Shown here: positions 1 through 9,500 of the stretch, piece after piece | How positions within the stretch are numbered: the stretch's first letter is position 1 | How the letters are laid out: each line of letters begins with the position of its first letter | Origin: a virus | Lineage: Duplodnaviria; Heunggongvirae; Uroviricota; Caudoviricetes | Virus record (IMG/VR): IMGVR_UViG_2547132272_000020 | Coordinates: 1 to 9,500 of that record | Direction: 5' to 3' (one strand) | DNA length: 9,500 nt | Made by a program: the position numbers and the translations under genes | The notes under the pieces: model-generated | Seen by the model: only the letters and a program-made list of their open reading frames with translations | Database searches by the model: none | Told to the model about the DNA's origin: nothing

Positions 1-738
1 AACACCACGGATTTTCAGTTCCCCGGTCATCAAATCACCAGATTTTTTTACATATCGCAGATCAAAATCTGAATAGATATTGCCGGGGTTTATCACGCTG
101 AAATAGCTTTTCTCGCTATCAAGAAGGCAAATCAAAGGAATACCCTTAATGATATCGTTCGCTACCAGCTCGGACTTGTTCCCCTTATAAAGCGGGAACG
201 TACCAAGAACCTTTCCGCCCAGTGTTAATTGAAGTGTCGCGGCATTGGTATTGTTCTGAACGGGGAAAACGATAATCGGGGTTCGTAGCGTCCAGTCTGT
301 ACCTCCATTAACAAAAAACGTCGCGGGAAGCTCCAGAGTCAGCGCGTTTGCAGTGCCGCCAGCAACTCCCGCAATATAATGACCACTCTGAAGCTGCGCT
401 ATCTGTACGAAATGGTTTTCCGAACCACGCGTGGCAAAGTTAGCCACAACGTCATTAAGGGACCAACCTTTCGCGGTTGTTCCTTCCTGCCCACGAATGA
501 CTTTCAACACATCACCGCTTACCGATACCAGGTGACAAATCTCAAATGCAGACTCTTTATTATCGGTAAGCGTAATTTTTGCATAGACACGTTGCCCGTT
601 CGATTTATTTTCAAAATCGGCAGAAAGCAATTTTGCAAATTTAGCCCCTGTACCGGGCATTACCGGAATATCAGTCTGAATCGTGGTGATATCACCAGCC
701 AGTGCTGAAACAACGTTATTGCCAAATCCAAGAATCAT
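1..738 (-). CDS. phage tail fiber protein, N-terminal part (partial; continues past window start)
   Basis: Minus-strand frame is open from the ATG at 738-736 through position 1; I checked all 246 codons and found no stop. The ATG overlaps the TGA of the upstream gene (ATGA). Translation starts MILGFGNNVVSALAGDITTIQTDIPVMPGTGAKFAKLL...KITLTDNKESAFEICHLVSVSGDVLKVIRGQEG... and contains ...SGDLMTGELKI..., which reads like the N-terminal region of enterobacterial myophage tail fibers. Position directly after the gp48/gpI-position gene fits. The family call is recollection, not a search. This ORF is absent from the supplied track because it runs off the window. Confidence 0.75.
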   Translation of the reverse strand, partial: MILGFGNNVVSALAGDITTIQTDIPVMPGTGAKFAKLLSADFENKSNGQRVYAKITLTDNKESAFEICHLVSVSGDVLKVIRGQEGTTAKGWSLNDVVANFATRGSENHFVQIAQLQSGHYIAGVAGGTANALTLELPATFFVNGGTDWTLRTPIIVFPVQNNTNAATLQLTLGGKVLGTFPLYKGNKSELVANDIIKGIPLICLLDSEKSYFSVINPGNIYSDFDLRYVKKSGDLMTGELKIRGV

Positions 739-1361
739 TTTTGAATCACCGTTGTTGCATAGGAATAAATAAAAGGGAGTTTTACATATTTCTGGTCAAT
801 GGCATCTTTCAGAAAATAGCCTATACCATCGCCATACTCTGGTATCTGAATAGAAAAAACGCTGTCCGATACTGTCACACTCACATCAAAAGTGTGCTGC
901 AACGGCGGGTCTATTCCGTTTTTTCCATGAATGAACCGCGCCACACGTCGCTTTAACCAGTCAATGCAGAAATGCGAACCGTCAGCCTTATAAAAATTCC
1001 ACGTTAATATTCGTTTGAAATAATCATCAGGTACATACGATGCCTGCCCCGGAACATAATTCCGCATTGCCGCATAAGGGATTGTATTGTATTCAATGGT
1101 ATCGTATGCGCCGCGTGCAATAGCCTCCTCGGAAACCTGTAGTAAAGGCCTTTCAACGCCATAAATCCCGAGTGCAATCCAGTCCAGCAATTGCCCGGTT
1201 ATTGATTCCGATGTCCAGCATGGCAATGCCAGATTGTTGAGTGAATCGAGGTATTCCTGAGCAATTTCATTGTATGCATCAAAGAACGCAACAACATTCG
1301 GATCATCTCTGTACTGCACAAATGGATAAGCAGGGAGAATTTTCTCAGTCAGATATTGCAT
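735..1361 (-). CDS. baseplate/tail protein in the Mu gp48 (DUF2313-type) or P2 gpI position
   Basis: The track gives 735..1469, but its first 36 codons lie inside the J-like gene. The ATG at 1361-1359 (MQYLTEKILPAYPFVQYRDDPNVVAFFDAYNEIAQEY...) is preceded by CAGGT about 8 nt upstream and overlaps the J-like stop by 17 nt. Its stop overlaps the tail-fiber ATG. Function is assigned mainly by synteny between baseplate J and tail fiber. Confidence 0.55.
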   Translation of the reverse strand: MQYLTEKILPAYPFVQYRDDPNVVAFFDAYNEIAQEYLDSLNNLALPCWTSESITGQLLDWIALGIYGVERPLLQVSEEAIARGAYDTIEYNTIPYAAMRNYVPGQASYVPDDYFKRILTWNFYKADGSHFCIDWLKRRVARFIHGKNGIDPPLQHTFDVSVTVSDSVFSIQIPEYGDGIGYFLKDAIDQKYVKLPFIYSYATTVIQK

Positions 1362-2571
1362 ACTTGTTGACCTGAACCTGTGATGCCACCGTTGAAAAAT
1401 AGGAATAGGTATCGCCATAAACCAGGCTTGTGTCTTTCGCCGGAAGAACAATATGGCCGTTAATACCAATGCTCACACTGATTGTTGAGATCAACGTCGC
1501 ATCAACCAGCAACCTGACGGAACTGGTAAAAATATCCTGGATACGCAGAAGATTTATCGGGTGTCCGACTTCAATTGAATTGATGTAATCAGCAACGTTT
1601 TGCTGCACAGCCATAGCAATACCCGCCGGATCAACATAATCATCAGACACCGTGTTCCAGGTGATTAGCACCATGACGTTTTGTGATGACGGGATAACGA
1701 ACGGCACCTGATAAACGTCCGGTGAAACGGTTATTGAAACCGTGCGTTTTTCCACTGCCGCACCGGATGGATTGCTAACATCGTTGGTCAGTTTCGAAAT
1801 ATCCGGTACAGATTTGTAAATCGCATAAGCCACATCATACGGATCACCGCCACCAACAACCGCAACCCATTTCCCCAGCGACGACTGCCGGAAAGAAATC
1901 AGGTTTTCTCGCACACCGCTTACTGATTTGAGCATCGCTTTAAAGCAATCCGGTGTTCCCTGCACACCAAACATGCCGGACTCCATAACTTCGGCGCGAT
2001 ATGATGCCCATGTCTGCGCCTCCTGACCGGGCATACCTGCGGTAAGGTTCGTGCATTTTACAGGCTGGTCTTTGGGTACTGATGTAATGACCTGCGTTAC
2101 AGTCCCTTCCGGTACAGCCCATGAGCCTGACGTTGTGGCCACACAGTAGACTGGCTCAGTCTGCCCGCTTTCCGGTACCACCGTATCGCGGGAAACCGCA
2201 TACTGGTAGTTACCATCTCCAACCACAAATCCTTTAGGGATACCAAACCCCGGCAACGCCTCAAACACCACGTATACCGCCGTATTTGTACTTAATCCCT
2301 TCTGTGCTCCATAAATGTTTCCGAGTTGCATCAGTAACGGAATATTTGCGCCGTATGGGCTTACGGAGTTAATAAGGTCCACCCGCGCCTGGTCTATTAA
2401 TGCCAGCGCCCCGACTGCCGTGCTGGCAAGGTCTGTAATAAGTCCCGCAGGAAGGTTGGCTGTATATCCAGGTACTTTTTCAGCAACTCTGGTGATAAGA
2501 TTTGCGAGCAAATCATTGGGTGGCGTAGGCTGCGCACCCGCACTGGTCATAGTAATTGGTATTTCTGACAT
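1345..2571 (-). CDS. baseplate J-like protein (Mu gp47 / P2 gpJ / T4 gp6 class)
   Basis: A 408-codon ORF (MSEIPITMTSAGAQPTPPNDLLANLITRVAEKVPGYTANLPAGLITDLASTAVGALALIDQARVDL...). Size and position (before the gp48-like and tail fiber genes) match the baseplate J family, and the N-terminal region resembles J-family proteins from memory. No recognisable Shine-Dalgarno precedes the ATG at 2571; the upstream sequence is AT-rich and is the antisense of the RBS of the divergent 158-aa gene. Confidence 0.7.
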   Translation of the reverse strand: MSEIPITMTSAGAQPTPPNDLLANLITRVAEKVPGYTANLPAGLITDLASTAVGALALIDQARVDLINSVSPYGANIPLLMQLGNIYGAQKGLSTNTAVYVVFEALPGFGIPKGFVVGDGNYQYAVSRDTVVPESGQTEPVYCVATTSGSWAVPEGTVTQVITSVPKDQPVKCTNLTAGMPGQEAQTWASYRAEVMESGMFGVQGTPDCFKAMLKSVSGVRENLISFRQSSLGKWVAVVGGGDPYDVAYAIYKSVPDISKLTNDVSNPSGAAVEKRTVSITVSPDVYQVPFVIPSSQNVMVLITWNTVSDDYVDPAGIAMAVQQNVADYINSIEVGHPINLLRIQDIFTSSVRLLVDATLISTISVSIGINGHIVLPAKDTSLVYGDTYSYFSTVASQVQVNKYAISD

Positions 2572-2608
2572 ATTTATTTATCACTTGAATACATTATAAG
2601 GAGATATA

Positions 2609-3085
2609 ATGCGGTTCTATTTCAACAAAAAAGGTCTTTCTGGTATTTCTGTATCAAGCGGAAGGAGTAGTGGTGGCTGTGGAACATTAATTGGAGTTGT
2701 CTTTATACTTTATTTAATTGGCCATTTTTCATCACCTTCCGATGAAGATATTAAAAATGAATCATCATCTTATAAGACAGCAGTCGTTAAAAGCGACAAA
2801 ATAATTTCCGAAATCTGCGATCAGTTTAGCACTGATGATTCCGCAAAAATATTTTTTAATTCAAATCTAAACAAACATTGGTATAAAACAAAAGTTAAAG
2901 TAAATTCACTATCAGATCAAAGATTATCTGCGATTGATTTCAAAAATCCAGAATTAAAGTATGAAATAAGAATGTCTGATTCAAGACCATTAAGAGTAGG
3001 GGATATTATTTCCGTTGAATTTGTACCTACTGAATTCAGTAAGTATTCATGCGAAATCAGTGGCACAATAGGTAAGTACAAGTAA
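2609..3085 (+). CDS. hypothetical membrane-anchored protein (AT-rich cargo gene); predicted basic N-terminus, one TM helix, ~115-aa C-terminal domain
   Basis: Strong RBS: AAGGAG ends about 7 nt before ATG 2609 (ttataaggagatataATG). The N-terminus MRFYFNKKGLSGISVSSGRSSGG is basic, followed by the hydrophobic stretch CGTLIGVVFILYLIGHF and then an acidic stretch SSPSDEDIKNESS. Stop TAA at 3083-3085 is followed immediately by a perfect hairpin terminator. Composition is markedly more A+T-rich than the tail genes. No family recognised. Confidence 0.65.
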   Translation: MRFYFNKKGLSGISVSSGRSSGGCGTLIGVVFILYLIGHFSSPSDEDIKNESSSYKTAVVKSDKIISEICDQFSTDDSAKIFFNSNLNKHWYKTKVKVNSLSDQRLSAIDFKNPELKYEIRMSDSRPLRVGDIISVEFVPTEFSKYSCEISGTIGKYK

Positions 3086-3090
3086 CCTCA

Positions 3091-3123
3091 AAAAAAACAG
3101 CCCGCTGAACGCGGGCTGTTTTT
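3091..3123. terminator. bidirectional intrinsic terminator between convergent cargo genes
   Basis: aaaaaaACAGCCCGCtgaacGCGGGCTGTttttt: a perfect 9-bp GC-rich stem (3097-3105 / 3111-3119) with a 5-nt loop, flanked by an A-run on one side and a T-run on the other, so each strand gets hairpin plus U-tract. It sits between the stop of the 158-aa gene (3085) and the stop of the minus-strand gene (3122-3124). Confidence 0.8.
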
Positions 3124-3511
3124 AATATACGCCACGAATAAGATCTTGGGTAAAAACATCACATCCTTCGCTACCTAATTGCAGTCTTTTCTTAAAGTAC
3201 TCAATAATACCGTCATTATGAACGCCATTTTTGGAAATTTTTAACCACGTATTGCTCCATTCTATACTTTGGAGTTTTGTTAAAGCCGCTTTTTCATTTC
3301 CTTCACTAACCAAGCGACACGATTCTGATAGTTGATCAGTTACAATCATTTCATTTCTCATATGCTGAAGCAATTGTCGCTGTTCTTCGCTTAAAGTAAC
3401 ATCTTGATTAGTAATGAGTCTTTCTGATTTTTCAATTGGCGTACCAATCGCACACCAAGAGACGAATAAAATTGTAAATAAAGGGAGTGTAATTTTTATA
3501 CTGACCGACAT
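3122..3511 (-). CDS. hypothetical secreted/periplasmic protein with N-terminal signal peptide (AT-rich cargo gene)
   Basis: The track gives 3122..3517 starting at a GTG. The ATG two codons downstream (3511-3509) is preceded by GAGGTG and gives MSVSIKITLPLFTILFVSWCAIG|TPIEKSERL...: short polar n-region with Lys, hydrophobic core, small residues before a likely signal peptidase I site. It is not a lipobox (no [GAS]-C). The mature part has two Cys. Composition is AT-rich. No family recognised. Confidence 0.6.
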   Translation of the reverse strand: MSVSIKITLPLFTILFVSWCAIGTPIEKSERLITNQDVTLSEEQRQLLQHMRNEMIVTDQLSESCRLVSEGNEKAALTKLQSIEWSNTWLKISKNGVHNDGIIEYFKKRLQLGSEGCDVFTQDLIRGVY

Positions 3512-3517
3512 AATCAC

Positions 3518-3830
3518 CTCATTATCAAATGTTCATGCGGATTTTATCAACGGTTTCCCTCTATTCAAATCAGACTTTACATCCATGAGCTATTGAGTAT
3601 GATTATGCGCATGAGGCGTCGAAACCTCTTTCACGCGGCCTAGACCAACCCCGTCAGTGTTGGATTTTTTATGCCTACAATTCAGTGATGGCACAATGTG
3701 CGGTCACATCCCCGATCAATGTCGGGAGGGCGACGAATACAACACCCGAAAGGGAAATAAGTCCGCGGTTTCGTGAAGCCGTTTCGAACCTCCTGGCACC
3801 ACAATTTCGAAAAAATTTCACGAGGTTTCT
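3518..3830. promoter_or_regulatory. divergent control region and long leader upstream of the antirepressor gene, with repeated motif and a hairpin plus T6
   Basis: Three copies of a motif TCGAAA(C)-N3-4-TTCACG: 3618-3635 (direct), 3772-3789 (inverted) and 3805-3822 (direct, abutting the GAGG Shine-Dalgarno of the antirepressor gene). Hairpin CCAAC-N8-GTTGG followed by ATTTTTT at 3646-3670. Candidate plus-strand sigma70 promoter TTTACA (3576-3581), 16-bp spacer, TATGAT (3598-3603). Direct repeats TTATCAA / TTATCAA / TATTCAAAT at 3522-3571. All sites are read by eye. Confidence 0.35.
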
Positions 3831-4388
3831 ATGACCAGCCAATTAATTCCCGTATTCAACGGCATTGTTTCAAACGAAACTACCCTTCTCTGCAACGCTC
3901 GCGATCTGCACACCTTTCTCGAAGTAGGTAAACGCTTTGCTACTTGGATCACCGAGCGAATCGGCGAGTATGAATTCATAGAAAATCAGGACTACATAGC
4001 TATTTCCCAAAAACGGGAAATAGGTCACGGACGAGGGAAAAAGGACTACCACCTCACCCTGGACACCGCCAAAGAACTGGCAATGGTCGAGCGCAACGAA
4101 AAAGGCCGCCAGATCCGCCGATACTTCATCGAGTGCGAGAAGAAGCTGCGCGAGGATACCACCAGCACACAATCCCCTCTGAATGTTGACATCATCATGC
4201 GCGTCAGAAACGGCTCGGTTACCCACATTGAGCACCACAAATCAGGCTCAGTTATAACCACAGAATGGGCAATTCACTTACTACGCAAAAGTGGATGGAT
4301 TGTCATGCCACGCGATGAACTTCTTAACACGCCACTGGCCCAACTGATGCCCGAAAATTTGACTCAAACCGGAACCTGCGTCCGGTAA
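3831..4388 (+). CDS. AntA/AntB-family phage antirepressor-like protein (185 aa)
   Basis: GAGG lies 5 nt before ATG 3831. The translation MTSQLIPVFNGIVSNETTLLCNARDLHTFLEVGKRFATWITERIGEYEFIENQDYIAISQ...KDYHLTLDTAKELAMVERNEKGRQIRRYFIECEKKLRE matches my recollection of the AntA N-terminal domain signature (LH.FLEVG..F..WI..RI..Y.F.E..D... YHLTLD.AKELAMVERNEKG...R.YFIECE) found in enterobacterial prophage antirepressors. Orientation is opposite to the tail genes. The 3' end overlaps the 3' end of the convergent gp25-like gene by 25 nt (4364-4388). Confidence 0.8.
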   Translation: MTSQLIPVFNGIVSNETTLLCNARDLHTFLEVGKRFATWITERIGEYEFIENQDYIAISQKREIGHGRGKKDYHLTLDTAKELAMVERNEKGRQIRRYFIECEKKLREDTTSTQSPLNVDIIMRVRNGSVTHIEHHKSGSVITTEWAIHLLRKSGWIVMPRDELLNTPLAQLMPENLTQTGTCVR

Positions 4389-4711
4389 CTGGTCCCATTA
4401 AAAAACACAACATCGATGTTATAGGTGGGGTTCTCTGCCCCATCTACCTTTGAAATTGCCAGCGATGCAAAATACCCGGCAAACTGTTGCTGAACCATGT
4501 TCACATAGTAGTCCGGGTAAATTTGCTGCACGATGCACTGCTGCGCTGGAATGCCGTAATTCGCGTAAAACGGCGACTCCCCCAACCCCAGCTTTAACGT
4601 CTGAATGAGCGTCGTCAGCCAGCCGTAGGAGAAATCACCGCTGGCGTCAGATTCTACAGCAACCCATTTTTTGTTGCCGTTCGCGTCGGTGACGCGGCCC
4701 CATGTTCTCAT
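4364..4711 (-). CDS. putative baseplate wedge protein, gp25 / P2 gpW / Mu gp46 class (115 aa)
   Basis: AAGG lies about 7 nt before ATG 4711. Size (115 aa) and position between the spike and baseplate J genes fit gp25-like proteins. The segment GLGESPFYANYGIP has the same G-E-(6 residues)-Y-G-x-P spacing as the signature I recall from gpW/TssE-type proteins (for example ...GSRVMRRDYGS... in P2 gpW). This is recollection and needs a profile search. Confidence 0.5.
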   Translation of the reverse strand: MRTWGRVTDANGNKKWVAVESDASGDFSYGWLTTLIQTLKLGLGESPFYANYGIPAQQCIVQQIYPDYYVNMVQQQFAGYFASLAISKVDGAENPTYNIDVVFFNGTSYRTQVPV

Positions 4712-4714
4712 GCG

Positions 4715-4879
4715 TCAACCTTTCAAGTAAATTAGGGTACCGGTAGCCAGAGCGGTACAAATGATCCACGCTACTGGAGTCAGAATATGCCGAATACCCT
4801 GACATACTGCGATTATTCTCGCAGCCTTATCAGCTCCTTGTGGGGTTGTCTCAGCCTTAAGAATCAGTTCGCTATCCAT
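4715..4879 (-). CDS. small hypothetical membrane peptide B (54 aa), translationally coupled to the downstream gp25-like gene
   Basis: Not in the track (below size cutoff). ATG 4879-4877 is preceded by AAAGG 6 nt upstream. Translation MDSELILKAETTPQGADKAARIIAVCQGIRHILTPVAWIICTALATGTLIYLKG: polar N-half and a ~21-residue hydrophobic C-terminal segment. Its TGA stop (4717-4715) lies 3 nt before the ATG of the 115-aa gene. Its start overlaps the stop of ORF A by 8 nt. Confidence 0.4.
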   Translation of the reverse strand: MDSELILKAETTPQGADKAARIIAVCQGIRHILTPVAWIICTALATGTLIYLKG

Positions 4880-5039
4880 TTAGAACCTTTATGATCTCTG
4901 CGATTCCCGGAAGCGATTTAGCAACTGCAAACCCTCCGATAACTATAAGAACTGCATAAAACATTCTTCTCAGAACCGGACTTCTTTCGAGCAATTTTAG
5001 AGCTTCCACAATCCAGTCTCCTCCGCTAAAATTAATCAC
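4872..5039 (-). CDS. small hypothetical membrane peptide A (55 aa from GTG; 30 aa if started at the internal ATG 4964)
   Basis: Not in the track. GTG 5039-5037 is preceded by GGAGG with a 6-nt spacer (TTGGAGGTCTTCCGTG). Translation (M)INFSGGDWIVEALKLLERSPVLRRMFYAVLIVIGGFAVAKSLPGIAEIIKVLNG, with a hydrophobic C-terminal segment. Stop TAG is at 4874-4872. Start codon choice is uncertain. Confidence 0.35.
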   Translation of the reverse strand: MINFSGGDWIVEALKLLERSPVLRRMFYAVLIVIGGFAVAKSLPGIAEIIKVLNG

Positions 5040-5084
5040 GGAAGACCTCCAAACATACGTAATTATCCCTTGCCTTATTCAAGG

Positions 5085-5126
5085 TCAGAAACAGAAAGCC
5101 CCGACTGTTTGCCCAGTCGGGGCTTT
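5085..5126 (-). terminator. intrinsic terminator downstream of the spike gene (hairpin is symmetric enough to act on both strands)
   Basis: AAAGCCCCGACTG tttgcc CAGTCGGGGCTTT: perfect 13-bp stem (5095-5107 / 5114-5126) with a 6-nt loop. On the minus strand it is followed by UUUCUGUUUCUG (5094-5085). It lies 39 nt after the spike stop (5165). Confidence 0.7.
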
Positions 5127-5164
5127 CGCTTTATGGATAGAATTTAAAGTGAAATGAACCGGTA

Positions 5165-5878
5165 TTAACCCGGATTTGGTTTCTTTGACGTGATCGTGCT
5201 GTTGCCGCTTTGAACCCCAGTCACATCGTGGCTGTGACCGCTGGCGCTGACACCTTTTATCATCGCGTCGTTTTGCACAGTAAGCGGGCCAATCAGCGAA
5301 GCGGTTGTATCCTTCATCTGGGCTTTGTCCTGGACGATCGGTCCGTTGAGGTGAATTTTCCCGTTCAGGAAAATATCTTCGGCCTCGAGGTAAACAGCTT
5401 TCGACTTTTGCCTGATTTCTTCCGGTGCCACCGTTACCGAGCTACTGCCGTCCTCTGTTTTGAGGATCGCGCCATCCGGACCGTACAAAACGATCTTTTG
5501 CGGATCTTCGTCGGACCAGTCCTTGTTTGCCAGTGGCACGAAAAACAGTGGAGTGAGCGACATCGAGTAAGAGAGCGTCGCCATACCGGTTCCCAATCCG
5601 GACACACCGCGCAGGGATACATCAGCGGCAATTGTTACTCCTCGATCGCCCGGCTGTATCGGGTAACGAATATACGGGAATGTGGCGACAGGGATTGTTA
5701 TCTGCGGAAAGTTGATCCCCTCCGGCAGCATATCAAACTGAACTGTCACTATCTGCCCGCTGACACCGACAACATGGCAGGGCAATTCACGACCTTTAAG
5801 CTCGGCTTGCTGGTTACCAGAACTGGTCATCATCTCCGACAGCGTTCGGAGAAACGGTAATTTTTGAGCGTTTGACAT
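5165..5878 (-). CDS. baseplate spike protein (P2 gpV / Mu gp45 class), 237 aa
   Basis: ATG 5878-5876 overlaps the TAA of the upstream gene (TAATG). Position follows the hub-like gene. The C-terminal region ...MIKGVSASGHSHDVTGVQSGNSTITSKKPNPG carries an H-x-H motif (5228-5236) near the end, as expected for metal-binding apexes of gp5/gpV/gp45-type spikes. Family is assigned by order, size and this motif. Confidence 0.65.
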   Translation of the reverse strand: MSNAQKLPFLRTLSEMMTSSGNQQAELKGRELPCHVVGVSGQIVTVQFDMLPEGINFPQITIPVATFPYIRYPIQPGDRGVTIAADVSLRGVSGLGTGMATLSYSMSLTPLFFVPLANKDWSDEDPQKIVLYGPDGAILKTEDGSSSVTVAPEEIRQKSKAVYLEAEDIFLNGKIHLNGPIVQDKAQMKDTTASLIGPLTVQNDAMIKGVSASGHSHDVTGVQSGNSTITSKKPNPG

Positions 5879-6885
5879 TACACCCTCGCCCAGTTCTCAG
5901 CATATGCCTCAAATACCGTCACCCAGGCATCGCCATCGGCTGTCAGATACGAACCAATGTGTCTGACCGATTTCACAAGAAATTTCCCGGTGAACGTGGT
6001 CGAATTTTTTGCGATAACGCTGGGTGCCGTTGTATTAGCCATCACAATCGACGCAGCACCTGAATATAGCCCCTCCGGCAGTTTAACCACATCACCACAT
6101 CTGATATCGCCCCTCATAGGGCATTTGAAGCTGACGGTAAACGGCGCTATCCATGTCGGCTGCCCGACCAGTTCATGGGCATGAATTGTTTTTGGCTCAC
6201 CCCACTTTGCCGATGCGTTATCGTAGATTCGTATTCTGTCGGAAAGAATACTGATGGCGATTCCGCTGTATTTCTCATCGCGCATCATTGCAATTGAAGC
6301 ACTACGGAGGACCATAGCCAGCGAACCAATATCTTCGTAGGTTCCATTCCACGGTTCCGGCAAAACGAGGCTGTCGCTGACAGTACAATCGATCAACTTA
6401 TTCGGAAATGCCTTTTGCAACGCACGGGAGATTACATCACCAACCTTTTCCCCTTTAAGCCCCTCCCCCTCGATAGAGAACGGTTTACCATCATCTGTTT
6501 TGCGTACGGTTGGATTTATTACCAGGTTTAAGGTCTGGTTCGTGCCGATCCAGTTGGCATAGGCCAGATAAATTTCGCCATAAATAACCTCACCCTGTTG
6601 CTGTGGATTTGCCAAAGGCAATCCCTCAACAAAGCCCGCTTTCATACGGACCAGACACCCCTGCAAACTCACGCTTTGCTTCAGCATGTCGATAGGCAAA
6701 CCGTATATTGTGAGCATCGTTCCTGAATTCACTACATCAAGACCCGCTACCTCCACATCAAATTCAACATGTAGCCCACACCCGGGGGTTTTACTGGTAT
6801 CAAAAGGCCCGATAGGTTTACCGTTGCAATCCACTGGCGGCTTGCCTGTTTTAGGATTGATGATTTCCAGTCGGTAATAGCGCAT
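5878..6885 (-). CDS. putative baseplate hub protein (Mu gp44 / P2 gpD position), 335 aa
   Basis: The ATG at 6885-6883 overlaps the upstream TAA (TAATG), and its own TAA overlaps the spike ATG. Assignment is by synteny (immediately upstream of the spike gene) and size; I recognise no motif with confidence. Confidence 0.5.
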   Translation of the reverse strand: MRYYRLEIINPKTGKPPVDCNGKPIGPFDTSKTPGCGLHVEFDVEVAGLDVVNSGTMLTIYGLPIDMLKQSVSLQGCLVRMKAGFVEGLPLANPQQQGEVIYGEIYLAYANWIGTNQTLNLVINPTVRKTDDGKPFSIEGEGLKGEKVGDVISRALQKAFPNKLIDCTVSDSLVLPEPWNGTYEDIGSLAMVLRSASIAMMRDEKYSGIAISILSDRIRIYDNASAKWGEPKTIHAHELVGQPTWIAPFTVSFKCPMRGDIRCGDVVKLPEGLYSGAASIVMANTTAPSVIAKNSTTFTGKFLVKSVRHIGSYLTADGDAWVTVFEAYAENWARV

Positions 6886-7151
6886 TACGAAACCTCAAAC
6901 TGATTAGAACTTTCACGAAAAACGAGTTTCCCCGGCGAGCAAGGCAGCGCCAGATTGATGTCGTAATTGTCAGGTGACGCGATCAACGGTGTGTACACAA
7001 TCACGTCGCCAGAACTGTCTTTCAGTTCCAGATAGTAACGATTTGCATACAGATTAAACGGAACGCGGGCGAATGTTTCATATTTTCCGATTCTGGCCGT
7101 GAACTGAAACGGACCTCGCCCGTCCGGTTTGAAAGGAATTAACGTTGTCAT
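6885..7151 (-). CDS. small tail-module protein of unknown function (88 aa)
   Basis: ATG 7151-7149 overlaps the TGA of the upstream gene (ATGA). The stop overlaps the start of the hub-like gene. Compact coupling within the structural operon supports a real gene; function unassigned. Confidence 0.45.
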   Translation of the reverse strand: MTTLIPFKPDGRGPFQFTARIGKYETFARVPFNLYANRYYLELKDSSGDVIVYTPLIASPDNYDINLALPCSPGKLVFRESSNQFEVS

Positions 7152-7816
7152 AAGCCAATACCAAACTCCTGCACGACCTGGTTCTTAATACCTGACCACG
7201 ATAGCGGACCGTCTGACGGCATCCCTTTATCAAATTTATCCAGAACGCTCGCCAGCGTCTTTACTGTTTGTTCGACAGATGACAATGGTTGCTCAAATTC
7301 AATCTGCCAGGTGTGCTGCACTTGCTTGTTCTGCTCAGAGAAACCGGATGTATCGATAAACGACCGCATCAGGCAACGCGTATAGATAAACGACGGAGTC
7401 AGAACGGTGTAACAACCGCCATACTGGTTATGCATATCAAGCGCCATTTTCAGCGCCGTGAACGTCATTCCCTTCGTGGTGTAGCCACCGTCCTCCGTTG
7501 ATGCCGGACGGATCATCTGCATGACTACCCGGTTAGGCTTCCTGACGGTCGCATTCGCTGCCGTTACCTGGTTATAGAAATTCAGGTTGCAGATATCCTG
7601 CTGGACCAGCGTTGTCCCGGCCATTGGCGTGAATGCCGCCATCGAGCGTGTACGAATCTCTCCATGCAGCAGACCGTTCGCGATGCTTAGTCCTTCGGTC
7701 AGAACAGCAATCGGCATCACCCCGCCAGGAATTTTCGACGCTATGCCATCAACTAAAAGAATGGGCGAAACTTCAAACGCCAGTTTGAAAGCTTGTCCAA
7801 AGTAATTAAGTGACAT
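7148..7816 (-). CDS. tail-module protein following the tape measure (Mu gp43/N position), 222 aa
   Basis: ATG 7816-7814 lies 3 nt after the tape-measure TAA, with a G-rich stretch (GGGG) upstream. Part of a chain of four translationally coupled genes. Function is by position only. Confidence 0.5.
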   Translation of the reverse strand: MSLNYFGQAFKLAFEVSPILLVDGIASKIPGGVMPIAVLTEGLSIANGLLHGEIRTRSMAAFTPMAGTTLVQQDICNLNFYNQVTAANATVRKPNRVVMQMIRPASTEDGGYTTKGMTFTALKMALDMHNQYGGCYTVLTPSFIYTRCLMRSFIDTSGFSEQNKQVQHTWQIEFEQPLSSVEQTVKTLASVLDKFDKGMPSDGPLSWSGIKNQVVQEFGIGL

Positions 7817-7819
7817 CTT

Positions 7820-9500
7820 TTACCCCGGTATTTGTTGCGTTCCGGCGAGTTGTGCCAGTATGTCGGAACCCGGCGATTGTCGCACCTGAAGCTCAATTAT
7901 TGCGCGGGCATTTTTGCCAGCACCCTGAAGATTATCTCTGGCATTTCTTAGCTGATTCATAATACCAGGGTGTTGATCCAGGGCTCCCTGAATCTGAGGC
8001 AATAATTTAATTAAATATTTTACAGTCTCCATTCTCAAACTTAGATTTCCATCTCTATCAATACGACCTCCGTTATATGCCGTAAGCATTTTTGCCACAT
8101 CGCCTTTATAACGCCGATTCAGATCATTTAAAAAGCGGCCAGCCGCAAGAGTGGATTTATTTGGGTCATAAACATCATCACCCACCAGACCATACTGTTT
8201 TGCGGTGCTATCCCAGAATTGCCACAACCCCTTAGCGAATCTACCTTTTTCATCAGGAGTTCCTCTTGCCAGAGGATTCCACGAAGATTCAACTTCTGCG
8301 ATAGCTGACATCATATTTTTAGGAAGTCGATAAGTATTATTGGCTTGCTCTACAAAGTTCTGAATATTTCTCTTTAAATCATTAGGCATACGGTAATTTT
8401 TATATACATCATCCTGTTTATAAAACTCACCCGTATACTGATTTGTCATCGGGTTTGCTCCCGGCAACGCACCACCGAGATATTTATTTCCAAATGCCGC
8501 AAGAACTGGATCTGCCTGTTCAGCACCAACTCCGGTTCCGGGGAGATATTTATCTTCCCCACCGATCCATTTGATAGCTGACCATATTGCTTTTGCAATC
8601 CGGCTCACCGCCAGAGAAAAATCGTCAAGATCATTTTTAAATTGTTCGCTATTCAGCCACTTACCAAGTTTCTCCAGCCCTTCGCCAGCCTCAGCGAGAA
8701 TTTTCTGAAAATTTCCACCATTCAGAAAACCTTCAATATTGGATGTCAGCCCATCAGATGCACCTGTGATTAGTGGGTTATATCTGGCGAGAGCTGCATA
8801 CCAGGAATTTGATATTCTGTTTCCATTTACCATCAGGTTACTCACCGTATCCTGATAACCTGACTGCATAGCTGGCGTGAGGTAAGCACCGAGCAACCTA
8901 GTATTTGATGCAAATTTCTCGTTCAGTTGGGGGATCTTGTCCAGATTCGCTTCCACCTGGTTAGTTGTCGCGACATCAACAAATCCAAGCCCTTGTCCGT
9001 TGAGAATCCCCTGAGTAAGTCCTGAACCTTTATATTGCTTAACGAGAGATGCAAGCGCGCTCATAAGTTTGGGCAGATTCTTTGCTGCACCATCTCGAGG
9101 ATCAATTCCAAGACTGACCAGACCAGCATAGTTTGGATCATTTGGATTTTTCTGTGCGTTCGCCAGATGCTGAACCAGTTCTTCTGTGCCAGAAAAATAT
9201 GGCGAATAGGTGGCACGTGCGGCCTGCATCTGTGCGGTTTCCATACCCAGCCCCTGAGCCACGCTGTATTGCGCTGCAACCTTGCTCGCCATATATCCGT
9301 ACCCGAAAGCACCGACCGAACCAAGCGCCGCAATTTTGCTCCCCCAGGATACAGTCGTTTTAAACAGCGTTTTCAGTCGTGAATTGGTCGTTTTAAGCGT
9401 TGAATTGATCTGCTTGTAAGTTTTCAGCGTCCCCTGAGCGTTTTTACCCAGACTACTGAGATACTTATCAAATGAACCGCCCCGGGTTTCCTGGAGAGTG
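7820..9500 (-). CDS. tail tape measure protein, C-terminal part with lytic-transglycosylase (SLT)-like domain (partial; continues past window end)
   Basis: The track starts at ATG 9292, but the same frame is open upstream through 9499 (69 further codons, no stop: ...GKNAQGTLKTYKQINSTLKTTNSRLKTLFKTT...), so the gene is truncated by the window. Residues ~320-420 of the track ORF (about 8033-8335) contain ...MMSAIAEVESSWNPLARGTPDEKGRFAKGLWQF..., matching the family-1 lytic transglycosylase active-site signature (catalytic Glu in E-S, codon 8290-8288). The position before the baseplate genes and the low-complexity Ala/Gln/Gly-rich flanks fit a tape measure. Confidence 0.8.
   Translation of the reverse strand, partial: TLQETRGGSFDKYLSSLGKNAQGTLKTYKQINSTLKTTNSRLKTLFKTTVSWGSKIAALGSVGAFGYGYMASKVAAQYSVAQGLGMETAQMQAARATYSPYFSGTEELVQHLANAQKNPNDPNYAGLVSLGIDPRDGAAKNLPKLMSALASLVKQYKGSGLTQGILNGQGLGFVDVATTNQVEANLDKIPQLNEKFASNTRLLGAYLTPAMQSGYQDTVSNLMVNGNRISNSWYAALARYNPLITGASDGLTSNIEGFLNGGNFQKILAEAGEGLEKLGKWLNSEQFKNDLDDFSLAVSRIAKAIWSAIKWIGGEDKYLPGTGVGAEQADPVLAAFGNKYLGGALPGANPMTNQYTGEFYKQDDVYKNYRMPNDLKRNIQNFVEQANNTYRLPKNMMSAIAEVESSWNPLARGTPDEKGRFAKGLWQFWDSTAKQYGLVGDDVYDPNKSTLAAGRFLNDLNRRYKGDVAKMLTAYNGGRIDRDGNLSLRMETVKYLIKLLPQIQGALDQHPGIMNQLRNARDNLQGAGKNARAIIELQVRQSPGSDILAQLAGTQQIPG

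Follow-up and report, generated by a model that had tools for sequence, protein, structure and literature searches.

A moron-type cargo with two genes for predicted envelope proteins occupies a variable slot in the baseplate cluster of a Rac-SA53-like temperate phage

We analysed a 9,500-nucleotide stretch of DNA (hereafter the window) from a Rac-SA53-like prophage in which two convergent genes, coding for proteins of 158 and 129 amino acids, lie beside the start of a baseplate J-like gene. The features of the locus, numbered along the window, are the following:

1345-2571, minus strand: baseplate J-like gene, the left flank and not part of the cargo (Pfam Baseplate_J, 8e-8; PHROG 6, baseplate wedge)
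2545-2574, plus strand: putative outward promoter of the 158-aa gene, TGGTCA-18 nt-TGaCATATT with an extended -10 element, read from the sequence
2577-3572, no strand: cargo DNA between conserved flanks (BLASTN against 13 related loci; G+C 0.29-0.36)
2598-2603, plus strand: Shine-Dalgarno sequence AAGGAG, 5 nt before the ATG at 2609
2609-3085, plus strand: gene for the 158-aa protein, a predicted bitopic membrane protein (open reading frame)
3093-3123, no strand: predicted bidirectional intrinsic terminator hairpin common to both genes, with the GC core CAGCCCGC/GCGGGCTG (folding)
3122-3511, minus strand: gene for the 129-aa protein, predicted to be exported and helical (open reading frame, alignment with the relatives P0012 and P0013, AF2 model, dN/dS of 0.22)
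3515-3520, minus strand: Shine-Dalgarno sequence GAGGTG of the 129-aa gene, overlapping an alternative GTG start
3541-3568, minus strand: sigma-70-like putative promoter of the 129-aa gene, TTGAAT-16 nt-TG-TAAAAT (promoter scan, 9/12 with TG)
3831-4388, plus strand: AntA/AntB antirepressor gene, the right flank and outside the cassette (Pfam AntA, 1.8e-27)

BLASTN of the window against the 13 related loci delimited the insert-specific DNA with sharp edges, from 2577 to ~3572. In every variant carrying another cargo the J-side homology stopped at 2571-2576 and restarted at 3560-3612. The region singled out by a previous sequence-only reading of the window is confirmed, with an assigned end that fell slightly short. 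The composition shift claimed by that reading was borne out when computed: G+C in 300-nt windows was 0.287-0.363 over 2551-3600 and 0.49-0.55 on both sides, while GC3 was 0.23 and 0.27 for the two insert genes and 0.49-0.64 for six neighbour genes. The tight coupling of the surrounding tail genes, also part of the initial description, is evident from the coordinates of their open reading frames. The insert had further been placed between a gp25-like gene and the baseplate J gene; the J side of this statement is correct, but the other side is not, since the AntA gene, which is itself an insertion relative to a Kluyvera relative, stands between J and the 115-aa gene. Neither Pfam nor a PDB sequence search gave support for calling the 115-aa protein gp25-like.

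Comparison of this junction across related prophages revealed that its cargo is variable. At least six alternative cargos (182 aa, 182+154 aa, 179 aa, 248 aa, 366 aa and 158+200 aa) occupy the same site in relatives; they include the 182-aa phrog_31333, the 154-aa phrog_26680, a 179-aa protein and the 248-aa and 366-aa "LprI family" proteins, and several of them hold the same divergent position beside the J start codon. Every alternative cargo is A+T-rich, and every cargo protein seen at the slot bears a signal peptide, or a transmembrane segment or membrane anchor. These sibling cargos thus share with the pair the junction, the low G+C and the export of their products but no sequence kinship, barring one weak match described below. 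The Kluyvera relative (locus L034) lacks the insert, and there a 110-aa gene directly overlaps the J start; this empty site is a single distant locus, obtained from a baseplate J search of genome contigs. Together, the sharp breakpoints, the alternative cargos and the empty site support the proposal that the insert is a horizontally acquired accessory cargo.

In a census of complete E. coli genomes the J gene was found at 96 places in 89 genomes. Rather than being present in essentially all related tail clusters, the 158-aa/129-aa pair was found in only 1 of the 58 genomes with a recognised cargo, and it is absent from the isolated phages Rac-SA53 and pPE4. We rejected a structural tail or baseplate protein on account of this low presence, the opposite strand of the 158-aa gene and the break in composition. 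The term moron follows the Juhala/Hendrix definition, summarised in PMC3594210. The insert adds DNA where related phages have two genes side by side (the Kluyvera site; breakpoints 2576/2577 and 3560-3612), its G+C is unlike that of the surrounding genes (0.29-0.36 against ~0.5) and it has a predicted terminator of its own, the hairpin at 3093-3123. Under the same definition a moron also has its own promoter and is expressed from the repressed prophage; the candidate promoters of the insert are described below. The segment 2577-3572 is moron-type cargo in a variable slot of the baseplate cluster of a Rac-SA53-like temperate phage, and we hold its anatomy and its status as cargo with high confidence.

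The perfect bidirectional terminator that had been noticed between the convergent genes corresponds to a hairpin at 3093-3123. The hairpin is missing from the list of a simple terminator scan and was characterized by folding instead. It has a perfect 13-bp stem and a 5-nt loop, with A8 upstream and T5 downstream. Its energy is -22 kcal/mol whichever strand is folded (z of -6.8 and -5.8; 0/200 shuffles as stable). Promoter assignments are more conditional, as the promoter scan did not detect more promoter-like sites in the region than in shuffled sequences. The site proposed for the 129-aa gene lies within cassette-specific DNA and is a consensus match only. The candidate for the 158-aa gene would overlap the J start codon; it matches the consensus at 8/12 plus TG and was not listed by the scan because its score is under the scan threshold. 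The segment that contains it is kept in all slot variants, with CATAAT in those carrying the 182-aa cargo.

The strong ribosome-binding site AAGGAG reported ahead of the 158-aa frame is present at 2598-2603, and the succession of a basic, a hydrophobic and an acidic stretch at the N-terminus of the protein is likewise as described: there is one hydrophobic segment, at residues ~24-40, with a net charge of +4 on its N-flank and -2 on its C-flank. From this we infer an N-in topology, with a domain that is probably periplasmic. The predicted layout comprises a basic N-terminus, one transmembrane helix, an acidic linker, two helices and a five-strand OB-fold domain; Cys70 and Cys148 are invariant among relatives. 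The AF2 models of both proteins reach only moderate confidence, with mean pLDDT values of 59 and 65, and alignment depth is very low. At the level of the predicted fold the 158-aa protein resembles the tRNA_anti-like family PF12869 and PDB 3f1z, a "putative nucleic acid-binding lipoprotein"; these are membrane- or lipid-anchored OB-fold proteins with no assigned function, and we take 3f1z to be a member of PF12869. All scores were under the family thresholds; the window protein gave no match to PF12869 and its relative P0015 reached 11.6 bits (E 0.21) against a gathering threshold of 23.5 bits. Membership would in any case reveal no mechanism because PF12869 itself has no known function. The N-terminus MRFYFNKKGLSGISVSSGR may recall a DUF4236 motif, for which Pfam gave no match and we make no claim.

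The convergent open reading frame spans 3122-3517 on the minus strand. Its start is most likely the ATG at 3511, since the GTG further upstream is itself part of the GAGGTG Shine-Dalgarno sequence and the RefSeq annotation has 129 aa. The product had been credited with a classic Sec signal peptide and two cysteines in its mature part. An export signal is indeed apparent as a hydrophobic segment at residues 1-23, and the mature part carries Cys65 and Cys117, both invariant, but this signal is probably not of the classic kind, as Cys20 aligns with the lipobox cysteine of relatives. The signal-like N-terminus of the window allele ends VSWC-AIG, whereas the diverged Salmonella relatives P0012 and P0013 have the lipobox LSGC-AS, which fits the pattern [LVI][ASTVI][GAS]C. 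V-S-W-C, which falls outside this pattern, occurs in all six near-identical window-type sequences (the window and P0005-P0009, mostly from E. coli), and we consider a degenerate lipoprotein signal more probable than a classic Sec signal peptide. The AF2 model is helical, with a pLDDT of 83-88 over residues 41-80. Judged by hydropathy and charge, both products of the insert look envelope-targeted, in agreement with the initial proposal.

As the sequence-only reading had suspected, neither protein can be placed in a named family; both belong to very small, unnamed ones. Homology searches of a 5.8-billion set with the two proteins yielded 3 and 10 clusters. A profile re-search with the 129-aa protein added no further relatives, and exhaustive HMMER of the 158-aa profile against 1.84 billion representatives returned four real clusters and one spurious repeat protein. 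For both proteins, Pfam gave only sub-threshold matches to unrelated domains, PHROGs only phrog_8815 (function unassigned; E 0.004, for the 158-aa protein), PADLOC and NCBIfam nothing at E <= 1, and tblastn against 50,697 GenBank phage records no match. The exclusion families with profile models in Pfam and PHROGs (YebO/gp15, Imm, SieB, Ltp and others) gave no significant match, PDB profile searches only chance-level matches and Foldseek of the 158-aa model against BFVD nothing at E <= 0.001. A literature search on the RefSeq accessions and Rac-SA53 found nothing relevant. In all, no known exclusion, defence, spanin or structural family matched either protein. A known defence system was rejected, the PADLOC, Pfam, NCBIfam and PHROG models being without a match, and a toxin-antitoxin system was rejected as well.

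Such a rare and extremely A+T-rich cargo, with a composition typical of H-NS targets, could be decaying, silenced hitch-hiker DNA without current function. The degenerate lipobox of the window allele would fit this, and truncated copies of both genes do occur: locus L014 has only 86 aa of the 158-aa gene, and the 129-aa gene is also represented by fragments of 90 aa. However, both reading frames are intact in E. coli and Salmonella, the cysteines and motifs are conserved down to 33% identity, and dN/dS across orthologues of 60-79% identity is 0.13-0.24 for the two genes. Both are under purifying selection, and we regard loss of function as quite improbable. The two genes are also kept together in the Salmonella locus L010 at 60-69% amino-acid identity; this co-retention is not independent evidence, since the pair diverged along with the whole region (~82% DNA identity).

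The two genes had been described as one accessory module, a view that the genomic contexts bear out only in part. In Salmonella prophages the place of the 129-aa gene behind the 158-aa gene is taken by a gene on the same strand as the latter, for a 200-aa multi-pass membrane protein (four transmembrane segments), and homology to the window breaks off right at the stop codon of the 158-aa gene to restart only upstream of ant. A 33%-identical relative lies in reverse orientation in a tail cluster of the P2 type, with gpU and gpX on its two sides, and adjoins yet another partner, a membrane-anchored 220-aa protein. The genomic context of the Salmonella 166-aa relative P0018 was taken from an IMG/VR contig. 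Since the partner of the 158-aa gene can differ, the two genes are separable morons and no obligate pair. They might even be unrelated morons that merely abut, with independent functions and no joint system, as their separate translation signals and putative transcription signals would allow. Yet the 129-aa gene stood beside the 158-aa gene, in the same convergent layout, in every context examined (at least 14 places, the 60%-identical Salmonella version included), and a second envelope protein gene lies directly alongside in all three contexts of the 158-aa family. Full independence of the two is a serious possibility, though one that we are inclined to doubt.

An N-in single-pass protein of ~150 aa next to a small protein with a lipobox in its relatives bears a superficial likeness to a two-component spanin or lysis accessory, made up of an inner-membrane i-spanin and an outer-membrane lipoprotein o-spanin. 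Against this, the predicted periplasmic domain (two short helices and a five-strand OB barrel) is beta-rich and has no coiled coil, the gene order is convergent, the location is the baseplate cluster, and the 158-aa gene is also found without the lipoprotein gene. Moreover, in ETEC1716 this prophage carries holin, M15 endolysin and "lysis protein" in a cassette of their own elsewhere, and the related functional phages Rac-SA53 and pPE4 do without the pair. A spanin function is largely refuted, and we consider it extremely unlikely.

Several well-studied proteins offer closer analogies. HK97 gp15 is a YebO-related inner-membrane superinfection-exclusion protein encoded by a tail-operon moron (Cumby et al. 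2012, reviewed in PMC3594210); expressed from the prophage, it blocks genome injection and leaves receptors unmasked (PMC3594210). Like the insert, it is an extra gene in a tail operon, of atypical G+C, with its own promoter (putative here) and terminator (predicted here), and its product is a small inner-membrane protein, as the 158-aa protein is predicted to be. In contrast, there is no sequence similarity between the two and no Pfam match of the 158-aa protein to YebO or any exclusion family, and the 158-aa protein is larger and adds the predicted periplasmic OB-fold domain. Spackle of T4, a small helical protein of the periplasm that contains a disulfide, acts as an inhibitor of the tail lysozyme gp5 (PMC7677548). 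It shares with the 129-aa protein its small size, export and an all-helical fold (both predicted here) and one conserved cysteine pair, and a possible counterpart of its target is the peptidoglycan-cleaving SLT domain of a protein encoded in the tail module of the resident phage. The gene of this SLT-domain protein lies at 7820-9292 and beyond, and that of the spike at 5165-5878. However, Spackle has 75 aa when mature, is no lipoprotein and is the product of a lytic-phage early gene, while the 129-aa relatives have a lipobox, and we found no sequence or fold similarity of the 129-aa protein to Spackle (PDB 6X6O). Cor (phi80/N15/HK022), Llp (T5) and lambda Bor are small phage or prophage envelope lipoproteins that change surface properties. 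They recall the Salmonella 129-aa relatives with their canonical lipobox and outer-membrane-type +2 residue, but there is no homology, the window allele has Trp at -1 and the predicted fold is helical.

The reading that we favour overall, if tentatively, is a two-unit envelope moron that is expressed in the lysogen and protects the host; topology, lipidation, lysogen expression and function of the pair are what we infer here. The insert would comprise two separable transcription units ending at one common hairpin. In the first, the outward promoter over the J start codon and the strong Shine-Dalgarno sequence would drive the 158-aa gene, whose product would sit N-in in the inner membrane and hold a ~115-residue OB-fold domain just outside it, probably stabilised by a Cys70-Cys148 disulfide. 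In the second, the promoter-like site and Shine-Dalgarno sequence of the 129-aa gene would yield a small, helical, Sec-exported protein with two cysteines. Its Salmonella relatives would be lipoproteins, and their Ala at +2 predicts outer-membrane sorting, while the Trp at -1 of the window allele makes it likelier that signal peptidase I cuts after AIG and frees the protein, or that it stays anchored. Neither of the two proteins would belong to the virion or take part in lysis. H-NS often silences genes of very high A+T content in E. coli, which makes lysogen expression uncertain. The most likely role of the pair is envelope modification in the lysogen that guards the host, and perhaps superinfection exclusion; our preferred guess is that a superinfecting phage would be blocked after adsorption, at the penetration of peptidoglycan or the inner membrane, in the manner of HK97 gp15, P22 SieA or T4 Spackle. 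An anti-phage function as such is possible, but we hold it as somewhat doubtful.

The sibling cargos also bear on this question. Those of 248 and 366 aa are annotated as LprI-family lysozyme inhibitors, with sub-threshold Pfam LprI matches, and over its last 70 residues the 366-aa cargo shows a weak, unconfirmed match to the core of the 129-aa protein, both cysteines included. In view of the LprI annotation a host-fitness role would fit at least as well as an anti-phage one: the two proteins could be lysogenic conversion factors that protect the host against lysozyme, complement or bile, like lambda Bor or the LprI-type inhibitors, and have no part in phage defence. The arguments for envelope localisation hold equally here, and the carriers are mostly animal or enteric isolates, many of them from pigs. 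On the other hand, no similarity to a known inhibitor or resistance protein was detected for either protein of the pair, the link to LprI was made for other cargos and stays under the Pfam threshold even there, and presence in 1 of 58 genomes counts against a strong general benefit, as it does against the anti-phage reading. Taken by itself, a host-fitness role is unlikely, though far from negligible.

Tail-operon morons are well established as suppliers of superinfection-exclusion and lysogenic-conversion proteins, yet few such morons have assigned functions, and the insert is a typical prophage accessory moron whose proteins come from tiny uncharacterised families. The locus is a compact natural experiment: at one junction with conserved flanks, at least six cargos for exported proteins replace one another, and several of these proteins come from families with very few members worldwide. 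Should the cargos prove to be exclusion factors or peptidoglycan-hydrolase inhibitors, the slot would be convenient for mining new envelope-level anti-phage proteins, with relevance to phage therapy of porcine ETEC and Salmonella. Should they be inert or serve host fitness, the locus would be an ordinary example of prophage mosaicism.

A bolder reading would make the J-proximal slot a hotspot for periplasmic proteins that neutralise the SLT/lysozyme domain, spike or tape measure of incoming tails. The pair would then be an undescribed exclusion system in which the 158-family anchor is constant and its partners (the 129-aa protein, the 200-aa protein and the 220-aa relative of the 366-aa cargo) are interchangeable. 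We rate this as improbable; what makes it conceivable is that modules are shared with the LprI-like cargos, and that a 158-family gene together with a second envelope gene recurs in an unrelated tail cluster, that of the P2 type.

The window covers the tail and baseplate module of a Rac-SA53-type temperate phage. Escherichia phage Rac-SA53 (KU052037) shows 95.6% identity over 85% of the window length, and a prophage of E. coli ETEC1716, located at the Rac site adjoining ttcA, intR and recET, shares 97% identity with 1001-4711. Among its head genes the ETEC1716 prophage carries one for a 478-aa protein annotated in RefSeq as 'anti-CBASS protein Acb1 family protein' (L038 9045-10481; NZ_CP122880.1 2751044-2752480). 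PP818812.1 (locus L003), named Actinobacillus phage vB_Apl-pPE4, shows 94.5% identity over 67% of this E. coli-type window; Actinobacillus as its host looks doubtful. Copies of the baseplate J gene lie at 96 places in 89 complete E. coli genomes. The structural genes of the window are on the minus strand and tightly coupled; between the 115-aa gene and J the series is broken by three genes, ant and those of the 129-aa and 158-aa proteins:

Genes of the window
7820-9292, minus strand, SLT-domain protein gene, running past the window end
between the SLT gene and the hub in listed order, minus strand, genes for 222-aa and 88-aa proteins
5878-6885, minus strand, baseplate hub gene
5165-5878, minus strand, spike-like protein gene
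4364-4711, minus strand, 115-aa protein gene
3831-4388, plus strand, AntA/AntB antirepressor gene, ant (Pfam 1.8e-27)
3122-3511, minus strand, 129-aa protein gene
2609-3085, plus strand, 158-aa protein gene
1345-2571, minus strand, baseplate J gene
last in the listed structural series, minus strand, 208-aa protein gene

The sequence-only reading had set the 129-aa/158-aa pair between a 'gp25-like' gene and J. The right neighbour is in fact ant, not the 115-aa gene, and the 'gp25-like' label of the 115-aa protein found no support in Pfam or PDB sequence searches.

Its description of the pair itself held up in full. The 158-aa ORF is present with AAGGAG ahead of it, and so is the convergent ORF, for which the best start is ATG 3511, since the GTG 6 bases upstream sits inside a GAGGTG Shine-Dalgarno sequence and RefSeq also has 129 aa. 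The A+T-richness was borne out by a sliding-window GC of 0.287-0.363 across 2551-3600, compared with 0.49-0.55 in the DNA to either side, and by a GC3 of 0.23 and 0.27 for the pair against 0.49-0.64 in six neighbouring genes. The bidirectional terminator is an intergenic hairpin at 3093-3123; its 13-bp stem is perfect, A8 and T5 flank it, and the folding energy is -22 kcal/mol on either strand (z -6.8 and -5.8). The 158-aa protein has the proposed single hydrophobic segment (~residues 24-40; N-flank +4, C-flank -2), and the N-terminus of the 129-aa protein is signal-like by hydropathy. Among the marks of a moron (an extra prophage accessory gene unit), extra DNA, composition and terminator are found at this locus, with candidate sites for a promoter of its own.

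A promoter-like site for the 129-aa gene lies inside cassette-specific DNA. Only ~32 cassette-specific bases precede the 158-aa ATG, and the promoter of that gene must therefore sit within the conserved 5' end of J:

Promoter-like sites
3568-3541, minus strand, site of the 129-aa gene: TTGAAT, 16 nt, TG, TAAAAT
2545-2574, plus strand, best candidate for the 158-aa gene, below the scan threshold: TGGTCA, 18 nt, TGaCATATT

The second site, a putative 158-aa promoter, has a -10 element that takes in the complement of the J start codon and reads CATAAT in variants with the 182-aa cargo. Transcription of the tail operon has to pass the hairpin at 3093-3123 before it gets to J, and read-through of moron terminators is usual in antiterminated late operons (PMC3594210).

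We set the breakpoints of the slot by BLASTN of the window against 13 related loci. In every locus with another cargo, J-side homology stops at 2571-2576, at most 5 bases past the J start codon, and picks up again at 3560-3612, upstream of ant. The junction is variable across related prophages. The insert was rightly recognized in the sequence-only reading, but it reaches ~3572, beyond the end first assigned to it. The alternative cargos were as follows:

Alternative cargos of the slot (L numbers are related loci)
182-aa protein alone: pPE4, L024, L025
182-aa and 154-aa proteins: Rac-SA53, L033
179-aa protein: L031
248-aa or 366-aa protein, 'lysozyme inhibitor LprI family' in RefSeq: L030, L032, L026
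158-aa gene, then the gene for a 200-aa four-TM protein: Salmonella L004-L009

All of them have a GC of 0.29-0.40 and a signal peptide or membrane anchor at the N-terminus. It is the slot itself that stands out: one junction with conserved flanks and at least six interchangeable exported cargos, with hints of module sharing between them. A census was made with the concatenated cargo-specific DNAs against 5,426 complete E. coli genomes:

Best match per record (58 records), counted wherever located in the record
179 aa: 25 records
248 aa: 12 records
182+154 aa: 10 records
182 aa only: 8 records
366 aa: 2 records
158+129 pair: 1 record

Queried alone, the pair DNA likewise matched a single genome. 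In a Kluyvera prophage (J 47% identical), a 110-aa homologue of the 115-aa gene overlaps the J start by 4 bases, and this locus is an empty site. The pair is absent from two deposited phage genomes, Rac-SA53 and pPE4, and is therefore dispensable for virion and lysis.

Insertion sequences also accumulate in the slot, with IS2 or IS1A interrupting the 182+154-aa cargo in two E. coli genomes (H48, H52). A near-identical ribosome-binding stretch, TAAGGAGAT, precedes several unrelated cargo genes (window 2598-2608; L004 6478-6494; L030 and L026); it could be a common cassette boundary or just strong Shine-Dalgarno sites in A+T-rich DNA.

The pair is a horizontally acquired, dispensable cargo of two units, with intact genes, purifying selection and hydrophobic targeting signals. 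Its acquisition agrees with the sequence-only reading, but the two genes are not an obligate pair, given that the 158-aa gene also occurs with a 200-aa partner in Salmonella. In L004 and L008, homology with the window covers the 158-aa gene, ends exactly at its stop codon (3085) and restarts at 3575-3592; the terminator and 129-aa gene (3086-3572) have therefore been exchanged independently of the 158-aa gene. The 129-aa gene adjoins a convergent 158-aa gene in every context retrieved, at least 14 places. One of these is a Salmonella version, with 60% and 69% identity between its two proteins and those of the window; that locus diverged as a block (~82% DNA identity over 1001-4711), and co-retention there therefore lends no independent support to a functional link. 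The dN/dS was 0.13-0.24 for the 158-aa gene (three comparisons), 0.22 for the 129-aa gene and 0.03-0.04 for J and the 115-aa gene, which points to purifying selection on both cargo genes and faster evolution than in their structural neighbours.

Elements of this kind are well known, but these two proteins are new and very rare. Only 3 clusters among 5.8 billion proteins match the 158-aa protein, and 4 real clusters came out of 1.84 billion representatives in an exhaustive profile search. Its family alignment conserves a basic N-terminus (MR.x.N.KG..S.S), Gly-Cys immediately ahead of the membrane helix and an acidic linker S-D-[ED]-D, with Cys70, Trp91, Gly131 and Cys148 invariant. An AlphaFold model built on a four-sequence alignment has the TM helix, followed by a pair of short helices plus five strands across residues 92-155 (pLDDT 71-80 over residues 91-150; 59 overall), and the protein has a fold-level resemblance to anchored OB-fold proteins of unknown function. 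The OB domain would face the periplasm by the positive-inside rule, a placement that the invariant Cys pair would fit. A 33%-identical relative is encoded on an IMG/VR contig, in reverse orientation between gpU and gpX. The tail of that contig is P2-type, as Pfam hits to the sheath, FII tube, GpU, tail protein X and GpD families confirm; the 158-aa family therefore moves among the tail-cluster slots of phages that are unrelated. On the contig the gene is followed by that of a 220-aa membrane-anchored protein, the periplasmic part of which shows homology to the middle of the 366-aa cargo (E 1.5e-12, ten-sequence database). A second envelope protein gene accompanies the 158-family gene in all three contexts.

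In two diverged relatives of the 129-aa protein the signal peptide ends in L-S-G-C-A-S, a canonical lipobox. Ala at +2 predicts outer-membrane sorting by the Lol rules. At that position in the alignment, the window and five near-identical sequences (P0005-P0009, mostly E. coli) read V-S-W-C-A-I-G. A lipobox does not have Trp at -1, so signal peptidase I may cleave the product of the window allele after A-I-G, or the protein may stay anchored. Both Cys65 and Cys117 are invariant. P0010, a 153-aa protein under the label Staphylococcus aureus, is identical to the 129-aa protein over its first ~103 residues and then divergent; it probably comes from a contaminated or chimeric assembly.

Through its last 70 residues, the 366-aa LprI-like cargo aligns end to end with the 129-aa core, both Cys in register (hhalign P-value 0.036; Smith-Waterman 51 vs 25 ± 4.3 in shuffles, reached by 1/2000); the match is weaker for the two 129-aa relatives, and the possible kinship is a lead, not a result. 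The 366-aa (L026 6220-7290) and 248-aa (L030 6226-6972) cargos have a signal peptide and LprI-like domain in common (66% identity over the first 101 residues). The 366-aa protein looks like a three-part fusion of an LprI-like N-domain, a domain homologous to the 220-aa partner (L036) and a weakly 129-aa-like C-terminus. The LprI-family annotation of these sibling cargos suggests a host-fitness role for the pair, e.g. lysozyme resistance, as the main rival to a role in blocking superinfection.

We favour a post-adsorption block to superinfecting phages, hypothesised by analogy. Both genes would be expressed in the lysogen; the 158-aa protein would be N-in with its OB domain periplasmic, the helical 129-aa protein would be exported and in some alleles lipidated, and both may modify the envelope to the lysogen's advantage. 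HK97 gp15, a tail-operon moron product (PMC3594210), and P22 SieA (PMC10883804) are inner-membrane exclusion proteins, and the 75-aa Spackle of T4, a helical disulfide protein of the periplasm, inhibits the tail lysozyme (PMC7677548). Phages of the resident type have an SLT domain in their tail module, so a target analogous to Spackle's exists. Profile searches placed the pair in no profiled exclusion, defence, spanin or structural family. A spanin role was rejected; fold and position are wrong, a lysis cassette is present elsewhere in the prophage, and the pair is dispensable.

Directly upstream of the ant start codon (3831) and on the same strand, window 3721-3805 (+) matches sRNA-Xcc1 (RF02221; 69.7 bits vs a gathering score of 53, E 2e-11), an element that could be a leader or small RNA controlling ant. 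From 3613 on, the ant region is ~77% identical to ant/antB regions of many Stx phages. Another variable slot, between the 115-aa gene and ant, holds a YafO-toxin gene and a 190-aa gene in L008 and L013, and a further one, between the spike-like and 115-aa genes (4712-5090), contains small ORFs in the window and a Rha/ORF11CD3 regulator gene in relatives among L004-L033.

What the first reader, a model, noticed from the sequence alone, without database searches (positions are those of the whole stretch)
2572..5164. Two strong intrinsic terminators and opposite-strand genes interrupt the late tail operon between spike and baseplate J
Seen in sequence: from the tape measure to the spike gene the genes are coupled by ATGA/TAATG overlaps. 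A 13-bp-stem terminator then follows (5095-5126). Between the gp25-like gene and baseplate J, a minus-strand transcript would cross the antirepressor gene antisense and meet a perfect bidirectional terminator (3091-3123). Established knowledge: baseplate J, gp48/gpI and tail fiber are needed in stoichiometric amounts with the upstream baseplate proteins and are normally co-transcribed. Inference: either the downstream genes are served by an internal late promoter or antitermination, or the element is a defective prophage or a domesticated tail cluster whose expression has been rewired.
Basis: partly seen in the sequence, partly recalled or inferred. Interest (0 to 1): 0.45.

Follow-up and report, generated by a model that had tools for sequence, protein, structure and literature searches.

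The report
Accessory-gene islands inside a prophage tail operon
The two terminators and opposite-strand genes are real, but they are ordinary add-on ("moron") cassettes, one carrying an antirepressor gene, slotted into the tail-gene operon of a lambda-like E. coli prophage whose late transcription is probably made terminator-proof by a Q antiterminator.

Summary
A 14-bp hairpin terminator follows the spike gene (5094-5127, minus strand). A 13-bp bidirectional terminator (3093-3123) lies between two convergent low-GC genes.

Ninety-six related loci, from prophages, viral contigs and isolated phages, give the explanation. In distant relatives and in isolated myoviruses the genes hub, spike, 115-aa protein, J and I abut or overlap. 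In the Escherichia/Yersinia lineage both junctions of the 115-aa gene are insertion hot spots with swappable cargo. Cargo includes Ant, Rha, KilA-N, an HSDR_N endonuclease, a YafO toxin, LprI and many secreted orphans.

About half of the distinct inserts carry a terminator on the tail strand. In some it ends only about 12 nt before the J start codon, which leaves no room for a promoter, so read-through is required. Close relatives are complete Rac-type lambdoid prophages with a Q-like antiterminator and a single late-gene orientation. This matches the known "ant moron" pattern of P22-like phages. The defective or domesticated reading is not supported.

One side result is more interesting. The Rfam element sRNA-Xcc1 (3721-3805) sits just upstream of ant. 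Its second hairpin loop is complementary to the ant Shine-Dalgarno region, and loop and target co-vary across 62 instances. That suggests a P1 c4-like translational brake.

The parts
5165..5878 (-). Spike / gpV-position baseplate gene (237 aa), the last gene of the tightly coupled upstream block
   Evidence: ORF. TAATG overlap with the hub gene. Sub-threshold match to TIGR01644 phage_P2_V. Annotated bppV or 'phage baseplate protein' in relatives.
5094..5127 (-). Terminator 1: a 14-bp G+C-rich hairpin followed by a U-rich tail (to about 5083). It marks the left edge of variable region 'gap1'. On the + strand it is followed by the weaker tail GCUUUAU and may also stop ant-direction transcripts.
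   Evidence: Present in all 32 distinct gap1 versions from the Escherichia/Yersinia clade. Stem 96.9% paired, with 13 cells changed on both sides, and 0 of 500 shuffles reach the covariation score.
4872..5039 (-). Small accessory ORF (55 aa, one predicted membrane helix). GTG start behind a GGAGG Shine-Dalgarno.
   Evidence: Family found in 27 loci, always in gap1 on the tail strand. Absent from relatives without gap1.
4715..4879 (-). Small accessory ORF (54 aa, C-terminal hydrophobic segment). It overlaps the previous ORF by 8 nt and ends 3 nt before the next gene.
4364..4711 (-). 115-aa conserved baseplate-module gene in the gpW/gp25 position. It is stranded between the two insertion hot spots.
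3831..4388 (+). Antirepressor gene ant (AntA/AntB family). It is convergent with the 115-aa gene and overlaps its 3' end by 25 nt.
   Evidence: PF08346 at 1.8e-27. phrog_14211 and phrog_377. Present in 36 related loci in the same place and orientation.
3721..3805 (+). Structured leader RNA of ant (Rfam RF02221, 'sRNA-Xcc1'). The loop of hairpin 2 (3769-3777, UUUCGUGAA) is complementary to 3817-3825 (UUCACGAGG), which includes the ant Shine-Dalgarno GAGG.
   Evidence: 69.7 bits against a gathering score of 53. Found upstream of ant or KilA-N genes in relatives. Loop and Shine-Dalgarno region co-vary across 62 instances.
3576..3603 (+). Candidate sigma-70 promoter for the leader-ant transcript (TTTACA, 16 nt, TATGAT)
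   Evidence: 10 of 12 positions match. Consensus match only.
3541..3568 (-). Candidate sigma-70 promoter for the 131-aa gene (TTGAAT, 16 nt, TAAAAT with an extended TG). A second candidate lies at 3521-3550.
   Evidence: Consensus match only.
3122..3517 (-). Low-GC accessory gene (129-131 aa, N-terminal signal-peptide-like segment). Orphan family.
   Evidence: GC 0.33-0.37. Only 9 protein clusters, from E. coli and Salmonella, with no domains. No hits in Pfam, PHROGs, PADLOC, NCBIfam or phage records.
3093..3123 (.). Terminator 2: a bidirectional hairpin shared by the two convergent low-GC genes. It also lies across the path of the late minus-strand transcript toward J.
   Evidence: The same hairpin is present in every locus that carries this cargo (L004, L059, window).
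2609..3085 (+). Low-GC accessory gene (158 aa, N-terminal membrane anchor). Orphan family. Strong AAGGAG Shine-Dalgarno.
   Evidence: GC 0.31. Only 3 protein clusters. No family or phage-record hits.
1345..2571 (-). Baseplate J gene, the first essential gene downstream of the second insertion hot spot
   Evidence: PF04865 and phrog_6.

Best explanation
The region 2572-5164 holds two accessory-gene (moron) insertion hot spots. They flank the 115-aa baseplate gene in the late operon of a Rac-type lambdoid prophage with a contractile tail.

The ancestral layout is a tightly coupled run: hub, spike, 115-aa gene, J, I. In the Escherichia/Yersinia lineage, cargo was inserted in two places.
- Between spike and the 115-aa gene: terminator 1 plus one or two small membrane ORFs.
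- Between the 115-aa gene and J: an antirepressor cassette with its own structured leader, plus a swappable slot. In this window the slot holds two convergent low-GC orphan genes that share a bidirectional terminator.

Inferred role in the lysogen: the cassettes are transcribed from their own promoters, and the terminators stop these transcripts from running into, or antisense across, the silent tail genes.

Inferred role after induction: RNA polymerase modified by the phage's Q-like antiterminator reads through both terminators. It runs antisense across ant and the 158-aa gene, so the 115-aa gene, J, I and the fibre genes are still made from the single late transcript.

Shown here: the anatomy, the presence/absence polymorphism, conservation of terminator 1, lack of promoter space in relatives, and Q in close relatives. 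Inferred: the read-through itself and prophage expression of the cargo.
For: 1. Both hairpins are strong and non-random.

2. Gap table for 96 loci.
- Spike to the 115-aa gene is -97 to +17 nt in every relative whose 115-aa protein is 84% identical or less, apart from the outliers L016 (1031 nt) and L018 (63 nt). It is 242-1528 nt in the Escherichia/Yersinia clade.
- The 115-aa gene to J is 48-61 nt in 11 loci and 298-3135 nt, at low GC, in most others.
- The isolated myoviruses Yersinia vB_YenM_21.09 and Klebsiella Chronis have 4-nt gene overlaps at the spike/110-aa and 110-aa/J junctions.

3. Cargo is diverse and swappable: Ant, HSDR_N endonuclease, LprI, Rha+ORF11CD3, YafO toxin, ProQ/FinO, KilA-N, IS630, and many proteins with signal peptides.

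4. The cargo in this window has 31-37% GC against 47-54% in the flanks.

5. Terminator 1 is kept in all 32 distinct versions from the Escherichia/Yersinia clade, with compensatory changes.

6. Of 67 distinct inserts before J, 33 have a terminator on the tail strand. In L046 and L090 it ends about 12 nt before the J ATG, with the Shine-Dalgarno directly after the T run. Read-through is therefore obligatory in the family.

7. ETEC1716 (same cargo, 95-97% identical) and Rac-SA53 are full lambdoid prophages. They have a Q-like antiterminator (phrog_753, E 4.5e-79 and 7.8e-69), a sheath gene, and all late genes on one strand.

8. Literature. Lambdoid late operons are switched on by Q antitermination, and P22-like phages carry a variable 'ant moron' inside the late operon (PMC2629481). 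Intra-operon terminators occur in the single-promoter late operon of phage L (PMC8022706).
Against: - The window does not include Q, a qut site or the late promoter, so antitermination is inferred from relatives.
- No transcript data are available.
- Terminator 1 sits at the upstream end of its cargo relative to late transcription, not at the downstream end as in a textbook moron. Its job in the lysogen is therefore unclear; it may stop plus-strand ant transcripts, but its plus-strand U tract is weak.
- No sigma-70-like promoter was found for the 158-aa gene.
- None of the interrupted relatives is documented in the searchable literature as forming infective virions.
Confidence: 0.72

Rival explanations
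1. The terminators are tuned attenuators. Even with antitermination, they let only a fraction of late transcripts through. This sets lower levels of the 115-aa protein, J, I and fibres relative to tube, sheath, hub and spike. The effect would resemble that proposed for the P22 ant moron on tailspike levels.
For: Terminator 1 is conserved with compensatory changes in every member of the clade, which suggests selection on the hairpin itself. [quoted passage not shown] PMC8022706 lists partial termination as a possible role of intra-operon terminators.
Against: Relatives that make the same baseplate have no terminator or gap at either junction, so the stoichiometry does not need one. Terminators before J come and go with the cargo.
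Confidence: 0.15
2. The tail cluster is split into separate late operons. Activator-dependent promoters restart transcription downstream of each terminator, as in P2-like phages.
For: In this window 520 nt separate terminator 2 from J. An unrecognised promoter type could hide there. The scan covers only sigma-70 consensus sites.
Against: Only 54 nt separate terminator 1 from the next start codon, and they hold a Shine-Dalgarno sequence. In relatives the terminator ends about 12 nt before the J ATG. No promoter-like site lies on the minus strand upstream of J or of the 115-aa gene. Relatives have a lambdoid Q gene rather than an Ogr-type activator.
Confidence: 0.07
3. The element is a decaying prophage or a domesticated tail cluster (tailocin-like) whose expression has been rewired.
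For: Only 9.5 kb is visible. ETEC1716 has a frameshifted xis and one internal-stop gene. Rac-SA53 carries an IS1 and a fused terS.
Against: All tail ORFs in the window are intact and full length. The same interrupted layout occurs in more than 60 loci. Those examined in full (Rac-SA53, ETEC1716) also carry head, terminase, lysis, Q, replication and integrase genes. An antirepressor with a conserved regulatory leader makes sense only for a phage with a repressor switch.
Confidence: 0.05

Closest known systems
The 'ant moron' / immI region of P22-like phages (Villafane et al. 2008, PMC2629481)
   Same: A variable block sits inside the Q-dependent late operon, between tail genes. It often carries an antirepressor with its own regulation plus unrelated prophage-expressed genes. 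Its content differs among phages that share syntenic virion genes.
   Different: Here the host phage has a contractile tail with a P2-like baseplate order. ant points against late transcription, whereas P22 ant is co-directional. No Arc or Mnt repressor ORFs were found and there is no sar RNA (24 bits against a gathering score of 43). ant is preceded instead by an RF02221 leader. There are two hot spots rather than one.
Classic lambdoid morons (lambda, HK97, HK022; Juhala/Hendrix definition, from my own knowledge and as quoted in PMC2629481)
   Same: An extra gene lies between two adjacent late genes. It has atypical base composition and its own terminator (and usually promoter), and is absent from close relatives. 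Late transcription passes through by Q antitermination.
   Different: Terminator 1 lies upstream of its cargo relative to late transcription. Part of the cargo (the small membrane ORFs) is packed into the late operon without a detectable promoter of its own.
Intra-operon terminators of the phage L late operon (Zaworski et al. 2020, PMC8022706)
   Same: Predicted intrinsic terminators lie inside a late operon that has a single antiterminated promoter. Their role is unknown: either partial termination or a block to spurious transcripts.
   Different: Here the terminators are tied to insertion hot spots, and one is shown to be conserved with covariation.
P1/P7 immI: c4 antisense RNA, icd, ant (PMC8201110 for the outline; mechanistic details from my own knowledge)
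   Same: A small structured RNA is encoded just upstream of the antirepressor gene, in the same direction. Its loop sequence is complementary to the ribosome-binding region of the downstream gene.
   Different: The window gives no match to the C4 family RF01695 at E up to 1. There is a single complementary loop rather than two sites. There is no icd-like ORF between the RNA and ant. Processing and action in trans are untested.
P2 baseplate genes V-W-J-I (from my own knowledge)
   Same: The gene order is the same: spike, about 115 aa, J, I.
   Different: No sequence-level match of the 115-aa protein to GPW_gp25. P2 uses several activator-dependent late promoters, not Q.

Membership tests
Moron (accessory insertion in a phage late operon) | Present in some and absent from other phages that otherwise share the same adjacent genes | tested here: met
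   Gap table for 96 loci. The isolated phages vB_YenM_21.09 and Chronis have 4-nt overlaps at both junctions.
Moron (accessory insertion in a phage late operon) | Base composition unlike the flanking genes | tested here: met
   GC 0.31-0.37 over 2600-3600 against 0.47-0.54 in the tail genes.
Moron (accessory insertion in a phage late operon) | Own terminator and own promoter | tested here: inconclusive
   The terminator is met. Sigma-70-like sites were found for ant and the 131-aa gene, but none for the 158-aa gene or the small ORFs. These are consensus matches only.
Moron (accessory insertion in a phage late operon) | Expressed from the repressed prophage | not testable with these tools
   Needs RNA-seq of a lysogen.
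Intrinsic (factor-independent) terminator | G+C-rich hairpin followed directly by a U tract | tested here: met
   Terminator 1: 14 bp then UGUUUCUG. Terminator 2: 13 bp then U8 on the minus strand or U5 on the plus strand.
Intrinsic (factor-independent) terminator | Stem maintained in evolution | tested here: met
   Terminator 1: 96.9% of cells paired, 3 pairs with changes on both sides, covariation score 0.167 against 0.102 for shuffles (0 of 500 reach it), and at most 0.062 for slid controls.
Intrinsic (factor-independent) terminator | Stops RNA polymerase in vivo or in vitro | not testable with these tools
   Needs Term-seq or a reporter assay.
Q-antiterminated lambdoid late operon | Q-type antiterminator gene upstream of lysis and virion genes, all in one orientation | tested here: inconclusive
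   Met in the close relatives ETEC1716 and Rac-SA53. The window itself does not reach that part of the element.
Q-antiterminated lambdoid late operon | Late promoter with a Q-binding/qut site and a tR'-type terminator | not tested
   Not examined.
P22 immI region | Arc and Mnt repressors and sar antisense RNA controlling ant | tested here: not met
   No Pfam match for any small ORF around ant. The sar match scores 24 bits against a gathering score of 43 and lies on the terminator 1 hairpin, not at ant.
GPW/gp25 sheath-initiator family (for the 115-aa gene) | Sequence match to PF04965 or to solved gp25-like proteins | tested here: not met
   No Pfam, NCBIfam or PDB profile hit.
GPW/gp25 sheath-initiator family (for the 115-aa gene) | gp25-like fold | tested here: inconclusive
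GPW/gp25 sheath-initiator family (for the 115-aa gene) | Position between spike (V) and J in the baseplate module | tested here: met
Rfam RF02221 (sRNA-Xcc1) | Covariance-model score above the gathering threshold, full length | tested here: met
   69.7 bits against 53, model positions 1-87.
c4-type antisense RNA (P1/P7) | Match to RF01695 | tested here: not met
   No C4 match at E up to 1 in the window.
c4-type antisense RNA (P1/P7) | Loop complementary to the ribosome-binding region of the gene downstream in the same transcript | tested here: met
   Window loop 3769-3777 against 3817-3825. Across 62 instances the longest Watson-Crick run averages 6.92 for matched pairs and 4.85 for mismatched pairs, and 0 of 2000 permutations reach the observed mean.
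c4-type antisense RNA (P1/P7) | Processed to a small RNA (RNase P) that represses antirepressor synthesis | not testable with these tools
   Needs Northern blots, RNase P assays and translational fusions.
Tailocin / domesticated tail cluster | Tail genes without head, packaging, replication and integration genes | tested here: not met
   Close relatives carry all of these. Not testable for the window's own flanks.

The most novel reading that the evidence does not exclude
The block between the two terminators may be an immunity-I-like module of a type not yet described. Its core would be the RF02221 RNA, catalogued only as the Xanthomonas 'trans-acting virulence sRNA' sRNA-Xcc1.

On this reading RF02221 is a widespread leader encoded just upstream of its target. 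It works like P1 c4: the loop of its second hairpin masks the Shine-Dalgarno of the gene that follows. In phages those genes are antirepressors of at least five N-terminal domain types (AntA, Bro-N, P22_AR_N, ORF6N, KilA-N). In Xanthomonas integrons the following gene is the SymE toxin gene.

Placing ant head-on to the late operon would add a second layer of control. Late Q-modified transcription would run antisense across ant and its leader once lysis is under way.
Probability: 0.55. Interest if true: 0.5.

Novelty: new member of a known kind. Interest (0 to 1): 0.3.

Why it matters
For the finding as written, the value is mainly corrective. Strong terminators and opposite-strand genes inside a lambdoid tail operon are not a sign of a broken or rewired prophage. 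They are the expected footprint of accessory cassettes in an antiterminated operon.

The survey also defines two precise cargo hot spots, on either side of the 115-aa baseplate gene, in a prophage family found in 320 of 5426 complete E. coli genomes. These are convenient places to look for superinfection-exclusion, toxin or defence genes. Many cargo proteins are uncharacterised secreted or membrane proteins.

The side result may matter more. If RF02221 is a translational brake on antirepressor genes, an RNA now annotated in many genomes as a virulence sRNA would be reassigned to control of prophage induction. It would also offer a simple, testable rule: loop 2 pairs with the ribosome-binding site that follows.

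Tried and rejected
1. Identity of the two low-GC genes. There were no hits in Pfam, PHROGs, NCBIfam, PADLOC or 50,697 phage records. Searches of the 5.8-billion-protein set found only near-identical orphans from E. coli and Salmonella. Their function is unresolved. I considered a known defence system and rejected it for lack of any PADLOC hit.

2. Showing the 115-aa protein is gp25-like. The PDB profile search found nothing. The single-sequence AlphaFold model was unusable, with pLDDT 44. The alignment-based model (pLDDT 76) gave only weak gp25 and sheath-initiator matches.

3. The weak Rfam 'sar' hit on terminator 1. It is below threshold and only reflects a generic hairpin, so I rejected it.

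4. Leader-type Rfam hits (Thr, Trp, rimP) on the terminators. I rejected them for the same reason.

5. Papers on Rac-SA53 and vB_Apl-pPE4, to learn whether particles are made. Nothing usable is in the held library, and the 2011 sRNA-Xcc1 paper is not held.

6. An internal promoter after each terminator. I rejected this on spacing and the absence of consensus sites.

7. tRNA genes in the window. None were found.

Full report
**What is in the window**

The minus strand carries a contractile-tail baseplate module:
- the C-terminal part of a tape-measure protein with a lytic transglycosylase domain (7820-9292);
- genes of 222 aa and 88 aa;
- a hub gene (5878-6885, phrog_196);
- a 237-aa gene in the spike position (5165-5878);
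- a 115-aa gene (4364-4711, phrog_7986);
- baseplate J (1345-2571, PF04865);
- a gene in the gpI position (735-1361).

**The two terminators are real**

The hairpin after the spike gene spans 5094-5127 on the minus strand. It has 14 bp, 9 of them G-C, and a 6-nt loop, followed by UGUUUCUG. Folding gives -31.1 kcal/mol with z = -6.45.

The second hairpin spans 3093-3123. It has 13 bp and a 5-nt loop, with a run of A on one side and a run of T on the other. It therefore reads as a terminator on both strands, with z = -5.4 and -6.1. The consensus scan missed it only because the A/T runs were absorbed into the stem.

Between the terminators lie these features:
- two small ORFs on the tail strand (4872-5039 and 4715-4879);
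- the 115-aa gene;
- a plus-strand AntA-family antirepressor gene (3831-4388, PF08346 at 1.8e-27) whose 3' end overlaps the 115-aa gene by 25 nt;
- a minus-strand 131-aa ORF (3122-3517).

Beyond terminator 2 lies a plus-strand 158-aa ORF (2609-3085). The stretch 2600-3600 has 31-37% GC, against 47-54% in the tail genes.

**Where it comes from**

The window is 95.6% identical over 85% of its length to Escherichia phage Rac-SA53. It is 94.5% identical over 67% of its length to a record named Actinobacillus phage vB_Apl-pPE4. The region matches 320 of 5426 complete E. coli genomes. Several E. coli chromosomes are collinear with the whole window at about 96.5% identity.

In Rac-SA53, pPE4 and other E. 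coli prophages the tail genes are the same, but the genes between the 115-aa gene and J differ:
- two plus-strand genes of 182 and 154 aa;
- or one gene of 179 aa;
- or an LprI-family gene;
- or the same 158/131-aa pair, as in ETEC1716.

**Comparative survey**

I fetched 91 loci encoding relatives of the 115-aa protein and measured two gaps in each.

Gap 1 runs from the spike stop to the start of the 115-aa gene. It is -97 to +17 nt in every relative whose 115-aa protein is 84% identical or less, apart from the outliers L016 and L018. These relatives include Pantoea, Erwinia, Serratia, Pseudescherichia and Caballeronia. It is 242-1528 nt in the Escherichia/Yersinia clade.

Gap 2 runs from the 115-aa stop to the J start. 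It is 48-61 nt in 11 loci. Most other loci have 298-3135 nt, at low GC.

In the isolated phages Yersinia vB_YenM_21.09 and Klebsiella vB_Kpn_Chronis, neighbouring genes from the 238-aa gene through the spike and 110-aa genes to J overlap by 1-4 nt.

The uninterrupted run is therefore the ancestral state and a working one. The two junctions of the 115-aa gene are insertion hot spots.

Cargo found there includes the following:
- Ant, in 36 loci;
- an HSDR_N-type endonuclease, in 20 loci;
- LprI;
- Rha+ORF11CD3;
- a YafO toxin;
- a ProQ/FinO protein;
- a KilA-N protein;
- an IS630 transposase;
- many proteins with signal peptides or lipoprotein-like N-termini and no known family.

None of the 10 cargo proteins tested matches a PADLOC defence model.

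The two low-GC genes of this window are orphans. One family has nine protein clusters and the other three, all from E. coli and Salmonella, and neither has a known domain.

**The terminators in that light**

Terminator 1 is present directly after the spike stop in all 32 distinct gap-1 versions from the Escherichia/Yersinia clade.

On an alignment of 21 variants, the stem is 96.9% paired. Three pairs change on both sides (G-C, A-U and C-G at one position). No shuffle out of 500 reaches the observed covariation score, and the slid controls collapse. The hairpin itself is therefore under selection.

Sequence similarity among variants breaks immediately after its T tract. The hairpin thus marks the conserved edge of the variable region.

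Before J, 33 of 67 distinct inserts carry a strong hairpin with a T run on the tail strand. In L046 and L090 the T run is followed at once by GGAG and, about 12 nt later, by the J start codon. No promoter can fit there, so in this phage family J and the downstream genes must be read from transcripts that pass a terminator.

In the window, only 54 nt separate terminator 1 from the next start codon, and they contain its Shine-Dalgarno sequence. No sigma-70-like site lies on the minus strand upstream of J or of the 115-aa gene.

**How read-through is probably achieved**

Rac-SA53 and the ETEC1716 prophage are Rac-type lambdoid elements. ETEC1716 carries the same cargo as the window and is 95-97% identical to it.

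Both encode integrase, RecET, KilR, repressor, replication genes and a Q-like antiterminator (phrog_753, E 4.5e-79 and 7.8e-69). These are followed by holins, endolysin, terminase, portal, head, sheath (phrog_205), tube, tape measure, baseplate and fibres, all in one orientation.

Lambdoid late operons are switched on by Q antitermination (PMC2629481). Predicted terminators inside such single-promoter operons are known (PMC8022706).

The same literature describes the 'ant moron' of P22-like phages. This is a fast-changing block inside the late operon, next to the tailspike gene, that often carries an antirepressor and superinfection-exclusion genes. The present region is the counterpart of that block in a contractile-tailed lambdoid phage.

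I therefore read the terminators as insulation for cassettes expressed from the prophage, overridden by Q-modified polymerase during lytic growth. This step is inferred, not shown. The window lacks Q, and there are no transcript data.

**Rival readings**

A tuning (attenuator) role is compatible with the data and would explain why terminator 1 is conserved. Relatives without any terminator make the same baseplate, however.

Internal late promoters are unlikely on spacing.

A defective or domesticated element is not supported. All tail ORFs are intact, the layout recurs in more than 60 loci, and full phage gene sets are present in close relatives. ETEC1716 does have a frameshifted xis, and Rac-SA53 carries an IS1.

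**The 'gp25-like' label**

The 115-aa protein has 3699 homologues, none with a Pfam family. It has no PDB sequence match.

Together with its fixed place between spike and J, the label is plausible but not proven.

**A side result inside the finding's coordinates**

Rfam family RF02221 ('sRNA-Xcc1') matches 3721-3805 on the plus strand at 69.7 bits, against a gathering score of 53. The match ends 25 nt before the ant start codon. The element has this distribution:
- It precedes ant in every ant-bearing relative checked, and precedes a KilA-N gene in L074.
- An exact-motif scan of viral contigs found at least 119 more copies.
- Of those copies, 103 have an ORF starting 20-260 nt downstream, and 78 of these fall in two antirepressor clusters.
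- Sampled members of those clusters carry Bro-N, P22_AR_N, P22_AR_C, ORF6N or AntA domains.
- Nine of the loci were rechecked, and all are full-length RF02221 hits.

In sequence after sequence, the loop of the element's second hairpin is the reverse complement of the stretch overlapping the Shine-Dalgarno of the next gene. The two change together:
- CCTCACTGA with TCAGTGAGG;
- CTCCTGTGG with CCACAGGAG;
- CTCCATGGG with CCCATGGAG;
- CTCCTTCG with CGAAGGAG.

Over 62 distinct instances, the longest Watson-Crick run averages 6.92 for true element/target pairs and 4.85 for mismatched pairs. None of 2000 permutations reaches the observed mean.

In the window, 3769-3777 (UUUCGUGAA) can pair with 3817-3825 (UUCACGAGG), which covers the GAGG Shine-Dalgarno.

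This is the logic of the P1/P7 c4 antisense RNA that controls Ant (PMC8201110; mechanistic details from my own knowledge). The window gives no match to the C4 family itself.

Published work treats sRNA-Xcc1 as a trans-acting virulence sRNA (PMC2996969; PMC12189769). Other papers note in passing that it lies upstream of an ORF6N gene in APSE phages (PMC7313666) and upstream of symE in Xanthomonas integrons (bioRxiv 10.1101/2025.06.18.660453).

I found no paper in the held library that links it to antirepressor control. The library is incomplete, so this may already be known to specialists.

**Verdict**

The anomaly it suggests is not one. This is a new instance of a known kind: morons, including an ant cassette, in an antiterminated lambdoid late operon. 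The family-wide hot spots are now mapped.

The most promising lead is the RF02221 leader of ant.

Noticed in passing
window 3721-3825 (+); also L001, L005, L008, L021, L026, L057, L070, L074 and L109-L227: Rfam RF02221 ('sRNA-Xcc1') lies directly upstream of antirepressor-type genes (AntA, Bro-N, P22_AR_N, ORF6N, KilA-N). Its second hairpin loop is complementary to the Shine-Dalgarno region of the following gene and co-varies with it. This suggests a c4-like translational brake rather than a free-standing trans sRNA.
   Followed up: yes
L070 3942-4698 (-): A ProQ/FinO-domain ORF (4330-4698) is followed by two tandem RF02221 copies (4155-4240 and 3942-4027) and then ant. An RNA chaperone gene next to the leader hints at a protein partner for this RNA. 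L164 has two copies of the element and L157 has three.
   Followed up: no
window 4715-5039 (-); gap 1 of related loci: Gap 1 holds alternative small ORFs of 45-68 aa, each with a hydrophobic segment. Three families occur in 14-31 loci. They are packed on the tail strand just before the 115-aa gene and are absent from relatives without the gap. Their function is unknown. In L021, L101 and L103 the same gap holds a Rha+ORF11CD3 regulator instead.
   Followed up: partly
window 4364-4388: ant and the 115-aa gene converge and overlap by 25 nt. The same overlap is kept in nearly all ant-bearing loci of this family (ant ends at 6327 and the 115-aa gene at 6348 in locus coordinates). The insertion junction therefore lies inside the end of an essential gene.
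   Followed up: partly
L080 6477-6746; L090 7192-7512: Distant relatives of the 131-aa orphan (40% and 29% identity) occupy the same hot spot before J in much more divergent phages (115-aa protein 77-84% identical). This suggests the family has a function tied to this phage type.
   Followed up: no
L036 6484-7656 (+) and 19 other loci: The most common alternative cargo before J is a 391-aa protein with an HSDR_N restriction-endonuclease-like domain (phrog_4225 'endonuclease'). It lies on the tail strand and is followed by a bidirectional terminator that ends about 12 nt before J. It gives no PADLOC hit.
   Followed up: partly
L002 (PP818812.1, 'Actinobacillus phage vB_Apl-pPE4'): This record, attributed to Actinobacillus pleuropneumoniae, is 94.5% identical at the DNA level to the window over 67% of its length. 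Its J protein is 99.5% identical to that of these E. coli Rac-type prophages. The host attribution looks doubtful.
   Followed up: no
L100 25045-26481 (ETEC1716 prophage): The 478-aa gene next to the large terminase, in the usual portal position, is annotated 'anti-CBASS protein Acb1 family protein' in RefSeq. This could be a misannotation or a fused function. I did not check.
   Followed up: no
L105, L107, L108 about 6626-8801: In three otherwise collinear E. coli chromosomes no genes were called where the hub and spike genes should be. This may reflect frameshifts or assembly errors. I did not inspect them.
   Followed up: no
window 3640-3675 (+): A short hairpin (CCAAC...GTTGG) followed by ATTTTTTAT lies between the candidate ant promoter (3576-3603) and the RF02221 element. 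A stronger version (CCAACACCC...GTGTTGGTTTTTTTA) was picked up as a terminator on the ant strand in L008, L024, L032, L057, L068 and L069. It may be an attenuator in the ant leader.
   Followed up: no

Follow-up and report, generated by a model that had tools for sequence, protein, structure and literature searches.

A probable c4-type antisense RNA cassette on the sRNA-Xcc1 scaffold in the antirepressor leader of a Caudoviricetes virus

The region ahead of the antirepressor gene in virus record IMGVR_UViG_2547132272_000020 probably holds an immunity cassette that is complete in itself and follows the P1 immI (c4) type. Its antisense RNA uses the scaffold of the sRNA-Xcc1 RNA family and would block translation of ant. 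The three repeated motifs of the region are most likely not protein-binding sites, but one RNA "key" and two matching "locks" carried by the same transcript. The complementarity of the RNA with both sites is maintained by covariation, in the same geometry, across many relatives. The stretch of DNA analysed, referred to as the window, comprises positions 1 to 9,500 of the record, and its relevant features are collected in Table 1.

Table 1 Features of the antirepressor leader and its surroundings, in window coordinates.
Feature	Position	Strand	Details or basis
Gene served by the candidate divergent promoter	3122-3512/3517	-	
Candidate divergent promoter	3541..3568	-	TTGAAT-16-TAAAAT, TG before -10; consensus match only
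Candidate sigma-70 leader promoter	3576..3603	+	TTTACA-16-TATGAT; 10/12 consensus positions; predicted start near 3610-3612
Upstream target site (site 1, a1/b1 analogue)	3613..3638	+	a1 UCGAAA 3619-3624, b1 UUCACG 3630-3635
Motif copy 1	3619-3635	+	Spacer N5 = CCTCT
Terminator-like hairpin	3645..3670	+	CCAAC 3645-3649 / GTTGG 3659-3663, A, T6 3665-3670
Spacer hairpin between terminator and sRNA-Xcc1 RNA, GUGAUGGCAC..GUGCGGUCAC	3685..3707	+	RNAalifold, 13 relatives
sRNA-Xcc1-family RNA (c4 analogue), three-way junction	3721..3805	+	Rfam RF02221
P1 stem, 9 bp	3721-3729 / 3789-3797	+	
P2 of the sRNA-Xcc1 RNA			AAUACAA and GAAA tetraloop
P3 stem	3765-3769 / 3778-3782	+	
Antisense determinant (inverted motif copy)	3770..3788	+	Consensus structure line of the RF02221 match
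Motif copy 2, inverted	3772-3787	-	+ strand reads CGTGAA-GCCG-TTTCGA, spacer N4
Tail ACCA after P1	3798-3801	+	
Downstream target site (site 2, a2/b2 analogue)	3806..3824	+	a2 UUCGAAA 3806-3812, b2 UUCACG 3817-3822
Motif copy 3	3807-3822	+	Spacer N4 = AAAT
Antirepressor gene, 185 aa	3822..4388	+	SD GAGG 3822-3825, ATG 3831; AntA/AntB domain

Results

A scan of the window with the pattern TCGAAAN{4,5}TTCACG returned exactly three matches, where 0.01 would be expected, and none of 200 shuffled versions of the window gave three. Two copies are direct and one is inverted, as a preliminary description of the sequence had stated, although the 18-nt extents given there took in one or two flanking bases. 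The same description placed the end of the third copy at the G of the GAGG Shine-Dalgarno (SD) sequence, and its last base, G3822, is indeed the first base of that element. The copies differ in the length of their spacer, which is five nucleotides in the first and four in the other two.

The inverted copy lies within an RNA of the sRNA-Xcc1 family. The match to RF02221 on the + strand scores 69.7 bits (E = 2.1e-11) over the full model (1-87 of 87), above the curated gathering score of 53 bits that defines membership in Rfam, and homologous modules reach 78.1, 74.5 and 65.4 bits. When aligned to the Rfam consensus, the conserved arm AAUACAAnACCCGnAAGGGRAAU is found exactly and the NCC tail of the family takes the form ACCA; a CC at most 3 nt after P1 is present in 117 of 144 modules. 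The halves of the inverted copy fall in single-stranded parts of the fold, namely the P3 hairpin loop (b', UUCGUGAA, 3770-3777) and the 3' junction (a', UUUCGAA, 3782-3788), and the GCCG(U) between them forms the 3' strand of P3. It is in this antisense determinant that family members vary, and each of the flanking sites covaries with it. The family was first described in Xanthomonas campestris, and in the searchable literature the RNA is reported as trans-acting, controlled by HrpG/HrpX, endowed with predicted host targets and located in an integron cassette upstream of symE. In Xanthomonas it has been detected as a discrete 88-nt RNA by Northern blot and RACE (PMC2996969), and for Xylella its accumulation is supported by RNA-seq.

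The two direct copies form the core of the flanking target sites. At the upstream one, GAGG (3613-3616) and CCUC (3625-3628) form a 4-bp hairpin that presents a1 in its loop, and a conserved CGG (3636-3638) directly follows b1. A helix of at least 4 bp encloses a1 in this way in 86 of 100 loci, as opposed to 16 of 100 at control positions, and 24 distinct closing stems were counted. The downstream site begins 9 nt after P1 and may also pair in cis with the RNA. The duplex calculated for the RNA and this site has an energy of -17.6 kcal/mol and consists of 7 bp plus 6-8 bp that reach into the SD, where pairing can be extended by U-A and U.G to A3823 and G3824. In 56 of 67 loci from relatives, 7-11 nt separate the end of the loop target from the start codon. 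Duplex energy was discarded as a predictor of targets within the window, as it is unspecific: positions 396-435 and 4671-4705 score like the real sites, and they do so only by way of nucleotides that are paired in P3. The leader was folded, as had been suggested earlier. Long-range pairs between site 1 and the SD region appear in the minimum free energy (MFE) structure of the whole leader, so that intramolecular alternatives are plausible, and the sRNA-Xcc1 fold is absent from that structure.

The loop and junction sequences differ between relatives, and both flanking sites change along with them. In a three-way alignment, CGUGAA of the window is matched twice by TTCACG and CUUGUA of Rac-SA53 twice by TACAAG, while the phiSTEC801 loop CUUUUGG faces CCAAAAG and CCAAAGG (one G.U), and an A to G change in the junction is answered by T to C in both sites. 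The covariation was quantified free of register, as the longest exact complement of the loop and junction taken alone, comparing cognate and non-cognate combinations by a permutation z. For 74 distinct loops from viral contigs, the longest complement averaged 6.3 nt (cognate) against 4.5 nt (non-cognate) downstream (z = 18.4), and 6.6 nt against 4.9 nt upstream (z = 16.3); an independent set of 70 distinct loops from bacterial genomes gave z values of 17.0 and 20.6. The a1:a' pairs are kept in all 13 close relatives, with four double compensatory changes and none broken. Internal mismatches are G.U more often than A.C (34 against 14, p = 0.006), and no such bias is found at helix ends (98 against 96). 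The spacer between the a and b halves ranges from N3 to N17 in relatives. Other measures of pairing were abandoned. RNAduplex energies of the whole P3-plus-junction segment against the flanks separated cognate from non-cognate pairs weakly, because the GC-rich stem strands dominate. A table that scored the pairing of the 13 close relatives in one fixed register, with CGG, the P3 strand and the SD as anchors, was dropped (0.69 cognate versus 0.56 non-cognate for site 1, 0.42 versus 0.34 for site 2), since the register of pairing is offset by 1-2 nt from one locus to another.

The sites are not equally widespread. In bacterial genomes the upstream site is conserved in 93% and the downstream one in 69%, and the upstream site together with the hairpin and U-run is conserved and covarying in 93 of 100 loci. 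About 20-30% of the family members are without a recognisable downstream site, those of the Xanthomonas integron type included (these carry the upstream site only), and blocking of the ribosome binding site (RBS) is therefore not universal to the family. One phage carries two orthogonal modules.

Both the RNA and ant are on the + strand, downstream of a single promoter candidate. The TTTACA-16-TATGAT element had already been singled out in the preliminary description and agrees with the sigma-70 consensus; the aligned position holds TTGACT-18-TACAAT in Rac-SA53 and TTGACG-18-TATACT in phiSTEC801, and other E. coli prophages contain almost identical modules that start at about 3573. We consider it a putative promoter on these grounds. 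A divergent promoter was also expected in the region. Consistent with this, the - strand has promoter-like sequences at 3568-3541 and at 3550-3521, either of which could serve the divergent gene; the former stands back to back with the + strand element.

The CCAAC/GTTGG hairpin with its ATTTTTT tract is present as had been noted, but starts one base earlier, at 3645 and not at 3646. Folded alone it is weak (-4.7 kcal/mol, z = -1.0), the stability of this short leader is not significant by single-sequence folding, and a scan for intrinsic terminators did not call it because its loop (CCCGUCAGU) has 9 nt. The hairpin is nevertheless invariant in three close homologues, and 93 of 100 loci have a hairpin with a T-rich tail after b1, with 46 distinct stems among them; it is this conservation and covariation that argue for a terminator-like element. 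RNAalifold was applied to a leader alignment of 13 sequences, from which only helices with compensatory changes were used. One of these is the spacer hairpin, with such changes at columns 102-109 / 117-124. Long-range pairs that the program drew between invariant segments, such as the 3' strand of the terminator with the sRNA-Xcc1 core, were rejected as implausible.

The product of the gene behind the downstream site matches Pfam PF08346 (1.8e-27), and its Rac-SA53 counterpart is annotated 'ant'. The leader of the window holds no icd-like open reading frame, and site 2 adjoins the SD of ant itself. In relatives, the genes in this position nearly all belong to the antirepressor families AntA, KilA-N, Bro-N, Rha, P22_AR and ORF6N, which are mutually unrelated, and the classes found there are strongly restricted to antirepressors and toxins. 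The APSE phages have sRNA-Xcc1 upstream of an ORF6N gene, and in Stx-converting phages the same module precedes antB. The neighbours of the modules are baseplate genes and hypothetical proteins, and no repressor or regulator gene was found among them.

Discussion

The closest known counterpart of the region is P1 immI, the layout of which was taken from the GenBank annotation and Rfam. On one strand, both have a promoter, a first target site (a1/b1), a hairpin with a U-run, the RNA, a second target site (a2/b2) at an RBS, and an antirepressor operon. The window carries, in the leader of the antirepressor, a same-strand putative antisense RNA whose a' and b' segments complement a2/b2, located at the RBS of the next reading frame downstream, with a further target copy upstream followed by the hairpin and U-run. 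As in C4, b' occupies the P3 loop and a' the 3' junction, and the closing stem is followed by ACC. Spacing is also similar, as a1/b1 of P1 lies 67-88 nt before c4 and a2 lies 4 nt after it, with b2 ending 10 nt before the ATG of icd. The RNA of the window differs in its scaffold, which has a long P2 and a shorter P1 stem, and its a and b halves are 4-5 nt apart compared to 22 nt for a2/b2 of P1. P1 c4 represses ant by way of the translationally coupled leader reading frame icd and of transcriptional polarity, while in the window site 2 sits directly at ant. No C1-type operator was identified at the promoter of the window. The Rfam models C4 (RF01695), c4-a1b1 (RF03163) and isrK (RF01394) gave no match at E <= 1 either in 3500-3900 or in the whole window, although all three were found in P1 by the same search; there, the isrK model covers a1/b1 and the hairpin with U-run between b1 and c4, the analogue of 3613-3670. 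The assignment to sRNA-Xcc1 is made on sequence and structure, above the curated threshold.

Other self-targeting systems share parts of this design. In the Salmonella prophage Gifsy-1, IsrK (STnc1160) is a short RNA that ends at a leaky terminator, accompanied by a read-through mRNA holding a complementary, processed and stable RNA, and it controls the antirepressor-like gene anrP (PMC4825925), just as the gene in the window is an antirepressor. The short RNA of Gifsy-1, however, activates translation of the leader reading frame orf45 in trans, whereas the window is without a leader reading frame and is not matched by the isrK model. The CI RNA of P4, compared here by its description, is likewise processed and pairs with upstream (seqA) and downstream (seqC) complements on its own transcript (PMC4825925), but the outcome is premature termination of transcription of the replication operon instead of occlusion of an antirepressor RBS. 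P22 immI also controls an antirepressor, and its sar RNA is an antisense RNA that blocks ant translation. Unlike the RNA of the window, sar is made from the opposite strand across the RBS of ant, and the Mnt and Arc proteins of P22 act on DNA operators; neither feature applies to the window, where neither operators overlapping the ant promoter nor a linked repressor gene were found.

Taken with these precedents, the following mechanism is proposed. A transcript from the candidate promoter would contain in order site 1, the hairpin with U6, the RNA, site 2 and ant. In the RNA, of 77-85 nt, b' would be exposed in the P3 loop and a' in the 3' junction, and together they make up the reverse complement of both target sites. 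The RNA would be cut out of read-through transcripts, with its 5' end probably made by RNase P in the manner of a tRNA, since P1 followed by ACCA mimics the acceptor end of a tRNA, as in c4; the features that make it a likely substrate are the 9-bp closing stem and the ACCA. The 5' end of c4 was reportedly described by Hartmann et al. in 1995 as processed by RNase P from a longer precursor. Once freed, the RNA could act in trans by pairing with site 2 and blocking 30S binding, and hence translation of ant; the repressor of the prophage would thereby be protected, and any incoming phage that shares the loop would meet a sequence-specific immunity. Pairing with site 1, next to the terminator, might tune termination and read-through as a form of autoregulation; alternatively, the short terminated transcript could serve as a decoy or activator, like IsrK. 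The three elements exist and the RNA is a member of the family, while its processing and its action in trans are what we infer. Repression of ant in trans and the specificity of immunity are suggested indirectly, by hypervariable loops with matched targets and by the two orthogonal modules of a single phage. For P1 and P7, a few loop nucleotides set the specificity of c4 and underlie heteroimmunity (PMC12197685).

The strongest competitor of this mechanism, which we nonetheless regard as unlikely, is a switch acting purely in cis: the leader would toggle between the sRNA-Xcc1 fold, with the SD free, and a state with the loop and junction bound to site 2 or site 1, blocking the SD when site 2 is engaged, with no trans-acting RNA. 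All three elements do lie on one transcript within 210 nt, the MFE structure engages site 1 and the SD region in long-range pairs, RNAalifold too has site 1 base-paired with the junction in cis, and the read-through mRNA of Gifsy-1 is silenced by cis pairing of its IsrK segment (PMC4825925). Such a switch sits poorly with the tRNA-like stem and ACCA at the end of the RNA, which are conserved in the family, with the accumulation of family members as discrete RNAs of about 88 nt, and with the great diversity of loops and two orthogonal modules in one phage, which are what heteroimmunity through an RNA acting in trans would predict; for a' to pair with a2 in cis, an 18-nt loop holding one strand of P1 would also be needed. 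The RNA switch had been offered in the preliminary description as one of two options, and its pairing, its occlusion of the SD and its attenuator come close to what the results favour. A processed antisense RNA acting in trans is the better model than its purely intramolecular form, because a known structured RNA contributes the inverted copy as its exposed loop and junction, and the layout is that of P1 immI. Both modes can coexist.

It is distinctly improbable that the RNA acts on unlinked host or phage targets and that the flanking sites serve only the folding, processing or stability of a precursor. The literature does treat sRNA-Xcc1 of Xanthomonas and Xylella as trans-acting and linked to virulence, with predicted host targets, and the upstream site is conserved more widely than the downstream one and is the only one in integron-type copies, but such a role would account neither for the exact position of the downstream site at the SD, with 7-11 nt left to the start codon, nor for the limitation of the genes behind it to antirepressors and toxins, and a hypervariable loop does not fit conserved host targets. 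The other option given earlier, DNA operators for a dedicated repressor protein with a Mnt/Arc-like logic, would suit two direct and one inverted bipartite (6+6) copies near a promoter and an RBS, and has a precedent in P22 immI, where ant is under protein control. We regard it as very improbable, as no copy overlaps the promoter hexamers, the inverted copy is inside a conserved RNA structure with its halves in unpaired segments, complements covary in more than 140 distinct modules, spacers vary (N4/N5 in the window, N3-N17 in relatives), G.U mismatches are tolerated over A.C, and the module is not accompanied by a regulator gene. That a short motif recurs by chance can practically be dismissed; each half has only 6 nt and TTCGAA is palindromic and low in complexity, yet shuffling never gave three matches and the covariation was seen in two independent collections.

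The self-targeting antisense mechanism is already known, but its assignment to sRNA-Xcc1 appears to be unreported: no flanking self-targets, link to c4 or control of antirepressors are described for this RNA in the searchable literature. Whether the whole family is a second widespread scaffold of c4/CI-type self-targeting immunity RNAs seems to us evenly balanced. If so, each copy would carry a private loop-and-junction code matched in its own leader and would guard toxic or switch genes of Proteobacteria, of their phages and of integron cassettes. The guarded genes would comprise SymE toxins as well as antirepressors from at least six unrelated families of proteins. The device would then have its core in the upstream site and leaky terminator, working as an autoregulatory attenuator or a decoy, and the diversity of the loops would set apart numerous orthogonal immunity groups. 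It is antirepressors that determine whether a prophage remains silent, also in Stx-converting phages. If the present reading is right, an RNA family without an agreed function would gain a concrete and testable mechanism, and what has been reported for Xanthomonas and Xylella on links of sRNA-Xcc1 with virulence or vesicle cargo would have to be read differently. The flanking sites would give a direct readout of the target code of each RNA, usable for predicting cross-immunity, for example between the window (CGUGAA) and Rac-SA53 (CUUGUA), and more than 140 orthogonal short RNA/target pairs would be at hand as a natural library for the synthetic control of translation. The most conserved partner of the RNA is the upstream site with its putative leaky terminator, which is present even in copies without a site at the RBS.

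A structured RNA lies between two complementary sites

Over the whole 9.5 kb of the window, exactly three matches to TCGAAA-N4/5-TTCACG were found, while dinucleotide-preserving shuffles (n = 200) gave a mean of 0.01 and none of them reached three. The preliminary description, which had noted three motif copies with the third at the Shine-Dalgarno (SD) sequence of the antirepressor gene (ant), is therefore borne out with slightly corrected coordinates, G3822 being both the last base of copy 3 and the first of the SD. The candidate promoter and the leader hairpin with its T6 tract that it had described are also present. Taken alone, the hairpin is weak (-4.7 kcal/mol, z = -1.0), and the terminator scan makes no call at it because its loop is 9 nt long. 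On the - strand, two promoter-like sites stand back to back with the promoter. For the divergent - strand gene, a start at ATG 3512 with the SD GAGGTG (3520-3515) is likelier than the GTG 3517 of the ORF finder, since this GTG belongs to the SD.

Features of the antirepressor leader in the window
Feature	Position	Strand	Description
Candidate promoter	3576-3603	+	TTTACA-16-TATGAT, 10/12 consensus positions
Site 1 (a1/b1 analogue)	3613-3638		contains copy 1
Motif copy 1	3619-3635	+	spacer CCTCT
Leader hairpin	3645-3649 / 3659-3663	+	CCAAC / GTTGG, then A and T6 (3665-3670)
P1, closing stem	3721-3729 / 3789-3797	+	
P2, long arm		+	AAUACAA and GAAA tetraloop
P3, short hairpin	3765-3769 / 3778-3782	+	
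Motif copy 2	3772-3787	reverse complement	+ strand reads CGTGAA-GCCG-TTTCGA
Junction		+	single-stranded, 5' of the P1 3' strand
Tail		+	ACCA
Site 2 (a2/b2 analogue)	3806-3824		contains copy 3
Motif copy 3	3807-3822	+	spacer AAAT
SD of ant	3822-3825		GAGG
ant ORF	3831-4388		ATG at 3831; AntA/AntB antirepressor domain (Pfam PF08346, 1.8e-27)

The sole above-threshold Rfam match in the window is sRNA-Xcc1 (RF02221), which covers 3721-3805 (+) over the full model, its 69.7 bits exceeding the gathering score of 53 (E = 2e-11). The RNA encoded there belongs to this family and has its three-way junction fold. RefSeq carries no annotation at this position. When copy 2 is placed on the fold, CGUGAA forms the P3 loop (b'), GCCG the P3 3' strand and UUUCGA(A) the junction (a'). 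The halves of the inverted copy thus coincide with the two stretches that the folded RNA leaves exposed, and each direct copy is complementary to them. Elsewhere in the window, between - strand ORFs at 5063-5186 (+), there are sub-threshold Rfam matches to the rimP leader and to sar RNA (RF00262), the latter statistically weak (24 bits where the gathering score is 43, E = 0.33); sar is the antisense RNA of P22 against ant.

Covariation of the RNA with its flanking sites

The window comes from an E. coli phage resembling Rac-SA53, with 95.6% identity across 85% of the window, and the leader and ant also precede antB/ant in many Stx-converting phages, with 77-87% identity. Homology to the latter begins at about 3612, directly before copy 1, and homology to other E. 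coli prophages at about 3573, directly before the promoter. Rfam places sRNA-Xcc1 ahead of the Ant gene in Rac-SA53 (78.1 bits) and ahead of each of two Ant genes in phiSTEC801-Stx1a (74.5 and 65.4 bits). In a three-way alignment of the window, Rac-SA53 and phiSTEC801 the scaffold is near-invariant, while the loop varies and both flanking sites track it: the P3 loop CGUGAA of the window is matched by TTCACG on both sides, CUUGUA of Rac-SA53 by TACAAG on both sides, and CUUUUGG of phiSTEC801 by CCAAAAG upstream and CCAAAGG (a G.U pair) downstream. The junction of phiSTEC801 changes from UUUCGAA to UUUCGAG, and both sites change in match from TCGAAA to CTCGAAA. The five pairs between junction and a1 are intact in 13 of 13 close relatives: four double changes are compensatory, and no pair is lost.

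For the wider family, IMG/VR was scanned for the invariant core AATACAANACCCGNAAGGGRAAT, and P1, P3 and the junction were parsed heuristically for each match. The longest exact complement of each loop in its own flank (110 nt downstream) was compared with that of loops from other loci. For 74 distinct loops of this viral set it averaged 6.3 nt against 4.5 nt downstream (permutation z = 18.4, a value approached by none of 10,000 permutations) and 6.6 against 4.9 nt upstream (z = 16.3). An independent scan of bacterial genomes added 70 loops, for which z reached 17.0 on the downstream side and 20.6 on the upstream side, and there the junction behaves like the loop (z = 11.5 and 14.6). The partners are thus under selection to remain complementary, and chance recurrence of the motif is excluded by the shuffles together with the covariation in two independent sets. 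No flanking complement was found for about 20-30% of family members. Among these is a nine-member subclass (L004, L007, L033 and six more viral contigs), with loop GCATGCGG and junction CAUCGGA, which precedes ORFs of roughly 85 aa and has no loop or junction complement in either flank.

Relation to c4 and proposed mechanism

Control of antirepressors by c4-type antisense RNA has been known since 1990, and sRNA-Xcc1 entered Rfam around 2012. Homologues of c4 are widespread (PMC2864571). In the searchable literature sRNA-Xcc1 appears as a trans-acting sRNA controlled by HrpG/HrpX, for which host or plant targets have been predicted, or is simply listed beside phage genes; it is absent from a 2025 review of phage sRNAs, and the two papers mentioning both RNAs treat them as unrelated. 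The link between them seems to be new within this literature, and a prior report may exist elsewhere.

The immI region of P1, as annotated in GenBank, carries on one strand the promoters P2c4 and P1c4, a1, b1, c4 (77 nt), a2, b2, icd and ant1/2, with a2 4 nt past c4 and the end of b2 10 nt ahead of the icd ATG; each window element has a counterpart there in the same order. The sRNA-Xcc1 topology is that of the C4 consensus, a three-way junction whose last hairpin carries b' in its loop and whose 3' junction holds a', and the C4 closing stem is followed by ACC, as the window RNA ends in ACCA. There are also differences, as the site halves are 4-5 nt apart in the window compared with 22 nt for a2/b2 of P1, and the window is without an icd-like leader ORF. 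On P1 immI, Rfam finds C4 (RF01695), c4-a1b1 (RF03163) and, sub-threshold at 35 bits, isrK across a1/b1 and the following hairpin and U-run; none of these three models matches the window at E <= 1. Unlike C4 and c4-a1b1, which share clan CL00128, sRNA-Xcc1 is in no Rfam clan. By analogy, the window would thus carry c4 logic on an sRNA-Xcc1 scaffold, acting directly at the SD of ant.

If the c4 model applies, the RNA would be excised from read-through transcripts, with its 5' end probably cut by RNase P, since P1 and ACCA mimic a tRNA acceptor end; of 144 modules, 117 have CC after P1. Hartmann et al. (1995) reportedly found that RNase P acts on the precursor of c4. The hairpin at 3685-3707 (+), between terminator and RNA, shows compensatory changes in 13 relatives (alignment columns 102-109 / 117-124) and may help precursor processing. 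The released RNA would pair in trans with site 2 and block 30S binding; the b' helix can be extended through the SD bases A3823 and G3824, with a predicted duplex energy of -17.6 kcal/mol. Pairing at site 1 could control termination at 3645-3670, an autoregulation like that of P4 CI with seqA, or else the short terminated transcript could titrate or counteract the RNA. The model for the latter is IsrK of Gifsy-1, a short RNA acting in trans on its own read-through mRNA (PMC4825925).

Two other readings of the repeats have to be weighed. The preliminary description had considered operators for a dedicated repressor, as in the Mnt/Arc system; this is unlikely, as no copy overlaps the promoter, the spacers are variable and no regulator gene accompanies the cassette. 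Moreover, G.U pairs are tolerated: among mismatches within the helices they outnumber A.C (34 against 14, p = 0.006), a bias that speaks for RNA-level pairing on the + strand rather than for repeated DNA sites. A purely intramolecular switch is a less probable alternative, for which the minimum-free-energy structure of the complete leader speaks: it contains no Xcc1 fold, and in it site 1 is paired with the SD region. Such a switch may coexist with action in trans.

Organisation and cargo of the module

The downstream site always has the order rc(junction)-N3-5-rc(loop) and extends into the SD; at 56 of the 67 loci, the loop target ends 7-11 nt before the start codon. It occupies the ribosome-binding site of the gene behind it, and these genes fall into unrelated protein families, nearly all of them "antirepressor" domains: KilA-N (14), P22_AR_C (13), Rha (10), AntA (10), Bro-N (9), P22_AR_N (8) and ORF6N (6) in the viral set, and Bro-N (13), Rha (8) and others, with SymE toxin (2), in the genome set. 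The conserved unit is the RNA cassette and not the protein.

The upstream site lies about 50-110 nt 5' of P1. In 86 of 100 loci a 4-bp hairpin encloses its a1 half in the loop (16 of 100 at control positions), with 24 different closing stems. After b1 comes CGG, and 93 of 100 loci then have a hairpin with a T-rich tail, with 46 different stems; the hairpin and T6 of the window, although weak, are therefore part of the conserved module. CGG always follows b1 (3636-3638 in the window), and the hairpin loop (3650-3658) carries a conserved CCCGUCAG / CCCGAUAG motif. As in many Xcc1-type leaders, phage P1 (L124, 3277-3312) shares the CGG and a terminator loop containing CCGAUA; the two may form a CGG:CCG tertiary pair, or be a protein or RNase site.

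In bacterial genomes the upstream site is better conserved than the downstream one (93% against 69%), and Xanthomonas integron-type copies upstream of symE have it alone, so it may be the more fundamental partner. The integron-type loci (L128, L133, L146, L165, L192 and L214 in Xanthomonas, plus Rhodanobacter and Lysobacter) have a covarying upstream site about 73 nt 5' of the RNA; no downstream site was found in them, and 3' of the RNA they carry a GC-rich hairpin, an SD and a small ORF, which encodes a SymE toxin at two of the loci. The original member of the family may thus work differently from the phage copies.

Tandem modules, each before its own Ant gene, occur in phiSTEC801-Stx1a (L002, 1068-1157 and 1610-1695) and in the viral contig L063. 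The loop/junction pairs in the former are CUUUGAAGG / AGUUGA and CUUUUGG / UUUCGAG, each with its own matching sites, and from their sequences they look like orthogonal locks in one phage. The viral contig L022 (5435-5687) has the exact loop CGUGAA, junction UUUCGAA and both sites of the window before a different ORF, and therefore the same RNA specificity with different cargo. The phage record PP818812.1 (vB_Apl-pPE4), whose label gives Actinobacillus pleuropneumoniae as host, shares 94.5% identity with the window across 67% of its length and has ant without the RNA leader, with no Rfam match at that place; its host label or leader loss may deserve a look. In the window, the promoter-RNA-ant cassette (3100-4400) opposes the surrounding - strand baseplate and tail genes. 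Identity to Rac-SA53 is about 95% in its flanks but only 85% within the cassette, which reaches 97.7% identity with other E. coli prophages and behaves like an inserted moron.

Follow-up and report, generated by a model that had tools for sequence, protein, structure and literature searches.

Among the described systems, the immI regions of the phages P1 and P7, in which the antisense RNA c4 controls a gene annotated as an antirepressor, come closest to the locus analyzed here. In P1 (NC_005856), the elements follow each other in the order promoter, a1, b1, 66-nt spacer, c4 (77 nt), a2, b2 and ATG, with a2 starting three nucleotides past c4 and b2 (GTTAGTGAGG) ending in GAGG, at which position b1 (GTTAGTGCGG) carries GCGG. 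The c4-icd-ant operon of P1 has tail and baseplate genes of the other strand on both sides. The immI region of P22 lies among late genes as well. Its small antisense RNA sar acts at the ant translation start and partly holds ant off (PMC12197685). The c4 RNA is processed and acts in trans (PMC12197685), and its precursor is a substrate of RNase P (Hartmann et al. 1995, as cited in PMC4919922). At the Gifsy-1 isrK-orf45-anrP locus, a short terminated 5′-leader RNA acts on the long read-through transcript, which is translationally inactive (PMC4825925). The canonical set of c4-a1b1, isrK and C4 elements also precedes ant of the Stx phage Phi24B, a gene with very weak expression in lysogens that is required for full induction (PMC3064807). 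A further group, the LexA-controlled antirepressors GfoA/GftA, 186 Tum and Qin Rem, belongs to prophages with short non-cleavable repressors (PMC3121763; bioRxiv 10.1101/2023.04.14.536235).

The window, i.e. the whole 9,500-nt stretch of viral DNA analyzed here, derives from an E. coli prophage of the Rac-SA53 type, where the gene of interest has already been annotated as ant (Table 1). A sequence-only reading of this DNA had described ant as an AntA-type gene and probable cargo that lies on the strand opposite to all structural genes and overlaps the end of a convergent gene by 25 nt. The placement opposite the baseplate genes and the overlap were both borne out, and the cargo idea is substantiated by blastn, as the island carrying ant is replaced or rearranged in close relatives. 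While positions 2401–2576, ending close to the start codon of the Baseplate_J gene at 2571, are common to all six related prophages, homology resumes at 3570–3612 in Rac-SA53, C5 and STEC276, at 4041 in E. coli W and at 4354, inside the ant ORF, in L124, which has no ant. The last 35 nt of ant are backbone DNA. Since backbone homology resumes within ant in this ant-less relative, read-through at the island junction is the best explanation of the 25-nt overlap, and we rejected a regulatory design. Disruption of the gene in close relatives, which the same reading had considered, applies to E. coli W, where ant is N-terminally truncated, and ant is replaced or absent in PapRG-04-4; most relatives, however, retain an intact gene. 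Relatives with a missing or truncated ant include otherwise intact-looking prophages, and ant is dispensable prophage cargo. Besides the ant cassette, the island of the window contains two ORFs of 158 and 131 amino acids, and alternative cargo at this hotspot includes a gene annotated as type I restriction endonuclease. The convergent neighbor had been called gp25-like, an assignment that we dropped at the sequence level, because no Pfam family (even at E ≤ 10), GPW_gp25 included, and no PDB sequence was matched; a weak fold similarity leaves the protein possibly gp25/W-like.

Table 1. Features of the ant cassette and its surroundings, with positions as numbered in the window
Feature	Position	Strand	Remarks
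Variable cargo island	2577–4353		between Baseplate_J gene and 115-aa baseplate gene; blastn breakpoints
158-aa cargo ORF	2609–3085	+	predicted membrane segment; no family match; hypothetical in ETEC1716
131-aa cargo ORF	3122–3517	−	hydrophobic N-terminus; no family match; hypothetical in ETEC1716
Promoter-like site TTTACA-16 nt-TATGAT	3576–3603	+	consensus scan, 10/12 matches
Upstream target copies a1 and b1	3613–3638	+	direct repeat D3, inverted repeats I3 and I7
Short hairpin CCAAC-9 nt-GTTGG, then T6	3645–3670	+	between b1 and small RNA
Small RNA, sRNA-Xcc1 (RF02221)	3721–3805	+	85 nt; ends 25 nt 5′ of ant ATG
Downstream targets a2 and b2	3806–3825	+	inverted repeat I1
ant	3831–4388	+	185 aa; AntA domain residues 22–89 (nt 3894–4097)
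Conserved 115-aa baseplate-module protein	4364–4711	−	phrog_7986; 3′ end overlapped by ant

The assignment of the ant product to the AntA family holds in a profile search, with PF08346 matching at 96.2 bits (cutoff 27, E = 1.8e-27) over profile positions 2–68 of 68. The N-terminal approximately 110 residues are conserved throughout. For the C-terminal approximately 70 residues, Pfam searches at E ≤ 10 returned noise only and a PDB sequence search gave no match; the AF2 model is of low confidence beyond residue ~113, and a Foldseek comparison of the model with the PDB yielded nothing better than E = 0.9. Ant has no sequence similarity to P1 Ant1, which carries a KilAC domain, or to Phi24B Ant, which consists of ORF6N and P22_AR_C domains. 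We thus do not use these unrelated proteins as support for the function of Ant, but only for the regulatory logic. Judged by its family name, Ant would inactivate a phage repressor. A candidate target is the DicA-type repressor of this phage type, which is short and non-cleavable and in Rac-SA53 consists of an HTH only, devoid of an S24 peptidase domain; another is the repressor of a co-resident prophage. Antirepressors have been described to relieve DicA-type repressors (bioRxiv 10.1101/2023.04.14.536235; PMC3121763). Rac-SA53 additionally has the gene rem, whose GfoA-like product is itself a candidate antirepressor of the DicA-type repressor, so that there is no obvious need for ant in induction. 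The PADLOC-DB models matched neither Ant nor the 131-aa and 158-aa ORFs nor the alternative cargo of four relatives; hence, we abandoned the assignment of the cassette to a defence system.

The leader of ant contains a c4-like small RNA that the first reading had overlooked. In cmscan, the model RF02221 (sRNA-Xcc1) matches at 69.7 bits, compared to a gathering score of 53, with E = 2e-11 and over model positions 1–87 of 87. The RNA is enclosed by a 9-bp closing stem (3721–3729/3789–3797) followed by the 3′ tail ACCA (3798–3801), and contains a hairpin 1, whose inner stem is capped by GAAA, and a hairpin 2 (3765–3782), whose loop (3770–3777) forms the core of a segment that we term b′ (3767–3778). 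The single-stranded junction between hairpin 2 and the closing stem constitutes a second segment, a′ (3782–3788). The fold has a predicted energy of −28.9 kcal/mol (z = −1.9), and RNAalifold returned the same topology for 32 diverse members, with compensatory changes in 11 of 18 pairs. Two ORFs lying over the RNA, one on the minus strand (3675–3842, 55 aa, TTG) and one on the plus strand (3773–3931), were discarded as spurious because the RNA and its covariation explain this region. Upstream of the ant genes of Rac-SA53, ETEC1716, C5 and STEC276, RF02221 also scores above its gathering threshold, and relatives with a truncated or missing ant lack the RNA; a hairpin that follows the RNA in most relatives is missing from the window allele. 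The models C4 (RF01695), c4-a1b1 (RF03163) and isrK gave no match at E ≤ 1, neither in positions 3500–3900 nor in the whole window, while P1 and Phi24B score 68.8 and 75.1 bits in the C4/c4-a1b1 test. As the c4-type models do not match, the relationship of the window to c4 rests on architecture and not on a shared model; RF02221 is placed in no clan by Rfam. In the papers searched, sRNA-Xcc1 mostly figures as a trans-acting sRNA that is linked to virulence and has numerous predicted targets. A Xanthomonas member accumulates as a discrete RNA of ~88–100 nt (PMC2996969), in APSE phages sRNA-Xcc1 adjoins an ORF6N gene (bioRxiv 10.1101/2020.03.17.996009) and in Xanthomonas integrons it precedes the toxin gene symE (bioRxiv 10.1101/2025.06.18.660453). 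We found no paper that describes a c4-like a/b mechanism for it in a search that did not extend to a 2011 paper in RNA Biology. Matches to sRNA-Xcc1 were never annotated in the records of Stx, Rac-type, Vibrio and other phages that we examined.

The leader comprises 220 nt and would begin at a predicted transcript start at ~3610–3612, preceded by hexamers that are conserved in C5 and STEC276 and replaced at the same place in Rac-SA53 by a different near-consensus pair (TTGACT...TACAAT). Homology to the leaders of Stx phages starts at 3613. We regard the site as the putative sigma-70-type promoter of the ant cassette. It is followed by a1 (TCGAAAC, 3619–3625), which lies between GAGG and CCTC, and by b1 (TTTCACGCGG, 3629–3638), a copy of the b2 sequence located before ant in which GCGG replaces the Shine-Dalgarno sequence GAGG. 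The short hairpin downstream of b1 is nearly invariant among 18 related leaders and thermodynamically weak (z = 0.27 for 3611–3672). At the equivalent place in P1 and Phi24B, the isrK model, which describes a hairpin plus U-run, finds a match. We tentatively consider this hairpin a candidate site of attenuation or termination, from which a short a1-b1 RNA would be released. The 20-nt LexA consensus found no match with up to three mismatches, and the one match to CTGT-N8-ACAG (one mismatch, at 9352) is far from ant and at chance level; in view of the lack of a LexA box near ant, LexA control was ruled out. Likewise, we detected no repressor operator at the putative ant promoter and no icd-like coupling ORF between the RNA and ant, which only 25 nt separate.

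Both unpaired segments of the small RNA are complementary to the sequence directly preceding ant. There, a2 (TTCGAAA, 3806–3812) is followed by b2 (TTTCACGAGG, 3816–3825), which includes the ant Shine-Dalgarno sequence GAGG (3822–3825); b′ is complementary to 3816–3827 and a′ to a2. The predicted duplex (3768–3789/3805–3826) consists of a 10-bp and a 7-bp helix with −17.6 kcal/mol, compared to −7.2 ± 2.5 kcal/mol for shuffled targets, and the target region 3802–3840 is itself unstructured. Pairing to a1-b1 is predicted to be at least as stable (−20.3 kcal/mol). Alleles at the same locus carry four different matched b1/b′/b2 triplets in leaders that are otherwise 83% identical, namely TTTCACGCGG/TTTCGTGAA/TTTCACGAGG in the window, TTACAAGCGG/TACTTGTA/ATACAAGAGG in Rac-SA53, CTCAGTGCGG/CCTCACTGA/ATCAGTGAGG in C5 and GCAAAAAGATG/ATCTTTTTGC/GCAAAAAGAGG in STEC276. 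Across the 18 related leaders there are ~10 b types and three a types (TCGAAA, CTCAAAA and TAGAAA); every a type recurs with matching sequence in a1, a′ and a2, b1 covaries with b′ and b2 here too, and the a and b types assort independently. The RNA and its targets are hence complementary and covary.

The same relation was observed across the family in a set of 92 non-identical viral loci that were found via the conserved RNA core only. An exact complement of a b′ 7-mer is present in the cognate downstream 75 nt at 52 of the 92 loci (shuffled mean 5.6, maximum 13) and upstream of the RNA at 70 of 92, compared to 7.0 in shuffled pairings. For a′, a complement exists at 51 of 92 loci and at 12.0 in shuffled pairings, while control segments of the RNA remain at background; the matched b 7-mers comprise 43 distinct sequences. 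According to Pfam, up to 68 of 86 non-redundant ORFs located 3′ of the RNA are of antirepressor type (Bro-N 26, P22_AR_N 16, KilA-N 13, AntA 6, ORF6N 4, Phage_pRha 3). These exact 7-mer tests, together with an ungapped-helix test, replaced full-length duplexfold against long flanks, where the energies mostly reflected long interior loops and the GC-rich closing stem and the advantage of cognate pairs was noisy (cognate −23.5 versus non-cognate −18.4 kcal/mol). Column-wise counting of b′/b2 pairs on a MAFFT alignment was dropped in favor of alignment-free tests of cognate against non-cognate pairs, because the loop length and the register to the Shine-Dalgarno sequence shift by 1–3 nt between alleles.

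When compared to P1/P7 immI, the window displays the same order and spacing of parts on one transcript from promoter to ORF, including a spacer with a hairpin and U-run, an RNA of 77–85 nt, a2 directly behind it and a b2 that overlaps a Shine-Dalgarno sequence; the exchange of GAGG in b2 for GCGG in b1 is shared with P1. The Rfam families C4 and RF02221 have a common topology of closing stem, hairpin 1, large-loop hairpin 2 and a junction of 6–7 nt; in P1/P7 c4 and the window RNA alike, the second loop contains b′, the 3′ junction contains a′ and the tail reads (C)ACC(A). Moreover, the controlled gene is annotated as an antirepressor in each case, and the allelic b codes of the window recall P1/P7 heteroimmunity. 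The position among tail and baseplate genes of the other strand is again that of P1, so the notion that antirepressors normally reside in immunity or early regions, from which the sequence-only reading had started, is too narrow. Besides the matching RNA model, the window differs from P1/P7 in that it has no icd ORF, with b2 covering the ant site itself, and in the conserved core AAUACAA...ACCCGAAAGGG of hairpin 1. A C1-type operator as in P1 was not found in the window, and the AntA-type Ant is unrelated to the KilAC-domain protein Ant1. With the integron-encoded sRNA-Xcc1 of Xanthomonas campestris, the window RNA shares the full-length covariance-model match, but it is part of an ant leader with cognate flanking targets. 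As in Gifsy-1 (IsrK, RF01394), an antirepressor-type prophage gene would be controlled through its leader, and the a1-b1-terminator region that the isrK model recognizes in P1 and Phi24B corresponds in position to 3613–3670; in contrast to Gifsy-1, the window has no isrK match, a weak leader hairpin and no orf45-like upstream ORF. P22 immI (mnt, arc, ant, sar) shares the antirepressor gene among late genes and the control by antisense RNA that is predicted here, but its sar is read from the opposite strand where arc and ant adjoin, and the repressors Arc and Mnt are present as well. Neither Arc, Mnt nor an opposite-strand sar arrangement was found in the window, where the sole sar-like match is a sub-threshold hairpin at 5069–5130 (24 bits versus 43). 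The LexA-controlled antirepressors are likewise encoded outside the immunity region and serve repressors like the DicA-type repressor of Rac-SA53; unlike them, ant has no LexA box and encodes a 185-aa AntA-domain protein instead of a small GfoA-like one, and Rac-SA53 has its separate rem gene.

We consider it rather probable that the ant cassette is a self-contained, immI-like mobile module that has inserted into the baseplate module at a hotspot for cargo and is controlled by antisense RNA in the manner of P1/P7 c4, and ant is probably kept silent in the lysogen. The cassette's own promoter would transcribe a1-b1, the hairpin with its U-run, the 85-nt RNA, a2-b2 and ant. Pairing of b′ in the hairpin-2 loop region and a′ in the junction with b2 and a2 would occlude the ribosome-binding site. 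This c4-like pairing predicts translational silencing, so that Ant would remain untranslated as long as the small RNA is present, as with P1/P7 c4. With the tRNA-like stem and the ACCA at its end, the RNA would be cut from the leader in analogy to c4, probably by RNase P. The excised RNA would then accumulate and act in trans, silencing the resident and any incoming ant gene of the same a/b code while sparing those of a different code. The a1-b1 copies, which have no Shine-Dalgarno sequence, may compete for the RNA and thus serve as decoy or anti-antisense in the way reported for IsrK, and the balance of the two RNAs would set whether Ant is made and, by its presumed activity, inactivates a phage repressor.

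Alternatively, the leader might operate as a switch purely in cis, in which the element is never released and b′/a′ pair either with a1-b1, leaving the ribosome-binding site accessible (ON), or with a2-b2, sequestering it (OFF), the choice being made by transcription kinetics or the leader hairpin and without immunity in trans. All partners lie within 220 nt of one transcript, the predicted stability of the a1-b1 pairing is no lower than that of the a2-b2 pairing (−20.3 versus −17.6 kcal/mol), and alternative structures and cis effects are known at the related isrK locus (PMC4825925). We nevertheless regard a switch of this kind as unlikely, as a member of the family accumulates as a discrete RNA of ~88 nt (PMC2996969), the architecture mirrors that of c4, which is processed and trans-acting (PMC12197685), and the tRNA-like closing stem with its ACCA tail fits excision; the hypervariable b codes at the same locus are also easier explained by selection on specificity in trans.

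The pairing of the RNA loop and 3′ junction with the ant ribosome-binding site also bears on the proposal of the sequence-only reading that ant is used in the lysogen. In its strict form, Ant would be constitutive lysogen cargo that cross-induces or cross-regulates prophages, with the antisense placement mainly separating it from late transcription. A ribosome-binding site complementary to an RNA of the same transcript, in a pairing maintained by covariation, indicates selection to keep Ant off, and Phi24B ant behind its c4-type leader is barely expressed in the lysogen (PMC3064807). Constitutive expression is hence improbable, despite the own promoter-like site, the location in a cargo island and the existence of cross-acting antirepressors (PMC3121763); a cross-induction of other prophages by Ant as such is possible. 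We give even less credence to a toxin/antitoxin-like or abortive-infection module, in which a harmful DNA-binding AntA effector of the KilA-N/Bro-N type would be freed from its small RNA antitoxin when infection or stress depletes the RNA or supplies decoy, since no PADLOC model fits Ant or its neighbors and most genes behind the RNA belong to antirepressor families, even though the prophage hotspot with its alternative type I restriction endonuclease cargo, the sRNA-Xcc1 copies before symE in Xanthomonas integrons (bioRxiv 10.1101/2025.06.18.660453), the growth arrest through AntQ upon derepression of Gifsy-1 isrK-anrP (PMC4825925) and the annotation of P1 kilA ('product can kill host') would be in line with it.

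Beyond the c4-like control of this ant gene, we put forward tentatively, as a possible but still doubtful extension, that the sRNA-Xcc1 family constitutes a second lineage of immunity RNAs of the c4 type, widespread and equipped with two-part addresses. The address codes seen comprise about 20 a and more than 40 b sequences, which assort independently. If this holds true, each RNA address would fit only its own antirepressor-type gene, and prophages would carry an RNA-based code of self and non-self. A resident RNA would silence an incoming ant of the same code, while a phage entering with a different code would produce Ant and might induce the resident or override it. Diversifying selection on the code would then have left its footprint in the hypervariable b sites, which at one E. 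coli locus lie in otherwise conserved leaders. As a gene, ant is unremarkable and had been annotated before, and it is its wiring that is of interest: the label 'antirepressor' is found in thousands of prophages, and predictions of its action in the lysogen are likely wrong if the leader is ignored. For sRNA-Xcc1, cognate targets in the immediate vicinity and a c4-like behavior would provide the unannotated matches with a concrete, testable function, and the different b codes at the same locus, from strains that harbor the LT-II and Stx toxin phages, may offer a simple way to study RNA-based heteroimmunity and cross-talk between prophages experimentally.

The sequence-only reading had described an AntA-type gene antisense to the tail genes and overlapping the end of its convergent neighbour. 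The ORF listing and Pfam agree with this: residues 22-89 of the ant product match AntA/AntB (PF08346; E=1.8e-27, 96.2 bits against a cutoff of 27), and the two ORFs share 25 nt (4364-4388). The protein also matches several anti-repressor families in PHROGs, and the gene has a Shine-Dalgarno sequence, GAGG, at 3822-3825. Pfam, PHROGs and the annotation of a relative identify the neighbourhood as a minus-strand baseplate and tail module. Within it, the listed 244-aa TTG ORF at 735-1469 (minus strand) is probably over-long: its phrog_8212 alignment starts at residue 37, and relatives carry an annotated 208-aa protein whose start overlaps the Baseplate_J end by 17 nt. E. coli, Salmonella, Citrobacter and Cronobacter all have full-length relatives of Ant (185-189 aa, 80-99% identity), and the N-terminal ~110 residues are also found joined to other C-terminal domains, e.g. 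P22_AR_C.

Protein-coding and RNA features of the window
Feature	Position	Strand	Remark
ant	3831..4388	+	185 aa, ATG start (ORF listing)
115-aa ORF	4364..4711	-	convergent to ant (ORF listing)
SLT-domain protein	7820-9292	-	baseplate/tail module
222-aa and 88-aa proteins		-	baseplate/tail module
Hub-like 335-aa protein		-	phrog_196
237-aa protein, spike-like		-	bppV in annotation of a relative
Baseplate_J	1345-2571	-	start codon at 2571
phrog_8212 protein		-	baseplate/tail module
sRNA-Xcc1 closing stem, 9 bp	3721-3729 with 3789-3797	+	Rfam structure
sRNA-Xcc1 hairpin 1		+	conserved core AAUACAA...ACCCGAAAGGG (Rfam structure)
sRNA-Xcc1 hairpin 2	3765-3782	+	loop UUCGUGAA (Rfam structure)
Single-stranded junction a'	3782-3788	+	UUUCGAA (Rfam structure)
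sRNA-Xcc1 3' tail		+	ACCA (Rfam structure)

Across 85% of its length, the window matches Escherichia phage Rac-SA53 (KU052037) at 95.6% identity, and prophages of 27 complete E. coli genomes show 94-98% identity. Two assemblies labelled 'DH5alpha' (NZ_CP026085 and NZ_CM135829) give the same values for the prophage region as E. coli W and its derivatives KO11FL and LY180 (80% coverage, 95.0% identity), which is unexpected in K-12 and suggests that they are mislabelled. The lambdoid prophage Rac-SA53 lies at ttcA and carries dicC, Q, rem, hok/sok, LT-IIa toxin genes and a DicA-like repressor that has an HTH but lacks an S24 domain; its annotation names the gene 'ant: antirepressor protein', and RefSeq 'antA/AntB antirepressor family protein'.

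The proposal that ant is cargo was upheld by blastn of the window against six relatives, among which the region is replaced or differs. Since the backbone runs through 2576, just beyond the Baseplate_J start codon, and restarts at 4354 in strain PapRG-04-4, which has no ant, the variable cargo island is 2577-4353. In its place, PapRG-04-4 has a 386-aa gene with the annotation 'type I restriction endonuclease', and E. coli W keeps just 4041-4388, where ant lacks its N-terminus and is flagged as a pseudogene. The entire cassette from about 3570-3612 on is kept in C5, STEC276 and Rac-SA53, adjoining differing cargo (for example an LprI-family protein or hypotheticals). The final 35 nt of the ant ORF are backbone DNA, and the 25-nt overlap is most simply explained by the ORF running over the insertion junction to the next stop codon. 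The ant gene is a real but ordinary cargo gene that had been annotated before.

The other cargo ORFs, 2609-3085 (plus strand, 158 aa) and 3122-3517 (minus strand, 131 aa), both have hydrophobic N-terminal segments and no family match in Pfam, PHROG or PADLOC. Genes at 2609-3517 differ greatly among relatives (among them an LprI-family protein and an annotated type I restriction endonuclease), and in this the site resembles a hotspot for morons or defence genes. A second variable spot, 4712-5067, lies between the 115-aa gene and the spike-like gene; here the window has minus-strand ORFs at 4715-4879 (54 aa) and 4872-5039 (55 aa, hydrophobic), and relatives have other or longer content (rac58 in Rac-SA53). 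The sole terminator-like site found within 2500-5200 is at 5094-5127 (minus strand), among the late genes: a strong, GC-rich 14-bp hairpin with a T-rich stretch after it. On the plus strand this hairpin scores 24 bits with the Rfam 'sar' model, below the threshold of 43, probably by chance.

The leader of ant encodes an RNA of the sRNA-Xcc1 family with complementarity both to the ribosome-binding site and to a second copy of the target further 5', and this complementarity is kept up by covariation. The single above-threshold match in an Rfam scan of the window was sRNA-Xcc1 (RF02221) at 3721-3805 on the plus strand (full model, 69.7 bits against a gathering score of 53, E=2e-11); its end is 25 nt away from the ant ATG. 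For 32 diverse members, RNAalifold recovered the Rfam topology with compensatory changes in 11 of 18 pairs, and neither the loop nor the junction was paired. The sequence TTTACA-16-TATGAT (3576-3603), 110 nt 5' of the RNA, resembles a promoter. C5 and STEC276 share it; the pair at this place in Rac-SA53 is a different one, also near consensus. Neither a LexA box nor a recognisable operator was found at this promoter. The 131-aa gene and the ant promoter are separated by a divergent intergenic region with a direct repeat (TTATCAAATGTT / TTATCAACGGTT, 3522-3555, 22-nt spacing); the repeat, which overlaps two promoter-like sites of the minus strand, is a possible operator of either gene. From 3613 on, the leader recurs in about 100 Stx phages (87% identity) and, 5' of kilA-N genes, in Vibrio phages (72%), and is annotated in none of these records.

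The hairpin-2 loop region (b') is complementary to UUUCACGAGGUU (3816-3827, site b2), which includes the Shine-Dalgarno sequence, and junction a' to UUCGAAA (3806-3812, site a2). The predicted two-helix duplex (10 bp + 7 bp) reaches -17.6 kcal/mol, compared with -7.2 +/- 2.5 for shuffled targets. Second copies of both sites, a1 (TCGAAAC, 3619-3625) and b1 (TTTCACGCGG, 3629-3638), lie near the predicted transcript start. In most of the related leaders, the ACCA tail and a2 are separated by a short hairpin (e.g. CCACTCCGATAGTGG); in the window, a 12-21-nt deletion at 3802-3805 has removed it, so that a2 directly abuts the RNA. Leaders of four same-locus alleles are 83% identical overall, and their differences cluster at b1, loop and b2, which change together.

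Matching b sequences in four same-locus alleles
Allele	b1	b' loop	b2
Window	TTTCACGCGG	TTTCGTGAA	TTTCACGAGG
Rac-SA53	TTACAAGCGG	TACTTGTA	ATACAAGAGG
C5	CTCAGTGCGG	CCTCACTGA	ATCAGTGAGG
STEC276	GCAAAAAGATG	ATCTTTTTGC	GCAAAAAGAGG

A set of 18 related leaders contains about ten b types and three a types (TCGAAA, CTCAAAA, TAGAAA), which combine independently, each type being matched at all three positions. For an unbiased sample, viral contigs were scanned by the conserved core ATACAANACCCGAAAGGG alone, yielding 119 loci with 92 distinct RNAs. Exact 7-mer complements were far more frequent in cognate flanks than in shuffled pairings, two control RNA segments stayed at background level, and 43 distinct b 7-mers were matched.

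RNAs with an exact 7-mer complement in their flanks (500 shuffles)
RNA segment	Flank	Cognate	Shuffled mean	Shuffled max
b' loop region	downstream 75 nt	52/92	5.6	13
b' loop region	upstream 130 nt	70/92	7.0	14
a' junction	downstream 75 nt	51/92	12.0	22
a' junction	upstream 130 nt	53/92	12.2	22

We compared this arrangement to c4, the antisense RNA that blocks the ant operon of phage P1. The P1 record reads P1c4 promoter, a1 (TTGACAG), b1 (GTTAGTGC, then GG), c4 RNA (77 nt), a2 starting three nt past c4, b2 (GTTAGTGA, then GG, giving a GAGG Shine-Dalgarno), icd and ant1. Part order and spacing agree with the window, as does the b1/b2 difference, GCGG versus GAGG. The Rfam C4 consensus shares the RF02221 topology: a closing stem, a first hairpin, a second hairpin whose loop has 12 nt, a junction of 7 nt and the tail CACC. 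P1 immI, like ant, is bordered by opposite-strand tail and baseplate genes, and the antisense-in-tail placement therefore has a classical precedent. We treat the window RNA as working like c4 and keep it outside the C4 family, because the C4, c4-a1b1 and isrK covariance models have no match in the window, icd is missing and hairpin 1 is different. The Stx phage Phi24B has the canonical c4-a1b1/isrK/C4 set 5' of its ant, which is barely expressed in lysogens and whose deletion cuts late-promoter induction to about 30% (PMC3064807). Phi24B Ant is ORF6N+P22_AR_C and P1 Ant1 has a KilAC domain; the window protein resembles neither. In Phi24B (9302-9376) and P1 (23231-23312), the isrK model of Rfam matches the a1-b1 and terminator segment 5' of c4, with 71.8 bits in the former and 35 bits, below threshold, in the latter. 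IsrK, c4-a1b1 and window 3613-3670 may be versions of one element, though Rfam keeps isrK outside the C4 clan.

In Xylella fastidiosa Temecula1, five head-to-tail sRNA-Xcc1 copies with 381-386-nt spacing lie in a genomic island (1,313,466-1,315,082), and a second strain has C4, isrK and sRNA-Xcc1 matches <400 nt apart (PMC12189769); these arrays might be tandem RNA-plus-small-ORF cassettes. Among 86 non-redundant ORFs starting no more than about 120 nt past the RNA, Pfam finds Bro-N (26), P22_AR_N (16), KilA-N (13), AntA (6), ORF6N (4) and Phage_pRha (3), and by these domain counts up to 68 of the 86 are antirepressor-type genes. RNA-plus-gene units of this kind are widespread, and the window cassette is typical of them.

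Hartmann et al. reportedly described the c4 precursor as an RNase P substrate in 1995. By analogy with c4 and IsrK (PMC12197685; PMC4825925), the sRNA-Xcc1 RNA would be excised, probably by RNase P because of its stem-plus-ACCA end, and accumulate. It would then prevent translation of ant, both in cis and in trans. The a1-b1 copy, which may be freed as a short RNA at a hairpin and T-run (3645-3670), would compete for it, and the b code would set specificity between phages. Ant itself would antagonise a repressor; the phage's own is short and non-cleavable, a type relieved by antirepressors (PMC3121763; bioRxiv 10.1101/2023.04.14.536235). Since Rac-SA53 has rem too, the main role of ant may lie in superinfection or in action on other prophages. 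The suggested use of ant in the lysogen was not supported; its leader encodes a covarying antisense RNA complementary to the ribosome-binding site.

The searchable literature treats sRNA-Xcc1 as a virulence-linked trans-acting sRNA of Xanthomonas and Xylella and mentions neighbours in passing (ORF6N in APSE phages, symE in integrons). A 2025 review of phage sRNAs includes c4, sar and IsrK and omits this family. We found no statement of an a/b mechanism for sRNA-Xcc1 in that literature, which does not extend to the 2011 sRNA-Xcc1 paper, and an earlier report is possible. What is added here is the c4-like antisense module with its allelic codes, rather than the ant gene itself.

Follow-up and report, generated by a model that had tools for sequence, protein, structure and literature searches.

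A mobile leader with two small membrane-peptide genes between baseplate genes of an E. coli prophage, and its possible control by a sar-like antisense RNA

The interval between the spike gene and the gene for the gp25-like sheath initiator in the DNA analyzed here (a stretch of 9,500 nucleotides, hereafter the window) is occupied by a cassette that, as judged by comparison with related loci, is inserted between 2 ancestrally overlapping baseplate genes. We read it as a portable accessory unit, in which a leader and 2 independent genes for single-pass membrane peptides (ORF-A and ORF-B) would be expressed by late read-through, translationally coupled, and placed under sar-like control; we consider this composite reading evenly balanced between right and wrong. 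The first part of the cassette is the 85-nt leader, in which a terminator hairpin, probably bidirectional, is joined to an invariant flank that includes a Shine-Dalgarno sequence (SD); the second part is ORF-A and ORF-B, independent genes for single-pass inner-membrane peptides. The host element is a Rac-SA53-type lambdoid E. coli prophage with a contractile tail. The coordinates of all features are collected in Table 1.

Table 1. Features of the cassette and of the genes that border it (positions in the window).
Feature	Position	Strand	Details
Baseplate spike gene, gpV-like, 237 aa	5165..5878	minus	left border of the insertion; weak TIGR01644 phage_P2_V and GpV Apex matches
Cassette leader, 85 nt	5060..5144	minus	covariance model R1, 97 bits
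G+C-rich terminator-like hairpin	5094..5127		14 pairs, 9 of them G-C; T-rich tail; terminator scan
Sigma-70 candidate, TTCTGA, 17 nt, GATAAT	5062..5090	minus	-35 at 5090-5085, -10 at 5067-5062
Mini-ORF, ATG TTT GGA GGT CTT CCG TGA	5036..5056	minus	6 codons, read from the sequence
ORF-A	4872..5039	minus	GTG at 5039, stop 4872, 55 codons; MINFSGGDWIVEALKLLERSPVLRRMFYAVLIVIGGFAVAKSLPGIAEIIKVLNG
Candidate second start of ORF-A	GTG 5009-5007	minus	behind GGAGGAG (5024-5018); product of 45 aa
ORF-B	4715..4879	minus	ATG at 4879, stop 4715, 54 codons; MDSELILKAETTPQGADKAARIIAVCQGIRHILTPVAWIICTALATGTLIYLKG
ORF-B transmembrane (TM) helix	C-terminal	minus	
Gp25-like sheath initiator gene, 115 aa (phrog_7986)	4364..4711	minus	downstream late gene
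Putative antisense promoter, TCCACA, 16 nt, TAAAAT	5005..5032	plus	within ORF-A codons 3-12, directed towards the hairpin
Hypothetical cis-antisense RNA, ~95-100 nt	5039..5138	plus	inferred; ends at the hairpin

The 2 minus-strand ORFs and their ribosome-binding sites were found where the first-pass annotation of this DNA had placed them. The GTG of ORF-A is preceded by GGAGG (5050-5046) and 6 nt, and the ATG of ORF-B by AAAGG and 6 nt; the 2 ORFs share 8 nt (4872-4879), and 3 nt separate the stop codon of ORF-B from the ATG (4711) of the 115-aa gene, a spacing consistent with the translational coupling that had been claimed. Both peptides contain one hydrophobic stretch of 17 residues (mean Kyte-Doolittle 1.9-2.0), as expected from the hydrophobic C-termini first described, although the stretch of ORF-A is only marginal. 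The G+C content is modestly lower in ORF-A (41%) and ORF-B (47%) than in the flanking baseplate genes (49-52%). Immediately upstream, a mini-ORF contains the SD of ORF-A and its stop codon overlaps the ORF-A start (GTGA). Equivalents of 8 codons (MGREVYSL, MCREACSL, and MGREVLSL) that overlap the start in the same way (GTGA) are present in the L011, L012, and L025-type loci, where they precede 2 different peptide genes. By termination-reinitiation, ribosomes that had translated the mini-ORF could go on to ORF-A, ORF-B, and the 115-aa sheath initiator, a chain that would restore the coupling broken by the insertion.

The leader was searched for with a covariance model (R1) built from 20 distinct leader copies. 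Its elements are an A-tract, the hairpin and TTTCTG repeats, together with the invariant flank ACCTTGAATAAGGCAAGG and the SD; the flank itself spans 24 nt, bears the SD, and can form a small CCTTG/CAAGG hairpin. The leader is conserved in 4 genomic contexts, in all of which the A-tract 5' of the hairpin is kept. Four stem pairs show compensatory changes among the 20 sequences (AU/GC/CG, GC/AU, CG/UA), and the terminator scan reported an equivalent hairpin on both strands in loci L004 and L013; the hairpin is probably a bidirectional structure of the intrinsic-terminator type. The label of spike terminator that it had been given does not hold: the hairpin is part of the cassette, with which it has been carried into lysis cassettes and into a different tail slot. 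Model R1 gave no second match in the window, and an Rfam search of 7 related loci returned no known family at the leader. We also considered an integron-like attC reading of the hairpin and dropped it because there is no associated integrase and the arrays have no hairpins between their individual ORFs.

Comparison with related prophages indicates that the interval is an insertion, because in the Serratia and Erwinia relatives the spike gene and the 115-aa gene overlap directly by 4 nt, with neither cassette nor hairpin between them. The spike protein carries the annotation of a baseplate protein in relatives. Model R1 likewise detected no leader in these loci (L185 and L187, respectively). 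In Rac-SA53, the same slot holds a different gene, for a 45-aa peptide, between conserved flanks. These 2 observations bear out the earlier proposal of an inserted small-membrane-peptide module. The first-pass annotation did not include the conserved leader, the endolysin-Rz interval as its main home, the P22 sar-like antisense geometry, or the possible second start of ORF-A.

By blastn, the leader is found in 1133/5426 complete E. coli genomes (~21%), at up to 6 copies per genome and 1354 copies in total, and also in Salmonella phages. Most copies lie inside phage lysis cassettes, at the endolysin-Rz position (L004, L011, L012, L025-type loci, SPN3UB, PhiR5_2, and O157:H7); a second position follows an M15 endolysin gene, a third lies upstream of the tape-measure gene, where a 147-aa gene and then 2 other small TM ORFs come first, and the fourth is the spike/gp25-like interval of the window. 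Behind the leader stand arrays of 1 to 4 shuffling genes for single-TM peptides, in the combinations A+B, A+B', A+IRWW-41, B'+B+IRWW-28, and B'+43aa, and every cassette peptide has a single hydrophobic segment. In other phages, ORF-B follows a phrog_1115-type peptide gene downstream of the M15 endolysin. The last peptide gene ends 1 to 7 nt from the next gene in the window, Rac-SA53, STEC711 (L005), the L025-type loci, SPN3UB, and the M15-endolysin array. These genomic contexts show that the leader and its peptide genes are exchanged as a unit among tail operons and lysis cassettes, and the shuffling pool behind the leader comprises at least 5 families.

This distribution bears on what the peptides might do. 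From the inner membrane, late in infection, they may tune lysis, through the membrane potential that triggers holins or through the holin, the SAR endolysin, or the spanin. For such a role speaks the location of most leader copies within lysis cassettes, even though the copy of the window is in a tail operon. The type I toxin locus hokW-sokW of an Stx prophage is reported to facilitate phage release (PMC8621323). Location alone is no proof of a lysis role, because the endolysin-Rz site of Rac-SA53 also holds morons that clearly do not serve lysis, the LT-II toxin genes. None of the peptides matched a holin, antiholin, or defence model in Pfam, NCBIfam, PADLOC, or PHROGs, the sole holin match being that of a chimeric relative, P0020, to phrog_565 (E = 0.058). 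Lysis tuning is put forward as a guess that falls somewhat short of an even chance.

With regard to expression, neither the promoter scan nor the comparison of copies revealed a conserved sense promoter between the hairpin and ORF-A. The sigma-70 candidate that had been proposed for this interval (TTCTGA-17-GATAAT) is indeed present, but a role as driver of the wedge gene is not supported: it matches the consensus at 3/6 positions (-35) and 5/6 positions (-10), it is missing from the promoter-scan output, and its -10, located in sequence specific to the cassette, is not kept in L008 (GATGAT), Rac-SA53 (AGAAGT), and L011 (GAGAAA). Its 17-nt spacer is the invariant palindromic flank. We considered whether this flank is a repressor operator within the promoter and dropped the reading because the -10 is not conserved. 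Rac-SA53 encodes Q, and a single strand carries its genes for lysis, head, and tail. Given a candidate promoter that is weak and differs between copies, the peptides are probably expressed by Q-antiterminated read-through, and since no conserved sense promoter follows the hairpin, their synthesis would be confined to the late phase, in which Q-modified RNA polymerase transcribes past it. Against this, the GATAAT of the window copy might permit some transcription in the lysogen.

The main competitor of late read-through is a classical moron, transcribed from its own sigma-70 promoter in the repressed prophage, whose peptides block the entry of superinfecting genomes as HK97 gp15 does; gp15 is the superinfection-exclusion precedent for a small membrane protein encoded in a tail operon (PMC3594210). 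The position of small single-TM proteins within a tail operon, the promoter-like sequence of the window copy, and the shuffling of families, the frequent pseudogenes (L007, L011, L022, and L035), and the lower G+C content, 3 traits typical of accessory or defence genes, are all in line with it. However, the promoter has a weak -35, goes unreported by the scan, and lacks its -10 in most copies, and the terminator is upstream instead of downstream, so that transcription from a promoter in the cassette would run into the sheath-initiator gene. Nor did we find similarity of the peptides to YebO/gp15, SieA, Imm, or any PADLOC model. We regard this alternative as rather improbable.

The leader also resembles the region of P22 that encodes the antisense RNA sar. 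On the plus strand, the promoter scan reported a putative antisense promoter within the first codons of ORF-A, as it did at the corresponding site in L004 and L012. Its -10 lies at +8..+13 of ORF-A, and a TATACT is placed likewise in the unrelated first ORFs of the KYKR type; in P22, the annotated Psar region starts at +7 of ant and its first 6 bases on the sar strand are TATACT. The conservation of the promoter is confounded because the site lies in coding sequence. Synonymous divergence of ORF-A is 0.17 in codons 2-12 vs 0.71-0.79 in codons 13-55, a difference for which recent recombination, or a second start served by an internal SD, could account equally well. The hypothetical RNA would be complementary to the start and SD of ORF-A as well as to the mini-ORF and the invariant flank; the antisense strand is predicted to fold into a 5' single strand, a small hairpin, and the terminator (z = -5.2). 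The Rfam sar model (RF00262) matches positions 5069-5130 of the plus strand with 24 bits, below its gathering score of 43. Reciprocally, model R1 run on the whole P22 genome had as its best 2 matches the sar terminator and the arc-ant spacer (22 bits, E ~0.002), followed by a match of 13 bits. This similarity rests largely on the terminator hairpin. The ant gene of the prophage itself is ~650 nt away on the other strand.

The geometry of the cassette is that of P22 arc-sar-ant, with an upstream stop codon, a bidirectional hairpin, a 30-50-nt leader with an SD, and an ORF start in the same order, and with a putative antisense -10 at +7..+13 of the ORF, which would let the RNA run from the start codon to the hairpin. 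Both elements lie within a late operon among tail genes and are linked by the weak but reciprocal sequence similarity. They differ in that the cassette scores below the Rfam threshold, in their targets (the small membrane peptide ORF-A in the cassette, the antirepressor ant in P22), and in that the cassette has no sense promoter controlled by Arc/Mnt and its RNA is only predicted. A sar-like RNA, started in the first codons of ORF-A and stopped at the hairpin, may limit or delay translation, a proposal that we place slightly short of an even chance. A bolder and, to our mind, unlikely extension is that the leader is as such a portable sar-like cis-antisense module: the RNA of ~80-100 nt would begin at the first start codon of the next peptide gene, irrespective of its family, cover the SD and the invariant flank, end at the bidirectional hairpin, and gate toxic peptides together with the coupled Rz or sheath initiator. 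In each of the 3 families that supply the first ORF after the leader, a further in-frame candidate start, preceded by an SD of its own, lies 10-13 codons beyond the first (GTG11 in ORF-A, M14 in rac58, and M13 in the KYKR type). Because in every family this second SD and start lie beyond the predicted RNA, the RNA might also switch the peptides between long and short isoforms. In addition, co-resident prophages share an identical paired region, through which the antisense RNAs could cross-regulate them in trans.

An antisense RNA over an SD and start is also what a type I toxin-antitoxin system would require, with one or more peptides as the toxin and the RNA as the antitoxin, serving prophage maintenance or abortive infection. 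The peptides, 54-55 aa long with one hydrophobic segment, fall within the size and hydrophobicity range of type I toxins (<~60 aa), the coupling of the leader mini-ORF to the ORF-A start recalls that of mok to hok, and the leader is more strongly conserved than the coding sequence. A weak match to Rfam ohsC on the antisense strand (22.8 bits) fits as well but is far below the threshold of 50. However, no toxin promoter was found, the hairpin would stop upstream transcripts in the lysogen, the arrays carry 2-4 different peptides instead of one toxin, and none of the Pfam type I toxin families matched. This makes a toxin-antitoxin locus improbable in our estimation, and more so than an exclusion moron.

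The position between spike and gp25-like genes and the coupling geometry could alternatively mean that the peptides serve the baseplate as structural or assembly factors, needed together with the sheath initiator for tail assembly or membrane penetration. This very improbable reading is already disfavoured by the relatives that have the same baseplate genes without the peptides, by the unrelated-looking peptide in the Rac-SA53 slot, and by the homologues, most of which belong to the lysis cassettes of phages whose tails are of other types. The nature of the downstream gene itself was examined by profile searches. The gp25/GPW family (PF04965) matched neither the 115-aa protein nor its 37 homologues at E values up to 1, a PDB profile search with the 115-aa protein gave no match, and Foldseek of its predicted model against the PDB returned nothing significant. 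Its place in the gene order, with the gpV-like spike gene on one side and the baseplate J gene on the other, agrees with a gp25/GPW protein.

We analyzed whether the 2 ORFs evolve as genes. Among 7 alleles of ORF-B, the 41 variable sites fall at codon positions 1/2/3 as 7/4/30, and dN/dS is 0.03 between the window and L005, with values >= 1 in the other frames. In ORF-A, 3/3 differences among close alleles are synonymous, and dN/dS is 0.13-0.22 against the homologues of L011 and L012, which are 65% identical. Homologues of ORF-A (n=20; Escherichia or Salmonella where the source names the organism) share an invariant EALK..E..PVLRRMFY, and their start column varies between GTG, TTG, and ATG, each with its own SD; ORF-B has 14 homologues. 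By this substitution pattern, which answers the question of synonymous versus nonsynonymous change raised in the first-pass annotation, ORF-A and ORF-B are real genes under purifying selection. That they are chance frames in an intergenic spacer, or that the plus-strand 35-codon ORF (4787-4894; antisense frame 0) is the true product, would agree with their shortness and the absence of a PGAP call, but is already refuted by the substitution pattern, since dN/dS is 1.5-4.9 in the plus-strand frame, which shows no constraint, and the ORF-A and ORF-B frames are kept at 57-98% identity across Escherichia and Salmonella in different genomic contexts.

Small membrane proteins of phages are often omitted from annotation. 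As had been anticipated, NCBI PGAP calls nothing at this place in identical E. coli loci, leaving both genes uncalled although ORF-B shows among the strongest purifying selection measurable on 54 codons. ORF-A and ORF-B matched no family in Pfam, NCBIfam, PADLOC, or PHROGs; Pfam likewise gave no match for the other peptides behind the leader, which match only PHROGs without assigned function (phrog_6632, 1115, 4493, and 3246). Searches of 50,697 phage records with ORF-A (tblastn) and the cassette (blastn) gave no match, and a contig scan with CCTTGRWKAAGGCAAGG, too degenerate a pattern, returned almost only chance matches in unrelated phyla. No description of these peptides or of the leader was found in the literature. 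A relationship between the ORF-A and rac58 families is suggested mainly by the chimera P0020, which matches phrog_6632 at 9e-8; hhalign of the 2 families gave only 24% probability. In the O157:H7 strain examined, the leader lies between the endolysin and a spanin gene, beside genes that time cell burst; the locus there comprises a 60-aa and a 43-aa gene, flanked by the lysozyme gene and Rz. Should the peptides tune lysis or prevent superinfection, they could influence how phages are released from pathogenic E. coli and how its prophages compete. If the sar-like RNA is real, a device known from one region of P22 would be widespread and mobile, and would provide a means of attaching tightly controlled accessory genes to late operons.

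Among known systems, the cassette is close to the morons whose prototype for small inner-membrane proteins is HK97 gp15 (Juhala et al. 2000; Cumby et al. 2012, via PMC3594210). As in the moron concept of Hendrix and Juhala, it is extra DNA, coding for small membrane proteins, between tail genes that are adjacent in relatives; a related array in L013/L014 lies just upstream of the tape-measure gene. Its G+C content is modestly lower than that of its neighbours. Morons also have a downstream terminator, whereas the only terminator-like site here is upstream of ORF-A, and ORF-B leads within 3 nt into the next gene. The cassette further differs by having no conserved upstream promoter, by carrying arrays of 1-4 shuffling genes vs one gene, and by peptides with no sequence relation to gp15/YebO; expression from the prophage and an exclusion role are putative. 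With the type I loci hok/mok/sok, shoB-ohsC, and hokW-sokW (of the Stx prophage Sp5), it shares a small hydrophobic peptide, a leader mini-ORF that overlaps the start, and a cis-antisense RNA over the translation-initiation region, which in the cassette is predicted only. In contrast to these loci, its hydrophobic segment is C-terminal, several different peptides stand in tandem, and neither a toxin promoter nor family-level similarity was detected. The third comparison is with dual-start systems, the lambda S107/S105 holin-antiholin pair and P22 sieB/esc with its sas RNA (PMC12197685). The isoforms of the cassette are predicted from sequence, and its peptides match no holin or SieB family, but as in these systems there is a second in-frame start with an SD, and the predicted antisense RNA would mask the first start only.

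On its minus strand, the window carries the tail and baseplate genes of a lambdoid prophage that closely resembles Escherichia phage Rac-SA53 (flanks 96% identical). A tape-measure gene with SLT domain comes first, followed by two small genes, the baseplate hub (phrog_196), the spike, the ORF-A/ORF-B interval, the 115-aa gene (phrog_7986), the antA/antB antirepressor gene (ant) on the opposite strand, two low-G+C ORFs, and baseplate J. The 115-aa gene may reasonably be called gp25-like on two grounds, a putative fold resemblance and its position between spike and J. All coordinates of the first-pass annotation were correct when the sequence was rechecked.

Features of the peptide cassette and its neighbours
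Feature	Position	Strand	Remarks
gpV-like spike	5165-5878	-	after hub, before ORF-A/ORF-B interval
Leader hairpin	5127-5094		14 bp
Promoter candidate TTCTGA-17-GATAAT	5090-5062	-	sequence present
Mini-ORF	5036-5056	-	
ORF-A	5039-4872	-	GTG start, GGAGG + 6 nt ahead
ORF-B	4879-4715	-	AAAGG + 6 nt ahead; 8-nt overlap with ORF-A
115-aa gene	4364-4711	-	
antA/antB antirepressor gene	3831-4388	+	
sRNA-Xcc1 (RF02221) match	3721-3805	+	
131-aa ORF	3122-3517	-	signal-peptide-like N-terminus; between ant and baseplate J
158-aa ORF	2609-3085	+	N-terminal hydrophobic segment; between ant and baseplate J

ORF-A and ORF-B, the 55- and 54-codon peptide ORFs, are genes. Copies of the cassette occur in 52 complete E. 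coli genomes (88-100% identity), and the matches listed have no annotation for it, apart from a single divergent, partial match within a lysis cassette. Seven ORF-B alleles contain 41 variable sites, 7 at codon position 1, 4 at position 2, and 30 at position 3 (chi-square approximately 29, 2 degrees of freedom), and the window allele differs from the STEC711 allele (L005) by 27 synonymous and 6 non-synonymous changes (dN/dS 0.03). In the other frames of this region, dN/dS was at least 1 in both shifted sense frames and in 2 of the 3 antisense frames. The plus-strand 35-codon ORF (4787-4894), previously considered a possible rival product, corresponds to antisense frame 0, and was rejected because dN/dS in its frame is 1.5-4.9. 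The ORF-A protein is unchanged among close alleles, in which all 3 nucleotide changes are synonymous, and dN/dS is 0.13-0.22 against 65%-identity homologues from one E. coli and one Salmonella prophage. The synonymous versus non-synonymous comparison suggested in the first-pass annotation thus identifies both ORFs as genes. Each peptide has one hydrophobic stretch of enough length for a membrane helix, which in ORF-A is rich in Gly/Ala and, by a crude scale, marginal, and ORF-B ends 3 nt before the 115-aa gene. Protein searches retrieved 20 relatives of ORF-A and 14 of ORF-B; every one with a named source is from Escherichia or Salmonella, and no Pfam domain was detected in any of them. ORF-A and ORF-B themselves gave no family match in Pfam, NCBIfam, PADLOC, or PHROG.

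Prophages of Serratia fonticola and Erwinia toletana share the hub, spike, 115-aa, and J genes, with a 4-nt overlap between the spike gene and the 115-aa gene. In the Serratia and Erwinia loci searched, a covariance model built on the hairpin region had no match. The ORF-A/ORF-B interval is therefore inserted, as had been proposed, and the hairpin belongs to the inserted unit, which argues against its earlier reading as the terminator of the spike gene. In Rac-SA53 and pPE4, conservation with the window runs to GGCAAGG and resumes at the ATG of the 115-aa gene, and a single 45-aa peptide gene, rac58 (phrog_6632), replaces ORF-A and ORF-B. Other E. coli prophages contain ORF-A and ORF-B plus two rac58-like genes in this slot, or an additional 35-aa peptide gene accompanied by another hairpin.

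The leader of the cassette consists of an A-tract (ATAAAGCGAAAG), the hairpin, TTTCTG repeats, and a flank (ACCTTGAATAAGGCAAGG(G)AG) that forms a small CCTTG/CAAGG hairpin and provides the SD for whichever ORF is first. Among 20 distinct leader copies, the hairpin varies in sequence with compensatory changes at four pairs, and the flank beside it is almost invariant. By blastn, the leader is present in 1133 of 5426 complete E. coli genomes, in up to 6 copies per genome, and two scans of viral contigs detected 40 and more than 120 leader loci, in which the first ORF belongs to three families only (ORF-A, rac58, and KYKR types). No Rfam family scored above threshold at the leader. A mini-ORF of 6-8 codons follows the conserved SD in the window, in L011, in the Salmonella locus L012, and in L025-type loci. 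It includes a small hairpin that buries the second SD, ends in a stop codon that shares bases with the following start codon (GTGA), and is conserved ahead of two different peptide families.

The cassette also occurs in other genomic places. In E. coli LH50-c, an ORF-A homologue (88% nucleotide identity) lies between a SAR-type lysozyme gene and Rz, with the same hairpin ahead of it and a different 57-aa peptide gene behind. On either side of this cassette is a diverged copy of the final approximately 75 nt of the lysozyme gene (2790-2865 and 3347-3421), a duplication that is the scar of cassette acquisition by recombination; PGAP labels the second of them a partial lysozyme pseudogene. Distant ORF-A homologues from E. 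coli (P0013) and Salmonella (P0015) lie between a Phage_lysozyme gene and Rz in lysis cassettes with a class II holin, and the phages SPN3UB and PhiR5_2 and one O157:H7 strain also have the cassette between endolysin and Rz. Two lysis-cassette loci have an above-threshold Rfam STnc100 match ahead of the holin gene (L025 3035-3240, 165 bits; L012 3477-3670, 64.5 bits), a position that suggests the leader region of the late promoter. ORF-B homologues are the second gene of an array behind an M15 endolysin, and a chimeric ORF-A/rac58 peptide is encoded in an array of small ORFs that closely precedes a 183-aa gene and the tape-measure gene.

The partner combinations seen were A+B, A+B', A+IRWW-41, B'+B+IRWW-28, and B'+43aa. 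Because partners are not fixed, the peptides are independent genes and not an obligate pair. The stop of the last peptide gene lies 1-7 nt from the next gene (window, Rac-SA53, L005, L025-type loci, SPN3UB, and the M15-endolysin array), which is Rz, the sheath initiator, or a 60-aa lipoprotein gene; this spacing would allow termination-reinitiation. Many leader-linked peptides (L001, L005, L012, L013, L015, L025, L060) carry a C-terminal (I/V)(R/K)WW directly past the hydrophobic helix, including rac58, the SPN3UB 45-aa peptide, and the 41-, 37-, and 28-aa peptides. ORF-A and ORF-B lack this ending, and the chimera (P0020) combines it with the ORF-A N-terminus.

Rac-SA53 encodes a Q antiterminator and holds lysis, head, and tail genes alike on one strand, and therefore the window genes belong to a Q-dependent late operon. 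The sigma70 promoter proposed in the first-pass annotation is present as sequence, but its -35 matches the consensus at 3 of 6 positions, the promoter scan of the window did not report it, and its -10 falls beyond the conserved leader and has not been kept by most copies (GATGAT, AGAAGT, GAGAAA). The hairpin tail is as close as 24 nt to the SD in other copies. From this weak, unconserved promoter and the short spacing, we infer that the peptides would normally be made only from Q-antiterminated late transcripts passing through the hairpin.

A sar-like antisense RNA may exist at the leader, a proposal drawn from several indirect observations that we place slightly short of an even chance. The hairpin is symmetrical, with a T-rich tail on either strand, and in two loci the terminator scan scored it in both orientations; the A-tract upstream of it is kept even between co-directional neighbour genes. 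Within codons 3-12, the strand opposite ORF-A contains a promoter-like TCCACA-16-TAAAAT, found again in Salmonella and LH50-c, and the unrelated KYKR-type first ORF has an antisense TATACT at the same place (+8 to +13). Synonymous divergence in ORF-A is 0.17 for codons 2-12 and 0.71-0.79 for later codons. The P22 record shows exactly the cassette arrangement, in the order arc stop, sar terminator hairpin, 32-nt leader, and ant ATG; its annotated Psar region begins at +7 of ant, with TATACT on the sar strand and the sar start at -1. The Rfam sar model scored 24 bits on the window plus strand, against a threshold of 43. When the 20-copy leader model was run unfiltered on the whole P22 genome, the best two matches were the sar terminator and the arc-ant spacer (22 bits, E approximately 0.002), the next match scored 13 bits, and other P22 terminators 10-12. 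However, the candidate promoter lies inside coding DNA, and much of the sar likeness is terminator stem. The frozen ORF-A codons are equally explicable by an internal SD (GGAGGAG) with a GTG at codon 11, or might stem from recent recombination that moved the leader along with the first codons. Each of the three first-ORF families has a further in-frame start, preceded by an SD of its own and placed 10-13 codons into the ORF, just past the predicted antisense RNA, which may recall P22 sieB/esc with the sas RNA (PMC12197685).

The convergent ant and 115-aa genes overlap at their 3' ends by 25 nt (4364-4388) with no terminator between them, and ant transcripts would cross the 115-aa gene, ORF-B, and ORF-A in antisense up to the bidirectional hairpin. 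Directly ahead of ant is the sRNA-Xcc1 match (69.7 bits, gathering score 53); the element is also beside ant in Rac-SA53 (L001 7201-7284, minus strand, 78 bits) and might serve this gene as a leader or a linked sRNA. The 158- and 131-aa ORFs have a G+C content of 32-35% versus approximately 50% around them, and no match in Pfam, NCBIfam, or PADLOC. Other relatives have different genes there (rac61/62, an LprI-family gene), and in Erwinia the site is empty; the ant/baseplate J interval is a second variable moron slot. In Rac-SA53, the closest sequenced phage, Q is followed by pertussis-like toxin genes, and the endolysin gene has LT-IIa enterotoxin genes directly behind it (L182, 20.4-24.7 kb), at the position of the peptide cassette in other prophages. 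Among the matches listed, identical or near-identical cassettes are mostly from porcine ETEC strains, plus O141:H4 and O139:H1 isolates.

Regarding function, our tentative first choice is a late-expressed membrane function connected with lysis. In its favour, most cassette copies lie within lysis cassettes and are coupled to Rz, and a prophage promoter is not apparent; however, Rac-SA53 has LT-II toxin genes at the endolysin/Rz site, which makes location a weak argument for a lysis role. Superinfection exclusion of the gp15 type appears doubtful, as it depends on the unproven promoter, and a type I toxin-antitoxin is still less probable. A structural role is improbable, given relatives that have the same baseplate but not the peptide genes.

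The first-pass interpretation was supported as to an inserted small-membrane-peptide cassette but not as to the promoter and spike terminator. The object is a moron-like cassette of such peptides, a known kind of element. Like the array encoding the chimeric peptide, the first moron to be described, HK97 gene 15, is found just ahead of the tape-measure gene (PMC3594210). Unusual for such an element are the terminator-first conserved leader, the shuffling gene arrays, and the wide distribution, to which sar-like antisense control would possibly add a further feature.
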